Positions 1 through 64,000 of a stretch of 64,000 nt of DNA are shown piece after piece. The position numbers were made by a program, and so were the translations under genes. Below the pieces are notes generated by a model that was given only the letters and a program-made list of their open reading frames with translations, was not told the DNA's origin and ran no database searches. Positions within the stretch are counted from its first letter, which is position 1, and each line of letters opens with the position of its first letter. Location: the IMG/VR virus record IMGVR_UViG_3300050821_013910, positions 1-64,000 of that record. One strand, 5' to 3'. The stretch comes from a virus.

Positions 1-78
1 GGTCGTATGGTTCGAGGTTGCCCCCGGCGCGCGCATGCCTCAGGTCACGGTGTTCACCAAGGAGTCGAGGTAGCCAGC

Positions 79-426
79 ATGTCTCCCCGCCCCCGCCTCC
101 CCCGCACGATGTGGGCCGACGAGTCCTTGCGGGTCGAAGTCCAGTCCGCAGGCCTTGCTGACGAACCCGAGAACCAGAAGGTCATGGAAGCCTGCCTCAG
201 CGAACTCAACGAGGTAAAACTTCGCCTCGTACTCGGTACTTATGGACCGGGCACGGAGACTAAGCCCAAGGCTAGATATTACTGGTTGCTTGGTGAGTCC
301 GCCATGATCCACTGTCGTGACTTGGAATGTGCGAATTGGTTTCGCGAGCAGTTATTACTGTGGATCAAAGGATTAGATGGAATCCGTCTGGAAGTTGTCG
401 AGGACAGCGAGGAGACGACTCGATGA
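79..426 (+). CDS. hypothetical protein
   Basis: ATG at 79 after GGAG/GAGG; stop overlaps next start (ATGA). Confidence 0.6.
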   Translation: MSPRPRLPRTMWADESLRVEVQSAGLADEPENQKVMEACLSELNEVKLRLVLGTYGPGTETKPKARYYWLLGESAMIHCRDLECANWFREQLLLWIKGLDGIRLEVVEDSEETTR

Positions 427-1262
427 GGCAGCCTGCTGCGTATAACTACCTAGTTGCCATCGTCACGAAGGTTAACACGAACATGTGTATTGTGTGGCCG
501 CTACGAATAGATAAGGGAGGATATGGACGACTTACCTTACCACTCTCTATTGGCGGAGAGAAGAAGGTTGTCTCAGCGCATCGGCTAGCCTACAAGATCA
601 AGTATGGCGAGTGGCCGATGCCGAACGGTATGCATAGCTGCGACAACCGCGCGTGTTTCAATCCGCTGCACATCTCTCCCGGAACGGCCAAGGATAACAA
701 TGCAGATATGGTCGCCAAGGGAAGACAGGCGCGGGGAGAGGGTGCGGGCCTTTCCAAGTTAACTGATGAGTTGGTGACACAGATTCGTCAGGAATATGTT
801 GGAGGTTTATCTGTTAAGCAGCTAGCTAGGAAGTACGGAATAAGCAGTTCCGGGATGATGAGTGTGATTGACGGAACGACATGGAAGCACGTACCCAATC
901 CTATCAAACAAAGACGCCCTGCTGGGTGGAATGCCGAAGCACGCAAGGGAAGAGAAGCCACTCACTGCTTCAAGGGCCATCCATTCACTCCCGATAACAC
1001 TCTCCTGTGGCGTGGATTCAGACGTTGCGCGATATGTCGTCATGCCTCGGAAAAGAAGGTCCGCCTCGTCAAGAAAATGAAGAAGCTGGCCGAGCCACCG
1101 AAACCTCGTATTAAACACCTACGAACGCATTGCCTGAAAGGGCATCTTCTTGAGGTAGACAATTGCTACATTAAGCCTGATGGACATCGGCAGTGCAGGA
1201 TATGTAAGTCTGATCGGGGAAGGCGCTATTACCAGCAGAAGAAGCAGAGAGGGACAGCGTGA
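423..1262 (+). CDS. HNH homing endonuclease with HTH and two C-terminal THC-x-KGH...CxxC zinc-finger repeats
   Basis: HRLAY...HSCDNRACFNPLHISPGTAKDNNADM HNH motif; THCFKGH..RRCAIC and THCLKGH..RQCRIC; lower GC than flanks; start re-called at ATGA overlap. Confidence 0.85.
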   Translation: MRQPAAYNYLVAIVTKVNTNMCIVWPLRIDKGGYGRLTLPLSIGGEKKVVSAHRLAYKIKYGEWPMPNGMHSCDNRACFNPLHISPGTAKDNNADMVAKGRQARGEGAGLSKLTDELVTQIRQEYVGGLSVKQLARKYGISSSGMMSVIDGTTWKHVPNPIKQRRPAGWNAEARKGREATHCFKGHPFTPDNTLLWRGFRRCAICRHASEKKVRLVKKMKKLAEPPKPRIKHLRTHCLKGHLLEVDNCYIKPDGHRQCRICKSDRGRRYYQQKKQRGTA

Positions 1263-2005
1263 CCGACTACCAACTCTCCTGGCGCGCGACCCCCCTCTGG
1301 ATCCAGAACCACGATCGCCTCGACATCGGCTTCCGGCCTCTCCTCCACTGGCTCCTCCGCGCTGGTCTAACTCAGGTCGTGGTCCTCGACTCGGGCAGCA
1401 CCTACCCGCCCCTCCTCTGCTACTACGACTCCCCCGAGTTCGCTTCCCTCCGCGTTCCCCTCGTCCGGGCCGCCAATCTCGGACCCGAGGCATTCTGGCG
1501 GCTCGACTTCCACCTCCTGCCCTCCGTGACCCACTTCGGCCGCTACATCCTGACCGACGCCGACCTGACCCCCGACCCCGCCTGCCCCCTCGACCTGGTC
1601 CGCAAGATGCACGAGGTGGCCGACCGCCCCTGCTTCCTGCCCCTCGGTGCCAAGGTCGGCCCGGCTCTCCGGATCGACGACCTCCCTGCCCACTTCGCCC
1701 AGCGCGATTACATGCGCCACTGCGAATCCGACTACTGGCAGCGCAAGTACGTCGAGGGGGACTGCTGGAACGCTGCCCTCGATACCACCATGTCCCTCTT
1801 CTCCGCCGGCTGGACCCGATGGCCCCTTGCCGACCAGGGAGGCGTTCATCATGTGCGGCTCGACTTCCCCTACGTCCTGCGACACGAGCCGTGGTACCTG
1901 CCGACCGACAACCTGCCCGAGGAGGAGCGCTTTTACCAGTCGCATGTTGCTCCGGGATTCAGTAGTTCATGCCCCCAGCCCATCCCCGAGGAGGCCACCC
2001 GGTGA
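1259..2005 (+). CDS. glycosyltransferase, GT-A fold (GT2-like)
   Basis: VVVLDSGSTYPP, NLG, YILTDAD (DxD) motifs; GTGA coupling. Confidence 0.7.
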   Translation: MTDYQLSWRATPLWIQNHDRLDIGFRPLLHWLLRAGLTQVVVLDSGSTYPPLLCYYDSPEFASLRVPLVRAANLGPEAFWRLDFHLLPSVTHFGRYILTDADLTPDPACPLDLVRKMHEVADRPCFLPLGAKVGPALRIDDLPAHFAQRDYMRHCESDYWQRKYVEGDCWNAALDTTMSLFSAGWTRWPLADQGGVHHVRLDFPYVLRHEPWYLPTDNLPEEERFYQSHVAPGFSSSCPQPIPEEATR

Positions 2006-2454
2006 TCAGCGCCAAGCCAACCTTGATTGAGGGAGGCCTCGCCATCGACGACCGCGGTCAAGTCATCTTTGCCAATGACTGCGACTTGGCCTCATACGAG
2101 TTCCGCCGGTTCTATCTCGTCTCCAACCACCAACTCCTCCCCATCCGCGCGTGGCACGGTCACAAGCGCGAAGTCAAAGCGGTGACTATGGTTCGGGGGG
2201 CCGCAATCGTCGCAGCGGTCAAGATAGACGACTGGGACCGGCCTGATCCGCTGGCTGAGGTCAGCCGGTTCGTCCTCTCCGCCAGCAAGCCAGCGGTCCT
2301 CGTGATCCCCTCTGGTTACGCGAATGGGTTCCGGTGCCTCACCCCTGACTGTCAACTCTTGTGGTTCTCCAACCTGACGGTCGAGGAGAGCCGGGAGGAC
2401 GATTACCGATTTGGTCCGCATTACTGGGAGCCGTGGGACGTGGAGGTTAGATGA
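2002..2454 (+). CDS. cupin sugar-nucleotide 3,5-epimerase (RmlC/WxcM-like)
   Basis: DDRG, IRAWHGHKRE, IPSGYANGF, DDYRF motifs; GTG start at 2002 overlapping upstream stop. Confidence 0.85.
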   Translation: MISAKPTLIEGGLAIDDRGQVIFANDCDLASYEFRRFYLVSNHQLLPIRAWHGHKREVKAVTMVRGAAIVAAVKIDDWDRPDPLAEVSRFVLSASKPAVLVIPSGYANGFRCLTPDCQLLWFSNLTVEESREDDYRFGPHYWEPWDVEVR

Positions 2455-3332
2455 CAGCGAGATTCAAAGTAGCCATCCTCGGCTCGACCGGGATGCTGGG
2501 GTCGATGGTCCGGAGGTTCCTCTCCAGCCAGCCGGAGTACGACCTCAGGACCTACTCGCGCAGCGCCCTCGAAGCCGCGCTGATCAACGTCGCCGATCTC
2601 TTCCAGCTGATCTCCGGGCAGGACTACGTGATCAACTGTATCGGGGTGATCAAGCCGCGGATCGACGAGAAGAACCCAGCCTCGGTCCGCGACGCTATTC
2701 AGGTCAATGCACAATTCCCTTACACGCTGGCTCATGCAGCAGAGTGGGCGAAGGTGCGCGTCCTCCAGATCGCCACCGACTGCGTTTACTCGGGCAGGGA
2801 AGGGAACTACCGTGAAGACTCCCTGCACGACGCGACCGACATCTACGGCAAGACCAAGTCGCTGGGGGAAGTGGTCAGCCCCGCCGTCCGCCACCTGCGC
2901 TGCTCGATCATCGGACCTGAACCGGCTGGCCGACCCCGCGACTCCCTCCTCGAATGGTTCCTCGGTCAGCCGAAGGGAGCGCAGGTCAAGGGATTCACCA
3001 ACCACTACTGGAACGGGATCACTACCTTGGCCTTTGCCAAGTTGTGTCATGGGATCATGCGCGAGGGAATCGAACTCCCTCCCCTCCTCCATATCGTCCC
3101 CCAGAAAACAGCAAGCAAGGCAGGACTGTTGGACCAGTTCCGGTACTCCTTCTCCCGCATGGACATTACCGTGGACGAGGTTGCTGCGCCGACAGCCATT
3201 AACCGGACCCTCTCTACCTGCTGTCCCATCGCCAACATCCACCTTTGGAAGGCGGCAGGCTACCCCTACCAGCCTACGATCCAGCAGATGGTCCATGAAC
3301 TAGTTGCGTATGAGAAGGTGGTGGCCCGGTGA
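2451..3332 (+). CDS. NDP-4-keto-6-deoxysugar reductase (RmlD-like SDR)
   Basis: GSTGMLG, INCIG, IATDCVYSG, YGKTKSLGE motifs. Confidence 0.88.
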   Translation: MTARFKVAILGSTGMLGSMVRRFLSSQPEYDLRTYSRSALEAALINVADLFQLISGQDYVINCIGVIKPRIDEKNPASVRDAIQVNAQFPYTLAHAAEWAKVRVLQIATDCVYSGREGNYREDSLHDATDIYGKTKSLGEVVSPAVRHLRCSIIGPEPAGRPRDSLLEWFLGQPKGAQVKGFTNHYWNGITTLAFAKLCHGIMREGIELPPLLHIVPQKTASKAGLLDQFRYSFSRMDITVDEVAAPTAINRTLSTCCPIANIHLWKAAGYPYQPTIQQMVHELVAYEKVVAR

Positions 3333-4444
3333 AGGTCCTCACCCTCCTCGGCACCCGCCCGGAGATCATCCGGCTCAGCCGGGTGATCCCCCGGCTCGAC
3401 CAGGCCCTCGGCCGCGACAATCACATTCTGGTCAACACGGGGCAGAATCCCGACCCCACCCTCTCGGCCAACTTCTTCGGCGAACTCGGGATCAGACAGC
3501 CTGACTACAACCTCCTCGCCTCCGGCTCGTTCGGCCAGCAACTCGGCATCTCCTTCCCGGCCATCGAGCACACCCTCCAGACCGTCCGCCCTGACCGCCT
3601 TCTCGTCCTCGGCGACACCAACTCCTCCCTGGCCGCCATCGTCGCCGCCCGCCTCCTGATCCCCATCTATCACATGGAGGCCGGCAACCGCTCCTTCTCT
3701 CCCTCCAGCCCTGAGGAAGTCAATCGCCGCCTCGTGGACCACGCCTCCACCGTCCTCCTGCCCTACACTGACCGCTCACGCCAGAACCTCCTCGCCGAAG
3801 GCATCCACTCCTCGCGCATATTCGTGGCCGGGAACCCTATCCGCGAGGTGATCGAGCACTATCGCGACCAGTGGGAGACGGGAACGAGGGACGCGCTGGT
3901 ACGGCTGGGTCTGATCGCCAACCAGTTCTTCCTCGTGACCCTGCACCGGGCGGAGAACGTGGACGCGGAAGGCCGACTGCGCCGGTTCATTGAGGCGTTC
4001 AACCAACTCCAATACACCTACCATTATCCTGTCGTCGTCAGCACCCATCCGCACCTCCAGCAGCGAATCGACGCGCTCAACCTGCGTGGGAAGGACCTTA
4101 GCCCCTCCGTGCGCTTCCTCCCCCCCTTTCCCTTCTTCGACTTCCTCCGGCTCCAGATCTCTGCCTTCTGCGTCCTGTCCGACTCCGGGACCGTGCAGGA
4201 GGAGTGCTGTCTGCTCGGGCGGCCCTCGGTGACCTTGCGCGACTCGACGGAACGACCGGAGTGCCTGGAAGCGGGTGCGGGAGTGCTGTCCGGAGCTGAC
4301 CCCGCTGACATTCTCGCTGCGGTCCGGCTGGTCACCTCTCCTGACCGCCCTGCCTGGACCCCGCCTGCTGAGTACCTCCGCCTGAACGTGGCTGAGACCG
4401 TGGTCCGCATCCTCCTCAGCCACCGGGAAGGAGGCGTGGCATGA
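3329..4444 (+). CDS. non-hydrolysing UDP-N-acetylhexosamine 2-epimerase (WecB family, FnlC/WbjD/Cap5G-like)
   Basis: GTRPEIIRLSRVI, TGQN, GDTNS, HMEAGNRS, PEEVNR, TLHRAENVD, SDSGTVQEE, TERPE. Confidence 0.92.
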   Translation: MKVLTLLGTRPEIIRLSRVIPRLDQALGRDNHILVNTGQNPDPTLSANFFGELGIRQPDYNLLASGSFGQQLGISFPAIEHTLQTVRPDRLLVLGDTNSSLAAIVAARLLIPIYHMEAGNRSFSPSSPEEVNRRLVDHASTVLLPYTDRSRQNLLAEGIHSSRIFVAGNPIREVIEHYRDQWETGTRDALVRLGLIANQFFLVTLHRAENVDAEGRLRRFIEAFNQLQYTYHYPVVVSTHPHLQQRIDALNLRGKDLSPSVRFLPPFPFFDFLRLQISAFCVLSDSGTVQEECCLLGRPSVTLRDSTERPECLEAGAGVLSGADPADILAAVRLVTSPDRPAWTPPAEYLRLNVAETVVRILLSHREGGVA

Positions 4445-5409
4445 GAGTCCTCGTGGTCGGCGGCGCCGGGTACGTCGGAGGAGCGGTCACGGACCTTCTC
4501 CAGCAGCCCTTCTATCACCCTACCCCCCACTCCTTCCAGGTCTACGACTCCCTCCTCTACGAGGATCAGTTTCGCAAGCCCGTGCCCTTCTGCCGCGGCG
4601 ACGTCCGCGACCACTCGCGCCTCCTGCCCCTCCTCCACCAGTCCGACGTGGTCCTCTGGCTGGCCGCCCTGGTCGGCGACGGGGCCTGTGCGCTCGACCC
4701 CCCGGCCGCCGTCGAGGTCAACCAGGAGTCGGTCCGGTGGCTGGCGGAGAACTTCCCCGGCCGGATCATCTTCCTCTCGACCTGCTCGGTCTACGGGCAG
4801 GGGGAGGGAGAACTGACCGAGTCCTCGCCGACCAATCCCCTGTCCGTGTATGCGACGACCAAGCTGGCCGCCGAGCAGACTCTAGCCGACCATCCCAACT
4901 GCCTGATCTTCCGCCTCGGCACTCTGTTCGGACTCTCCGACCACTTCTCGCGCGTGCGGTTCGACCTCGTGGTGAACACTCTCACTCTCCGTGCGCAACG
5001 AGAAGGCAGGCTGACCGTGTTCGGCGGCGACCAGTTCCGTCCGCTCCTCCACGTCCGCGACGCCGCCGAGGCTATCGTCTCCGCCATTCCCACTCGCCAG
5101 ACTGGCATCTACAACCTGCGCTACCGCAACTACTCGATCTCGGAACTGGCTGATCTAGTGGCGGCTGAGTTCCCCGGTCTGGAGATCACCTCCACGCCCC
5201 AGCACTTCGAGGACCACCGGAACTACCGGGTCAGCTCCCTCGCCGCCGCACGGGACCTCCGCTTCTATCCGCGGCGGACCGTCAGCGAGGGCATCCGCGA
5301 GATCAAGCGCCTGCTGGACGAGGGCCGCCTTACCAACCCGGACCACGCGCGCCACGGGAACGAGCGGCACTTGGCCGCCCGGCGGATGGAGATGGAGGCG
5401 GCTAGATGA
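4441..5409 (+). CDS. NAD-dependent sugar epimerase/dehydratase (extended SDR)
   Basis: GGAGYVG, LAALVGD, STCSVYG, YATTK, RFDLVVN, RPLLHVRD. Confidence 0.9.
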   Translation: MRVLVVGGAGYVGGAVTDLLQQPFYHPTPHSFQVYDSLLYEDQFRKPVPFCRGDVRDHSRLLPLLHQSDVVLWLAALVGDGACALDPPAAVEVNQESVRWLAENFPGRIIFLSTCSVYGQGEGELTESSPTNPLSVYATTKLAAEQTLADHPNCLIFRLGTLFGLSDHFSRVRFDLVVNTLTLRAQREGRLTVFGGDQFRPLLHVRDAAEAIVSAIPTRQTGIYNLRYRNYSISELADLVAAEFPGLEITSTPQHFEDHRNYRVSSLAAARDLRFYPRRTVSEGIREIKRLLDEGRLTNPDHARHGNERHLAARRMEMEAAR

Positions 5410-5975
5410 CCACTGTGACCAGCCCGGTCCGCGATCTTGCTGCCCACTATCAATTCCTGCTGACCTGCCCGGACAGTTGGCGCGCGAACCTGGACCCTGC
5501 CCTCCCCGTGGTCGACACCCTCGCCCACCTCCCCCTCTTCCACTCCCTCCCCGGGCGCATCCTCGAAATCGGCTGCGACGTCGGGAACTCCACGACGGCC
5601 TTCCTCGCGGGGGCTAGCAGTCAGGTCACGTCGATCGACATCAACCCCCGGTGCGCCGAGAACTTCCCTGACTGCGCCAAGTGGAGGTTCATCCACGGCG
5701 ATTCCCAGACCTACGAAACCTACAACAAAGTTTCCAACCAGACATACGACGTCCTCTACATCGACGGCGACCATTCTTACTCCTCGGCTTATCACGATAT
5801 CGAGATCTATTCCCAACTCGTCAAGCATCGCGGACTGATCCTTGTCCACGATGTCCTCGCCCACGATAACTTCCCGGGGGTCTGGAAGGCCTTCCGGGAC
5901 TTCCGCTATGGAGGACAGCCAGTGGATAAGTACATCCTCCCCGGGAGCTACGGACTGGGGGTCATCGAGTTATGA
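5406..5975 (+). CDS. class I SAM-dependent methyltransferase (sugar O-methyltransferase-like)
   Basis: ILEIGCDVGNST, GDS, LYIDGDHSY, ILVHD, PGVWKA. Confidence 0.85.
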   Translation: MTTVTSPVRDLAAHYQFLLTCPDSWRANLDPALPVVDTLAHLPLFHSLPGRILEIGCDVGNSTTAFLAGASSQVTSIDINPRCAENFPDCAKWRFIHGDSQTYETYNKVSNQTYDVLYIDGDHSYSSAYHDIEIYSQLVKHRGLILVHDVLAHDNFPGVWKAFRDFRYGGQPVDKYILPGSYGLGVIEL

Positions 5976-6688
5976 CCACCTCGATCGTGATTTCCACCTT
6001 CAATAGAAATGTTCAACTGGCCCAGACTTTGACCTCTATCGCCCGCCAGCAAGTCCCCGACCTTGAAGTGATCGTGGTGGACGACGGCGACCTCCGGCAC
6101 GGCCATCCCAGCGCCTCCCTCGTCTGCCAGACCTTCGGCGCTCGGTACCTCCCCTGCCGCCGTCCGGCTTCGAGCCAGTTCCGCAACCCGAGCCTTCCAA
6201 ACAATATAGGCATACGAGCAGCCACCGGCGACGTGGTGATCCTCCAGAACGCCGAGTGCCGCCACGACTCCCCAGACGCGATCCAGCAGTTGGTCAGCCA
6301 AGTCACTGCTACCAACGCCGTCTTCGCGCATGTCACCGCCCTCAATCCAGATGGCTCCTTCGCGATGGACTACTGCTCCCCCTCCGCCCCTCGCCCGTAC
6401 TTCTTCTGCGGGGCCATCCGGCGGGAGTGGCTGGTCCGGCTGCGGGGGTTTGATCAGGACTACTGGGGAGCCGGGTACGATGACGACGACCTCGCCCTCC
6501 GCCTCCACTGCGAGGGCGTGACCTTCACCTACTCGGACATCAAGGTAGCGCATCAGTGGCATTCCCCGGCTGGAGATTATTCCTCGGCTGAACAAATGAG
6601 GCAGTTGTTCGAGGAGAAATGTCAGGCCATGGTCAGCGGGAAGCTGGGGACCGTGCGCAACCCTCAGGGGTGGGGAGGGCAGCCATGA
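5972..6688 (+). CDS. GT2 family glycosyltransferase
   Basis: SIVISTFNR, EVIVVDDG, NIGIRAATGD, GFDQDYWGAGYDDDDLALR, HQWH. Confidence 0.88.
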   Translation: MTTSIVISTFNRNVQLAQTLTSIARQQVPDLEVIVVDDGDLRHGHPSASLVCQTFGARYLPCRRPASSQFRNPSLPNNIGIRAATGDVVILQNAECRHDSPDAIQQLVSQVTATNAVFAHVTALNPDGSFAMDYCSPSAPRPYFFCGAIRREWLVRLRGFDQDYWGAGYDDDDLALRLHCEGVTFTYSDIKVAHQWHSPAGDYSSAEQMRQLFEEKCQAMVSGKLGTVRNPQGWGGQP

Positions 6689-7101
6689 CCGACTGCGGAG
6701 TCTGCATCACCAGCGACTACAGCAACTGCGAAGGCATGATCGACGAGGTTTCCATCGTCCTGAACGAGCAGGACCGCAAATGTTCCGAATGCCGAAAGGT
6801 CATCCCCGCTGGGGCCAAGATAGAAAGGGCCGACTGGTACGAGGACTGGGACGGCTGCGACGAGGACGACGAGCCGAAACTGAAGGAGCCCATCTGGACC
6901 TGCCTGATCTGCGCCGAGATTGCAGAGGCGTTCTATTGCGGAGGGGACGGGCGTGTCTACGGCGGGGAATTTTGGGAGGCAATGCAGGAGGCCGATGCCT
7001 ATCGCGATCTCAATTCATCCTGCTTCGACCGGCTGAAGACCCCTGAAGCCAAAGCCGAACTCCGCCGCCGCTGGATGGAGTGGAAAGGGTTGGCCTCGTG
7101 A
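6685..7101 (+). CDS. hypothetical Cys-rich (zinc-binding) protein
   Basis: CSEC..IPAG..CLIC; ATGA/GTGA coupled on both sides. Confidence 0.7.
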   Translation: MTDCGVCITSDYSNCEGMIDEVSIVLNEQDRKCSECRKVIPAGAKIERADWYEDWDGCDEDDEPKLKEPIWTCLICAEIAEAFYCGGDGRVYGGEFWEAMQEADAYRDLNSSCFDRLKTPEAKAELRRRWMEWKGLAS

Positions 7102-7913
7102 CCCTCTCCCCCTCCAACCGCCTCGTCCAAGGCTTCTGGTCCGGCCCCCTGACCACCATGGAGCGGCTCAGTATGCAGTCGTTCGTCGCGGCGGGTCATG
7201 AATTTCACTTATACGTTTATGACGGCAACCTCCTCGGAGTCCCTCCCTCGGTCCACCTGCGCAACGCCGCCGAGATCATCCCCGTGAAGGAGGCTGCGAC
7301 GTTCCGCTGCGTGCAACAACTCTCCGACCAGTTTCGCATTACCCTCCTGCTCAAGCGCGGCGGCTGGTATGTGGACCTTGACACGATCTGTCTCCAGCCC
7401 TTTGACTTCTCCTCGGACTATATCTTCTATCGCGATTACGACGAGTCCACGATTTCCTTCGCCGTCTCGAAGGCTCCAGTAGGCAGTCCACTTATGCAGC
7501 ACTGTCACGACTATCTGAGCCAACTAACCGCCGAGGACCGCCAGCGACTCTCATGGCAAGAAATAGGAACCGAATTCGTAACTGGAGCCGTGGAGTTCTT
7601 CGGACTACAGAAGTTCGCCCAGCCCGGATACACCTTCGACCCTATTCAGTGGCAGCGGGCGCGGGAGGTAGTCAACCCAGAAGCTAAGTGGGACCTCTCT
7701 CGTTCGCACGCTGTCCACTTGTTCCATGCGGTATGGAACGGAGGACCCAAGGACCGCTTAGGCAGGGGATTTGATCTCGGGCAGGACTTAGACGCGCGCC
7801 TCGACACTGACGGCGAGTATCATCCAGATTGTTTGTACGAACAACTCAAGCGCAAATTTTTGACGAACGGAGCAACTGAATGGCAGCCTTCAAACTTGCA
7901 ATCATCGTCCTGA
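7098..7913 (+). CDS. DxD glycosyltransferase (GT32/OCH1-like)
   Basis: FWSG.L..MERLSMQSF..GHEFHLY, SDQFR..LL..GGWYVDLD..CLQPF. Confidence 0.85.
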   Translation: MTLSPSNRLVQGFWSGPLTTMERLSMQSFVAAGHEFHLYVYDGNLLGVPPSVHLRNAAEIIPVKEAATFRCVQQLSDQFRITLLLKRGGWYVDLDTICLQPFDFSSDYIFYRDYDESTISFAVSKAPVGSPLMQHCHDYLSQLTAEDRQRLSWQEIGTEFVTGAVEFFGLQKFAQPGYTFDPIQWQRAREVVNPEAKWDLSRSHAVHLFHAVWNGGPKDRLGRGFDLGQDLDARLDTDGEYHPDCLYEQLKRKFLTNGATEWQPSNLQSSS

Positions 7914-8806
7914 CCGCACACCACCCATCGCGCTGGCACTACCGCCAAATCCTCCGCATCCAGTGCCTCAAGTCGTGCGGCGTGCCTTACAAGTTCGTCT
8001 TCGGCGATCCCACCCACGAATCTCAGTGGGACACCACCGGCTTGGATAAGGATGAAATCCTGCACGCTCCCGGACCCGACCTGAAGGAGAACCTGGTTAT
8101 AAAGAATCAGGCTGGGATGCGTTGGTGCTTAGATCAAGGAGCCACCCACGCACTCCGCATAATGGACGACACCTGGACCTACGTGGATCGCGTACTTAAA
8201 GCCGGTCTCTACCCCTTTGACCTCGCTGGCAACTTTCCGATGAAGTTCAAACTCGGCGGCATCTTTAACACTCCCCTCCTTCGAGTAACCTACCCGCACG
8301 GAGGATGCGGCATCTGGCTATCTCGCAAATCAATGGAGATGCTCGTGGCCGACACTTACAACCCCGACTATCTCAAATCTTGGCCTGCACGGATGGACGT
8401 GGGCTGCGGCCTGACTATCCAGACTCCCAAAACTCTCTGGGACGACATGTGGCTGGGGGAGGTCCTGCAAGGCAATCTCCCCTACGACCATCCCCTACGC
8501 GAACAGCCGTGGGGAGCCTACCAAGCAAACGGAATCCAAGTCTATGACGACGACAACTTATTCAACCAATCGGACCCCATGGTTCCTATCTGTCTGCACG
8601 ATCCGGGAGTTCACAAGGTCAACGCCGGTCACATAAACGAACTCGAACGCCAGATCCGCCACCGCAACATCGCCCAGGCCATGGCGGCGGCGCGGGTCCC
8701 GGCGGATCAGATCGCGGAGATGGTCGGCGGCGGGGCGGCAGGCAAGGTGGAGGCAGGCGTAGAGTCGGAGGAGAAGCAGAAGGAGGAGGTCCCTAGTGGC
8801 GATTGA
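7880..8806 (+). CDS. GT31/Fringe-like glycosyltransferase
   Basis: YKFVFG, NLVIK..W, RIMDDTW, YPHGGCGIWLSRKSM, DDMWLG resemble the GT31 motif order. Confidence 0.65.
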   Translation: MAAFKLAIIVLTAHHPSRWHYRQILRIQCLKSCGVPYKFVFGDPTHESQWDTTGLDKDEILHAPGPDLKENLVIKNQAGMRWCLDQGATHALRIMDDTWTYVDRVLKAGLYPFDLAGNFPMKFKLGGIFNTPLLRVTYPHGGCGIWLSRKSMEMLVADTYNPDYLKSWPARMDVGCGLTIQTPKTLWDDMWLGEVLQGNLPYDHPLREQPWGAYQANGIQVYDDDNLFNQSDPMVPICLHDPGVHKVNAGHINELERQIRHRNIAQAMAAARVPADQIAEMVGGGAAGKVEAGVESEEKQKEEVPSGD

Positions 8807-9314
8807 AACAATCCAGCGCGTAGAGGACTGGTTTGAGGAACGCCGCCAGTTTAGGAAGGCTGCTCTCTTGGCCCTCCGCAAGAGAGAAAATCTCCCCTCT
8901 CCCGTAGACGCCGACGGCAACCCCCTCGACACCCGCTTCGACGACCTCGGCAACGCACACTACTACAACGCCGCCGGGGAGATGGTCGATCATGTCCTCT
9001 GGGCCGGGGCGGGTAGGGACGGCAAGCCGGGAGCCTTCGCCACGGGCAAGCGCAAGGGGGAGGCGAGAGAGATCGCAGATGCCTCCTGGCACCGCCCCGA
9101 CGCCGAGTTCGAGATTCTGGAGGTCTCGGAAGACGGTCGCAAGTTAGAGGACGAGCTACGCGACCTCTCCCGCGACGCCGCCGGGATGGAACTGGCCGAG
9201 AGGGTCCGTCACGAGGGAGATGCGAGCGAGCAGGCCCCCGGTCTGGAACTCTCCGGTACCACGGACGGGGAAGTGGACGAGAAGCTGCAGCAGTATCTGA
9301 AGCGAGGTCAGTAG
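8796..9314 (+). CDS. hypothetical acidic protein
   Basis: strong RBS GGAGG, coding-like codon usage. Confidence 0.7.
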   Translation: MAIETIQRVEDWFEERRQFRKAALLALRKRENLPSPVDADGNPLDTRFDDLGNAHYYNAAGEMVDHVLWAGAGRDGKPGAFATGKRKGEAREIADASWHRPDAEFEILEVSEDGRKLEDELRDLSRDAAGMELAERVRHEGDASEQAPGLELSGTTDGEVDEKLQQYLKRGQ

Positions 9315-9316
9315 TC

Positions 9317-9646
9317 ATGTATCAGCAATGCTCCACCTGTTCGCGCCGCTACAACGACGAATACCATTCAACTGTCTGCCCCCATCGCGGGATCGGATTC
9401 TGCGCCGTGTGTGATTACGTAGTGTGCGTGTGCAGCCCAGAGACAGCAGGGGACTGGGAGCGGAGTTCGGGCAATCACTTGTCCGAGGACGCTGACTGGC
9501 AGGCGGAACGGCTGGTCAAGCTGGACTCGGACCGTCAGGCTCAGAAGCGTCCCTTCCGCAGACTGTCCGACCTCTCCGGCGCGGAGTTCGGTGAGGCGCT
9601 GGCGGACATGGTGAAGGTGGTAGAGAGGAACAGGCGCAATGTCTGA
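9317..9646 (+). CDS. hypothetical Cys-rich protein
   Basis: CxxC, CPH, CxxC; operon position. Confidence 0.6.
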   Translation: MYQQCSTCSRRYNDEYHSTVCPHRGIGFCAVCDYVVCVCSPETAGDWERSSGNHLSEDADWQAERLVKLDSDRQAQKRPFRRLSDLSGAEFGEALADMVKVVERNRRNV

Positions 9647-9881
9647 CCCTCTGCCTCTGACCGGCGTCTATCAGTTCCCCCAAAACAAGTGCATCTGCGC
9701 CACGTGTGGATTCATGTGCTGGGTCGAGCAGAAAGCCTACCCTAGCACTACCTCTCCGGTGCGCGTCGTTGTTTCGCATCCTACTCACCCAACTTGTCCC
9801 TTCTCGCACCGAGCGTTTGAAGTCCCGATGACTAGATGCGAGGAGTTGCCTGTTGAATGGTTCTCGGAGCACATAGCATGA
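9639..9881 (+). CDS. hypothetical protein
   Basis: RBS GAGG, overlaps neighbours. Confidence 0.6.
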   Translation: MSDPLPLTGVYQFPQNKCICATCGFMCWVEQKAYPSTTSPVRVVVSHPTHPTCPFSHRAFEVPMTRCEELPVEWFSEHIA

Positions 9882-10120
9882 CCCAAGAAATCGAATCCCT
9901 CACCCTCACCCTCACCCTCCGCTGGAAGCATCTCGACCGCCTGAAGAACTTCTCGATGACGGTATACATCGGAGCCTGTCCTATCTATTCCAGTCCCGAC
10001 CCAGACGAGGCGCGCATGATCGCTAAGGTCTTGGCCGACTGGAAGGGACTGGCCGGAGAGGTGCCGGAACTGGATCACTGGACGCCTGAGCCGACCGAGC
10101 AGGAGAACACACATGTCTGA
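9878..10120 (+). CDS. hypothetical protein
   Basis: ATGA coupling, GGAG RBS. Confidence 0.6.
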   Translation: MTQEIESLTLTLTLRWKHLDRLKNFSMTVYIGACPIYSSPDPDEARMIAKVLADWKGLAGEVPELDHWTPEPTEQENTHV

Positions 10121-10913
10121 AATCGAATCCATCAAGCCGATCCTGACCGTAGTGGATGATGAGGGCGACTGGATTATCAACTCCACTGGCCCAGTCGGTA
10201 AGCAGGCCGCGCAGATCATCCTCCCGCTGGCTGCTGGCGCGAAGAAGGTGACCATCATCTGTGACTCTGAGATGAAGGTGATGCGGAGGAATCCGGCGGC
10301 GGAGAACCAAGCACTGCCGACGGGGAAGCCGAACGGTCAGGCAGCACCGACCCCTCCTCCTCCTCGCCGACCCTCCTCCCCCCTCGCCGACCAGCCCGCC
10401 GCCCCGGACGTGCAGGACCAGTTCGCAGCGGACCTCGCCGCCGGTCGCACCGGCGAGCAGGCCATGGGCGAGCAACCCTCTCCCACTCCCGGCCCCAACG
10501 ACCCGGTCAAGGTCCCAGCCGTCCCACCCTCCCGACGCAAACCTGTGATCTTCCAGGACGCCGCCGCCCCGCCCTCCCCCGAACTGGCCGAGGCGGAGAT
10601 GGCTCGTCTCCTCGCCGAAGCAGCCGAGGCCGAGCAGGCGGCAGCACAGGTGGCCGAGGACCAGCGCTACCAGAGGCAGCAGGCGGTGCAGGCCCAGGTT
10701 GAACCCCCCGCCGACCCCGCCGAACCTGAACCTGCCGCCGCCCAGCCCCGCCGCCGCCGCGAACCCCGTACCCTCGCCGTCGGCGGCCGGCCCTGCGGCC
10801 GCTGCGCCGGCGCCGGCCATATCGTCGGAGACTCCGGGTTCGCCGGGGCCTGCCCGGTCTGTGGGGGCGAGGGTCAGGTCAAGGCGTGGGACCGGTCGTT
10901 GAAGGTCAGGTAG
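10113..10913 (+). CDS. Pro/Ala-rich protein with C-terminal DnaJ-type zinc finger
   Basis: CGRCAGAG...CPVCGGEG. Confidence 0.7.
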   Translation: MSEIESIKPILTVVDDEGDWIINSTGPVGKQAAQIILPLAAGAKKVTIICDSEMKVMRRNPAAENQALPTGKPNGQAAPTPPPPRRPSSPLADQPAAPDVQDQFAADLAAGRTGEQAMGEQPSPTPGPNDPVKVPAVPPSRRKPVIFQDAAAPPSPELAEAEMARLLAEAAEAEQAAAQVAEDQRYQRQQAVQAQVEPPADPAEPEPAAAQPRRRREPRTLAVGGRPCGRCAGAGHIVGDSGFAGACPVCGGEGQVKAWDRSLKVR

Positions 10914-10959
10914 GGAGAGGGGCGTTGGCGCTGGCACTTGAGTACCTGAAGGGGATGAA

Positions 10960-11265
10960 ATGCTTTGGCTTGATTTCTTGATCTTTGGCAACGGCAGGGG
11001 AATGAAATCTCCCTACTCCGATGATGTGTTCTATTGGCTCAATAGACGCCTATACACATGGATTGGAGGCTTCGGAGCGCAACTGCGGAGTTTCGAGTGG
11101 TTCGCTCCAAAAGCAGGCACTCGGCGACGTCTGGCTGGTAAAGAGTTTGTTGTATTCAGCGTGAGCCGTCGCTGGCTGCGGGTCGATGTATCATGGGCGA
11201 TTTGTCAGCATCAACCCATCACCATCGAAGAGTTGCGCGAGCTTGAAAGTAGTCTCGGAAACTAA
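10960..11265 (+). CDS. hypothetical protein
   Basis: ORF with GGGG RBS, lower GC. Confidence 0.55.
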   Translation: MLWLDFLIFGNGRGMKSPYSDDVFYWLNRRLYTWIGGFGAQLRSFEWFAPKAGTRRRLAGKEFVVFSVSRRWLRVDVSWAICQHQPITIEELRELESSLGN

Positions 11266-11339
11266 CCTAGTAATAGGAACCGTGATCGGGACTAGAGTGC
11301 TGCTATGATTGCAACCAACTAACCAGAGAGGAGGCACCA

Positions 11340-11594
11340 ATGGACCCAATCCGAGACAAGTGGCTGGAATCCTCCCCGCTCGACACCCTTGGCGCGTCCT
11401 TCCTCCCTGCCAACTCGCTCGCCTTCATTCATGTCGTCACCCGGCCTATCGTCCTCGCTCCCGGCCAGTCCCTCGACGACTTGATCCTCGAACAGCAACT
11501 GGCTCAGGGGATCGACTGGGAGGCCACGGCAAGGCACTCGGCTGTCTTGACCAACTTGGCACCGCCGGAGTCGTCGGAGAAGGAGTCCCGCTGA
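11340..11594 (+). CDS. hypothetical protein
   Basis: GGAGG RBS; TGATG coupling to next gene. Confidence 0.65.
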   Translation: MDPIRDKWLESSPLDTLGASFLPANSLAFIHVVTRPIVLAPGQSLDDLILEQQLAQGIDWEATARHSAVLTNLAPPESSEKESR

Positions 11595-11887
11595 TGGAGT
11601 GGATCAAAGAGCGCGTGCTGGAATTCTCTGAGGAAGGTTCCACCAAGCGAATCCACTGCCGGTTCCGTTCCGATGGGCGCATGTTCTATCAGCAGCTTTC
11701 GGATTATCGACACACCCTCCCCTTTGAGAATCAACGAGACAGATTGGAGAGCCACTTCGCCCGGTTCATCGACGAGCCTCCAAGCACGGAGCAATACACC
11801 CTCGCCGACTTCGATCAGGACTTCGAGGAGCGGCTGGGATTGATGAAGGCCAAGGAAGTGTTTCCGGCGGAGGAGGCGGCTGCCTGA
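11594..11887 (+). CDS. hypothetical protein
   Basis: start re-called at 11594 (AAGGAG RBS, TGATG overlap). Confidence 0.65.
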   Translation: MEWIKERVLEFSEEGSTKRIHCRFRSDGRMFYQQLSDYRHTLPFENQRDRLESHFARFIDEPPSTEQYTLADFDQDFEERLGLMKAKEVFPAEEAAA

Positions 11888-12447
11888 TGGCGATCTTGCC
11901 CGACAGCGCGTTGCCTCTGTGCTCGAATCCTCAGCACCCAGCGGGTATGCCTCGCAAGATGATCTACCTCCAAACCAAGGACTACGCCCACGTGTTCGGC
12001 TGTCAGGCCTGCCGCGACGTCAACCATAAGCTATCGGTCCGCGTGATGACTGACTCGTTCTACCGCCGCGAGGTCCGCAAGCAACTGGCCGCCGAGGGTC
12101 GCCTCCTGACCGCCCCCCCTCCCCAGCGCCCGGTCCAGCTCTACGGTCAGACGGCTCAACAGTCGATCGGCTGGGACCCGGCCGCCCGTCGCAGCAAGGA
12201 CGGCAAGTTTGAACTGGTCGAGTACAAGGAATTGGGCAACGGCGATGTCCGCATTCAGATGGCGATTAACGGCAAGCTCTGCCCCCAGATGGATGATCAT
12301 ATTGCCTCCCGAGAAGAGTTCCGGTCGGAGGAGGAATATTGGATTAGGGTGGCCAGAGGGAGCGAGTTGATGTTGCATCTCTATGGCGATCCCCGCGCCC
12401 CTCTGACCCCCGAAGAATCGAAGCAGCGCGAACAGGAGATGTACTGA
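11887..12447 (+). CDS. hypothetical protein
   Basis: TGATG coupling, GGAGG RBS. Confidence 0.7.
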   Translation: MAILPDSALPLCSNPQHPAGMPRKMIYLQTKDYAHVFGCQACRDVNHKLSVRVMTDSFYRREVRKQLAAEGRLLTAPPPQRPVQLYGQTAQQSIGWDPAARRSKDGKFELVEYKELGNGDVRIQMAINGKLCPQMDDHIASREEFRSEEEYWIRVARGSELMLHLYGDPRAPLTPEESKQREQEMY

Positions 12448-12448
12448 G

Positions 12449-12628
12449 ATGATCCGCTCGACCTACACCTACGCGATCCTCGAAGTCAGCCATGCTGCTT
12501 ACTCCGAGATCAAAGCCAAACTGGAGCAGGCTGGCTACTCCGACCAGTTCCATGACGACCGCGATGGCGACGGGGTTGTTATCGACATGCACGGAATCGC
12601 CCTCAAGGATGAAGGAGAATCACATTGA
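12449..12628 (+). CDS. hypothetical 59-aa protein (not in ORF track)
   Basis: MIRSTYTYAILEVS...IDMHGIALKDEGESH*; AGGAG upstream; stop overlaps next TTG. Confidence 0.7.
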   Translation: MIRSTYTYAILEVSHAAYSEIKAKLEQAGYSDQFHDDRDGDGVVIDMHGIALKDEGESH

Positions 12629-13164
12629 GCAAATTGGCAGCAGTTCGCACCGGTCAACCAGCGCAGGGTATCGGAGCCGTTCCTGATGGCAACCCTCCTT
12701 CCTTCCCCCTCCCCCCTCCCGCCCTCGACGACGGTGACCCTCCCTCGATCAACCCTCGCTCCTACGCATCCGCCCCCCAAGCCGCGATGGCTGCCTCTTG
12801 GCTCTCGCTTAGGGCGACTGAACTGGAGGTCCGAAAATATTTCAAGTCCATCCCTGTGCCGAGCGGGCTGGAAATGTTGGCGAAAATGAGAAGGCAGTGC
12901 GACATGGCCGCCGAGACCCTCCAGCAGCGCATGGACGATGGCAATATAGAACGTTGTTCAGGTTGTGGAAAAACGCTCGAAGAAGCTCATAAGTCGGGAT
13001 GGTTGATGATGGGTTCGGATGTAGACTCTGCTACTGGTGTTCCTATGCCCTATCGCTACTGCGGTCCCCAGTGTATTCGGGAACGGAACCGCGAGAAGAT
13101 GCTCCCTCCCGAGTTACGTGACAAGAAACGTTTCGACGGCGAGGATATGGGAGACATTCGCTGA
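12625..13164 (+). CDS. hypothetical protein with CxxC...CxxxC
   Basis: TTG start after AAGGAG; CSGC..YCGPQC. Confidence 0.7.
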   Translation: MSKLAAVRTGQPAQGIGAVPDGNPPSFPLPPPALDDGDPPSINPRSYASAPQAAMAASWLSLRATELEVRKYFKSIPVPSGLEMLAKMRRQCDMAAETLQQRMDDGNIERCSGCGKTLEEAHKSGWLMMGSDVDSATGVPMPYRYCGPQCIRERNREKMLPPELRDKKRFDGEDMGDIR

Positions 13165-13412
13165 TGGCAGACTCTATCAAGGAACCTGCTCGTGACTCCT
13201 CCCTTACCATAACCGACTGCATGATGCGCGCCATGTCGGACTTTGGTGAGAAGGACTATGTGCGCTGCGTGGTTATCGCCATGAATGACGATGGCTCCGA
13301 ACGTTCGCTTTACTCCAACGCTCGCTCCGAACCGGAAATGTTCGGCATGATCGAGATGGCGCGAGAAGGGTTCACCGATAACATCATCGACGACGAGGAG
13401 GCCGACCAGTGA
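13164..13412 (+). CDS. hypothetical protein
   Basis: coupled starts and stops. Confidence 0.65.
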   Translation: MADSIKEPARDSSLTITDCMMRAMSDFGEKDYVRCVVIAMNDDGSERSLYSNARSEPEMFGMIEMAREGFTDNIIDDEEADQ

Positions 13413-13723
13413 GCCTCAAGTACGAATCCATCCTCCGCGACTCCATCTCCAAGCTCTCCCTCGGCCCTCGTGACCTCGTCATCGTCACCTCCCCCGAGGC
13501 CATGTCCACCTTCGTCGAGATGACTCAGGCCGGAGTGGGGTTCTCGGAGTACGCTAATCCTGTCCTCTACGTGCCGGGAGGCCTCGAAAAAGCCACCCGC
13601 GAGGACCTCCTCGACGCGCTGCGCATCCTCGACGAGCAGGCGGCGACCAGCGGGGGGAAGGCTGAGGAGCAGGTCTCGCGGATCATCACCGACCTCCACG
13701 CCCCGATCAGGAAGGTGCAGTAA
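13409..13723 (+). CDS. hypothetical protein
   Basis: GTGA coupling, GGAGG RBS. Confidence 0.7.
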   Translation: MSLKYESILRDSISKLSLGPRDLVIVTSPEAMSTFVEMTQAGVGFSEYANPVLYVPGGLEKATREDLLDALRILDEQAATSGGKAEEQVSRIITDLHAPIRKVQ

Positions 13724-14025
13724 TGGCCAACCAATCCCCGATTCACCGTCCGCTGGACGACGCCGATCCGCCAGCCAGTCTGCCCCCCGCCGCCCCACCT
13801 CCCCCTCCTGCCTCCCTCATCGCGCGCCGCGCCGCCCTCGACCAGCGCCCTCTCCACCATCGGCCCTTCTCGCTCGGCCCAGGCGGCGCCTCCTCCCTCT
13901 TCTCCCGCGCCGTCGAGCGCGCCCTGGTCGAGGAGATGGCGGGACAGCTCCGCGGCCAGGTGATCAGCGAGGGCACGGAGATCGGCAAGTGGGCCGCGGA
14001 CATCATCGCGGCGTTCAAGGAGTAA
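13723..14025 (+). CDS. hypothetical protein
   Basis: TAATG coupling. Confidence 0.65.
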   Translation: MANQSPIHRPLDDADPPASLPPAAPPPPPASLIARRAALDQRPLHHRPFSLGPGGASSLFSRAVERALVEEMAGQLRGQVISEGTEIGKWAADIIAAFKE

Positions 14026-14027
14026 GC

Positions 14028-14531
14028 GTGCTCTACTTCATCGATACCGAATTCAGCGAGAGGGGTCCCGAATACCCCCTCCTCCTGATTAGCCTCGCCT
14101 TAGTCGCCGAGGACGGGCGCGAGTTCTACGCCATCCATTCCGAGGTCTCTCCCGACGACTGCAACGACTGGGTACGTGCCAATGTCCTGCCCCATCTCGA
14201 CCTGAACGACGGCTGGGACCGGCGCTGCGCATTGGACGAGATGGCTACGCAGGTCGAGTTATTCTGTGATCCGGAGAGATATGGCAAACCGAAATTCGTT
14301 GGCTACTACTCGGACTACGACTGGGTTGTGTTCGCGCAGATATTCGGGACCATGATGGACCTTCCCAAAGGCTTTCCGATGTACTGCTTAGACATCAAGC
14401 AGTGGTGCGACCAGCTCGGCAATCCCACTCTCCCCAAGCAGACCACCACCGAGCACAACGCCCTCCATGACGCGCGCTGGAACAAGCAGGCGTGGGAGTT
14501 CCTGTCCGCGCGAGAGAAGGGAGAACGCTGA
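14028..14531 (+). CDS. DEDDh 3'-5' exo(ribo)nuclease, Rv2179c-like
   Basis: YFIDTEF, LISLALVAEDGREFYA, WVRANVLPHL, YDWVVF, HNALHDARW; GTG start after AAGGAG. Confidence 0.85.
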   Translation: MLYFIDTEFSERGPEYPLLLISLALVAEDGREFYAIHSEVSPDDCNDWVRANVLPHLDLNDGWDRRCALDEMATQVELFCDPERYGKPKFVGYYSDYDWVVFAQIFGTMMDLPKGFPMYCLDIKQWCDQLGNPTLPKQTTTEHNALHDARWNKQAWEFLSAREKGER

Positions 14532-14821
14532 TGGATTCCGTCTCTCCCGTCCTCACCGACCTCGAAATCCCCTCCGAGCAGGTCGTCGCCCTCGGTCAGA
14601 CCGCCCTCTACTACCCAATCATCGTCGCTCGCATCCGCTTCTCCGACGACTCCCCCTGCTCCCTGACCCGGTTCCGATTCAGCGACAAGGAACGCGACCT
14701 GCTCGCCGCCGGGGCTGACTTGATCCTCGGCCAGCCCCACCACGGCATGATGATGCCGGTCTCGCTGCAACTGGCGATGCCTGGAGAATATCCGTTGCCC
14801 GAGCCTGAGCCTGCGAAATGA
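14531..14821 (+). CDS. hypothetical protein
   Basis: TGATG coupling. Confidence 0.65.
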   Translation: MDSVSPVLTDLEIPSEQVVALGQTALYYPIIVARIRFSDDSPCSLTRFRFSDKERDLLAAGADLILGQPHHGMMMPVSLQLAMPGEYPLPEPEPAK

Positions 14822-14847
14822 CTGGAATGGAAATGGTCTGGGAGGGT

Positions 14848-14910
14848 TATACTAGGGGGGTCAGGGAGTTAGCGCTCCCGGCAAGCCTAATCGTTCTCGG
14901 AGGAACGACC
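14848..14910 (+). promoter_or_regulatory. -10 box plus two-hairpin leader of HNH-AP2 gene
   Basis: TATACT; GGGAG-ttagcg-CTCCC; CGTTC-tcggag-GAACG enclosing the RBS. Confidence 0.55.
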
Positions 14911-15633
14911 ATGACCCCACTATCAAGGTACTACAAGGACTACACAGGCAAAAGGTTCGGCCTGTGGACCGTGCTTTCTTTTCACGAGCGCACCAAACAT
15001 ACTACGGTGTGGCTGTGCAGGTGCGATTGCGGAACCGTGAAGCCGGTAAGCCGCAAATACCTGCAAGAAGGAATAAGCGAGTCGTGCGGCTGTTCATATA
15101 TCCGCAAGGGTTGGATCAAGGGTCTACTAGGCTACATTCCTCTGACCAAAGGACAGGTAGCGTATGTCAGCGCATATCGAGTAGAAGACCTGCAACGGTG
15201 GAATTGACACGCCGTGAAGAAAGCTTCTGGGTGGTATGCCTGTCGGCACGGTATCCCCGGCCAAGACACCGAGAGGCGTATATACATGGCTCGCTATATC
15301 CTTGGAATGGACCCTTCAGATAAGCGGCACGCCGATCACAAAAATCGCCGGACGCTCGACAATCGGGATCGCAATCTTCGCCCTGCTACTCGTCGTCAGA
15401 GTGTAGTAAACAGAGGGGTGCGCAAGGACAGCGCAACTGGAGTCAAGGGTGTCCGCCGCTGCAAGGCGAATGGTGTTTATGTGGGAAGATATCAGGCGCG
15501 AATAATATATAAGTATAAGGAAATCTACTTAGGGACTTACGATACTCTGGAAGAGGCAAGCCGGGTGTATATGGAGGCTGCTCGAAGGTTGTTTGGAAAG
15601 TTCGCCACGACTGGTCGAAAGAAGAGGAAATAA
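14911..15633 (+). pseudogene. HNH-AP2 homing endonuclease interrupted by one in-frame TGA (15205-15207)
   Basis: DYTGKRFG..WLCRCDCG..SCGC; IPLTKGQVA; RWN*HA; DHKNRRTLDNRDRNLRPAT; TGVKGV..YQARI..YLGTYDTLEEASRVY..FGKFA; the two track ORFs are in the same frame. Confidence 0.85.
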
Positions 15634-15635
15634 CT

Positions 15636-17444
15636 ACGCCCCTTAATCTCCATCACGTTGAACGCTTCTTTTCCCGGCTCAACATCCGCGACCGCGACGA
15701 CGGAACTCTTCACCCATTCATTCTTCGTGAGCAGCAGCAACAGGTCTTAGAACAATTCAAGGGTCATCTTGCTCGCCGCCGCCGTCTCTTTGGCGTGTTC
15801 CTCAAAGCTAGGCGCATTGGACTATCTACTCTCGCTACCGGTCTGGGTCAAGCGCACTGCATTGCCCATCCCGGATCACTCGCTCGCTGTATCGCGCAGA
15901 ACGCTGAGGTGGCGGCGGCTAACTTTGCGATGGCCTGTAGCTTTCGTGAAGATTGTAAAGACCTCTATTCAGGCGCTCCGAAACCAACTAAGAAGACACT
16001 AATATGGCCGCATAGTGATGGCCCCGATTCTCAATTTACTCACCATACCGCTGCTACCGTGCATGGTCAGCGCGGACTTACTTCCTCGTTCCTCCACCTC
16101 ACGGAAGCAGGGTTCTATCCCTATTCGGGCGCCTTCACGTCATTACTTAATACACTTTCAAAAGACCCCAACAACGCGGTCATCATTGAAACGACCGCGA
16201 ATGGTATGGAAGGACCGGGTGAGGCTTATTATCAGTGTTGGGAGGCAGCCGTAGCCGGGGACAATGAGTTTCTTCCCATCTTCTTACCATGGTGGGATGA
16301 CCCCGCTTATAACCTCCCCGAAGAGTTCGCCCTTGATGCTCCCCGCGACGAGTACGAGAAGTATTTGATGAATGATGTTAAGCATTGGAAAACCGGCAAG
16401 AAGGTGGAGATAACTAAGAGCCAGATAGCTTGGTTCAGGGAGACTCTCTCTGCCAAGTGTGAGGGGATCATTGAGAAATGGAGGCAAGAGTACCCGGCCA
16501 CTCCAGAAGAGGCTTTTGTAGCGACGGGTAACCCCGCTTTCACCATAGAAGAAATGCAATTCGCCGAGAACTCGATCGTTAAAATCCCCTGGCAAGGCCG
16601 TTGCGTCCTGACCCTCGACCAAAAACACGGCGAACTCCAAAAGGGAACCGACGGGCCGCTGGTCCTCTACGAGACTCCCCAGAAGGGCGCTCACTATTTC
16701 GCGGGGGTGGACTCAGCCCGCGGAGAAGAATCCACCATGGCCCCCGGAGACTACGCGGCTATGGTCTGCTTCAATGCCGAAACGGGTGACTTGGCGGCAA
16801 GATATATGTCTCGTGTGTCCCCTGAGGAACTGGCCTCCGTCGCTGCCGCACTCGGTTACTACTTCAACGGGGCGATGCTGAACGTCGAACTCAACAACAT
16901 CGGCTACGTGACCATGAAACAACTGCGCGACGTTTACTACTACCCCAACCAGTATCTCTGGAAGGGTCGCGATGACCGGGCCGACAAGTCCAAACAGGGG
17001 ATGGCCTACGGATTCGAGACCAGCGACCGTTACCGCCGCATGATGTTCTCGCTATTCCGCACGGCCATCCACAGCAAGCGGGTCGTCCCCAAGGATCGCG
17101 TGCTGGTCTCACAAATGAAGAAAGCCAAGCTGGAAATGAACTGGCGCTGGAACGTTGCCGTCGGACATGACGACGTGCTGATGGCGGCGCTACTTTCGTG
17201 GATCGCTGTCGAGCAATACCACAGTGCTCCCTGTCAGCATCGCTCTCCCAAGAACGTGCTGATGACCAAGGATGAGTTAGAGAATGCTGGATTCTCTCCT
17301 ACTCGCGGCCAGATGCCAGAGTGGACCAAGGACCCAACTGTCACCGGCATGGGAGCGCTCCTGACCACCGGCAATGACCATCTCAAGAAGCTCGAACTCT
17401 ACAACAAGGCCAAGCAGAAGGTCAATCGGTTGCAATGGATCTAG
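15636..17444 (+). CDS. terL: terminase large subunit
   Basis: KARRIGLST Walker A-like, LHLTEAGF Walker B, IETTANG, FLPWW, QEYP, YFAGVDSARG, VELNN, GHDDVLMA; frame open back to ACG 15636 (first canonical start is GTG 15795). Confidence 0.92.
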   Translation, partial: TPLNLHHVERFFSRLNIRDRDDGTLHPFILREQQQQVLEQFKGHLARRRRLFGVFLKARRIGLSTLATGLGQAHCIAHPGSLARCIAQNAEVAAANFAMACSFREDCKDLYSGAPKPTKKTLIWPHSDGPDSQFTHHTAATVHGQRGLTSSFLHLTEAGFYPYSGAFTSLLNTLSKDPNNAVIIETTANGMEGPGEAYYQCWEAAVAGDNEFLPIFLPWWDDPAYNLPEEFALDAPRDEYEKYLMNDVKHWKTGKKVEITKSQIAWFRETLSAKCEGIIEKWRQEYPATPEEAFVATGNPAFTIEEMQFAENSIVKIPWQGRCVLTLDQKHGELQKGTDGPLVLYETPQKGAHYFAGVDSARGEESTMAPGDYAAMVCFNAETGDLAARYMSRVSPEELASVAAALGYYFNGAMLNVELNNIGYVTMKQLRDVYYYPNQYLWKGRDDRADKSKQGMAYGFETSDRYRRMMFSLFRTAIHSKRVVPKDRVLVSQMKKAKLEMNWRWNVAVGHDDVLMAALLSWIAVEQYHSAPCQHRSPKNVLMTKDELENAGFSPTRGQMPEWTKDPTVTGMGALLTTGNDHLKKLELYNKAKQKVNRLQWI

Positions 17445-17462
17445 GGAGGAGGAGGAGTCAGT

Positions 17463-17765
17463 ATGTTGAAGAGTGCAGCACGTTCTCATCCAAAGGGTCC
17501 TGCTCCGACCCATACCGACGCCGAGTACCTCGCCTTCGATCCCGGTGCAGGCGACGACTTCCCCGCCGAGGTCGAATGTCGCAAGACCGCTCTGGTGGTA
17601 ACTCGGAAGGAACATACTTGCTTCGGCTGGAAGGGGGACATGCAGCATAAAATCCCGCCCGGCACCCGAGTCTATCGCGAGTCTGGAAAGTGCGAAGGCC
17701 ACTTCGGCACGGTCTATATGTGCCTGCCTTGCGTGGATATTTCACTGGAACCGGAGTGGTGGTAG
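17463..17765 (+). CDS. hypothetical zinc-binding protein
   Basis: RKEHTC..IPPG..MCLPC; strong RBS. Confidence 0.7.
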   Translation: MLKSAARSHPKGPAPTHTDAEYLAFDPGAGDDFPAEVECRKTALVVTRKEHTCFGWKGDMQHKIPPGTRVYRESGKCEGHFGTVYMCLPCVDISLEPEWW

Positions 17766-17777
17766 GAGGTGAGCGAG

Positions 17778-18743
17778 GTGATTCAAGATGATCGAGCAGG
17801 ATTACAACAAGCTAACTCTAACCTTTCCTTCCAAGGAGGCGGCGACTCAGGCCAAGCAGTGGATAGAGGTAGCCGTCCTGCCGTGGCTGGCGATGGTAAG
17901 CCAGCCCGCATCCGTAACCTTCGGGCCACCTTCCGAGCCGTCCCCCGCGATGGAGCCAGCGCAGGCGACGGAACCAATTCGCTCCCACCACGTAGTCCTG
18001 ACCGACGAGCGGCTGGACCAGCTCTACCAGCAGCGCCAGTCGGGCCAGACCTCCCGCCAGCGCCTCCTGCGCGCCCAGGCCACCCTGCGCGACGGGGTTC
18101 TCCCGTTCAGCCGACCGGGAGCGGAACCACCACCGCCGTCGGGTCAGGAGTCGCCCAGGATGCGGGCGGAGCGGGAGGGAGGGTTCGCGGACGGCGAGGC
18201 TCCTCAACCAAGCGCAAGAAAGGGAAGCCGACTACGGCCAGCACCACCAGCGCCGACCCCAAGCTCCCCCCGGCCATAGCCAAGCTGGTACCGAAGGATA
18301 CACAGACCCCTCCTACCACTCCCCGGTTGGTCCCGACTGAGGCGGAGAGGTCCGACGCTCGCCGCCTCTTCCGCGAGATCGGCCAGCGCTTCAACGAGAA
18401 CCGGAAGAGGAGTAAGACCGCCGCCTATGCCGCCTTCCGCCACGACCTGATGGACAACCTCGATACCTTGATCATGGGAGGTGCGCTGGACCTGAAAGAG
18501 GCCACCGCGATCGTGACTAACTTAGAGAGCTACACCCGCGAAACCGAAGCCGAATCGACCGAGACCCCAGCCACCATCCTCGGGCGCTGGTTGCGGATGG
18601 CGCCGGGGGAGGTGGGGGAACTGGAGCGGGGCGGGGCGGAGGGGGAGGTGTCAGGACTGATGGATGCAAACGAACAGCCGGAGGACGCGCCAGAGGATGA
18701 AGGGGAAAACGAGGAGCCTGTCGACGCCGACCAGCCTGCGTAG
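17778..18743 (+). CDS. hypothetical protein; helical C-terminal half looks genuine, true start uncertain
   Basis: GTG 17778 after AGGAGG; coding-like codons from about 18220. Confidence 0.55.
   Translation: MIQDDRAGLQQANSNLSFQGGGDSGQAVDRGSRPAVAGDGKPARIRNLRATFRAVPRDGASAGDGTNSLPPRSPDRRAAGPALPAAPVGPDLPPAPPARPGHPARRGSPVQPTGSGTTTAVGSGVAQDAGGAGGRVRGRRGSSTKRKKGKPTTASTTSADPKLPPAIAKLVPKDTQTPPTTPRLVPTEAERSDARRLFREIGQRFNENRKRSKTAAYAAFRHDLMDNLDTLIMGGALDLKEATAIVTNLESYTRETEAESTETPATILGRWLRMAPGEVGELERGGAEGEVSGLMDANEQPEDAPEDEGENEEPVDADQPA
17788..18279 (+). CDS. hypothetical protein (overlaps the 17778-18743 frame)
   Basis: GAGGTG RBS, typical GC3 codons. Confidence 0.6.
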   Translation: MIEQDYNKLTLTFPSKEAATQAKQWIEVAVLPWLAMVSQPASVTFGPPSEPSPAMEPAQATEPIRSHHVVLTDERLDQLYQQRQSGQTSRQRLLRAQATLRDGVLPFSRPGAEPPPPSGQESPRMRAEREGGFADGEAPQPSARKGSRLRPAPPAPTPSSPRP

Positions 18744-18838
18744 TCCCTCGCCACTGTTATGCCTCCCCGACGCCCTCCCCCTCCCACCTCCACTATCCTT
18801 CCAGCAGAACCCGTCCGCGTCCACAGGGAGGCACCCTC

Positions 18839-19033
18839 TTGTCCGACACCCCCCGCGCGAAATACCAGTCCGGCGCCCCCTCCGAGTTCTCCTTCTCTCT
18901 GCCTCAGAACTCGCGTAAGGAGTACAACTCCCCGGCGGCCCGGCCCTCTGGTCGGTCCGGCGGTGGTCCCGCCGTCTCCACCCCCCATCGTGTGTCCGCC
19001 TCCCGCCGCCATCGCAAGGGAGCGCGCGCATGA
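18839..19033 (+). CDS. small basic protein with Arg-rich C-terminus
   Basis: TTG after GGGAGG; ends SRRHRKGARA. Confidence 0.6.
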   Translation: MSDTPRAKYQSGAPSEFSFSLPQNSRKEYNSPAARPSGRSGGGPAVSTPHRVSASRRHRKGARA

Positions 19034-19356
19034 TGGACGACCCTGAAGTAACGATCGAACCCGCCGACAACGGCTACATCGTCCGGCACTACGAGCGATC
19101 CACCAAGAAGGACGAAGGGGGCCGGACGATCCGGCGCGTGGCCTCCTCCGCCGACGAAGCCTTAGAGCATGCAGGCAAGGTGCTCGGAGGCGCTGGCAGG
19201 ATGGGCAAGAAGAGGACCTCTCGCGGCGGTGGTGGTGGCGATGGCGAGTCCGAACCAGCCTCTCCCTCTACCCTTGCCGGGCACTCCCTCCACTCCTCCT
19301 CCTCGCGCGCCCGTTCCGCCCGCCGCCGCCGTCCCCGGATCGGAGGCCGCCGGTGA
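19030..19356 (+). CDS. small protein with Arg-rich tail
   Basis: VTIEPADNGYIV; ends RARSARRRRPRIGGRR. Confidence 0.7.
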   Translation: MMDDPEVTIEPADNGYIVRHYERSTKKDEGGRTIRRVASSADEALEHAGKVLGGAGRMGKKRTSRGGGGGDGESEPASPSTLAGHSLHSSSSRARSARRRRPRIGGRR

Positions 19357-19505
19357 AACAGTCCGAGTCTCGCGGCTGCGGCATGATGGAAAAAGACGAG
19401 TCTGCGTCCTACGAGGCGAAGTCGCACCCGGTCTCGTTCCTTCGTAAAGCGGTCAGGTTGGCTGAGAAGAAATCCTCGAAGCGATCAGCTAGGAAACGAG
19501 GGTGA
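19353..19505 (+). CDS. 50-aa basic protein (not in track)
   Basis: GTGA coupling with GGAGG; ends KKSSKRSARKRG. Confidence 0.6.
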   Translation: MKQSESRGCGMMEKDESASYEAKSHPVSFLRKAVRLAEKKSSKRSARKRG

Positions 19506-19508
19506 CAG

Positions 19509-19694
19509 ATGCCGGTCGAGCATTTCAAATCCAAAGTTGCCGAGATGCGCAACCTTGCCTACCGTCACATCCACTCGATCCCCTACACCGCCACTTCCGC
19601 CGTCGTCGCCGGCCATTCCCACAAGGTCAAGCACTCCGGTAATCCCCGCCGCAAGCGGATCAACGCTCGCCAGCGCGCTCGCAAAAGGAGTTAG
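19509..19694 (+). CDS. 61-aa basic protein
   Basis: GAGGG RBS; ends RRKRINARQRARKRS. Confidence 0.65.
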   Translation: MPVEHFKSKVAEMRNLAYRHIHSIPYTATSAVVAGHSHKVKHSGNPRRKRINARQRARKRS

Positions 19695-19764
19695 TGCTAC
19701 GATGGGAGGAAATCGGATGGGCAGGGTCATCGTCTAGGGGAGCAAGCCAATCGCCAACGTCTTC

Positions 19765-21525
19765 ATGATCGCCAACCCCTCGCGCAAGAGCGCGAAGCAG
19801 GAGCACATCGATCCGAGGGCGAGGCATCTAGAGGACTGGATACAAGCGTCTGACTCCGCGCGCAACAAGGCATTGGGAGAGGGCTTCGCTAAGGCTGCGG
19901 AAGATTTGTATAACCTCAGCGACGCCATGACGCCGGGGCCTGTCTACAGGCCTTCCTTAAGCATCCCCATGCTGCAAAGAATAATGCTGGAGGAGTCCAA
20001 CCAAGTCAGCAGCCTGAGTCCGCGTATGTACGTCTTCCCGTCGGCGGGCTCCTCCGATCCTTCCTACAGCGGTGCCCAGCAAGCCGACCCTTCTCTCCCC
20101 TCTACTACTTCGCGTGACTTAGCGCGTGAAGTGTCCCTCCAGGCGCAGTGGCAGATCAGCAAGATGAACTTGCACCTGCTGATGGCCGGACTAACTGCCC
20201 GGTATTGTGGAGCTGGCTGGATAGTCTCGGGGTTTGATCCTGACTTGAGTCGCGCTCGCGGGGGCATGTGGGCTCGATCTATTGATCCCCGGCTGGTGTT
20301 TTTTGATCCTGGGACCGACTACACCTGGAACCCCTCCTACGCTGGCTGGCGGACTTGGATGAACCTCGAAGACGTCCGGCTGAAATGGCCCGAGACCTCC
20401 CGCGCCGTCCAGCCCAAGCACACCTCGGGCGGGTTCCAGCCTTTCTCGGGGGACTCAGGTTATGGTATCTCGCAGCCGCCCGGCCCGATGTCGTCGATGC
20501 CCTCGGCCTCGGGCCAGAACGCCAAGACTCAGGTAAGCGAATCGCGAGTCTTAGTAACCCACTGCTTCTGTCGCGACTACACCCGCGTTCAGGTCGAGAA
20601 GCCGGATGTGCCGCAGACCTCGCTCATTGATCCAGAGGTCCGGCTGAAGTATCCCAATGGCAGGTGGATCGTGGAGGCAGAAGGCGTTATCCTCCAGGAC
20701 GGCGACAATCCCTACCCACCGCGGCGCGATCTCATGGCCCCGACCTTTCCGCTGTTCCCGAACTGGGTCCTCCCTCCCCTCTTCGGACCCTGGGGCATCC
20801 CCGTCACCCGCATGACCGAAAACCTCCAGCGCCTGGCCCAGCGCTTCTACACCCAGATCTTCGAGAACGGCCTCCGGATGAACAACGGGGTATGGTTCAT
20901 CGATGAGAACACCGGGATCGACATCGACGGGTTCGGCGGGCTGCCTGGCGAAGTCTGCACGATCAAGCCGGGGTCGCGCATTCCCTCGACCGTCACCCCT
21001 AACGCGATGGGAGCCGGAGCGCTGCAGGGGGCCGAGAAACTCCTTGCCCTCCAGAACGACTGCCTCGGGTTCTCAGCCAGCCGCCAGGGCGAGCCGGGCG
21101 CGGGGAACGTCTCGACCGACCTTTTCGACAGCGCTGTCCTCCAGTCCTCCGGTCTCCTCCAACTGGCCGGCCGGTTCCTCGCCGAGACAGCCGAGTCGAT
21201 CGGCAGTTTCATGTTCGACACCATGTGCAAGTACCAGCAGAAATCCACTCTAGCCTACAAGGGACCGGAAGGAATTTCCCTAGCCAGTTGGAACGGTCAG
21301 GTTGATCCGATGACTTATGACCTTGCACTGGACGATGCCAGCGTGCGCCCGCTGAGTGAGGCAGTTATCAGAAAAATCACGCCTGACCTGATGAAATCTG
21401 GAGTTGTAAGTCCCGAGCGCGGACTCCGCACCCTCGGCTATCCCGATCCCGAAGGTGTTTCTCGCGAGCAGGAAACTTCGCAGGCCCTAGCTGCACTAGC
21501 CAAAGTCAGATCAGGCAGGAAATGA
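19765..21525 (+). CDS. portal protein
   Basis: 586 aa between terL and capsid genes; IDPRLVFFDP, YPNGRWIV..GVILQDGDNPY, PWGIP motifs typical of podovirus-like portals; possible true start ATC 19750. Confidence 0.8.
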   Translation: MIANPSRKSAKQEHIDPRARHLEDWIQASDSARNKALGEGFAKAAEDLYNLSDAMTPGPVYRPSLSIPMLQRIMLEESNQVSSLSPRMYVFPSAGSSDPSYSGAQQADPSLPSTTSRDLAREVSLQAQWQISKMNLHLLMAGLTARYCGAGWIVSGFDPDLSRARGGMWARSIDPRLVFFDPGTDYTWNPSYAGWRTWMNLEDVRLKWPETSRAVQPKHTSGGFQPFSGDSGYGISQPPGPMSSMPSASGQNAKTQVSESRVLVTHCFCRDYTRVQVEKPDVPQTSLIDPEVRLKYPNGRWIVEAEGVILQDGDNPYPPRRDLMAPTFPLFPNWVLPPLFGPWGIPVTRMTENLQRLAQRFYTQIFENGLRMNNGVWFIDENTGIDIDGFGGLPGEVCTIKPGSRIPSTVTPNAMGAGALQGAEKLLALQNDCLGFSASRQGEPGAGNVSTDLFDSAVLQSSGLLQLAGRFLAETAESIGSFMFDTMCKYQQKSTLAYKGPEGISLASWNGQVDPMTYDLALDDASVRPLSEAVIRKITPDLMKSGVVSPERGLRTLGYPDPEGVSREQETSQALAALAKVRSGRK

Positions 21526-21845
21526 GGAAGACAGCCATGCAGACTCCCGTCGCCGACCAACCCGCCCCCTCGCGACCCCGACCACACCCACACGTTCCTG
21601 TTCGGGAGGAGACAGAGATGGAGTCGGCCTCCGCCTTGGCTTCCCCCGCCCGCTCTGTCCCTCCTCATTCGTGGAAGGGACATTGGCTATCCGCGCGAGA
21701 ATTTGCCGGAGTAATGAACCGTAAGGAACAAACTATCTACAAATGGGCGCGGATTGGAACCTTGGCGGAATTCCAAATTTCTGTATGTAAGTTTCAAGGA
21801 CGTAAGCCGCACACGGCTAGGTTATGGATTCTTAATCCATTCTAG
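21522..21845 (+). CDS. HTH DNA-binding protein (excisionase/MerR-like)
   Basis: WLSAREFAGVMNRKEQTIYKWARIGTL. Confidence 0.65.
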   Translation: MRKTAMQTPVADQPAPSRPRPHPHVPVREETEMESASALASPARSVPPHSWKGHWLSAREFAGVMNRKEQTIYKWARIGTLAEFQISVCKFQGRKPHTARLWILNPF

Positions 21846-22113
21846 CCGTGCTTGGCATCCCTACTCAACCGATCCTGAACCCAACCGATCCTGACCCGAC
21901 CGGACCCAACCTGACAACTACCACTCCATGCCTCCAGCGAACCTTGTCAGACCAGAGACTGCCATAGCGGACCCGTTGGACCCCACACAACCACTCCATG
22001 CCTATGCAAGCCTGACCGGCCTTTCGGCCCGTTCCACGCCTTGTCGATCCTTGACTTGCCGTATCCAGTCTCGCACCAACTCTCCGCGTTTGTCCTTGTA
22101 CAACCACGCCAAG
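21846..22113 (-). ncRNA. 5-nt-periodic GGN-NN repeat array 2 (candidate guide RNA)
   Basis: minus strand runs GGCAA GTCAA GGATC GACAA GGCGT GGAAC; GGTCA GGCTT GCATA GGCAT GGAGT GGTTG; GGTTG GGTCC GGTCG GGTCA GGATC GGTTG; begins just after the stop of the RAMP-like gene. Confidence 0.7.
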
Positions 22114-22118
22114 GCGGA

Positions 22119-22757
22119 TTATTTTAACTCGACCACGTTGAACGATGTAACTTGGAAGCGTCCAAAACTAGGACGAAAATCACCTACTCCGACGATCCTT
22201 CCTGCGTAAGCAAGTGTCTCATGCAGCATTCGATGGTCGATGTACTCCGGCAGAAGAACTTGCAAACTTACTTTGCATTTCCAACCTGCAAGCATGGCCG
22301 GACGAACGCGCGTGATTCCATTGCGTTGAATAACTACACGCCGCTGGTCGAGGTAGTCAGGTTCCTTGACTCCGAGGGAGCAGAGTTCTCCGATGGTGCA
22401 AATTCCAGCTTTGAACAAGTCCATCGCTGACTTCCTTGGTGAGCGCGGGTCCTGTCGGAACTTTGACGCACCAATAATACTCATGCGGAAGTATTCAGAT
22501 GGAATCGCAAGAAGTCCCTTCACGTCGCGGTACAGATAGCTCTCGATGTTATCCGACTTCTTCGCCGCCGACCCCTTTTTGCTTGCCGCCTTCTCGGCAA
22601 CGGCCTCACAACTCCAGCGATGGAAGAGGATCGACGCCGTGCCTTCAATCTCAGCCTCGATCATGTAAGGGGACGATAGCTCGATGTCGTCCTTTGCATC
22701 GTTCGTGGTGTTACTCAGTGCTGTTGCCTTGGTTGCCATTTCTTTCTCTTGCTCCAT
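22119..22757 (-). CDS. stand-alone RAMP/Cas7-like protein
   Basis: N-terminal strand IEAEIEGTASILFH, LAIPSEYFRMSI, RVRPAM..W...L, C-terminal Gly loop AGRIVGVGDFRPSFGRFQV; alternative start 22739. Confidence 0.7.
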   Translation of the reverse strand: MEQEKEMATKATALSNTTNDAKDDIELSSPYMIEAEIEGTASILFHRWSCEAVAEKAASKKGSAAKKSDNIESYLYRDVKGLLAIPSEYFRMSIIGASKFRQDPRSPRKSAMDLFKAGICTIGELCSLGVKEPDYLDQRRVVIQRNGITRVRPAMLAGWKCKVSLQVLLPEYIDHRMLHETLAYAGRIVGVGDFRPSFGRFQVTSFNVVELK

Positions 22758-22770
22758 TCCTTGATTCGTA

Positions 22771-22835
22771 GTGCCTTGCCCAAACTAGCCACGTCTTGTC
22801 AAAACATGCCAATCCGTACCCGGACCCGCCGAGCC
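22771..22835 (-). ncRNA. 5-nt-periodic array 1 (13 in-phase pentamers)
   Basis: GGCTC GGCGG GTCCG GGTAC GGATT GGCAT GTTTT GACAA GACGT GGCTA GTTTG GGCAA GGCAC; all 13 start with G and 8 with GG. Confidence 0.75.
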
Positions 22836-22836
22836 A

Positions 22837-22974
22837 TTAGAGTTTGTACTTCCGTGCGAGTTCTCGAAGCGCCAGTTCAATGACCGCCGAACGCTTGAGT
22901 CCAAGCACCCTTGAGAGTTGGATCAGGAGGTTCAATCCAACTTGCCCTAGTCGGATACTTGTAGGAGAACTCAT
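22837..22974 (-). CDS. 45-aa ribbon-helix-helix (CopG/Arc-like) regulator (not in track)
   Basis: MSSPTSIRLGQVGLNLLIQLSRVLGLKRSAVIELALRELARKYKL. Confidence 0.75.
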   Translation of the reverse strand: MSSPTSIRLGQVGLNLLIQLSRVLGLKRSAVIELALRELARKYKL

Positions 22975-22980
22975 ACTGGA

Positions 22981-23009
22981 AATGTAGTGAATATGCGCTA
23001 CAAAGTCAA
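22981..23009 (-). promoter_or_regulatory. sigma70-type promoter with overlapping palindromic operator; leaderless transcript
   Basis: TTGACT-17 nt-TACATT, ATG 6 nt downstream; TGTAGCG-N6-CACTACA inverted repeat over spacer and -10. Confidence 0.7.
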
Positions 23010-23132
23010 GAGTTTTTTATACAGTGTTATCCCACCCCTGCGCCCTTCTCCCTCCCCTCGCCGTACCATTGTCCTCAATCACCCCCGCCCTTCCAGCACC
23101 TCCGGTCGTGCGCGTGTGAAAGGAGAATCATC

Positions 23133-23186
23133 ATGTACGAATTCAAGGATCGTCGCAAGAAGCGGCACGAAGGCAAACGCCGGTAG
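23133..23186 (+). CDS. 17-aa basic peptide
   Basis: AAAGGAG RBS; MYEFKDRRKKRHEGKRR. Confidence 0.55.
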   Translation: MYEFKDRRKKRHEGKRR

Positions 23187-23256
23187 TCCGGCCTTGCCCT
23201 TCCCACCCGCCCTCTTCGTCGCCCAACCAACTTCCCCGGAAGGAGCCTGATCCCAG

Positions 23257-23385
23257 ATGGCCGGACATCCCTCGAAATCATCCGCCCGCGTCGTCAAGGA
23301 CTACCTCCAGCCCAAGAAGTTCCTGCGCGACATGCGTGCCAAGGCCGCCAAGTATTCGCACTCGCGGACTCGGAAGCGGACCTAG
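23257..23385 (+). CDS. 42-aa basic peptide
   Basis: AAGGAG RBS; MAGHPSKSS...YSHSRTRKRT. Confidence 0.6.
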   Translation: MAGHPSKSSARVVKDYLQPKKFLRDMRAKAAKYSHSRTRKRT

Positions 23386-23507
23386 CTCATCCCGGAGACG
23401 GTAGCGTTGCCCTTCGCACCCCGTCTTCTTAGCCAGCCCCGGCGACCAGTCCGACTAACTCTCTGACTGACTCGACCTCGGGCAACCCGGAGCGAAGGAG
23501 GTACGCC

Positions 23508-23564
23508 ATGGCGGCTCGTGGTGGTAGGCGATCCAAGCGTCGGCGCACCGCCGCTCGCAAGTAG
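23508..23564 (+). CDS. 18-aa protamine-like peptide
   Basis: AAGGAGGT RBS; MAARGGRRSKRRRTAARK. Confidence 0.6.
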   Translation: MAARGGRRSKRRRTAARK

Positions 23565-23742
23565 GGCCAGACCGGATAACCAGTCTGGGCCATTCGGCGG
23601 CGAGGTGGGAACTGGTGGGGGACTAGACCTCATCCCTTCCGCCGAAAGTGTTCGATGCGCAAGACAGGAGTGCGGGCGGGACAGGCTGGAGCAATCCGAT
23701 CTGACCCGCCGGACTCCCAACCCAACCCGGAGGGAGACTCCT

Positions 23743-23898
23743 ATGCACGGAATGAGAATGAAGCCGCAGCCTGGCGGCACCGGCACCAAGGCCACCAGCA
23801 CCAAGCACACTATGCAGGAGCACCATCGTAACGAGGTGCCCAAGATGAAGGGCCGCGTGGACCGGCGCGTAGGCCGGAGCCGGATCGGCCGCAGGTAG
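23743..23898 (+). CDS. 51-aa basic peptide
   Basis: GGAGGGAG RBS; ends RVDRRVGRSRIGRR. Confidence 0.6.
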   Translation: MHGMRMKPQPGGTGTKATSTKHTMQEHHRNEVPKMKGRVDRRVGRSRIGRR

Positions 23899-23992
23899 GC
23901 GGCAGGCAGCGAGCAGCAACCGAGTAGCAACCGAGTAGCAGGCAGCAACCAGCGGAACCAGCGGAACCAGCGGAACCAAGGAGGAACAGCAG

Positions 23993-24190
23993 ATGGCTAG
24001 GGAAAAAGAAGGCCTAGGGGTAAATTTCGACACCGAGATTTTGAAGAGTCCATTGACAGTGGGTAGAACAGGCAACGAGCCCGGCCCCGACGTCAACAAC
24101 ACCCCGGTCGCCCGGCCCAAGGACCCCCTCGGCCTGATCCCTGAAGGCGGGGACAAGCCGTACTGGTCGGACAACAAGTACAAGCCGTAA
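23993..24190 (+). CDS. hypothetical protein
   Basis: AAGGAGG RBS. Confidence 0.65.
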   Translation: MAREKEGLGVNFDTEILKSPLTVGRTGNEPGPDVNNTPVARPKDPLGLIPEGGDKPYWSDNKYKP

Positions 24191-24213
24191 GCGCGGACCA
24201 CTGACCCCCTCCG

Positions 24214-24759
24214 ATGGCCACCCCTCCCAATCCCGCTCTCGCCCAGATGATGGCCCGGCAGCTGATCCAGAAGATTGCTGGCGCTGGGGGCGGTCCTCCT
24301 GCGGGCGGTCCCCCGGCCGGCCCCGGTGGCCCTCTGCCTCCTCCGCCAGGGATGATGGGCGCGGGCGGTCCCGGTGCGGGTCCCGGAGCAGGCGGTCCAG
24401 GTGGACCCGGTGGTGGTCCTCCCGGTCCCGGCTCCCCTCCGACCACTCCCGCCGGCCTCCAGTTGTCGCAGCAACTGGCCGAACTCCAGGGCGCCGACCC
24501 CGACGCCATGGTCAAGTCCCTCACCTCGATCAAGTCCGTTGCCGTCTCCCTCTACACCCGCGCCGCCTTCACCCTCCCCGGCGTCACGCGCAACCTCGCT
24601 CAGGTGGTCAAGTACCTCGACAACTCGATCCAGGAAGCGGAGAAGGCAGCCGCTGCTACCGCTGCCGCCGGACCAATCGCCAACAACGCGGCCATCCCCA
24701 ATCCCAGCGGTCAGAACGGGTCGGCACCCGTGGCAGGGATGATGATCCAGCCCCAGTAG
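24214..24759 (+). CDS. Pro/Gly-rich head-region protein
   Basis: PG-rich linker and helical C-terminus; lies before the scaffold gene. Confidence 0.65.
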   Translation: MATPPNPALAQMMARQLIQKIAGAGGGPPAGGPPAGPGGPLPPPPGMMGAGGPGAGPGAGGPGGPGGGPPGPGSPPTTPAGLQLSQQLAELQGADPDAMVKSLTSIKSVAVSLYTRAAFTLPGVTRNLAQVVKYLDNSIQEAEKAAAATAAAGPIANNAAIPNPSGQNGSAPVAGMMIQPQ

Positions 24760-24778
24760 CAGCAGGAAGGAACCAGCG

Positions 24779-25042
24779 ATGCACTACAAAAACGGACGCG
24801 AGGCGAAGAACGGCGACAAGGTCGTCCTGTTCCCCTCCTATGGCCTACCAATCGTAGGTATCCTCTACGATGCGGTGGCAGGCAACGACTATTGCAACGG
24901 CCATATCGCCGTGACCTACCAGAACGATCCCTGCCCGAACCTCAAAGAGTGCCTTCACCTCGACGACGTGCTTGGCATCATTCCGCCGGATGTCCCGGAC
25001 AGGTCCGCCGCGCCAACCAGCGCTGTACCGGTCGCAAGCTAA
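24779..25042 (+). CDS. hypothetical phage protein
   Basis: MHYKNGREAKNGDKVV...KECLHLDD. Confidence 0.7.
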   Translation: MHYKNGREAKNGDKVVLFPSYGLPIVGILYDAVAGNDYCNGHIAVTYQNDPCPNLKECLHLDDVLGIIPPDVPDRSAAPTSAVPVAS

Positions 25043-25063
25043 CTCGAAAGAAGGAGTCCCCCG

Positions 25064-26050
25064 ATGGCCTTGAAAGACATCCTCTCGAACGCCAAGTACG
25101 CCGACGACATGATCCTCAATCTCCCCGACGGCTCCACCGTTCAAGTCGGCGAGATACGCGCCCTGCCCGCCGCCGAGCGCGCGGCCCTGACCTCCCAGAT
25201 CGAGCAGCGCCAGTCCACTCTGGGTCAGGCGGAACTGGCTTTCGCGGCCAAGTTTCAGGAAGCGGTCCGGGCAGGCTGGCTGGCGCAGGACGGCAGGATC
25301 GTTCCCCCTCAGTCGACCACCACGACCACCACCCCCGCCATAACCACCACTTCCACCACGGCCGACCTCCGCCGTGCCGCCGCCGCCGAGTACAACCTCG
25401 ACGAGAACGACCCTCTCCTCGGCCCGGTCGTCAAAGCGATGAAGCAGGAATTGGCCGAGCGGGACAAGACGCTGACCGAGTTGAAGACCAAGCTCGACGC
25501 CCTCCCCTCCCAGTTCGACTCCCTCAAGACCACCCTGACCGACTCCCTGAGCAAGGTCACCGGCGTCGTCAACACCTCGGTCGGCCGCTACCTGAACGAC
25601 ACCTACCAGCAGCAATTCGCCGCCGCCACCAAGGACCTCCCCGCCGCCGTCAAGGTCGACTACGAGACCGCCTTCAAATACGCCTCGGAGAGGAACCTCA
25701 AGGACAAGGACGGGTTCCTCCAGATCGACGCGGCGGTGGACCGGCTGACCTGGGACCAGCGGAAGAAGGCGGAACTGGACAAGGAACGCGCCGACCTGAT
25801 CGCCAAGACCACCCGCGAGCTGGAGGAGAAGAACAAGCTGGCTTCGCTGACCCCGCCCCAGTCGCTCTCCCTCCTCCACCAGTCGGCCAAGCCCAAGGAC
25901 GGCGATTTCGTCCCCTACAACGAGCGCACCGACTCCAAGGGGAACAAGGTCCGCGCAGTCAAGTCGTTCGAGGAAGCAATGTCCGAGGCGATGTCGGACG
26001 AGGACGTGCTGAAGTCGGCTATGGCGACGGCCTCGGGAGTGATTCAGTAG
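25064..26050 (+). CDS. capsid scaffolding protein (putative)
   Basis: helical/coiled-coil, immediately upstream of the MCP. Confidence 0.65.
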   Translation: MALKDILSNAKYADDMILNLPDGSTVQVGEIRALPAAERAALTSQIEQRQSTLGQAELAFAAKFQEAVRAGWLAQDGRIVPPQSTTTTTTPAITTTSTTADLRRAAAAEYNLDENDPLLGPVVKAMKQELAERDKTLTELKTKLDALPSQFDSLKTTLTDSLSKVTGVVNTSVGRYLNDTYQQQFAAATKDLPAAVKVDYETAFKYASERNLKDKDGFLQIDAAVDRLTWDQRKKAELDKERADLIAKTTRELEEKNKLASLTPPQSLSLLHQSAKPKDGDFVPYNERTDSKGNKVRAVKSFEEAMSEAMSDEDVLKSAMATASGVIQ

Positions 26051-26173
26051 TCCGGTAGTTCGAGCAGCACCGCCAGTTTTCCCTTGAGGCCGTGACCCTT
26101 TCCGACCTCCTGACCTCCACCCACCAACCCGTCGGCGACCTCCCCCCGTTCGCTCGACCCAGGAGTGATTGAA

Positions 26174-27160
26174 ATGGCCAACAGCGTCGTAGGTCTCGGC
26201 CTGGCATCGCCGCCGGTTCAACTCTCGAATACAGTAAACGCCATCTCGCAGAAGTTTATCGTCCCGGTCCTCGGGGATAACGTCTTCAAGCCTTCCCCCG
26301 TGTTCTGGGCTCTCACCCGCGAGGGGAAGCGATTCGGGGCCGGGGAACTCATCTTCCCTGAGATCTACCAGGAAGAACTCCCAGGCGGCGCCTACTACGG
26401 CGACCAGCTCCTGGACACCTCGGTCGTCGATTCGGTCCAGCCGGCCAACCAACAGTGGAAGCCCTACCGCCAGCCGGTGGTGATCCCCATCACCGACATC
26501 ATCCTCAACCGCGGCGGCTCGAACAACCTGGACATCATCCGCGCCAAGTTCCAGACCGCCTCTGGGTCCTTCCTCCAGAAGCTCTCCCGCGCCCTCTGGC
26601 ACACCTCCCCCCAGAATACCTCTCTCGATATCGACGATCTGAACGCCTGGGTGGTGACCACCACCAACACGATCGCCGGGATCTCGCGCGCTTCCTCGGC
26701 CAATGCCTGGTGGCTCGCTGCAACCGCTGTCTCGGGAGGTTCCGCGGCCCTCACCTCCGCCGTCGCCGAACCCGGCTACCAGTCCGTCACCTGGGGCTAC
26801 GACGAGCCCGACCTGTTCGTGATGCCCCGCGCCTCCTACGCCGCGTTCAAGGGGAACTTCGTCACCAATATCCGGTTCGGGCAGGGGATGCAGGACGACG
26901 AGGCCCTGCAGGTCGGCTTCCGCAACCACTTCCTGTTCAACAATGCGGTCACGGTCGCCGACTACTTCGCCACCGCCAACCAGGCCCTCCTGCTGAACTC
27001 CAAGTACATCTTCCCGGTGTTCCACGAGGCCGACTACTTCAATGTCGATCCGTTCCTGAAGCCGAGCAACCAGCGCGTTCTGGTCTCGTGCATGTATTTG
27101 ACATGGAACCTCTCCTGTATCTCGCCCCGCATGAACGTGGCCTTCACGTCGATCACGTAG
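26174..27160 (+). CDS. major capsid protein
   Basis: about 328 aa, highly biased codons; DNVFKPSPVF..L, EPDLFVM, GFRNHFLFNNA..VAD, LLNSKYI; position in head module. Confidence 0.8.
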   Translation: MANSVVGLGLASPPVQLSNTVNAISQKFIVPVLGDNVFKPSPVFWALTREGKRFGAGELIFPEIYQEELPGGAYYGDQLLDTSVVDSVQPANQQWKPYRQPVVIPITDIILNRGGSNNLDIIRAKFQTASGSFLQKLSRALWHTSPQNTSLDIDDLNAWVVTTTNTIAGISRASSANAWWLAATAVSGGSAALTSAVAEPGYQSVTWGYDEPDLFVMPRASYAAFKGNFVTNIRFGQGMQDDEALQVGFRNHFLFNNAVTVADYFATANQALLLNSKYIFPVFHEADYFNVDPFLKPSNQRVLVSCMYLTWNLSCISPRMNVAFTSIT

Positions 27161-27242
27161 CCCCGAGCCGGGACGAGGGGGCAGACTGGGCCTACCCAGA
27201 TTCAACCCCCTCCTCCCTCCCCTACTGAAGGAGATACTCACC

Positions 27243-27677
27243 ATGGCACTCCCGTTCAACAACCCAGTCTCCCAGTGCATGCCGGGGTTCGGCTCGCCCT
27301 CGTACTACGGATCGGCCACCTCGGGCACCTCGAACACCTCCGCCGTTACGATCATCATCGGGAACACGGCCACCACGCCCTCGACGGGCGGCACCGGCTT
27401 CAACCTCTCGGGCGGCCCCAACCCGACCTCAGGCAAGTGGCACATCCGCATGGTGAACGCGACCTCGACCTCGGTGATGTCCCTCGCTGTCCAGGTCACT
27501 GACGGCAACACCCTCGTGACCGTTGCGACCATTCCCGTCGCGGCGGCCGGAGGGTTCGTCGACTACACCGGCGAGTTCAAGACCGACGTGAGTATCACGC
27601 AGGTCTGGTTCAACGTCGGGCTGTCGACCGGGACGAGCACGCTGGTGCCGATCGACGCTGAGGTTTCGCTCGTGTAG
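27243..27677 (+). CDS. putative capsid decoration protein
   Basis: beta-rich, S/T/G-rich, strong RBS, follows the MCP. Confidence 0.55.
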   Translation: MALPFNNPVSQCMPGFGSPSYYGSATSGTSNTSAVTIIIGNTATTPSTGGTGFNLSGGPNPTSGKWHIRMVNATSTSVMSLAVQVTDGNTLVTVATIPVAAAGGFVDYTGEFKTDVSITQVWFNVGLSTGTSTLVPIDAEVSLV

Positions 27678-27731
27678 GACGGGCTGGTCCGAGCCGTCTA
27701 ACTAATCGTGCTGCGCCTACTGCCTATAATC

Positions 27732-27771
27732 GGCCAGCGTCCTGCCTGACCGGGAGACGCTGGCCATTTTT
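27732..27771 (+). terminator. intrinsic terminator after capsid genes
   Basis: GGCCAGCGTC...GACGCTGGCC followed by ATTTTT; TATAAT immediately upstream (27725-27730). Confidence 0.65.
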
Positions 27772-27794
27772 CGTAGGAGGAAGGAGAGTCTACT

Positions 27795-29102
27795 TTGGCA
27801 CAATGGTCCTTGGTAGGAGATGCGCTACTGGCCCTCCGCGAGATGGCCGCCGATCCCCCCTCTGCCCTCCCCGCCCCCCTTCTCACCTCCGTCACCCCCT
27901 CCCCCACCGGCTCGACCCTGCTCTGGTTCACGGTCACCCAACTGACCCCCTGGGGCGAATCCGCCGCCAGCCTTGAGCAGGCCGTCACCACCGGCGCTCT
28001 CAACTCCACTTTCACCCTCGCCGGGACCTGCTCGTTCGCCGCCACCTCGCTCCGGGTCTACTTCACTCTCGCTGCCTCCGCCGGGGAGGACCGCTACTCC
28101 GAATACCCGATCCCCTCCGGTGGCATCGGCGCCTTCTCCATCACCTTCACCCTCTCGGGCACCGGCGCGCTCGGCACGGCGGCGCAGGGGGCGATCACGC
28201 CGGGGTTCGCGCCCACGAGGTCGTCGGCGTGGCTGCCGGACACGGATGGGACAGCGTTGTCGGCGGCGGCTCTCTTCCGGTGGATCAACGAAGGCCTTGA
28301 CGCCACTACCGCCTTGGCTGAAGGTATCCGCGACGTGACTGGAATGCCCTCCACCTCCGGTCAAGCTCAGTACCAAGTCATATCTAACTGGCGCAAACTA
28401 ACCTCAGGCTTCTACGACGGCTATCCAATAACTATGGGCAGTAAGTCGGACGTGTTCCGCAGGTCCAACGTCGTGGGAATATCCGGCGTTACGGTCCTTA
28501 ATCAAGACTCGGTGGTTCAGCAAGTAGAGCTATACCCGCAGTCCTCGCGGACCTCTGGCGCTGGCACACTTACCGGATCATTATCAGCGACTGCTACCTC
28601 TATCCCCTACACGCCGGGAGCAACGGGATGGGTTCTGGGATTCGGACTGGCTCTGCTTGGTCCTTACCCCGCTGACCCCTCCGCCAACGAGCTAATCTAT
28701 TACTCAGGGAACGTATCTAACACTCTCGCTCCGTGCACCCGAGGCATGGGAGGGACAATCGCGCAGGCATGGCCCACCGGGACACTAGTCTCTGAATGTA
28801 ACATCTACTTCTCGGGCATCCGCTATCCTATCCACTATTCGCGCGGACAATCTGCTAATCAACTGAACCTTCCCCCCTCGTGGATCGACGCGCTGAAGGA
28901 TTACCTATCTGCGCGATTCAAACAGGCCGAGCAGGATGTTGAAGGAGCGAGTGCGATCTACAAGATATTTGAGCAGAAATGTATGTCGATTAAGGGCAAC
29001 CGCGAAGTTATGTCACCGAGGAGGATTCAGGTTGGCGGAAGTCAGGGACCGGAGACAATTTCCGGAGCAGGTGGGTACTTCGGGGGTGTGATCCTTCCAT
29101 GA
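27795..29102 (+). CDS. head-tail adaptor / tail tubular A-like virion protein
   Basis: LFRWINEG, LNLPPSWIDALKDYLSARFK; position; TTG start with strong RBS. Confidence 0.6.
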   Translation: MAQWSLVGDALLALREMAADPPSALPAPLLTSVTPSPTGSTLLWFTVTQLTPWGESAASLEQAVTTGALNSTFTLAGTCSFAATSLRVYFTLAASAGEDRYSEYPIPSGGIGAFSITFTLSGTGALGTAAQGAITPGFAPTRSSAWLPDTDGTALSAAALFRWINEGLDATTALAEGIRDVTGMPSTSGQAQYQVISNWRKLTSGFYDGYPITMGSKSDVFRRSNVVGISGVTVLNQDSVVQQVELYPQSSRTSGAGTLTGSLSATATSIPYTPGATGWVLGFGLALLGPYPADPSANELIYYSGNVSNTLAPCTRGMGGTIAQAWPTGTLVSECNIYFSGIRYPIHYSRGQSANQLNLPPSWIDALKDYLSARFKQAEQDVEGASAIYKIFEQKCMSIKGNREVMSPRRIQVGGSQGPETISGAGGYFGGVILP

Positions 29103-31417
29103 GTGCGAAGATAGTGTCGCAAAGAAAGTGGGCCAAGTTAGTCGCATCGACTAACTCCCTCTCCCAACCTCCCGGCGCAGTTACTCGGCTGAGTAACCTA
29201 TTGTTCACTCAGCGTGGTGGACTCCAAATCTGTTCCGGCTCCTTCCCCATCGGCTTCCTCCCCGCCTCCTACCCGCTCCCTCTCTCCGTCGCCGTCTTCT
29301 CGAACAACCTCACCCGTCAATACCCTTACTATTCCGCCCTCTCGCAGCGATCCTCTCCCCTGTTCGCCAACGTCACTGGGTTCACCGCCGCCCCCTCCGG
29401 CGCGACCACCAACCCGGCCGGGACCTACCTCTTTGCCATTGTCGCGATTGGCTCCTCCGCTGGCACCGACCACACCGGCATCACCACCCTCGGACCCTTC
29501 GCCGAGTTCACCACCGCCTCCACTTTCGCCTCCGTCATATTCAACTGGACCGCCGTCGTCGGGGCCTATGGCTACCAGATCTGGATGATCAACGCCAATC
29601 CTCTCTTCGGGACCAACCTTCTTGGCTCGCTCATCGCTACTGTCACCCCCGGCACGACCGCCACCTACACCTTCACTGGCACCCTGCCGCTCCCCGCCGC
29701 CCTGACCACCCCTGCGCCCTTCGCCAACACGACCCAGTACCTCAACCTTTTTGTCCTCTATCAGGTCCCGAACCATCCGATCACCGACCTGCTGACCGTG
29801 GGGGTTACTGGCGGCTCCTACCCCGCGCTCCCGCCCCAGGCCGCCTCGCTCCTGCCCGGCGACCCGGCCTTCGTCCCACTGACCCCCGCGCCAGGATTCT
29901 CCCCCTACGGCGGACTGGCCGGGGTGGCCTGCCCGATCCCCCAGCAGTTGACCTTCGCCGGGTTGGAAATCCTGATCCTCGGCAATGGCCTCCCCCCGCA
30001 GTCCTACGATCCCTCCCTCCTCGGAGCCACCCCCCCGGCCGCCCTCACGAACACCTTCACCGCCGCCTATCCGACCTGGCAGCCCTCGGTCTCGTGGCTC
30101 ACTGGCTCGCAGGTCACCGACGGGGCAGGGAACTACTACACGGCCACCCAGGGAGGAGTCAGCCAGACCCCCGGGCCTCCGACCTGGGCCACTGCCAAGG
30201 GCGCCGAGACAGCGGACGGGTCGGTCATCTGGACCTCGCAAGGCCCTATCATCACCCCCCCGGCGCCCCGCGCCGCCGCCCACGCCGTGGCCTACGCCGG
30301 CTCGCTCTGGCTCGCCAACACTTCCCCGACCACCACCACCGACCAGATCGACGGCCCGACCTGTCTGAAAATGTCCGACTCCAACAACCCCAACTCCTGG
30401 AACCCGGTCAACACCGCGTTCATCGGCCGGGACGACGGGACCCAGATCACCGGGCTCCAGCCGTTCACGATCGCCGCGCTGGGGATCTCTCCGACTGGGT
30501 CCCTGTGCGTGTTCAAGGAGTTTCTGACTTTTCAGGTGATCGGGGTCTTTGGCTCATCCTCCTTTGAAATCCAACCCGCGCAGACCAACCTTGGCTGTCT
30601 GGCCGCGCGGTCGATACAATTCCTGCCCGGGTTCGGGGTGGTCCGCTACTCCCACCTCGGGTTCGCCGTGTTCGACGGGATCAACGACCGGCTGATCTCG
30701 GAGGATATTCGGCCTTACCTGTTCGGCGGAGTAGACAGCGAATCCGACCTGACCCCCGTGGACCCGGCCTTCCTCTACCTCAGCCAGTCGGCCCAGACCG
30801 CCTCCCCGCCGATGTACCTCTGTGCCATGCCGCTGGCCGCCTCTCCTGCTGGCGGCCTGGGCTCCGGCATGCTCACCCGCCTCTTCTGCTACGACCTGGT
30901 GATGAAAGCCTGGGCCATACTCGACCTCCCTTGGCCGATCACCTCCCTGAGCGCCGCCACCGGCGGGGAGGGCTATCCACTGGTTCTCGCTGGCAAGACG
31001 GACGGGACCCTCCAGCGCCTCCAGTCCGGCGACCTGGCCTGGAACGAGAACCCCAGCACCGGGGTGGGGACGGCGGTGGCGTGGTCGTTTAGGTCGCCCG
31101 ATGTCTTCGGCGAGGGATCGAGCCAGAAAATCTTCTACCAGGAGGCAATCATTCGCGGCTACGGTTCCGCCGCGATGGTCCAGTCGATCCTTGCCCAACT
31201 CTGGCTGGACGGCAAGAACCTGGGAATGCTGCAACCCATTGACATCGTCCCCCAGGCCGGAACGACACTGTTCGAGGTACGGGTCAGCATTTTCAGGTCG
31301 GGATATCGCGCGCATCTGGATGTCAGCGGGAACAACGGAGGAGCGAGCGGAGTGATCGACGCGATTGACTGGGTCGTCACCCCAAAGAACAGTCAGGCAA
31401 GGCGGGTGATTGGATGA
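29099..31417 (+). CDS. tail nozzle / stabilisation protein (tail tubular B or P22 gp10-like)
   Basis: 772 aa; LKMSD..NPNSW, ITGL, LCVFKE, GCLAARSI, FDG..RLISEDIRP, FCYDL..AW beta-propeller-type motifs. Confidence 0.7.
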   Translation: MSAKIVSQRKWAKLVASTNSLSQPPGAVTRLSNLLFTQRGGLQICSGSFPIGFLPASYPLPLSVAVFSNNLTRQYPYYSALSQRSSPLFANVTGFTAAPSGATTNPAGTYLFAIVAIGSSAGTDHTGITTLGPFAEFTTASTFASVIFNWTAVVGAYGYQIWMINANPLFGTNLLGSLIATVTPGTTATYTFTGTLPLPAALTTPAPFANTTQYLNLFVLYQVPNHPITDLLTVGVTGGSYPALPPQAASLLPGDPAFVPLTPAPGFSPYGGLAGVACPIPQQLTFAGLEILILGNGLPPQSYDPSLLGATPPAALTNTFTAAYPTWQPSVSWLTGSQVTDGAGNYYTATQGGVSQTPGPPTWATAKGAETADGSVIWTSQGPIITPPAPRAAAHAVAYAGSLWLANTSPTTTTDQIDGPTCLKMSDSNNPNSWNPVNTAFIGRDDGTQITGLQPFTIAALGISPTGSLCVFKEFLTFQVIGVFGSSSFEIQPAQTNLGCLAARSIQFLPGFGVVRYSHLGFAVFDGINDRLISEDIRPYLFGGVDSESDLTPVDPAFLYLSQSAQTASPPMYLCAMPLAASPAGGLGSGMLTRLFCYDLVMKAWAILDLPWPITSLSAATGGEGYPLVLAGKTDGTLQRLQSGDLAWNENPSTGVGTAVAWSFRSPDVFGEGSSQKIFYQEAIIRGYGSAAMVQSILAQLWLDGKNLGMLQPIDIVPQAGTTLFEVRVSIFRSGYRAHLDVSGNNGGASGVIDAIDWVVTPKNSQARRVIG

Positions 31418-31553
31418 CCCAGAGCACTGTTATGCCCTTCTCCCTCCCTCTCCTCCCTTCCTCCTCGCTCTCCACCCGCCGCCCCGCTACCATAGTCCCA
31501 GAAGCCCTCCCCCAAGCTACGCGCAGACCTGTGTCCGGAGAGGGAGGAGCCTG

Positions 31554-32081
31554 ATGATTACTGAGACCCAGACCGCTCCTGCCGCCACTCCTATCGTCCC
31601 CGACCCTTCCTCCTCGGTCCTGATCCTCCCGGTCTCCTACGCCGCGATCCTCGACGACCCTGCCGCTCCTGCCCTCCTCCAGTCCTACGCCGAGGAGTGC
31701 CTCGTCCCGGATGCCTCCCCCCAGCGCCAGTTGTACGAGACCATGGAGAGGGTGGGAGCGATCCAGTGCTTCGGGGCCTACCTAGATGGAAACCTGTCTG
31801 GCTTCATCTCCGTCTTCCGGACAATCGTCCCGCACGACGGCCACCTGATCGCCTGCATCGAGTCCTTCTTCGTCTCCGCCCCCGCCCGACCGACCGGGGC
31901 CGCCCTGCTCCTCCTCGCTGCCGCCGAGCACCACGCGACCCTCTCGGGGTGCCGCTGCCTCTTGGCCTCTGCTCGCCTCGACTCCGCGCTCGACCTTCTC
32001 CTCACTCGCCGTCCCGGTTACGCACGGACCCACTCCCAGCACACCCTCTGGCTCAACGGGTACAAAGGAGGGAGGGAATGA
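31554..32081 (+). CDS. GNAT-fold acetyltransferase-like protein
   Basis: GNLSGFI, IESFFVSAPARPTGAALLLLAAAEHHA..GC; start re-called after GGAGG. Confidence 0.7.
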   Translation: MITETQTAPAATPIVPDPSSSVLILPVSYAAILDDPAAPALLQSYAEECLVPDASPQRQLYETMERVGAIQCFGAYLDGNLSGFISVFRTIVPHDGHLIACIESFFVSAPARPTGAALLLLAAAEHHATLSGCRCLLASARLDSALDLLLTRRPGYARTHSQHTLWLNGYKGGRE

Positions 32082-32566
32082 ACCAGCCAAGCCTGATCGA
32101 CCAGACTGCCCTCGCGGCCATCCCCTCTAACGCCCTCGCGCCTCCCTCGCCCGCGACCCTCGACCGGCTCCACGAGGCCGACCGACTGATCCGCTCCTGC
32201 CCCCAGGTCGAAATCCTGACCGAGCACCTCCTCCACGGCGGGATGTACGCGCGGACCATCCGGCGGGGTCCCGGCGTCGTCGCCGTCGGCTCGGTCATCC
32301 TGCGCGCCACCATCCTGATCGTCAACGGCCCGTGCTCCCTGCTGACCGACCGGGGCCGCCTCGACCTCTCCGGCTACAACGTCCTCCCCGGGCTGCCCGG
32401 CCGCAAATCCTTCTCCCTGACCCACGGCCCAGTGGAGATGACTATGATCTTCCCTACCTCGGCCAGGACGGTCGCAGAGGCGGAGGAGGAGATATTCGGG
32501 GAGGCCAGCGACCTGATGTCCAGGCAGGACGGCAACGAGAACCAAGTAACCATCACCGGTCAGTAG
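32078..32566 (+). CDS. cupin-like protein preceding ejection proteins
   Basis: EHLLHGGMYARTI..G, PGRK, AEAEEE. Confidence 0.6.
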   Translation: MNQPSLIDQTALAAIPSNALAPPSPATLDRLHEADRLIRSCPQVEILTEHLLHGGMYARTIRRGPGVVAVGSVILRATILIVNGPCSLLTDRGRLDLSGYNVLPGLPGRKSFSLTHGPVEMTMIFPTSARTVAEAEEEIFGEASDLMSRQDGNENQVTITGQ

Positions 32567-32587
32567 CCCGAGAAAGGACCACGCCCA

Positions 32588-33151
32588 ATGTCCGGCACCG
32601 TTTCCGCCACCACCGCCGCCCTGATCGCCGCCGCCGTCGGCGCGGTCGGCACCGGGGCCGGAGCCTACGAGGCTTACAACTCCTCGGCCGACCAAGCCGA
32701 GGCCCAACAGAAACAGCAGCAGGCCCTCCTCCAGCAACAGCGCCAGCAGGCCACCCAGGCCGACCTGACCAAGCGGGAGGCGGTCCTCGGCGCCCAGGGT
32801 CAGGCTCAGCAGCAGACCGGGGGATCGCTCACGGACCAGGGGACGGCGGCGTTGACGGACCTTCTCGCAGGCTATCCGGGTTATCAAGCTGGGACGAGCG
32901 GCACGGGCGGCTCCGGCACCAGCACCGGCCAGGGAGTCGGCTCCAGCGGCGTTCCCGGCCAGGGCGGGGCAGGCAGCCCCGGTCCCGCGCCCGACATTGC
33001 CGCCATCCTCGCTGCTCTCCGTAACCAGGGAGGAGGCTCTCCCTTCGGCGGCCCCGGCGGCCCCTCCCCCTCCTCCCTCTCCGGCGGCAACTGGCCCTCC
33101 TCCTCCCCCACCCCCTCGACCCGTTTCGAACTCGCCAACCCTCTTCTCTGA
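32588..33151 (+). CDS. internal virion/ejection protein
   Basis: N-terminal Ala/Gly hydrophobic stretch then Gln-rich helix. Confidence 0.6.
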   Translation: MSGTVSATTAALIAAAVGAVGTGAGAYEAYNSSADQAEAQQKQQQALLQQQRQQATQADLTKREAVLGAQGQAQQQTGGSLTDQGTAALTDLLAGYPGYQAGTSGTGGSGTSTGQGVGSSGVPGQGGAGSPGPAPDIAAILAALRNQGGGSPFGGPGGPSPSSLSGGNWPSSSPTPSTRFELANPLL

Positions 33152-33169
33152 GGAAAGGAGTCACCCCAG

Positions 33170-33829
33170 ATGTCCGGCACCCTCTCGGCCACCACCCTCG
33201 CTTCCCTGGCTCCTTACCTCCAGGACGCTACCCAGGTCGCCCAGCTCGGCTCCACGGCCTATAACATGTATAACCAGTACCAGAACCAGCAATACCAGAA
33301 CCTCCTGCGCTCCTACGCCCAGGACCCGGCGAAAATGAACGCCTACGCCGCCAAGTTCACCCAGCCCCTGACCGCCGGGCTCCAGCGGTCGGTCGCCAAC
33401 GAGACCCAGGGCTACCTCGCCTCCCGCGGGCTCTCGGACTCGCCCCAAATCTCCGAACAGGTCGAGGCCCAGGCCATCGCCCCCTACGTCCAGCAGAACC
33501 AGCAGGCCGGGTACCAGGATGCCTTGCAAGCGCTCGGACTGGGCGGCGGGGCGATCCCCCCGGCTCTGCAGCAACAGAACTCGCTCTCTGCGCTGGCCAA
33601 GGCCTTCTCGATGTGGGGCGCGGGCGGGACGGGCGGGGCAGGCAACCTAGCCCAACTCCTCAAACTCTCCCAAGCCGCTCCTACTCCCCCCACCACCCCC
33701 TACGACCTTAGCGGCGACTCTACCATCCCCTACGAGCCGACCCAGACCTGGGACTTCAGCAACTGGCAGCCGGATTACTCGGCGTCGGCCCCAGCCTCGG
33801 CGACCGGCGACACCGGTGGAGGAGGATAA
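33170..33829 (+). CDS. internal virion/ejection protein
   Basis: Q/A-rich, LASRGLSDS; MSGT start shared with the previous gene. Confidence 0.6.
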   Translation: MSGTLSATTLASLAPYLQDATQVAQLGSTAYNMYNQYQNQQYQNLLRSYAQDPAKMNAYAAKFTQPLTAGLQRSVANETQGYLASRGLSDSPQISEQVEAQAIAPYVQQNQQAGYQDALQALGLGGGAIPPALQQQNSLSALAKAFSMWGAGGTGGAGNLAQLLKLSQAAPTPPTTPYDLSGDSTIPYEPTQTWDFSNWQPDYSASAPASATGDTGGGG

Positions 33830-33833
33830 GGTT

Positions 33834-35243
33834 ATGGCTGGCTTCTGGAACGCCCTCTCGGTCCTGGCCCCCGTCGCCCCGGCCCTCTCCGACGCCCAGG
33901 ACATCCGCGCCCAGCGCCAGGCCGACGCCCAGCGCCTGGCCCAGCAGGCCGCCGCCTTCCCCAAGGAACAGGCCCTCCGGGACGCCCAGATCACCGCCGA
34001 ACGCCTCGCCGCCCAATCCGAGCAGCAACGCCTTACCCAGGGCGCCCAGCCTACCATCATCGGTGAGCCCCAGTGGAACCCGGCCACTCACTCGAACCAG
34101 GTCCTGACCTTCGACCGCAACACCGGCGCCCTAGCCCTCCGCGACGCTCCCGGCATCGACCCCTCCGCCGCCGCCTCCGCCAAGTACGCCGCCGCCAAGT
34201 CCGACTACAAAAAGATCGCCGGCCGGGACCTCTCGCCTGAGGAAGACGAGAGCCTTTTCTTCCAGGCCTACGGGTACAAGCCGACCGCCTCCAGGATCAG
34301 CCAGCTCACGGGAGACGCAGGCAAGCCATACAAGGGAAACGACGGCCAGTACTACGTCAACGCCAAGGACGCCACCGGGGCCATTATCCAGATGCCCCTC
34401 GGTCCTAACTACCAGCCTCCCGCTCCCAAGCCAGCCACCTCCCCTTCCGCCATCTTCGCCAATCTCCTGACCAAGCAAATCCTGGCCAGCAAGCGGCAGG
34501 GTCCTCCTCTGTCCGCACAGGAATCCGCCCAACTCGTCGCCACCCGCGCGGCCCTGGACGAAGCCGGAGTCGCCCGCGCCAACGCCATGGCCCAGGCCAA
34601 CGCCGCCAACCACCTCTACCTCGTGACCGACCCCAACACGGGCATGGAGACAGCGATCCCCGTGGCCGCCGGAATCGCCGCCTACAACCAGGGCACTCCC
34701 TTCCTCGCCGGCGCGGTCTCAGCCCCCACCGGTTCCGACAAGAAGAACTCCATCCTCGCCCAGTCGGCCATCCAGCAGGTCAACCGGATGCAGTCGATTC
34801 TCAAGGCTGACCCCAAGCTGACCGGCCCCGGGTCAGGTCAGCTAACCCGGCTCCAGATGTGGCTCGGGACCCAGGACCCCGATGCGCAACAATTCCTCAT
34901 TTCCTCCCTCCTGGCCTCGGAACACGGGGTGGCGGTCTTCGGCGGGAGGAATATCCACACTATCTCGGACCTTCAGAACGCGCTGGGCTCGATGAAGACC
35001 AACCCGGCCGCGCTGTCCGCCGCCCTGGACGTGGTGAAGGAGACGATGGCACCGTTTGCGACGGCGGGGGGGAGGTTGCCGGCACCGGGGACTGGAGGAG
35101 CAGGGGCAGGGGGAGCAGGAGGAACAGGTTCCACCACTCCTCCAAAAAATACAGTCACCCTCAAGGCAGGCGGCAAGGTCTATAACATCCCCCGTGATCG
35201 GGTAGCGGCGTTCAGGAAGGACCATCCCGATGCCACCCAGTGA
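33834..35243 (+). CDS. internal virion/ejection protein
   Basis: MAGFWNAL start, Q/A-rich helical, position. Confidence 0.6.
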   Translation: MAGFWNALSVLAPVAPALSDAQDIRAQRQADAQRLAQQAAAFPKEQALRDAQITAERLAAQSEQQRLTQGAQPTIIGEPQWNPATHSNQVLTFDRNTGALALRDAPGIDPSAAASAKYAAAKSDYKKIAGRDLSPEEDESLFFQAYGYKPTASRISQLTGDAGKPYKGNDGQYYVNAKDATGAIIQMPLGPNYQPPAPKPATSPSAIFANLLTKQILASKRQGPPLSAQESAQLVATRAALDEAGVARANAMAQANAANHLYLVTDPNTGMETAIPVAAGIAAYNQGTPFLAGAVSAPTGSDKKNSILAQSAIQQVNRMQSILKADPKLTGPGSGQLTRLQMWLGTQDPDAQQFLISSLLASEHGVAVFGGRNIHTISDLQNALGSMKTNPAALSAALDVVKETMAPFATAGGRLPAPGTGGAGAGGAGGTGSTTPPKNTVTLKAGGKVYNIPRDRVAAFRKDHPDATQ

Positions 35244-45537: not shown

Positions 45538-46095
45538 ATGAGAAAGCTTCCCCTGTTCCTTCTTGTCGCTGTTATGGACGCTCTCTGCCTCCACGCGCAA
45601 ACCTCTTACACGGTTCTCGGAGGAACGAACTGCGGGCCAGCCACGACAACCGTGTCGTGCGTAATTCTGATTCCACCCGCGAACGCTCTGGGAATCTATC
45701 CGAATATTCAAGTGTCATTCAACCCGCTCACCGGATTAGGGACGATCGAATTCGAGACATTTCAGTTGGTAGAGAACTCACCCAATGGTCCCAATCTTGG
45801 AGCGGGCACAATAAGTCTAGCAGCGCCTGTATTCCAGACCGTCACCTCGAATGGACAGACTAGCTACCAGATCACCGATCTTACAATCTATGGATATGGC
45901 TCCTATGTGCCCGCATCGGGCATCGCTCCTTGCCCTGGGCCAGATGCGCATGGGCAGCTTGACCCTTCTCGATGCTGGGTGATCAAGCCAGCGACCCTGC
46001 ATTTTTTGTATAGATCGGTATTTCATCAAGGCGGGACGTATACGTGGGAGCGTTCATTCAGGGCTGGGGAACTTACGTTTTCAGAGATTGAGTAG
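45538..46095 (+). CDS. secreted hypothetical protein (moron-like)
   Basis: signal peptide ..LCLHA-Q; lower GC. Confidence 0.65.
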   Translation: MRKLPLFLLVAVMDALCLHAQTSYTVLGGTNCGPATTTVSCVILIPPANALGIYPNIQVSFNPLTGLGTIEFETFQLVENSPNGPNLGAGTISLAAPVFQTVTSNGQTSYQITDLTIYGYGSYVPASGIAPCPGPDAHGQLDPSRCWVIKPATLHFLYRSVFHQGGTYTWERSFRAGELTFSEIE

Positions 46096-46115
46096 GTAAA
46101 CTCAGAGGACAGAGC

Positions 46116-46232
46116 ATGGGATATACGTTGGAAGTGTGGATGTACATCTTTCTGTTTCCGGCATTCTGGCCCGTATATGCAGTTGCTGGTAGGTGGATTT
46201 GCACCCGCTGGCGAGGGCGGCGGGGGCCATAA
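46116..46232 (+). CDS. 38-aa membrane peptide (not in track)
   Basis: GAGG RBS; MGYTLEVWMYIFLFPAFWPVYAVAGRWICTRWRGRRGP. Confidence 0.4.
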   Translation: MGYTLEVWMYIFLFPAFWPVYAVAGRWICTRWRGRRGP

Positions 46233-46255
46233 CGATCAACTGAAAGGAGTAGGCC

Positions 46256-46417
46256 ATGTCGAAGGACAACCCACCAATTCAACCGGACCCGAATAACCCG
46301 TCGCCGCTGCCGCAGAAGCCTCCGCCGCAGCCAGCAGTTGAGGAGCCCGCGCAGCCCCCCCAGCCCGACCCCGAGCCCGATCCTACTGAGGACGACGCCG
46401 ATAGCCAGCCAGCCTGA
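46256..46417 (+). CDS. 53-aa Pro/Asp-rich peptide (not in track)
   Basis: AAAGGAG RBS. Confidence 0.5.
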   Translation: MSKDNPPIQPDPNNPSPLPQKPPPQPAVEEPAQPPQPDPEPDPTEDDADSQPA

Positions 46418-46729
46418 TCTAGGAGTATCCTGTTGTCAGCAATCCTAGTTGTACCTTGCTGTAGCTGCCGTGCCTGCAACACTTTCTCCCGATCCGCAAA
46501 AGGAGTCCTGTGTGCTCTATTGGCGCGAGGTCGAAGTCGGGGGAAGGGTCGAGCAGCGGGCCGCGGTCGAGTGCGGCGACGGCGTGACCTACGAGGGCAG
46601 GAAGGCCGCGGTCCAGATGCTGCTGAGCCGGGAGGACCTGCAGTGGCTCCGGCAGAACGCGCTGATGACCATGGACGATGGCGCCGGTGCCGGTGGGATG
46701 CTGACCGGCAGGCGCAATCGGGGTCCCCA

Positions 46730-46960
46730 GTGACGGCCACCATCTACGCGATCTACTGGTCGGCCATCGCCTCGCTGCTGATCGCCTTCTTCACCCTCTG
46801 GACGGGCAGCCAGGAACCCTACGAAAGGGACCGGAAGTACGCGCGGCAGTGGAGCTTGGGATGGCTGTTGGTGTTCTGCCTGCTGCTGGCTGCAGGGGGA
46901 GCGGTGCTGATTTTCGACCCGGGGGACGCGGCGAGAATGGGAAGCGTTCACTCGCACTAA
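46730..46960 (+). CDS. two-TM membrane protein
   Basis: GTGA coupling; two hydrophobic helices. Confidence 0.55.
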   Translation: MTATIYAIYWSAIASLLIAFFTLWTGSQEPYERDRKYARQWSLGWLLVFCLLLAAGGAVLIFDPGDAARMGSVHSH

Positions 46961-46972
46961 AGGAGAAAGAGA

Positions 46973-47209
46973 ATGGCCAATTGGAAGACAACCGTAGCTG
47001 GAATCCTATCTGCGCTGATCGGCACAGCCGGCCCGCTCACCGCCTACCTTGCGACCCAGATGAGCCCCACCGCGACCAAGATCAGCGGGGGCGTTACCCT
47101 CGCCGCCGCCATCGCCCGGGTATGGGTGGGGATGCTGGAGAATGATGCCCCGCCTAACCCACCGGCCGCGCCGCCCGCCGATCCTCAACCTGTCGTACCG
47201 AAACCGTAA
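46973..47209 (+). CDS. putative holin
   Basis: MANWKTTVAGIL.., two hydrophobic segments, AAGGAG RBS. Confidence 0.65.
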   Translation: MANWKTTVAGILSALIGTAGPLTAYLATQMSPTATKISGGVTLAAAIARVWVGMLENDAPPNPPAAPPADPQPVVPKP

Positions 47210-47220
47210 GGAGAACTGAA

Positions 47221-47748
47221 ATGTGTCAGAACGCAGCTAAAACTGCCGCCTCCCTCCTAACCGCCATCGAACCCACCCTCAAGAGCCTCCTCGCCGCCAC
47301 CGGGCAACTCACGACCGACGCAGGCAAGTCGGCCATTGCTGCCTACGACGCCGCGCTGGCCGCCCTCGAAACCTGGCAACCAGGCACCGTGGCCGATACC
47401 GTCCTCCAAGTCGTCGCGGCCTTCCAGGCAGCCTTCCAGACCGTCGCTGGCCTGATCCCCCCACCCTACGGCACCCTGGTCAACATCATCCTCGCCGGGA
47501 TCGAAGCCGTGCTGGGGGTGATCAAGGCGAACAGTCCCGCGCCGGCCGCGCCAGCCGGGACCTCCGCCCACGCCGAGACCCAGGCAATGTTCCAGGCGCA
47601 TGTGGTAGCCGAAACCTCGGAGCGCGTCCAGGCCCTCGTGCCCCACTTCAAGCGCTCCATCTGGCACTCCCCGCAATACCAGTACACCAAGACTTGGAAC
47701 GATGCGGTCACGGCGGCAGGGCTGCCCCAGACCATGCACGTCGCTTGA
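47221..47748 (+). CDS. Ala-rich helical hypothetical protein
   Basis: TAAGGAG RBS, biased codons. Confidence 0.7.
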   Translation: MCQNAAKTAASLLTAIEPTLKSLLAATGQLTTDAGKSAIAAYDAALAALETWQPGTVADTVLQVVAAFQAAFQTVAGLIPPPYGTLVNIILAGIEAVLGVIKANSPAPAAPAGTSAHAETQAMFQAHVVAETSERVQALVPHFKRSIWHSPQYQYTKTWNDAVTAAGLPQTMHVA

Positions 47749-47764
47749 GACGTTGTTGCGACTT

Positions 47765-47803
47765 GAGGGCGGGGGTTCTCAGCGGCATCCGCCCTCTCTT
47801 TTT
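47765..47803 (+). terminator. intrinsic terminator ending the late operon
   Basis: GAGGGCGG...CCGCCCTC followed by a T run. Confidence 0.65.
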
Positions 47804-48129
47804 GATCCAATGGACCTTAACCTTCCCCCGCTCCCCCGCGATGAACCTCCCCCCACTCGATCCCGAATCCCTCCGCCAGCTTAAGGCATGGCGCCGCACC
47901 CACACTGGCTGCCGAGTCAAGGTCTTCTACGTGCGGTTCCGAAAGCACAAGGAGGATGAGCGGTGCGGGTTATGCCGGCTGGTTGATCGTATATTCTGGC
48001 AGATTGCACACGCAGACAAAGAAAGCCCGCCAGCCGAAGCCGACGGGCAGGCTTAGTTTAGGGAATTTACGTTCTGGATGGTTGGATGCCAAAACGGTCC
48101 AAGAAGCCCGAGAAGGCGCCGCCCAATAA

Positions 48130-48225
48130 GGCACCGCCCAAGACGCCCAAGAAGCGGTTGAACCCAACCCCTTTGCAAGGGGGAGCTGACAGGCCACGCG
48201 AGTTCGAATCTCGCCGCTGCCTCCA
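48130..48225 (+). tRNA. degenerate tRNA-like sequence (Cys-like)
   Basis: GCGAG-TTCGAAT-CTCGC T arm; CGCTGCC-T-CCA 3' end; CCCC-TTTGCAA-GGGG arm; D region irregular. Confidence 0.45.
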
Positions 48226-48396
48226 ACAAAGGAGGTTAGCGATGAGACGCCCACCATAACGCTGTAACTGACCAATAGCGGTCCCTCCCCGGCGGCAACC
48301 GGGGCGGGACCAAAATCCAGAACGCGGGGCTAGCCGCACTCCAGACCCTTTTCAATTGTGCGCTTTCCCTGCCCTCACTTCAAGGGGAAAGACGCC

Positions 48397-49365
48397 ATGA
48401 ATCCTGCACCATACGAGCCTCAGACGCTCACGGATGCGGTCCGCTACTACTCCAACGAACAAACCTGCATTGACCTTCTGGCTTCGCTCCGGTGGCCCGA
48501 TGGACAGGTGATCTGCACTGCTTGTGGCGAGGTCGGAAACACGATCTGGCTTGCCAACCAGAAGCGCTGGAAGTGCCGGGGGTGCAAAAAGCAGTTCTCC
48601 ATTAAGGTCGGGACGATCATGGAAGACTCACCTATCGGCCTCGACAAATGGATGGTCGCATTCTGGATGCTAGCCAATTGTCGCAATGGGGTATCGTCTT
48701 ACGAAATCATGCGGGCGATTGGCGTCACTCAGAAATCCACATGGCACATGCTGCACCGGATTCGACTGGCCATGACAGACCTCGCCACAGGAAAGCTCGG
48801 GGCAGCGACTCCGATTGAGATTGACGAAACCTTCGTCGGCGGGAAAGTAAAAAACATGCACAAATCGCGCCGTGTAAAGAGTCTGGATTATCACGCTGGG
48901 AAGGGTAAAGCGATTGTCATGGGAATGCTGGAAAGAGGCGGTCGAGTCCGCGCTAGAGTCATCGCGGATCGCAAAGTACAAACCATGCGACCGGTACTGG
49001 AAGGCAGCGTTGAACGTGGTGCCCACGTATTCACCGACGAGCACGTGAGCTATCCCTTCCTGGCCAAGGAAAACGACTATGCGCATGAAATCATCAATCA
49101 CATCGAAGGCTACGTCAGGGGGCATATCCACACGAACGGAATTGAGAATTTCTGGTCATGCCTGAAACGCAGTTTGGGCGGAACGTACATCAGCGTGGAG
49201 CCGTTCCATCTAGAGCGTTATGTCGATGAACAAGTATTCCGGTTCAATCTCCACAAGAAAGATCATAGCGACGCAGATAGGTTCAAGGCCGCATTGAAGG
49301 ACATTGTGGGTCGTAGATTAACCTTCGCGGAATTGACGGGGAGGCTGGCCCCAGCGACCTACTAA
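48397..49365 (+). CDS. IS1595-family transposase
   Basis: CTAC..WKCRGCKKQFS..GTI zinc ribbon; IEIDETFVGG, FTDEH, INH, HTNGIENFWSCLKR, YVDEQVFRFN. Confidence 0.93.
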   Translation: MNPAPYEPQTLTDAVRYYSNEQTCIDLLASLRWPDGQVICTACGEVGNTIWLANQKRWKCRGCKKQFSIKVGTIMEDSPIGLDKWMVAFWMLANCRNGVSSYEIMRAIGVTQKSTWHMLHRIRLAMTDLATGKLGAATPIEIDETFVGGKVKNMHKSRRVKSLDYHAGKGKAIVMGMLERGGRVRARVIADRKVQTMRPVLEGSVERGAHVFTDEHVSYPFLAKENDYAHEIINHIEGYVRGHIHTNGIENFWSCLKRSLGGTYISVEPFHLERYVDEQVFRFNLHKKDHSDADRFKAALKDIVGRRLTFAELTGRLAPATY

Positions 49366-49722
49366 CCCTTACCGGAGACAGCGTGGCCCTCGCCGCCAAT
49401 AAGTCGGCGAACCGTGCTATTGGACGAAGAACAAAACGCGAAAGTATGATAGCCTGTGAAGGTTACCCGGAGGTTTTTTGAGCAGCACAAACCCCGCCTT
49501 GAGCAAGCGGGGTCAGATGAAAATCCGAGATGTGCTAGCCCTTTGAGGGGGCCGGTCTGTTATCTTCATAATCTCCCGATCCCTCTCAAAAGTCAAGCCC
49601 TTAGTTTTGCTAGGGATATCCCTGTCTCCGAAAAGGATGCGGCAGGCTAGCCCCTCACGGCTGCGCATTCACCACGCAGCCGGAGAGGATAACCATTCAC
49701 TGTTAAACCATGGAGGCTAACA

Positions 49723-49854
49723 ATGAAACATACACCCGTTCACGTATATCGCGACTCGAAAACCGGGCAGTTCATCCCCGAGAGAACTGCTGTGAGGCGT
49801 CCCGCCACCACCGAACGTGAAACAGTCTATCGTCCCTCACCCAAGAGGGGCTAA
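49723..49854 (+). CDS. 43-aa passenger peptide with RDxxTGQF motif (not in track)
   Basis: GGAGG RBS; MKHTPVHVYRDSKTGQFIPERTAVRRPATTERE. Confidence 0.6.
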   Translation: MKHTPVHVYRDSKTGQFIPERTAVRRPATTERETVYRPSPKRG

Positions 49855-49904
49855 AGAGACTCCCAACCCAAACGCCATTTTTGTCGCATTTGACCTTTTC
49901 CGGT

Positions 49905-49931
49905 GGCCCATCTTTCAGATGGGCCGTTTTT
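49905..49931 (+). terminator. intrinsic terminator
   Basis: GGCCCATCT-ttc-AGATGGGCC then GTTTTT. Confidence 0.7.
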
Positions 49932-50305
49932 CATGGGACCGTTGGTTAGCTTAGTCAGTTATTGCCAAAAAGTTGTCTGAAACTCAAACCACGCTCAAGG
50001 AAGTTGAAACCAAAGTCGATGGCCGACTGACGGAACTCCTGGAGCTGACGCGCAAATCCAGCCGGGCAGAGGGGGTCAAGGAAGCAGAGAAGCGGCCTAC
50101 CGTCGCCGATGAGCCGCAGGTGTAGTTCGGTGGATGTCCGGCTGCGTAGGGGAATGGTGGAGATGGTGGAGATGGTGACGATAATCGAGAGCATCTTGCG
50201 CCCGCTTTCCCCTCTGAATTAAGCGCCCCCTTTGTGCAAATCTGACCATCATTCCCCTCTCCAATCCCGCTAATCTCAGGCAATCCTTCAGCAGGAGGTC
50301 TGCCT

Positions 50306-50614
50306 GTGCCCCCAGTGCCCCTAGTGCCCCTAGAGTCCCTTCTCGCCCAGATCGATCGGCATCGGATGATCGCCGACAAGCTACGCATCCACGCTTCGTT
50401 AGAGATTTACCGGGAGTTCGTAAATTCCCGCAACAACCTGCTGCAGGCGATGATTCTGGTCGCGCATCTGCATGAATTGACGAGGCATGGAGAGAGGGAG
50501 AAGGGGAGCCAATCGAGTGCCAGCGCCCTCTCCTCCCCTACCACCAACTCACCGCCGCCTACCACCAACTCAACTCAATATCTGAGATCAGCCACAACCA
50601 CGCCAACCCACTAG
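50306..50614 (+). CDS. hypothetical protein
   Basis: AGGAGGT RBS, GTG start. Confidence 0.5.
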   Translation: MPPVPLVPLESLLAQIDRHRMIADKLRIHASLEIYREFVNSRNNLLQAMILVAHLHELTRHGEREKGSQSSASALSSPTTNSPPPTTNSTQYLRSATTTPTH

Positions 50615-51230
50615 GCATCGACCCCTGCTGCGCCTGCACGTAGGCCCCGTCCGGCCACTCCTGCCCCGCGGGGAACGCCGTGGCGGGAACCTTCTGTAAG
50701 GTCGAGGGAACCAAAAATGCTACCCCATCGCTCACTTCGGTCACAGAGATCGTCTTTCCTACGGTGTCGATCAGGTAAGTCGCCTGCATAACCCGCTCCT
50801 GGTCCGCTACGAACTGTCCGACTTTGAATCCGGTTGGAACCCAGCCGCCTGCGGAATTGGCGATCATGTAGCCCTGTGTGGCCTGGCGCTGGACGCTGCC
50901 GTTGTACTTCATCTTGTTGATCACAAAGATCACATCGGTCTCATTCACGTTGATCGCTGACAGGTTGCCGCTCACGCACGACCTCCACGTGGCCGAGCAA
51001 TTCCCGGTGTTGGGGAGGACCGGACGGACCGCAGCCGGGTACCACATCCACGCCGGGTACTGCTTGCCTTGGGGGTCGGTGTTGCCCGAGGTGCTAAGCA
51101 AGAGGGCGTGGTCGGGGCCGGGGATGGTGAGGGCGCTATAGGAGGCGGGTGAAATTCCGCCAATCATCGAACCGTCACTTTGGGTATGTGTTTTAAAGGC
51201 AACAGTATGGATGTTTCTATCTGTGATCAT
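50559..51230 (-). CDS. hypothetical beta-rich protein
   Basis: start re-called at MITDR after GAGG. Confidence 0.65.
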   Translation of the reverse strand: MITDRNIHTVAFKTHTQSDGSMIGGISPASYSALTIPGPDHALLLSTSGNTDPQGKQYPAWMWYPAAVRPVLPNTGNCSATWRSCVSGNLSAINVNETDVIFVINKMKYNGSVQRQATQGYMIANSAGGWVPTGFKVGQFVADQERVMQATYLIDTVGKTISVTEVSDGVAFLVPSTLQKVPATAFPAGQEWPDGAYVQAQQGSMPSGLAWLWLISDIELSWW

Positions 51231-51789
51231 TTGAATCCTCCAACGAGCGCACGATCCGCCTGAAGTTTGCGCGTAGTTTGTCGTACCTGTTATGACAAGA
51301 CCGACACAGCCTACGATAGTCGTCAATATCCTCGTACCGGCCAGTCATATTGGCCCAATCATAATGCTTACCAAGAGCGTCTGTCCCGCAAAACTCACAC
51401 TTGCGCGGCTTTCCCTTGCGCCTAATCAGGCGCAAATGGAGAGCCTGATAGCCAGCTGCGTTATCCTTCCATCCCTTGTTCTTTTCTCCCCACTGGTCCC
51501 TCTTTGCAGCCACTCGTGCCTTGATTTCGAAGCGACGCATCGCATAACATACCACGGGCTGTGAGCTATGATACTTGGACGCTATCTCACACTGAGACAT
51601 TCCAGACTGGTAGTCTTTCTGTAGTTGGTCTTTAGTGAAGGGATAGGCTGGAGTTTTATTTTTCCAAACATTACGCATAATGGAGACGTAACACGTCAGA
51701 CACTTTTTTCTTCCCAAAGTGTCTATCTGCCACGAGTCGTGTCCCTGTGGACATAAAATTTTAGGGTATTCTGGATGCGGGGATGTCAT
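51217..51789 (-). CDS. HNH-like endonuclease with HTH
   Basis: YQALHLRL..KGKPRKCEFCG..YDWAN..LCRSCHNRYD; low GC. Confidence 0.75.
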   Translation of the reverse strand: MTSPHPEYPKILCPQGHDSWQIDTLGRKKCLTCYVSIMRNVWKNKTPAYPFTKDQLQKDYQSGMSQCEIASKYHSSQPVVCYAMRRFEIKARVAAKRDQWGEKNKGWKDNAAGYQALHLRLIRRKGKPRKCEFCGTDALGKHYDWANMTGRYEDIDDYRRLCRSCHNRYDKLRANFRRIVRSLEDSNDHR

Positions 51790-51854
51790 CTTTGGCCCTC
51801 CGCGGCCATGAGGTTAAAAGGGAGTCGCAAGCTCCCGATATCCCCATTGTATCA
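51790..51854 (-). promoter_or_regulatory. extended -10 plus two-hairpin leader of HNH gene
   Basis: TGATACAAT; GGGAG-cttgcga-CTCCC; TGGCC-gcggag-GGCCA. Confidence 0.6.
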
Positions 51855-51919
51855 TTCAGGCTGGCTTGACTGTGAATTTACTGGTGCACCACGGGATTAT
51901 GGCGACGGCGACGGACATC

Positions 51920-52309
51920 TCACCTCGGCGGCGGCGGTTGCAGCGAGGGCGGCCTAACCGCAGGCGCATCGGCGGGAACACCCTCTCCCAAAATGTCGAA
52001 CCGGTGAACCTGCGGCGCGTTCTGCTTCTGCGAGATCTGCTGCACCTGAGCCTTGACCGCCAGGATTTGATTGATCAGGTCGCGCTGCCTGGGCGACTCC
52101 CCCGCAGCAATACTCCTGACCACCATTTCGAGGTTGGAAATCCGGCGGTCGATCTCCTGCTCGTGCTGTTCGCGCTGGAGAGTGCGGTTGATGCTCTGGA
52201 CCTGTTCGTTGTCGATGTACTTCTTGACGGTGATCACGCCGCTCGCGACGGACCCGATGATGGTGAGCAGAGTGGCAATCGTGGCGAGGGTGATGTGTCT
52301 GGGTGTCAT
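51920..52309 (-). CDS. N-terminal TM plus coiled-coil protein
   Basis: MTPRHITLATIATLLTIIG.. Confidence 0.6.
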   Translation of the reverse strand: MTPRHITLATIATLLTIIGSVASGVITVKKYIDNEQVQSINRTLQREQHEQEIDRRISNLEMVVRSIAAGESPRQRDLINQILAVKAQVQQISQKQNAPQVHRFDILGEGVPADAPAVRPPSLQPPPPR

Positions 52310-52523
52310 GGGTGGGTGTCCTGCTGCGATTGTAGGCCAGTTTTGGCCAGAGGACGTTTTGGATACGGATAACATCGATACCCTTCTATCGGGTGAACAC
52401 GCATTGCCGATCCGAATAAATCGCGGCACATGGTAAACGCGAGCGCCGATTCCCAGTTCTAGCCGCGAGCATCGTAGAACTTGATCAACTCACGAGCCTC
52501 AATCATGAGCGGCGTATCCATCC

Positions 52524-52706
52524 TCACTCCCAAGGGTTTTCGCCTGTCACGAGCACAAAGCAGCGCTTGAGTTCGGCTACAGCGTCAGGCAAGGATTCCT
52601 TCATCGCCTTGACGTGAAAATCGGCTGGCATGGGCAACACCAGCGCATGCGCAAGATTATCAACGGTATCGATTGCGCGGCCTAACGAATCCTGTGCGTC
52701 TTCCAT
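52524..52706 (-). CDS. hypothetical protein
   Basis: GAGGAG RBS. Confidence 0.65.
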   Translation of the reverse strand: MEDAQDSLGRAIDTVDNLAHALVLPMPADFHVKAMKESLPDAVAELKRCFVLVTGENPWE

Positions 52707-52837
52707 TTTTTTCTCCTCACATTGTCATGCTAGTCGAGGCAGGAACAGAGCCTCCACTGTCCCTGCCCCTGTGTGCCCTTTAGCTGCCGATGATCACGAT
52801 CGGCGTGTCCTTGGGAGTATGGTCCGCCTGGGCGCCG

Positions 52838-53092
52838 CTAATAACAACGATCGGGGTATCCTTCGGCGCTGTTTCCGCCAGGATCAGAAGAAGCATCAGC
52901 ATTGAAAACATGGGTGACCTCCCTTGCGTGGTTCAGCGCATCCTGGATCACCTTCCCGAGTACCCTGTCGTCCCCATCGTCCACATGCTCCATCAATGCG
53001 CCAACCAGGTGCTTGTAGAACACATAAACCTGAGACCCGCGGAGATTGCGCTCAGCGTTTTCGAGCGCCCTGAGCTTGTCCCTCTGATTCAC
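52838..53092 (-). CDS. hypothetical protein
   Basis: GTG after AAGGAGGT. Confidence 0.6.
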   Translation of the reverse strand: MNQRDKLRALENAERNLRGSQVYVFYKHLVGALMEHVDDGDDRVLGKVIQDALNHAREVTHVFNADASSDPGGNSAEGYPDRCY

Positions 53093-53238
53093 TGCAGGAC
53101 CTCCTTTTCTCACTTCCGACTATTCTGCTTTGACTACAAACCTCGTCCCGCAGGACACGCACACATAACCCGCTACATCCAACCGCAGGTACAGATGGCG
53201 GCAGGTCAACGGATCGATCGGCTTGAACAGGCTGACCG

Positions 53239-53475
53239 TCATGGCTGGCCGCGGCGGGCGGTGAGGGTGCCGTCTCTGAGGTTCCTGTAATCGCGCAGGC
53301 ATATCTGGTACGCCGCCACGGCGTCGTCGGCGCGCAGGGTCTGGTTCTGGACCTGATACCGGAGCGCCGCCACCTCCTTCTCCAGCCGGATCACCTCGTC
53401 CACCTTGGCCTCGTACTCCGAGGTGCGCTGGGCGAGGTCGCGCTGGAGGTTGCGAATTTCTCCTTCGTAGGTCAT
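53239..53475 (-). CDS. coiled-coil hypothetical protein
   Basis: GGAGG RBS. Confidence 0.6.
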   Translation of the reverse strand: MTYEGEIRNLQRDLAQRTSEYEAKVDEVIRLEKEVAALRYQVQNQTLRADDAVAAYQICLRDYRNLRDGTLTARRGQP

Positions 53476-53564
53476 ATCAAAGCCTCCGCTCCGATCAGGT
53501 TCATGTGGCCCTTTCATAGTTGGGGATGACTACGATGATGCCGTTATGTAGATCACGACGATGC

Positions 53565-54050
53565 CTAGAATGCAGCCCGCAAACCAAGGTCGCCCGTGTA
53601 GCCGGTTCGCATGAGACAGTCGCGCACATCTGCCTTGATCGACAGCCCTTCGGGTGTAGCTGCTCTGTAGTCAAGTGCGCGAATCAGCCCACCGTGAGCC
53701 TCTGTGAGCAGTCCCCGCGTCCGATCAAGTTCAACCTGCGCGTCAATAAGCGGGTCAGGATGATGCCCGAACTTTCCCAACTTCTCAACTGGAATCACAT
53801 CAGAAGCGGCATTCATGGGATCGTCTCCAATGGTCGCGCCCTTTGTATACACAAAGTCGTAGCCGAGCATCTTTAGGGCGCATAGAGTATCGGTTGTTCC
53901 CCTGCGGGTCCACTCGATAACGCCAGGGCGCGAGTTGTCTTGAATGTCGTGGGTTAACAACTCAGTTACTTTCTCCACGATTCGCAAGTCTTGTGCAGTG
54001 ACCAAATCCTCGTTCAGCCCCATCATTTCCCCTCTTTTCTCAGGCACCAT
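53565..54050 (-). CDS. hypothetical protein
   Basis: ORF co-directional with neighbours. Confidence 0.6.
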   Translation of the reverse strand: MVPEKRGEMMGLNEDLVTAQDLRIVEKVTELLTHDIQDNSRPGVIEWTRRGTTDTLCALKMLGYDFVYTKGATIGDDPMNAASDVIPVEKLGKFGHHPDPLIDAQVELDRTRGLLTEAHGGLIRALDYRAATPEGLSIKADVRDCLMRTGYTGDLGLRAAF

Positions 54051-54066
54051 AGTGCCAGCGTTGACT

Positions 54067-54279
54067 CTACCTCGGATGCCTGCAATCCCAGCACTGCCAC
54101 GGGCCTCCCCGCGACGAATACACCTGACCCACCTTGCCGCAGTCCGCGCAGCACGGTGCCACCTCGCGCGCGTCTACCTCGTCCTGCCGCGCACGCTCAT
54201 ACTCCCGATCCTCATCGCGGGGCGTAGGGAGCCATATCTCGCCGCCGAGGCGGTCGTCGATGAAATGTCCTGTGCTCAT
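54067..54279 (-). CDS. small zinc-ribbon protein
   Basis: CADCG..CWDC; ATGA coupling. Confidence 0.6.
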   Translation of the reverse strand: MSTGHFIDDRLGGEIWLPTPRDEDREYERARQDEVDAREVAPCCADCGKVGQVYSSRGGPWQCWDCRHPR

Positions 54280-54785
54280 GCCGAACTCCTAACTAACAGT
54301 GGTGTAAAAATGAATGGTTTCCTCGGAGTGGCGTAGGGCAGCATCAAGGGATGCTTTGGATGACCGTCTTTGCCAAGTCCAAGGCAGGAGAACTCTACCC
54401 ATGAATCAGATAACATTTCGCGCTGTACAGCCCGCAATCGCATGTTCTCGTTTGGAAAATGCTGTCCGCATCCCCATGCACAAACGACCTCTTGCGATTG
54501 GGTGGAGATTGTTCGGATCCAATAGTCATTCATGGGACCAATAGGGTCGGCCACGGCCCGCACGAATTTCGGATTCCGGCTCCTAATAGCATACAAGTTG
54601 ATAACGACCATTCTCCCGTATCCCCAGCGCTGCGAGAATCCAATGCACTTACGGATGGTCGCGTCGTTGTTCGTAGCGTCAGCAGTTGAGGGATTAAACA
54701 TCAGCCACGCAACCGAAGGACCGTCACTCCACAAACGGCTGAGTGTGTAGCGATAAAGGCCGTTCGGGGAAATCTCCGCGCTCAC
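54276..54785 (-). CDS. DUF1643 family protein
   Basis: YRYTLSRLW, MFNPSTADA..DATIRKC..F..RWGY, NLYA, AWG, GHPKHPL. Confidence 0.88.
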   Translation of the reverse strand: MSAEISPNGLYRYTLSRLWSDGPSVAWLMFNPSTADATNNDATIRKCIGFSQRWGYGRMVVINLYAIRSRNPKFVRAVADPIGPMNDYWIRTISTQSQEVVCAWGCGQHFPNENMRLRAVQREMLSDSWVEFSCLGLGKDGHPKHPLMLPYATPRKPFIFTPLLVRSSA

Positions 54786-55108
54786 GCCATCACCTCCGGG
54801 CGCATCAGGTCCAGCTTGTCATACGGGCTGATCCACGCGATCCCCCGCAACCACTCGCCCTCTCTGGCCCACTCGTGGGCGTGCAGTTCCTCCCGGTCCA
54901 TCCCTGCGATCAGCCGGCCCTTGCTGGTGACGCCGATGAACTGGGTCTGGCCGCTCAGCCGAGCCCGCTGCTTGGCCCAGAGATAGAGCAGGCGGGGAAT
55001 CTCCAGACCGTCGATCTCGACCAGCGGAGGGAGCGCGGGTGCGGGCGCGGAGGTGGCGGTGGGAGTGGAGGTGCTGGCGGAGAGTTTAAGGGCGGTGAGG
55101 GTGCTCAT
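54782..55108 (-). CDS. hypothetical protein
   Basis: coupled on both sides. Confidence 0.6.
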   Translation of the reverse strand: MSTLTALKLSASTSTPTATSAPAPALPPLVEIDGLEIPRLLYLWAKQRARLSGQTQFIGVTSKGRLIAGMDREELHAHEWAREGEWLRGIAWISPYDKLDLMRPEVMA

Positions 55109-55431
55109 TAGGATTGCTCCTTGCCGTCGGCCTTGTCGAGCGCGGCGCGAACCACATGCAGTGTGTGGCTATTTTCTTCCGGCCGCATTTTCATGCGATT
55201 CTGCTCAACGTGGTGACGCTCTATTTCCTTCAACGCCTCGTACATATCGGGCGCAGCAGCAATCAGACTCAAATCAGCTTTCTTCTGATCAAGTGGACGA
55301 TCAGCACGCCGAGGAACGCCGCAAACGGGGAGATTAGTACTGCTCCATATCTTAGCTCCATTGACTCCGTTTGGTTCGTTGTGGCGCGGCGCGACAATCT
55401 TCCAAGGCCCCGGTGTAAACTTGCTCATCAT
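55108..55431 (-). CDS. hypothetical phage protein
   Basis: SKFTPGPW...LIAAAPDMYEAL...AALDKA pattern common in phage early genes. Confidence 0.75.
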   Translation of the reverse strand: MMSKFTPGPWKIVAPRHNEPNGVNGAKIWSSTNLPVCGVPRRADRPLDQKKADLSLIAAAPDMYEALKEIERHHVEQNRMKMRPEENSHTLHVVRAALDKADGKEQS

Positions 55432-55470
55432 CCCTGCTCCCTCTCCCTAATCTCCCCCAGCATGAGAAGA

Positions 55471-55557
55471 ATTATGCGCCTGCCGCTTTCAGAATGCAAG
55501 CAAAAGTGGCTAACGTTAGGCAATATAGTTGACGCAAAAGGGAAACCGGCGTAACGT
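55471..55557. promoter_or_regulatory. divergent sigma70 promoter pair with two AACGTT palindromes
   Basis: + strand TTGACG-17-TAACGT (55529-55557); - strand TTGCAT-17-CATAAT (55499-55471); CTAACGTTAG at 55510-55519. Confidence 0.65.
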
Positions 55558-55563
55558 TTACCC

Positions 55564-55779
55564 ATGGCCCGATACAGCAGGGAACAAGTAACCGACATGC
55601 TCATCACGCGCAAGGGCGACAAGTCCCTCCGAGGGCTCGCTCGTGAGCTTGGCGTGTCGGCACCTTACTTGTCCGACATTTTTCTCGGAAGACGAGAACC
55701 CGGTCCCAAGATTCTGGTCGCGCTCAACCTTCGTAAGATCAAGACGGTGACCTATCAGTATGTGAGGAATGGCAAATGA
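55564..55779 (+). CDS. Cro/XRE-like HTH repressor
   Basis: SLRGLARELGVSAPYLSDIFLGRREPGPKIL. Confidence 0.85.
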   Translation: MARYSREQVTDMLITRKGDKSLRGLARELGVSAPYLSDIFLGRREPGPKILVALNLRKIKTVTYQYVRNGK

Positions 55780-56017
55780 CCCAAGCGCTGAGGCAGATGG
55801 GGAGGGCGACATGACCAACTGTGATGACGACGACCACATCCGCCGCCTCGAATCCCTGTCCGACGCCGAACTGGACGCCGAACTCCTCTCCTTCGGCATC
55901 GACCCCGACGAACTGAACCGCAAGATGCTCGCCCGGCTGCTGGAGGAGAGGCTGAAGGGTCACGACACGCCGATGCTCAACGAGGCCATCCGCCAGTTCG
56001 ACGAGGCGACGCGCTGA
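55769..56017 (+). CDS. small acidic protein
   Basis: LSDAELDAELLSFGIDPD. Confidence 0.6.
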   Translation: MANDPSAEADGEGDMTNCDDDDHIRRLESLSDAELDAELLSFGIDPDELNRKMLARLLEERLKGHDTPMLNEAIRQFDEATR

Positions 56018-56040
56018 GATGGGCCGTCGGCTCGCTCAGG

Positions 56041-59000
56041 TTACCCGGCATGTGCGACCTCCTCCACCCGCTCCTCCACCTGAGCCAGCGCCGGAACCTC
56101 TCGCATCTCGCCCCAGTTCTTCCCCACCGCGCAATCAACTCCTATCCACAATCCCTCCGGAGCAGCCGGGCCGATCAGGACCTTGCTGGGAGATTCGAGG
56201 ATCGGACGGACTCTGACCAGCATCTCCTCCAGCAACCGCTCGTCGAAATGAAAAACGCAGCTATCGTGAATGTTGTCACAAAGTCCGTAGCGCTCGGCCA
56301 GTCCTGCCCTATCCAATTCCTTCAACTTCTCTCGGATATGCCCGAACGCGATATTGCTCAGCCAGAAACTGATCGCCTCCTCGCCCTGATCCCCGTGCCC
56401 CCACTCCGACTTCCTCCCGTCCCACCTGAACACCTCGTAGTAGTGGCGCAAGTGTCCAAATTCAGTCTGCAAGAAAGTCTGCTCGTGGGCACGCTGCTGG
56501 ACCCACCGCTGCCAAGCGAACACCTTCGGGAAGACCTCCTCGTAGGCGGCCAGGATCGCCTTGGCCTCGGCCACCCCGGAGAAGAATTCCATGTACCTGT
56601 CGTATAACCCGTTTGCTTTCAATCCGTTACCTATACCTAAGCCCGCATGTTTAATCTTGCTGTCCCGGATGTCCTTGTACTTGTCGTTCGACTTCAGCCA
56701 TTTGCATCGGGCCTTCAGTTCCGCATCCGACTCCTTTAGAATCTCCTGCACGCGCCACAGCTTCAGGAAGTGCCCAGTCATAATGCTGTGCATGTCGATC
56801 CGGGCGAGACGGATGTAGTTAGGGTCGTTGGCGAGGTATCCCAGGGTCAGCACATGGCAGGACTTGAAATCCCACTCGGCCAGCAGCATCCCAGGTTCCG
56901 CTACAACCATCTCGCGCACGGCCTTCGCCAGCCGACCATGCTTAGGGAAGTTCTGGATGTTGGGATTCCTACTGCTCAACTGTCCAATCGCCGTCGCAAA
57001 GGTGAAAGTAGTATGCACCCTTCCGTCCGCGTGCGGCCTGAACCCCTCCACATAAGTCCCCTTGGCCTTCCTGATCTCGCGGCACTCGATCACCTTCAGA
57101 TAGAACGTATCCTTCCACCTCGCCGACAGCCTGATCAACTCCTTCTTGCCAGTGGTCTTCTTGCCGTCCTTGCTCTCGGGAATCTTGTGGCGCCGGGCGG
57201 TCATGTAAGCCATCAGTTGAGGAGAGGAATTGGGCGAGAACTCGTACACCCGACACCACTGCTGGGAGGCTCCCATCTCCCCCGCCGACGACTTCACCAA
57301 CTTCTTGCCTGACTCGTTCGGGACCAGCCACAGCCGGTCGAAGTAGTACCACTCGCCCGGTTCCTCCTCGCCCTCGTCGTTCTTGGTTGAGGCCTCCTGG
57401 AACCGACGCTGGCGGATGGCAGTCAATTCCTCCTCCGTGACCCCGACCCACCTCGCCGCCAGCGCCTCCCTCCTCAGCTTCTCCCTCGCGCCTTTCCCGA
57501 GCGGCTTCCCTTTCTCATTGACCAGATCGTCCGGAGGCATCTCGGTCGGCCTCACTTCCTCCAGCATCTCCCTCACCTGCTCGGGGACCGTCTTATAGGG
57601 ATGGATCTTTCTCGCCGCGTCCGGGAACCTCGCGTCCAGCTCCACCCTGGCCTCCTTCTCGGCTCGGTCGAACTCGACTCCCAGTTCCAGCCTCTTCTTA
57701 TCGTCGATCGGCAGGCCCCGGTCTTCCATCGCCGCGAGGATCGGCCGGACCATCTCCACCTGCGCGACGTACCCGGCTGCCTGTCTGCCGGCAACCGGGT
57801 CCCACCAGATCTTCCGATCCTCCATCGTCTTCCTGGTCGTCTGGTAGACCCGCAGCGCCGCGTCCGTGTCCACGATCCCGTAGAACTCCAGGCATTCCTC
57901 GTTGTAGTGCTTCCAGGGGAAGGGGAACGACGAGAACGAGGCCGAGAACTGGAGGTGGGCGGGGAGGTCGGGCTGCGCGAAGTGATGCTGCTGGAGGGTA
58001 TCGTGGATCGTTCCGGCGTAGTCAAGGTAATCTGGATTGCCGAAGTCTCTCTCACCTACAGCGCGAAGAACCTTCCTGTCAAACAACCAGCAGTTGCTGA
58101 CGAGACCTGCCCGTGTAAAGAACGAATGCGTGTCTTCAACAGTAATGCAATATTTGTCACGTTGCGAATACTGCTTCGGAGAAGCCAGCCGTACGCTATC
58201 CACCCATCCAAGTTGAGGCACTGGATACTCGATCCACCCGTTGTACTTCCCTCGGTATGATTCAGGCAGTTTGTATTCTACACAAGGATGCAGAAACCTA
58301 CATATTGCCTCAAAGAACTTTTTTGAAGCGCCAACTCCCAGAGCCAGCACTGCCTTGTTTTGAATTGAACACCTACCTTGGAATCTATCCTCGAACCACT
58401 TCTTAATCTGGTCGTAAGTTTCTGGCGCGAAACCATGGAGACAGACACGAGCAGTTTTGTTCTTTCTCTGTTTACTGGCCAGGAATCCATCGTCACCATA
58501 AAAGACAGCTAAGGCACGGTTCGATAGCGAAGGAAATATTCCATATGGAACACCGCACCCTGCGAACACTTTCTGCCTTCCTTCATAAAACACACTCCTC
58601 CAGCGGCGTGGCACGTAACACTGAGCCATCCAAGCTACTTCCTCGTTCTGAGTTAACGTGCTGAACGTGATCTGCTGGCTTAGCTTCGTTCCAAAGGCAG
58701 TAGCCTTCGCTTGTGCCCATGCCTTGTTCGTGTGAGCTACCTTTAGCACACCACGTGGAGATACGTAGCCATCTCCCAACAACGTTCCTATGATCAGATC
58801 AGGGTGACCTGTTCTTGGAATGGGTACTTGGTCTCCGGGCTGCAACTGATTAGCCTTGGTCTTGGTGCCGTCGTACAAGAACCACTCATGATCCGGCGTG
58901 CATATCACGCCCGGATTTCCCCACCGTCCCACCCCTCGGTTGTAGGCACCATCAACCTTGACTTCCAGCCAGCCACGATCATCCTTAGTGTGTAAGGTTC

Positions 59001-60216
59001 CACAAACCTTGGACTCTACAACCTGACCTAGCTTAAGAGACTTAACCTTCTCTCCATCCGTTACTTTCCAGATTGGCTTCCATGTACCATCAGCCATCCA
59101 CACTGATGTGTTTTGGGCGAAGCAATTATGCCCGCACTTCGGGAGAGGCAATTTATTCAACCACCTGGTCGCCGCAATCCCGTCCTGGTCCCACTGCAGG
59201 GCCACGCCCTGCCCCGGATCGATCGAGAATTGACTGAGCCGGACCTGAGTGTCAGTGAACCCGTCGGTCGCGTCCTCATCTAGGGAGGCCGACTCGAAGG
59301 TCTCGATGTCGTGCGAGAGACACAGGTAGGAGGCGGCGCGAGCGTCGGGGGAGAGGGCCAGCCAGGCGTCGCTGCGAGCCTTCACATCCCGGCAGAACCG
59401 GTCCAGGTCGCGGCGGGTCGGGTGGAGCTGGTAGCGGAGGTTGTGGCGCTGGAGCCAGGCGGCGAGGTCGGATTGGATCTGCTGCTTCCGGCGCTGCTCC
59501 CAGTCGGCATACCCCGAGTCCCAAGGGTCGGGGTTGGTCAGCGGGTCGTAGGGCTGGCCGACTCCCCTCAGCGCCAGGTCGGGCAGGTCCAGGATGAAGT
59601 TGGTGTCCCGCCCTGCCGCCACATTCACCGCCCGCGCGATATCCCTGGCCAGCACTCCGGTCAGGTGAATCGCGCCACCGCGGAGGAAGCTGGGGTGGTA
59701 GGTCGGGAGGACAAGGAGAGGGTCGGAGTCGTGGTCGCGGCCAGCGGCGGCGCAGAATTGCGGGAGAGCGCGCAGGACGTAGCCGCGGAGGTGCGATATA
59801 GTTTTTTGCGTTCCCGACATTCCAGTCAAGGTCCGCAGCGCAACATTCCCGAAAGCCAGCAGCACCTTCGGCCGGAACTTTCTCAGCGCGTCCAGCAGGT
59901 TCCCTTCGCAGTGCTGGATCGCTTCGTATTCATAAGACTGACCTTCGAGCAAATTTTGGGGCGGACGGCAGCGCAACACGTTCGTAACTGAGAAGCTATC
60001 CCGCCCCAGTCCTAACCTTCTGATAGTCCGTTCAAAGATCGCGCCGGATGGCATATAAGGGCGCAGAGGAAGTTCGTCCCGAGCTTCTCCCTCGCCGCTG
60101 GCTTCGGCGATGCACATGACCTTGTTATGACCGGAACCCTCGACGGCAGAGAAGTCGGTGCCACAGTTGACCAGGGGACAGCCTGCACAGGATGGGGGCC
60201 GCGTACGACTTACCAT
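56041..60216 (-). CDS. family A DNA polymerase fused to N-terminal family-4 UDG-like domain, intein-containing
   Basis: CAGCPL..AEASG..TNVLRCRPP..YHPS; HDIET, GHN..FD, YGIVD exonuclease motifs; GQLSSRNPNIQNFP, WDFKSCH, KHAGLGIGNG, IHDS. Confidence 0.92.
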   Translation of the reverse strand: MVSRTRPPSCAGCPLVNCGTDFSAVEGSGHNKVMCIAEASGEGEARDELPLRPYMPSGAIFERTIRRLGLGRDSFSVTNVLRCRPPQNLLEGQSYEYEAIQHCEGNLLDALRKFRPKVLLAFGNVALRTLTGMSGTQKTISHLRGYVLRALPQFCAAAGRDHDSDPLLVLPTYHPSFLRGGAIHLTGVLARDIARAVNVAAGRDTNFILDLPDLALRGVGQPYDPLTNPDPWDSGYADWEQRRKQQIQSDLAAWLQRHNLRYQLHPTRRDLDRFCRDVKARSDAWLALSPDARAASYLCLSHDIETFESASLDEDATDGFTDTQVRLSQFSIDPGQGVALQWDQDGIAATRWLNKLPLPKCGHNCFAQNTSVWMADGTWKPIWKVTDGEKVKSLKLGQVVESKVCGTLHTKDDRGWLEVKVDGAYNRGVGRWGNPGVICTPDHEWFLYDGTKTKANQLQPGDQVPIPRTGHPDLIIGTLLGDGYVSPRGVLKVAHTNKAWAQAKATAFGTKLSQQITFSTLTQNEEVAWMAQCYVPRRWRSVFYEGRQKVFAGCGVPYGIFPSLSNRALAVFYGDDGFLASKQRKNKTARVCLHGFAPETYDQIKKWFEDRFQGRCSIQNKAVLALGVGASKKFFEAICRFLHPCVEYKLPESYRGKYNGWIEYPVPQLGWVDSVRLASPKQYSQRDKYCITVEDTHSFFTRAGLVSNCWLFDRKVLRAVGERDFGNPDYLDYAGTIHDTLQQHHFAQPDLPAHLQFSASFSSFPFPWKHYNEECLEFYGIVDTDAALRVYQTTRKTMEDRKIWWDPVAGRQAAGYVAQVEMVRPILAAMEDRGLPIDDKKRLELGVEFDRAEKEARVELDARFPDAARKIHPYKTVPEQVREMLEEVRPTEMPPDDLVNEKGKPLGKGAREKLRREALAARWVGVTEEELTAIRQRRFQEASTKNDEGEEEPGEWYYFDRLWLVPNESGKKLVKSSAGEMGASQQWCRVYEFSPNSSPQLMAYMTARRHKIPESKDGKKTTGKKELIRLSARWKDTFYLKVIECREIRKAKGTYVEGFRPHADGRVHTTFTFATAIGQLSSRNPNIQNFPKHGRLAKAVREMVVAEPGMLLAEWDFKSCHVLTLGYLANDPNYIRLARIDMHSIMTGHFLKLWRVQEILKESDAELKARCKWLKSNDKYKDIRDSKIKHAGLGIGNGLKANGLYDRYMEFFSGVAEAKAILAAYEEVFPKVFAWQRWVQQRAHEQTFLQTEFGHLRHYYEVFRWDGRKSEWGHGDQGEEAISFWLSNIAFGHIREKLKELDRAGLAERYGLCDNIHDSCVFHFDERLLEEMLVRVRPILESPSKVLIGPAAPEGLWIGVDCAVGKNWGEMREVPALAQVEERVEEVAHAG
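58093..59124 (-). mobile_element. 344-aa intein with LAGLIDADG endonuclease
   Basis: GHN|CFAQNTSVWMADG, CTPDHEW, IGTLLGDG, AVFYGDDG, YCITVEDTHSFF..LVSN|C; low GC. Confidence 0.92.
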
Positions 60217-60217
60217 G

Positions 60218-61795
60218 CTATAGCCACCTTGCAACTTTAGGATCGCTCTTGCACCGATCCGCGAACAACTCTGCCGTCCCGACCAGCCTCAATCCTGCCA
60301 GCGTCCGGCACCTACTCAGCGACGTGTAGACCATGGCCGGAGACTTCATCATCCAGCTCCTCAAGTCAACCTGACAGGCATCCATGGTCAGCCCCTGGGC
60401 TTTGTGCAGAGTGGTCGCGTAGGAGAGGCGCAGCGGATAGTATTCCAGCTGGCCGACCACGTAGCGCTGCTTGCTCTTTCGATAATGGGGCTGAGGAAGG
60501 AATCTGCCGTCTGAATCCTTCCCCTGTTCCTCCCACTCCACTCCACCGGCCCAGTTCGGTTTGTCCAAGTAAGCGATATCCCGGATCAGGCTCCTGACCG
60601 CCACGACCTCGCCCGTCCTGACCAACTCGACCATAATGCTCGGCGGCGACCCGGGTGCCGACTCGATCCCCCGCACCCACCCGCAGTCCCCATTCGCGTA
60701 GACCATCCTCCCCTCGTCGTACTGGTTGGCGAGGATCATCACGTAGCAGCCTTCGCGAAGGATGGTCCGCTCGGGCACGTGCTTCCACTCTGGTCTGATC
60801 TTGCCACCGGCGGCCCAGCGACGTGACGGCAGGGAGATCAACCTTCCCCTTTCCCGGTCCAACCGAAGCTGGTTGATCCGGTCCACCTCGTCGTTCTTCC
60901 CCACCACGGTCGTCCCTTTGAACTGCATATCGACCGAATCGGCGAACGCCATCCCCGCCGACCTGAGCACCGCCAGCGCATCCCTCCCCCGCCCTGCCCG
61001 AGCGAAATCCAAGGCCGCCAGAAACCTCGGGTCGGCTTGCCTCCATACCTTGGTCAGCTTGGTCTCGTTGGCGCCGAACCTGGCCTCCCAGAACTGGCTC
61101 TCGAAGCACCAAGGCGTCGGCAGTCTCTTACCTCGTCTCCCTGGCGTAGGCTGATACTCAGGCGGTCTATCGGCGATTGACGCGAGCTGACCAAAATCAC
61201 CCAGCAGTATCAGCCCCACCGGCTTCTCGCCCTTTTCCTCCCGGTGCAGGTTCACGTCGTCGAACACGCGGACCAAGAGGTCCAGGGTCTCGCGGCCGAT
61301 CATCGAGCACTCGTCGATGGCCACATTGCGGAATCCCTCGTCGGCCACCTTGCGCAGGCGGCGTTGGGCTGATCCGTGCAGGTAGGCATCTCGTAGAGAG
61401 TCAGTATCGAAGAATCCGAGGAGAGAATGAATGGTGACCGTGTTCAGGTTGATTGCAGATATCCCTGTTGATGATGACAGCGCGGCATAACTCGGATCAC
61501 CTGCGCAGCGCTCGCGAATCGCGGTCGTTTTACCGGTGCCTGCGCGGCCAGTTATAAACGCGCACGGAGTGGGTGCGTCGGGGGAGAACTGGCCTCGGGC
61601 TGCATCAGGTACCAGTCCGGCGGCTTCTTCCAGTCCGGCTTCGTCCACTCCCTGCCCGCGCTGGAAATGCCCAGTCGAGAGTTCGATCTGGTCGAGGAAG
61701 GCGTCGGGGGGGAGGGGAGGGGACGCAGAGGAGGGGACAGAGGGATCAACGGGTGCGGTGGAGGCAGGATCAGCAACCGGAATCTCTTCGGCCAC
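60218..61795 (-). CDS. PIF1/RecD-like SF1B helicase
   Basis: ITGRAGTGKT, TIHS, IDECSM, GDFGQL, LTKVWRQAD, NGDCG, PLRLSYATTLHKAQGLT, YTSLSR. Confidence 0.92.
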   Translation of the reverse strand: MAEEIPVADPASTAPVDPSVPSSASPPLPPDAFLDQIELSTGHFQRGQGVDEAGLEEAAGLVPDAARGQFSPDAPTPCAFITGRAGTGKTTAIRERCAGDPSYAALSSSTGISAINLNTVTIHSLLGFFDTDSLRDAYLHGSAQRRLRKVADEGFRNVAIDECSMIGRETLDLLVRVFDDVNLHREEKGEKPVGLILLGDFGQLASIADRPPEYQPTPGRRGKRLPTPWCFESQFWEARFGANETKLTKVWRQADPRFLAALDFARAGRGRDALAVLRSAGMAFADSVDMQFKGTTVVGKNDEVDRINQLRLDRERGRLISLPSRRWAAGGKIRPEWKHVPERTILREGCYVMILANQYDEGRMVYANGDCGWVRGIESAPGSPPSIMVELVRTGEVVAVRSLIRDIAYLDKPNWAGGVEWEEQGKDSDGRFLPQPHYRKSKQRYVVGQLEYYPLRLSYATTLHKAQGLTMDACQVDLRSWMMKSPAMVYTSLSRCRTLAGLRLVGTAELFADRCKSDPKVARWL

Positions 61796-61796
61796 G

Positions 61797-62042
61797 CTAC
61801 CTTCCCTCCATCCATCTCGCCTTGGCCGCGGGAGTAGGATGAATCCGGCCAGCCGCAGCCATCATCTCCGCCGCCTCCTCCAGCCGGTCCTTCTGCTCGG
61901 AGGTCAGAGCTAGGTCGGCGATCTCCTGCCTCTGTTCCCTGACCTGAGTCTCCAGCTGACTGACTTCCTCTTCCAGATCGTTGATCCGGTCGATCAGTTC
62001 CTCGCGCGTGGTCAGGTCGGTGATGCGGAATAGGTCGAGCAT
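61797..62042 (-). CDS. coiled-coil hypothetical protein
   Basis: AGGAGG RBS. Confidence 0.65.
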   Translation of the reverse strand: MLDLFRITDLTTREELIDRINDLEEEVSQLETQVREQRQEIADLALTSEQKDRLEEAAEMMAAAGRIHPTPAAKARWMEGR

Positions 62043-62056
62043 GGTTAGTCCTCCTG

Positions 62057-62302
62057 CTACTGGAACTTTTCAAATAAGTCGCGAAGCCAAAATAATTGCG
62101 AGGGGGTGATGTTGAGTTGCCCGCCGAGGTCCATCTCCATCCACTTCGCCGCGATAAACCGCCTCGCCTCCCCGGTCAGCTTCCTCTCCAACTCTTCCTC
62201 CGACTCCTCCCGCAGGAGGGTCAGCAGGCGGCGGGCCTCGGCGGCCCGCTCGGCGGCGGAGAGGGTGGTGGACTGGGAGGGGGTGGGGTTGTTATAACTC
62301 AT
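62057..62302 (-). CDS. hypothetical protein
   Basis: ATGA coupling; ITPSQLFWLRDL. Confidence 0.65.
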   Translation of the reverse strand: MSYNNPTPSQSTTLSAAERAAEARRLLTLLREESEEELERKLTGEARRFIAAKWMEMDLGGQLNITPSQLFWLRDLFEKFQ

Positions 62303-62583
62303 CGGACCACCTGCAGGAATCTTCTCTCGATCAAGGTCTTCTCCATCGGGTCCTTCAAGTCGCTGTACCCACACTCAAACATCTCCCGCGTGATCGAGTC
62401 CAGCAACTCGCCGTACTTGTCATCTCCATCCAACTCAACCCAGAGGTTGTCGATGGCGGCCTGTTCCGTTGCGCCGTAGCCGTAGACTTGTTCCTCTTCG
62501 TGGCCGTCCAAGTAGGCGGTCCAGTCGAACTGAGTAGTCGGAACGGGAGGGCGGTCGTTGGTGGTTATGATCTTAGTGGTCAT
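62299..62583 (-). CDS. hypothetical phage protein
   Basis: PPVPTTQFDWTA..GYGATEQAAI. Confidence 0.7.
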   Translation of the reverse strand: MTTKIITTNDRPPVPTTQFDWTAYLDGHEEEQVYGYGATEQAAIDNLWVELDGDDKYGELLDSITREMFECGYSDLKDPMEKTLIERRFLQVVR

Positions 62584-62837
62584 CGGGCTTGCTCCCTCTC
62601 CTGTTCTTGCTCCATCGCCTTCTTCAGTTCATTGAACTCCTGCATGTTGAACAGCAGCAGCAACGCGTTTGTCTTACCGGACGAGATATCGAAACACACG
62701 TTCCCCGGCACCCCCACGCTGACTACTGTGCCCTTCTTGGCCGAGTAGTTCATCTCGGTGATAGTCGAGCAGAGTTGGATGGACTTGTTTTCCTCTCCCA
62801 TCCGCTTGAGAACGTCGAAGTTGTTGATCGCCGCCAT
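62580..62837 (-). CDS. hypothetical protein
   Basis: coupled ORF. Confidence 0.65.
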   Translation of the reverse strand: MAAINNFDVLKRMGEENKSIQLCSTITEMNYSAKKGTVVSVGVPGNVCFDISSGKTNALLLLFNMQEFNELKKAMEQEQEREQAR

Positions 62838-62916
62838 GCTGCTATCCCTTTCCGAGGGAGAGAGTAGCCATCGTTGTGTAGACCTATTAACTCTCCCCCT
62901 CGTCGGACCCTATCGG

Positions 62917-63732
62917 CTACCTCGCCTTCGGCCCGTACTCCACTCCGCTCGCCTTCCCGCTCCCGACCGCGAAATACCCATTGATCCTGGGCCGGGCATG
63001 GAGATGGACCTTCCCCAGCTTGGTATCGACGTCCATGTCCGGGATCGGCTGGCCCTTGGAGTCCTGCGGGAAGCGATGTTGTCCGAGTACGCGGGGAAGG
63101 CGCTCCCCCGCCGACTCGAACCTCTCCTGGTCCGCCTGGTCCGGGCTGCCCTCCCACACGGTATCGACCTCCAGCTTCGGTTCCCCGGCCGTGGCCTTGA
63201 AGAACTCGTCGAGGAGGGTCCTCGCCGTTATCCGCGCTGGCAACTGGACCTTCAACTGGGCCAGAATCCAGGCCAGCGGGATCGCCCCGCCCTTGCGCGA
63301 GTCGGCGCGGGTCGAGACAAAGTAATCGGTCAGGCTGATCCCGTCCCACTTGCCACTCGGATCAATCACGGTCGCATCCAAGGCGGTGAACGCATAAGCC
63401 TGACCCGACTTGTCGGTGGCCACCTTGTACCGCGCCGGCTGGCCGTCCTGACCCTTGACGTCCCTCTGTTTGACCTTCACGAGCCAGCGACCTTCGGGGA
63501 GCGGCGGGGGGGCGGCATACGGGTCCACATCGGCGTGGGTGTCCATCTCCTGGTTCAGCAGGTTAGGATCGTCGAGGTTGAGGACGGGGATGGAGGAGGG
63601 GTCGAGGGCGCCATTGGAGGCCGCGACGCCGTTCGCCGCGCCGCCCCCGTTCGGTTCGTCCATGTAAATGGGTTGCGCAAAATCGTCCGCTGCTGCCGTT
63701 GCCGCCGGCTGACCGGGTATCGTGGTTGCCAT
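62917..63732 (-). CDS. putative ssDNA-binding / replication accessory protein
   Basis: AAGGAG RBS; PLPEGRWLVKV.. OB-fold-like pattern; replication module position. Confidence 0.5.
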   Translation of the reverse strand: MATTIPGQPAATAAADDFAQPIYMDEPNGGGAANGVAASNGALDPSSIPVLNLDDPNLLNQEMDTHADVDPYAAPPPLPEGRWLVKVKQRDVKGQDGQPARYKVATDKSGQAYAFTALDATVIDPSGKWDGISLTDYFVSTRADSRKGGAIPLAWILAQLKVQLPARITARTLLDEFFKATAGEPKLEVDTVWEGSPDQADQERFESAGERLPRVLGQHRFPQDSKGQPIPDMDVDTKLGKVHLHARPRINGYFAVGSGKASGVEYGPKAR

Positions 63733-63816
63733 AAGAATTGTTCTCCTTGGGCGGCCAGTCCGGTCGCCTTTGTTGGTTAGTTGGTATGGGTGATGATTGT
63801 AAGCGACGACAGCCAA

Positions 63817-64000
63817 CTATCGGTTGGACGCGTCGTATGCCGTCTGCTGCGCTGCGTACTGCGCGGCTGTCTGTGCGGGTTGCGCCGGTTGCGCCGCCTG
63901 CCCTATCGCCCCTCGTGCCGCCACCTGCCCCTGCCACACGTCCCGCAAGGTCCGCCGCAAGAACTGCGCCAGGGTCCGCTCGTCCTTCTCGGCCTCGGCG
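63817..64000 (-). CDS. partial CDS, RHH-like DNA-binding protein (5' end outside window)
   Basis: ..AEAEKDERTLAQFLRRTLRD.. Confidence 0.45.
   Translation of the reverse strand, partial: AEAEKDERTLAQFLRRTLRDVWQGQVAARGAIGQAAQPAQPAQTAAQYAAQQTAYDASNR

Follow-up and report, generated by a model that had tools for sequence, protein, structure and literature searches.

The question raised by this locus is whether a small, reverse-oriented cassette in a soil phage, with one Cas7-like protein and stretches in which G recurs every five bases, is an RNA-guided system and, if so, whether its kind has already been described. The earlier note on this DNA, made from the letters alone, had likened it to VIPR-type loci. 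We think this assignment correct: with a probability of about 0.9, the cassette is the VIPR (Viral Interference Programmable Repeat) system of a 74.5-kb soil phage. The locus adds a new and distant member to a kind made known by preprints of 2026 (bioRxiv 10.64898/2026.04.26.720920 and 10.64898/2026.04.26.720927), and is not a new kind. The assignment is carried by homology to the Vipr protein of phage SUSP1, by a Cas7/Csm3 fold, and by GGY/NN arrays lying on the strand of the gene in 149 of 151 loci. VIPR systems are thought to silence rival phages through a Cas7-like protein and RNAs made of five-base GGY-NN repeats; they are separated from CRISPR by their minimal loci, found mostly in viruses or proviruses, and by the lack of cas genes and of a CRISPR array, and experiments have so far dealt with a few enterobacterial and Pseudomonas elements (10.64898/2026.04.26.720920).

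The window, that is the whole stretch of 64,000 nucleotides that was analysed, belongs to a 74,562-bp IMG/VR virus record obtained from a soil metagenome and estimated to be 97% complete. The cassette occupies the minus strand at 21800-23010 and runs from a promoter through the RHH gene, an upstream array, vipr and downstream arrays to a stem-loop:

22981..23009 (-), sigma-70-type promoter TTGACT-17-TACATT, 9/12 matches in the promoter scan; its spacer holds an inverted repeat, TGTAG..CTACA, a candidate operator
22837..22974 (-), RHH (CopG-like) accessory gene, 45 aa, leaderless; putative autorepressor or accessory of the vap type
22753..22838 (-), upstream vrRNA candidate "U", 13 in-phase GGYNN units at 22771-22835, then a degenerate 3' part reaching the ribosome-binding region of vipr
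22119..22739 (-), vipr gene, minimal RAMP (Cas7-like), 206 aa and stop; an alternative ATG at 22757 gives 212 aa
22031..22110 (-), downstream vrRNA candidate "A", 16 in-phase units
22016..22031 (-), intra-array hairpin CGGG-CC-GAAA-GG-CCGG, stem of 4-5 bp, GNRA-type loop; the pentamer phase shifts here
21856..22017 (-), pentamer segments B-F, with 8, 8, 3, about 8 and about 3 units, split by phase shifts
21811..21851 (-), cassette-closing stem-loop, overlapping the end of a convergent 107-aa ORF

The promoter stands in the sequence as the earlier note had described it (23009-22981, minus strand). The closing stem-loop is counted as a candidate terminator or 3' cap only, because no T-run follows it: the region 21795-21860 folds at -33.3 kcal/mol (z -7.2) and the terminator scan does not call it. 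The arrays of relatives terminate in a hairpin and a T-run.

The same note had seen a lower-GC, reversed cassette between portal and scaffold genes. The composition holds, at 52.7% GC for the cassette (vipr 51.7%, RHH 50%) against 61.2% for the genome, and so does the orientation, opposite to that of the neighbouring genes in a structural gene block; the gene labels fare less well. The "portal" next to the cassette matches SU10_portal only at a sub-threshold E of 0.006, the scaffold label finds no support, and searches of the neighbouring structural genes against PHROGs and Pfam gave no usable annotation beyond weak portal and K1-lyase matches. The phages carrying the nearest relatives of the cassette have a GC content of 47-52%, and the portal gene of our phage differs from that of the two related loci L001 and L004. 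Because of this GC gap, the different portal genes and the inverted orientation, we infer that the cassette was acquired horizontally and recently, as a self-contained unit, the donor presumably being a phage lineage of about 50% GC.

The protein encoded by vipr had been described in the earlier note as a 212-aa protein with the layout of RAMP/Cas7/Csm3 subunits. The ORF is there (22119-22757, minus strand, 212 aa counted from the first ATG), but translation more likely begins at the ATG at 22739, giving 206 aa, since nearly all database homologues have this length. The family is large and almost free of annotation: 5,815 database proteins are found at E ≤ 1e-3, none of them with a Pfam domain, the 206-aa protein itself has no match in Pfam, and PHROGs returns only phrog_4652, of unknown function. 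A single-sequence search (phmmer) of all PDB sequences retrieved one entry, 36pp, "SUSP1 Vipr protein", at E 1.1e-3; with a profile built from 26 homologues, 36pp_D was matched at E 7.4e-10, positions 28-198 against 5-188 of 202, an alignment that covers 171 of the 206 positions. The fold is of the Cas7/Csm3 type, the AlphaFold model (pLDDT 83.7) having as its best Foldseek matches in the PDB Cas7-type subunits exclusively (E 5.6e-7).

The solved homologue allows the comparison to be made residue by residue. According to the cryo-EM description of SUSP1 Vipr, H17 and D177 read G1, R138 and W178 hold G2, E71, M72 and R179 form the pyrimidine pocket, and K33 touches the target backbone (10.64898/2026.04.26.720927). 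The first four correspond in our protein to H40, D187, R146 and F188 (the aromatic character being kept), the others to E82, Y83, R189 and K55; all of these but Y83 are invariant in the 26 homologues. That every RNA-reading residue is intact in an uncultivated soil phage points to a wider reach of the VIPR family. The closest relative of the protein, encoded by L001, shares 90% identity with it, and metagenomic relatives at 80-88% identity exist.

The arrays are the other half of the system. In the 65-nt block at 22771-22835 (minus strand), all 13 in-phase pentamers begin with G, as had been noticed; G stands at position 2 in 8 of the 13 and a pyrimidine at position 3 in 12, and such a stretch with G in phase 13 times out of 13 occurs once in the 64-kb window when both strands are scanned. 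Its variable dinucleotides give guide U the string TC GG CG AC TT AT TT AA GT TA TG AA AC. When G1 and G2 are all that a Viterbi parser is told, the 74,562-bp genome yields two periodic blocks and no more, both strands included. For the second, the earlier note had announced about 270 nt of further GGN-NN pentamers: the periodic block exists (21856-22112, minus strand, about 257 nt and about 46 units), but it is not one clean array, since it breaks into several segments, the phase changing at least five times, and also holds one hairpin and a short duplication. Within segments B-F, a GGCATGGAGTGGT block is repeated and a stretch of 16 nt is duplicated in tandem. Where candidate vrRNAs are defined by at least four tandem YNNGG/GGYNN units flanking vipr on its own strand, this locus has 13 upstream and about 46 downstream.

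To see how general this association is, we collected 150 loci encoding relatives of the protein, of which viral contigs supplied 80 and genomes 70; with the window this makes 151. Arrays were counted with a parser blind to positions 3-5, a locus with at least 50 periodic bases being taken to have one. On the sense strand of vipr, arrays are present in 149 of the 151 loci, on the other strand in 5; the periodic bases sum to 43,495 and 1,373, respectively. They lie within about 400 nt upstream and about 700 nt downstream of the gene. The 8,339 units of the 151 loci have G at position 1 in 92% of cases, G at position 2 in 81% and C or T at position 3 in 86%, and the information content of positions 4 and 5 is 0.03 and 0.01 bit. 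Both checks on homologues that the earlier note had proposed, a five-base GG periodicity in their flanks and NN positions more variable than the GG positions, thus came out in favour of its reading.

The same note had imagined that each protein subunit grips a constant GGN while the NN dinucleotides spell a gapped target code, with gaps of 0 to 3 bases. The grip agrees with the cryo-EM description; the published gap is exactly one base. We could ask the clade itself, by converting the in-phase runs of the 151 loci into NN strings and searching these, all against all, for exact gapped matches in the same loci (arrays masked) and in the genome of the window. Eight-unit matches numbered 1, 74, 6 and 20 for skips of 0, 1, 2 and 3 bases, and nine-unit matches 0, 21, 0 and 12. 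The three-base-skip counts are read as leftover array, because all listed ten-unit matches of this type lie between unmasked array at a locus edge and near-identical loci. The longest guide-target match reaches 16 of 17 units (L086 on L118). Many of the 53 guide-target alignments come from near-identical prophage loci, so that they stand for about nine independent guide-target families. When guide and gene are co-oriented, the NN pairs fall on codon positions 1-2 and the skipped base on the wobble position. The published one-base-skip rule is therefore recovered in this clade by comparison of sequences.

The targets sit on both strands of genes of other phages. A DNA helicase is hit twice, once at TGGGKTPVI; further targets lie in the genes for a Sak4-like ATPase, an exonuclease VIII-type nuclease, an SSB-like DUF669 protein and a P22-like portal (a weak match), and in one vipr gene (L059 on L013). 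The last guide of L001 matches 10 of 10 units in a portal-like gene of L004, at the peptide QTVGMNNYKS; the copy of L001 itself reads QTVGVNSYKS, and since the two differ at the peptide level this guide separates a close relative from self. The suggestion that such systems are aimed at competing phages thus stands for the clade, through the all-against-all test, and does not extend to the window's own guides, for which no target was found. In a clade far from the published models, sequence alone in this way supports both the code with its one skipped base and the aiming of guides at core genes of rival phages.

How the ends of the guides are defined in this part of the family may be indicated by a hairpin of the form CGGG-NN-loop-NN-CCGG, which occurs inside the arrays of the window, L001, L004 and about ten to a dozen other loci. 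Its loop is mostly GAAA or GCAA, and GGNRT-GGAAC mostly stands before it. In 19 aligned copies from 12 loci, the two inner pairs covary in 8 cells (C-G to U-A or G-C), and the covariation score was reached by 0 of 500 shuffles. This first set had been picked by a pattern that requires pairing, and the count was therefore repeated without such a requirement: motifs with a 4-nt loop form both inner pairs in 16 of 17 cases inside arrays, against 10 of 67 elsewhere. VIPR systems cap each vrRNA with a conserved, folded 3' tail; the hairpin may serve as such a tail, as a 5' handle or as a cleavage or processing site of these arrays. The last two units of guide A (GGCGT GGAAC) probably belong to the conserved handle and not to the guide, because the last one or two units of a run never pair in the guide-target matches of relatives. 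The preprint describes arrays interspersed with hammerheads. Those studied here are not of that kind: no Rfam family, hammerheads included, was matched by the window with E as high as 1, nor at gathering score by any of nine relatives. Relaxed arrays punctuated by hairpins would be another natural way of defining guide ends, and could inform engineering.

The guides of the window were searched against several collections. In its own genome, under the one-base skip, the best sites agree at 17 of 26 and 19 of 32 NN bases, none above 65%, where the preprints accept a match of at least 80% of NN as a target; the preprints also report no self-targeting, with which this result agrees. The perfect three-base-skip matches in the genome are the arrays themselves. 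The 150 related loci gave no outlier under any skip rule, so that the gapped-pattern search from the NN string, with gaps of 0 to 3 bases, which the earlier note had proposed, gave no target in the own genome or in the related loci. Exact scans of IMG/VR with U in full, U 1-10, U 4-13, A in full, A 1-10 and A 7-16 returned 0 matches, as did exact scans of metagenome contigs with U in full and A units 5-16, and a search of 40 whole viral records of relatives with A units 1-14, up to 3 mismatches being allowed. This null result is a weak one, since the scans of the collections used exact patterns and three of them (A full, A 7-16 and A 5-16) took in the two units later judged to be handle. Units 4-12 of guide A did match seven IMG/VR contigs, which carry one near-identical sequence; its short open frame reads QADGDWTNN. 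Chance alone would give about as many matches, the flanking units agree at a chance level of 21/32, and this candidate target is not supported. The 3' units of guide A resemble the portal-directed guide of L001 (GTCAA GGATC G-CAA GGCGT GG), which hints at a shared descent of the two guides and says nothing of the target.

Upstream of the arrays, the 45-aa gene had been taken for an RHH repressor. The ORF is present, and its length and strand-helix-helix pattern fit this fold; its RHH/CopG-like character is found at weak significance only (E 0.004-0.04). Pfam RHH_3 matches the protein at E 0.037 (14.4 bits for a cut-off of 21.6) and one orthologue at 3e-4, all Pfam RHH models staying below their cut-offs, and a profile of four orthologues finds CopG (1b01, 2cpg) at E 0.0039 over residues 1-38. 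With repressors of the CopG/Arc type it shares an N-terminal strand followed by two helices and a gene placed right behind a palindrome-bearing promoter; the match of the window's protein to them is a weak one (E 0.004). A distance of 6 nt separates the -10 box from its ATG, for which reason the transcript should be leaderless. The layout recurs in relatives: promoters of the form TTGACA-16/18-TAnAnT stand 6 nt before the ATG of the accessory gene in L001, L004, L005 and L006, and before the upstream array in L003, each with its own short palindrome in the spacer. The relatives with this layout encode either an RHH protein or a CxxC..CxxC zinc-ribbon protein, and many relatives have no accessory gene. 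The accessory genes of VIPR are known as vap1-6, and the RHH gene, small and of a DNA-binding type, is a candidate for such a gene. By analogy with CopG, the RHH protein probably represses the promoter of its own cassette through the spacer palindrome. A weak hint that the cassette is transcribed comes from the soil metatranscriptome of another study, in which a 231-nt contig covers 22530-22760 with one mismatch; such a contig gives neither strand nor ends, may stem from DNA carry-over, and is uninformative about the arrays outside this interval.

Put together, these elements suggest the following mechanism. One strong promoter, under the control of the CopG-like protein, would produce a transcript that starts at or beside the RHH start codon and carries the RHH gene, vrRNA U, vipr and the downstream vrRNA array. 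Processing would then yield separate vrRNAs, on which Vipr protomers would polymerise, one per pentamer, each locking G1, G2 and Y3 by a beta-sheet His, a thumb Arg and the Asp-aromatic-Arg of the G-loop. The exposed N4N5 would pair with double-stranded DNA reading NN-x-NN-x, and transcription of a gene of a competing phage or mobile element would be blocked. The window's own guides would be active in this way.

Three other explanations have to be weighed. The cassette could be a decaying passenger, a genuine VIPR when it was acquired whose arrays have since drifted until no functional guide was left, and which is useless to the phage. Its repeats are indeed relaxed, with 43% of the window's 63 units reading canonical GGY, the third lowest value among the 149 loci measured, so that some units may not be bound; the arrays also change phase many times and contain a local duplication. 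The GC content, unlike that of the genome, is consistent with an outside origin. We nevertheless consider this scenario improbable, given that the vipr ORF is intact with all its functional residues, that the promoter is intact too, and that position 1 is still G in 84% of the units. L001 has an even lower GGY fraction (34%, the lowest of the 149), and still owns the guide that matches all ten units in the portal-like gene of L004; this makes the looseness of the repeats look like a character shared within the subclade and not like decay.

Less probable still is the idea that the protein and its periodic RNA serve the phage's own biology, regulating or protecting its own transcripts instead of silencing foreign DNA. 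Such a role would suit a cassette housed among structural genes and a protein whose Cas7/Csm3 relatives bind RNA targets; it does not fit with guides that match no site of their own genome above 65% of the NN bases under any skip rule, with guides of relatives that match genes of other phages on both strands, or with the binding of double-stranded DNA by the published SUSP1 system. Finally, one could see in the pentamer periodicity a feature of the DNA itself (a G-rich structure, since GG every five bases could form one, or protein-binding sites) or a product of chance, with no relation to the neighbouring gene, all the more so as TRF calls no simple tandem repeat in the arrays except one 16-nt unit. 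We find this hardly credible. The strand bias of 43,495 to 1,373 bases ties the arrays to the sense strand of vipr in 149 of 151 loci, the hairpin within them varies in the compensatory way that speaks for an RNA, the periodic block is unique in the genome, and it is as RNA that this very repeat is bound by the solved homologue. We thus retain the reading of the locus as a VIPR system.

The system to which it is best compared is that of Escherichia phage SUSP1, the type II exemplar (PDB 36pp). Both are minimal phage-borne loci with one small accessory gene and without cas genes or CRISPR array; the Vipr proteins are homologous, with all the named RNA- and DNA-contact residues; GGY/NN arrays flank vipr on both sides and on the same strand; and the one-base-skip rule and the inter-phage targets are recovered in the clade of the window. 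The differences are not negligible. The window's protein is very distant in sequence (single-sequence E 1e-3), its phage infects a soil bacterium, its repeats are relaxed, its arrays have no recognised pseudoknot tail and contain a short GNRA-capped hairpin instead, and its accessory protein is a 45-aa CopG-like RHH made from a leaderless transcript, where winged-helix, HTH and HNH proteins are the VIPR accessories that have been named, RHH not being among them (10.64898/2026.04.26.720920). Three details may be new: relaxed arrays punctuated by hairpins, an RHH regulator, and a cassette that is mobile. We would go further only tentatively, and with more doubt than confidence, in proposing that the subclade formed by the window, L001, L004 and about a dozen loci has an array architecture new to the preprints, in which the arrays are long and made of relaxed G-N-Y-N-N units, a conserved GNRA-capped hairpin of 4-5 bp after GGNRT-GGAAC replaces the pseudoknot tail or hammerhead, a leaderless promoter is governed by a CopG-like RHH autorepressor, and the cassette moves as a unit between unrelated phages.

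The Cas7 backbone of CRISPR-Cas (Csm3/Cmr4 of type III, Cas7 of type VII) also polymerises on a guide RNA with a fixed nucleotide step and thumb-flipped bases; its step is of 6 nt, whereas that of the window's system is of 5 nt with a non-contiguous guide, and our locus has neither Cas10, Cas5, Cas6, Cas1 or Cas2, nor a repeat-spacer array, nor a match to Pfam RAMPs. The earlier note had found the window free of cas1, cas3, cas5, cas6, cas10 and CRISPR repeats, and the search of the whole 74.5-kb genome agrees, with no Cas1, no Pfam RAMPs (PF03787) match and no CRISPR-like array; a class 1 CRISPR-Cas effector was rejected on these grounds.

In a named complete phage genome, the closest homologue is WJZ48083.1 of phage DSL-LC04 (OR003939.1), with 56.6% identity over 95% of the protein. 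A YNNGG array occupies the 320-nt intergenic region upstream of it; the phage differs from the window in that this upstream array is its only one, the gene downstream being a real 147-aa ORF, and in that it has no RHH gene. GenBank labels WJZ48083.1 a "helix-turn-helix transcriptional regulator". The arrays themselves are prone to another kind of mislabelling, as gene callers turn them into false ORFs with a five-residue repeat.

One guide of L001, the locus encoding the Vipr closest to that of the window (90% protein identity), matches the portal-like gene of its sister phage L004 (5073-5101) over 10 of 10 units (3996-4045). In the portal-like copy that L001 itself carries (4549-5028), two codons differ from the guide match (M/V and N/S), so this guide tells self apart from non-self among close relatives. 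A second relative, L059, has a guide (at 3989) of which all eight units match inside the vipr gene of L013 (3052-3074); this match is a case of VIPR-against-VIPR targeting, of the type reported for other clades. Among the prophages of Phycisphaerae MAGs (L106-L124), several guides converge on conserved motifs in sister-prophage genes for replication and recombination, namely a helicase (at two sites), a Sak4-like ATPase and the exonuclease VIII motif EPFRCGVW.

Pentamer arrays are also places where ORF finders call small proteins. The 80-aa ORF of the window is such an artefact of array translation. In the window and at many related loci, open frames derived from translated arrays show a five-residue repeat (G-x-x-R-x-G-like).

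Examples of array-derived open frames with a five-residue repeat on translation
Window 21865-22107, minus strand, the 80-aa ORF
L022 2773-2904
L047 2823-2939

Annotation of Vipr itself is probably erroneous in Phage DSL-LC04 (OR003939.1), whose homologue is labelled "helix-turn-helix transcriptional regulator" in GenBank.

Features of the Phage DSL-LC04 locus (L159)
2157-2476, YNNGG array in the 320-nt intergenic region before the Vipr homologue
2477-3094, Vipr homologue (56.6% identity)

The sole metatranscriptome contig on the window locus terminates at 22760, which is the end of the degenerate tail of the upstream array (GGAAT GGAGC). The stop may mark a processing site, or it may have arisen by chance during assembly.

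The cassette (window 21800-23010) has a GC content of 52.7%, versus 61.2% for the whole genome, and is inverted with respect to the structural genes on either side. It resembles a moron acquired by horizontal transfer.

Other genes in the window
21522-21845, plus strand, 107-aa ORF convergent with the cassette, with a weak HTH_17 match (E 0.015)
40364-43471, plus strand, 1,035-aa protein with a K1 capsule-lyase C-terminal domain at its end (PF24146, E 1.4e-6)

The 107-aa ORF shares 4 nt with the end of the 586-aa putative portal gene and has its stop codon within the cassette's terminal stem-loop. The 1,035-aa protein is likely a tailspike and suggests a capsulated host.

What the first reader, a model, noticed from the sequence alone, without database searches (positions are those of the whole stretch)
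21846..22113. Internal architecture of the downstream pentamer array suggests several processed guides
Seen on the minus strand: in-phase pentamer blocks are broken by phase shifts and by a GGCC-GAAA-GGCC GNRA hairpin (22018-22029). A 14-mer ACCACTCCATGCCT recurs at 21920 and 21990, exactly 70 nt (14 pentamers) apart. CAACCGATCCTGA recurs at 21866 and 21882. The array ends are complementary (CTTGGCGT with ATGCCAAG). Inference: a multi-guide precursor with hairpin boundaries that diversifies by in-register duplication or recombination rather than spacer acquisition.
Basis: partly seen in the sequence, partly recalled or inferred. Interest (0 to 1): 0.7.

Follow-up and report, generated by a model that had tools for sequence, protein, structure and literature searches.

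The report
Phage VIPR guide-RNA array (vrRNAs)
The five-letter repeat tract is the guide-RNA array of a VIPR system, a CRISPR-related RNA-guided DNA silencer of phages first described in 2026 preprints, so this is a genuine but already explained kind of element in a new soil phage.

Summary
The tract 22113-21860 (minus strand) consists of GGY-NN pentamers. It lies directly after a 206/212-aa gene (22757-22119), and a second tract (22838-22774) precedes that gene. The protein has a Cas7/Csm3-type RAMP fold. Its family profile hits the solved "SUSP1 Vipr protein" (PDB 36pp) at E 3.7e-16, and the residues that hold G, G and Y are conserved. In 79 of 80 related viral loci the gene is flanked by such arrays, and 128 of 132 arrays are on the sense strand. 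The locus is therefore a VIPR system (bioRxiv 10.64898/2026.04.26.720920 and .720927): one Vipr protomer binds each repeat and the NN bases read dsDNA with a one-base skip. The GNRA hairpin is a conserved boundary motif that covaries across relatives. It closes a first guide of 17 units; the remainder is about 30 units in five phase blocks with two small duplications. I found no target, and I have no RNA evidence for processing. This scan has already noted VIPR loci in at least 320 other genomes. Verdict: a new member of a known kind, of modest interest.

The parts
22981..23009 (-). Sigma-70-like promoter (TTGACT, 17-nt spacer, TACATT) heading the operon
   Evidence: Consensus scan, 9 of 12 matches. 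This is a consensus match only; function is inferred.
22837..22974 (-). 45-aa ribbon-helix-helix-like ORF, a possible regulator or small accessory DNA-binding protein
   Evidence: ORF list. Weak Pfam RHH_3 hit, E 0.037, below the curated cut-off. A homologous small ORF lies upstream of vipr in 6 close relatives.
22774..22838 (-). Upstream vrRNA tract U1: 13 in-phase YNNGG units in the 5' leader of vipr
   Evidence: Chain segmentation, GGY caller and the period-5 peak at 22741-22870.
22119..22757 (-). vipr gene: a minimal Cas7-like RAMP. The ORF from 22757 gives 212 aa; the likely true start is the ATG at 22739, giving 206 aa as in the database homologs.
   Evidence: AF2 model pLDDT 83. Foldseek top hits are type VII Cas7 and Csm3. 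VIA Z 11.0 to Csm3 6ae2_B. The family profile hits PDB 36pp_D 'SUSP1 Vipr protein' at E 3.7e-16. Database homologs are 206 aa.
22029..22113 (-). Downstream vrRNA D1: 17 pentamer units in one register, degenerate (strong and weak units alternate)
   Evidence: Its 3' part shares 25 of 27 nt with the last unit of relative L003.
22016..22031 (-). Tail or boundary motif CG-GGCC-GAAA-GGCC-GG (hairpin 22029-22018)
   Evidence: Present in both the MFE and the centroid fold. Conserved in L003, L011 and L016, with compensatory changes. Of 25 context matches in relatives, 24 have Watson-Crick inner pairs, with at least 8 different stems.
21859..22020 (-). Remaining downstream tract: blocks D2 (22020-21981, 8 units), D3 (21976-21937, 8), D4 (21935-21921, 3), D5 (21914-21880, 7) and D6 (21878-21859, 4), separated by breaks of 4, 1, 6 and 1 nt. 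It contains the 14-mer repeat and the 16-nt tandem duplication.
21812..21850 (-). Terminal 39-nt nested hairpin (CACGGCTAG...CTAGCCGTG) closing the array. It overlaps the 3' end of the convergent + strand ORF 21522-21845.
   Evidence: Sequence and a strong stem in both MFE and centroid. No T-run follows it, so a terminator role is inferred only. Relatives L003, L011 and L016 end their arrays with canonical intrinsic terminators.

Best explanation
The region 22113-21860 (minus strand) is the downstream vrRNA array of a VIPR (Viral Interference Programmable Repeat) system carried by a 74.6-kb soil phage.

The operon on the minus strand reads: promoter, small RHH ORF, one upstream vrRNA tract, vipr, downstream array, terminal hairpin.

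The mechanism is taken by homology from the SUSP1 system. Vipr protomers polymerise along the RNA, one per GGYNN unit. They sequester G, G and Y in protein pockets and expose the two N bases. The string of NN dinucleotides pairs with double-stranded DNA that carries the matching dinucleotides separated by one skipped base (usually the codon wobble). The bound filament then represses transcription of a competing phage or other mobile element.

Within this array, the first 17 units plus the conserved GNRA hairpin form one vrRNA of about 100 nt. The remaining ~30 units, in five phase blocks, give one to three further guides closed by the terminal hairpin.

Shown here:
- The protein is a Vipr homolog with the GGY-binding residues.
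- The repeat code is G G Y N N.
- The arrays sit on the sense strand in relatives.
- The hairpin covaries.
- There is no self-target.

Inferred only: transcription, processing, RNP assembly, and the identity of the targets in this phage.
For: Protein:
- Cas7/Csm3 fold.
- The profile of 36 family members hits PDB 36pp_D 'SUSP1 Vipr protein' at E 3.7e-16 over residues 5-189.
- In that alignment, the SUSP1 residues that the structure paper gives as contacting GGY (H17, R138, D177, W178, R179) align with H46, R152, D193, F194 and R195 of the window protein. These are invariant or nearly so in the family.

RNA code:
- In-phase pentamers of 80 related loci give G 0.90, G 0.79, Y 0.88, N, N.
- 79 of 80 loci have a period-5 array within 600 nt of the gene, and 128 of 132 arrays are G-rich on the sense strand.
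- No other flanking protein family is conserved.

Boundary hairpin.

Other points:
- Arrays are hypervariable while the CDS is 76% identical to L003.
- There is no self-targeting under the skip rule, as the authors report for their systems.
- The published description matches: GGY/NN vrRNAs, one upstream and an array downstream, a structured tail, and frequent internal degeneracy.
Against: - There is no RNA evidence for the array. The only metatranscriptome contig covers vipr 22530-22760.
- No target was found in the phage's own genome, in about 1 Mb of fetched loci, in IMG/VR, in JGI metagenomes or in GTDB genomes, using exact 8- or 10-unit sub-patterns.
- The first guide is degenerate: only about half of its units carry a full GG.
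- The second half has four phase breaks, which would interrupt a one-protomer-per-unit filament.
- No vap-type accessory gene follows vipr here.
- The terminal hairpin lacks a T-run.
Confidence: 0.88

Rival explanations
1. The array is a decaying or non-guiding derivative. It is transcribed with vipr, but it acts as a sponge, decoy or autoregulatory platform that titrates Vipr, or it is simply eroding, rather than providing working guides.
For: D1 has low GGY conformity and is missed by a 75% conformity caller. The second half has four phase breaks and internal duplications. No target was found. Decoy-directing solo vrRNAs exist in satellites according to the October 2026 preprint.
Against: The authors note frequent internal degeneracy in functional loci. 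The boundary hairpin is intact and conserved. My target search used only exact sub-patterns and could miss 80-90% matches. The vipr gene is intact with all key residues.
Confidence: 0.08
2. The pentamers are DNA-level binding sites (iteron- or operator-like arrays) for a DNA-binding protein, not RNA.
For: The 5/10-bp period is close to the DNA helical repeat. GenBank annotates the DSL-LC04 homolog as an HTH regulator.
Against: Strand polarity relative to the gene is almost absolute (128 of 132). In relatives the arrays lie between promoter and terminator. The protein has a RAMP RNA-binding fold, not an HTH. The homolog was solved and shown to bind such RNA.
Confidence: 0.02
3. The tract encodes the 80-aa ORF 21865-22107 (minus strand).
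For: An open frame of 80 codons with a GTG start exists.
Against: The periodicity is 5, not 3: period-3 power is 0.6-1.2 against period-5 power of 2.6-4.0. The ORF has no Pfam or PHROG hit. Arrays of close relatives are not alignable outside 26-27-nt islands, although the neighbouring CDS is 76% identical. Equally long stop-free stretches occur on both strands of other arrays because the composition is poor in stop codons.
Confidence: 0.01
4. It is a G-quadruplex-forming 3' UTR (GG-N3 repeats giving stacked two-tetrad G4s) that stabilises or regulates the mRNA independently of the protein.
For: GG every 5 nt fits a G2N3 quadruplex pattern.
Against: A G4 does not explain 88% pyrimidine at position 3, whereas the Vipr pyrimidine pocket does. 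A G4 also does not explain the obligatory linkage to one protein family.
Confidence: 0.01

Closest known systems
VIPR systems; reference type II of Escherichia phage SUSP1 and a Pseudomonas fulva prophage (bioRxiv 10.64898/2026.04.26.720920; structures 10.64898/2026.04.26.720927, PDB 36pp; biology 10.64898/2026.10.15.759431)
   Same: A ~20-kDa minimal RAMP homologous in sequence (E 3.7e-16) with conserved GGY-contact residues. GGY/NN pentamer tracts lie on the sense strand, one upstream and an array downstream. A structured element closes a guide. There are no cas genes or CRISPR repeats. The element is phage-borne and does not target itself.
   Different: The protein is distant from SUSP1: tblastn detects only the C-terminal 73 residues, at 36% identity. 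No vap-like gene follows vipr; instead a 45-aa RHH-like ORF lies upstream. The boundary element is a 12-16-nt GNRA, UUCG or tri-loop hairpin in the context GGWHCG...GGY, rather than a ~40-nt tail with a pseudoknot. The first guide has 17 units and is degenerate. I could not assign one of the seven types, because the type table is not in the text held.
Class 1 CRISPR effector backbones (Csm3/Cmr4 of type III, Cas7 of type VII, Csf2 of type IV)
   Same: RRM core, glycine-rich loop and thumb. The proteins form a helical filament on RNA with periodic base displacement. VIA Z 9-11.
   Different: Each subunit covers 5 nt, with 3 displaced and 2 read, instead of 6 nt with 1 displaced and 5 read. There is no repeat-spacer array, no Cas5, Cas6, Cas10 or Cas11 partner, and no adaptation genes. 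The guide is a degenerate tandem repeat.
Type IV-B Csf complex (PDB 7jhy; iScience 2021, PMC7937560)
   Same: A Cas7-like filament without a CRISPR array, carried on mobile elements (VIA Z 9.3).
   Different: Type IV-B assembles on heterogeneous non-CRISPR RNA and needs Cas11. Here a dedicated, sequence-coded RNA is encoded next to the gene.
TRAP-trp leader RNA of Bacillus (own knowledge; not tested here)
   Same: An oligomeric protein reads a triplet repeated with 2-nt spacers, so the period is about 5 nt.
   Different: The fold is unrelated. TRAP is a closed ring, not a filament, and its spacers carry no programmable information.

Membership tests
VIPR | Vipr protein: a minimal RAMP (RRM core, G-loop, thumb) outside a CRISPR-cas context | tested here: met
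   AF2 model pLDDT 83. Foldseek top hits are type VII Cas7 and Csm3. VIA Z 11.0 to Csm3 6ae2_B. The G-loop reads GVGDFRPSFGRF. There are no CRISPR-like repeats in the window and no cas-like neighbour is conserved.
VIPR | Sequence homology to an experimentally characterised Vipr | tested here: met
   The profile of alignment A2 hits PDB 36pp_D 'SUSP1 Vipr protein' at E 3.7e-16, profile positions 31-202 against chain residues 5-189.
VIPR | Residues that recognise G1, G2 and Y3 (SUSP1 H17, R138, D177, W178, R179) | tested here: met
   These align to H46, R152, D193, F194 (aromatic, in place of W) and R195 (alignment read). All are invariant in A1.
VIPR | vrRNA: tandem YNNGG (GGY/NN) units, at least 4, flanking vipr on its strand | tested here: met
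   U1 has 13 units, D1 has 17, and D2-D6 have 8, 8, 3, 7 and 4. The family-wide matrix is G .90, G .79, Y .88, N, N. Of 132 arrays, 128 are on the sense strand.
VIPR | A repeat tract of 9-16 units followed by a conserved structured 3' tail | tested here: inconclusive
   D1 (17 units) is followed by a conserved, covarying hairpin. This hairpin is much shorter than the SUSP1 tail, and no pseudoknot was sought. The later blocks have no such hairpin except the terminal 39-nt stem.
VIPR | An accessory vap gene next to vipr (typical, not universal) | tested here: inconclusive
   No conserved second gene was found in 80 loci, apart from a small RHH-like ORF in 6 close relatives. DSL-LC04 and LESphi2 homologs do have downstream genes.
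VIPR | vrRNAs are expressed, processed to about 100 nt, and co-purify with Vipr | not testable with these tools
   One soil metatranscriptome contig covers only vipr 22530-22760. Contigs cannot show RNA ends.
VIPR | NN dinucleotides match a natural dsDNA target under the 1-nt skip rule (at least 80% NN match) | tested here: inconclusive
   No hit rose above the shuffled-guide null in the phage's own genome. Exact 8- or 10-unit sub-patterns gave none, or only chance-level extensions, in IMG/VR, metagenomes and GTDB. A mismatch-tolerant whole-database search was not possible.
VIPR | No self-targeting | tested here: met
   The best skip-1 scores are 17/26, 21/34 and 13/16, which are within the shuffled-guide range. 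Only the skip-3 'hits' are perfect, and those are the arrays themselves.
CRISPR-Cas class 1 | A repeat-spacer array with 25-40-nt direct repeats and unique spacers | tested here: not met
   TRF finds no such array in the window. The tract is a 5-nt lattice.
Hammerhead-interspersed VIPR arrays (reported for types I and V) | A hammerhead ribozyme between vrRNAs | tested here: not met
   No Rfam family was found in the window at the gathering threshold or at E<=1 over 21700-23050, nor in 20 related loci. The GGCC-GAAA-GGCC stem lacks flanking CUGAUGA and GAAAC cores.

The most novel reading that the evidence does not exclude
This clade could be a VIPR variant whose architecture is not described in the text available to me. 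Its members lack vap, some carry an RHH-like ORF, and their long arrays (up to about 770 nt, with stretches of 40+ contiguous units in relatives) are punctuated by minimal GNRA or UUCG hairpins in a fixed GGWHCG...GGY context. Guide ends would then be set by these tiny hairpins. The phase-broken, duplicated second half of this array would record how new guides arise: by slippage or duplication followed by NN drift, rather than by acquisition.
Probability: 0.2. Interest if true: 0.5.

Novelty: new member of a known kind. Interest (0 to 1): 0.3.

Why it matters
VIPR is a newly recognised, very compact RNA-guided DNA-binding system that has been proposed as an ancestor of the CRISPR RAMPs. Each additional well-delimited locus adds to the catalogue of guide architectures.

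This locus contributes three things:
- a soil-phage example from a large uncharacterised branch (5,815 database homologs, none with a Pfam family);
- a simple boundary hairpin supported by covariation, which could help automatic vrRNA calling;
- an example of a degenerate, phase-broken array that bears on how guides evolve.

It does not change the known mechanism.

Tried and rejected
- **Rfam.** There is no family in the window (gathering threshold), in 21700-23050 at E<=1, or in 20 related loci. The hairpin is therefore not a known ribozyme.
- **BLAST against phages.** blastn of the locus against 50,697 phage records gave no match.
- **The search for related loci with alignment A2.** It failed because no stretch was conserved enough. 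Alignment A1 worked.
- **GG-run detector.** A simple 6-of-8 detector was too noisy in this GC-rich genome, so I replaced it with spectral and chain methods.
[quoted passage not shown] - All ~1 Mb of fetched loci, including 90 vipr loci, gave nothing.
  - IMG/VR exact patterns of D1 units 1-10 and 8-17 gave 0 hits.
  - D1 units 5-12, U1 units 3-10 and D1 units 10-17 gave 16, 7 and 34 hits. Their extensions match at chance level; the best is 24/34.
  - Two metagenome scans gave 0 hits.
  - GTDB scans gave 0 and 2 hits.
  - The Mycobacteriales hit reads LVCKHADGEWT in an unannotated frame. It lies antisense to a 401-aa membrane-protein ORF, with the skipped base off the wobble position, so it is chance.
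- **RNA runs.** One soil metatranscriptome contig (231 nt, 1 mismatch) covers only the 5' part of vipr. This says nothing about the array.
- **Whole 70-nt duplication.** Rejected, since identity at lag 70 is only 0.29.
- **Pairing of the array ends.** It is not in the centroid fold.
- **Supplementary tables.** The tables of the VIPR preprint are not held as text, so I could not check the accession list or assign a type.

Full report
**Observation.** Read on the minus strand, 22113-21846 is a G-rich tract lying between two convergent genes: the 212-aa ORF 22757-22119 (minus) and the 107-aa ORF 21522-21845 (plus).

- Identity at lags 5 and 10 is 0.37 and 0.41, against 0.18-0.31 at other lags.
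- In a sliding-window spectrum of the whole window, the strongest period-5 signals are this tract and a second one at 22741-22870, directly upstream of the same gene. Period-3 power is low in both.
- The 14-mer repeat is unlikely by chance when the scaffold is held fixed (P about 0.0035).
- The two copies share nothing further at the 70-nt lag.
- The 16-nt tandem duplication shifts the phase by one.
- Pairing of the array ends is not in the centroid fold. The GNRA hairpin and a terminal 39-nt stem (21850-21812) are.

**The neighbouring protein.**

- The 212-aa product has no Pfam family and only an uncharacterised PHROG.
- It belongs to a very large viral family: 5,815 homologs in one search, and 1,115 clusters at 50% identity in another.
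- An AlphaFold model (pLDDT 83) matches Cas7-type RAMPs. Foldseek's best hits are type VII Cas7 and Csm3. An aligner independent of Foldseek gives Z 11.0 to Csm3, 10.9 to Cmr4 and 9.3 to type IV Csf2.
- A profile of 36 diverse family members hits the PDB chain 36pp_D, named 'SUSP1 Vipr protein', at E 3.7e-16 over almost its whole length.

**The association is general.** I fetched 80 further viral loci encoding homologs.

- In 79 of them a period-5 array lies within 600 nt of the gene. The exception is a 924-nt fragment.
- Arrays lie upstream in 53 loci, downstream in 62 and on both sides in 36.
- 128 of 132 arrays are G-rich on the gene's sense strand.
- In-phase pentamers give G 0.90, G 0.79, pyrimidine 0.88, N, N.
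- No other protein family is conserved next to the gene, apart from a small RHH-like ORF in six close relatives and in the window.
- Even the 26%-identical homolog in Pseudomonas phage LESphi2 has such arrays.

**What it is.** A literature search on these features found three 2026 preprints describing VIPR systems.

- Vipr is a minimal RAMP of about 20 kDa.
- vrRNAs consist of 9-16 YNNGG repeats followed by a structured 3' tail. In phage SUSP1, one vrRNA is encoded upstream of the protein genes and three in an array downstream.
- One protomer binds each repeat. It holds G1, G2 and Y3 through H17, R138, D177, W178 and R179, and presents the NN bases.
- The NN bases pair with double-stranded DNA with one base skipped between dinucleotides.
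- The outcome is transcriptional silencing of rival phages and satellites.
- In the HMM alignment, those five residues align with H46, R152, D193, F194 and R195 of the window protein. All are invariant in its close family.

The finding is therefore the downstream vrRNA array of a VIPR locus.

**Anatomy of this locus (minus strand).**

- A sigma-70-like promoter lies at 23009-22981.
- A 45-aa RHH-like ORF follows at 22974-22837 (weak Pfam hit).
- U1 is 13 units at 22838-22774.
- vipr follows. The likely start is 22739, because database homologs are 206 aa.
- D1 is 17 units in a single register at 22113-22029. It is degenerate, with strong and weak units alternating, which explains the strong lag-10 signal.
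- The motif CG-GGCC-GAAA-GGCC-GG comes next.
- Five blocks of 8, 8, 3, 7 and 4 units follow, separated by breaks of 4, 1, 6 and 1 nt.
- The terminal stem closes the array.

**The hairpin.**

- The same context, GGWHCG-[GG...CC]-GGY, recurs 70-550 nt downstream of vipr in about 16 related loci.
- When I searched for that context without demanding complementarity, 24 of 25 instances had Watson-Crick inner pairs. At least eight different stems occur, and the loops are mostly GNRA or UUCG.
- The distance from the last GG before the hairpin to the first GG after it is 13, 14 or 17 nt. This is never a multiple of five, so the lattice is broken there.
- That fits a boundary between separate vrRNAs rather than a looped-out insertion in one filament.
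- I read the hairpin as this clade's counterpart of the vrRNA tail. This is an inference.
- In L003, L011 and L016 the last unit ends at a canonical intrinsic terminator on the sense strand. This supports transcription of the arrays together with the gene.

**Evolution.**

- Against the closest relative (L003, 90% protein identity) the CDS is 76% identical in DNA.
- The arrays share only two islands of 26-27 nt: the hairpin, and the 3' end of D1.
- The upstream tract has no detectable similarity.
- Guides thus turn over much faster than the protein, as reported for VIPR.
- Two small internal duplications exist, but I cannot tell how new guides arise.

**Rivals.**

- The 80-aa ORF is a by-product of composition. 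It has no codon periodicity, no family and no conservation, and other arrays have equally long open stretches on both strands.
- DNA-level iterons are made unlikely by the strand polarity and by the RAMP fold.
- A pure G-quadruplex reading does not explain the pyrimidine at position 3.
- A decayed or decoy array cannot be excluded (about 8%).

**Targets and expression.** Decoding NN with the published rule gave nothing.

- There is no match above shuffled-guide nulls in the phage's own 74.6-kb genome.
- There is nothing in about 1 Mb of fetched loci.
- Exact sub-patterns gave only chance-level hits in IMG/VR, JGI metagenomes and GTDB genomes.
- These scans need exact matches over 8-10 units, so an 80-90% target could have been missed.
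- A soil metatranscriptome holds a contig of the 5' part of vipr only, so processing is untested here.

**Verdict.** The ideas about end-pairing, in-register duplication and the mode of diversification are not supported or not tested. This is a new member of a known kind. The scan has already noted VIPR loci in at least 320 other genomes.

Noticed in passing
L008 2790-2910 (same contig as L041); also L019 1981-2140 and L020 1341-1435: A few upstream arrays are on the opposite strand (CCNNN when read with the gene), which suggests a divergently transcribed vrRNA. This applies to 4 of the 132 arrays near vipr.
   Followed up: partly
L008 3745-3800 and 3900-3950: Two copies of a ~45-nt structured insert (TTATGAGGCA...stem...TTACYTGATAAGG) interrupt the array. 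There is no Rfam match. It may be a different, larger boundary or processing element in that clade.
   Followed up: partly
L012 113-430 and 1190-1800: Very long, nearly perfect arrays (about 320 nt upstream and about 600 nt downstream) are punctuated by an AT-rich element (GGATTTTAGCAATTAT...). Stretches of 40 or more contiguous units, also seen in L016, exceed the published 9-16 units per vrRNA.
   Followed up: no
L003 3669-3685, L011 about 3810-3826, L016 about 2455-2470: A recurrent motif GG(ACT)GG(C/T)AATCCACGG occurs inside arrays of close relatives. It is absent from the window array and its role is unknown.
   Followed up: no
L002 (Pseudomonas phage LESphi2, OQ594955) 2380-2730 and 2830-3414: The prophage of P. 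aeruginosa LESB58 carries a vipr homolog (P21_9, annotated hypothetical). It has three upstream GGY-NN blocks and two downstream genes (163 and 502 aa), between the cI/sigma-factor region and the early genes.
   Followed up: partly
L001 (Phage DSL-LC04, OR003939) 4013-4630: GenBank names the Vipr homolog 'helix-turn-helix transcriptional regulator'. The fold and the PDB hit indicate a RAMP, so that name is probably wrong. Its array lies upstream (3680-3900).
   Followed up: partly
window 22739 versus 22757: The ORF list starts vipr at 22757 (212 aa), but the identical database protein and nearly all homologs are 206 aa. The real start is therefore probably the ATG at 22739, and the last two U1-phase pentamers overlap the ribosome-binding region.
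   Followed up: partly
window 21812-21850: A nested 39-nt hairpin lies between the convergent vipr operon and the portal-side ORF 21522-21845, overlapping that ORF's last codons. No T-run follows on the array (minus) strand. It may be a bidirectional terminator.
   Followed up: no
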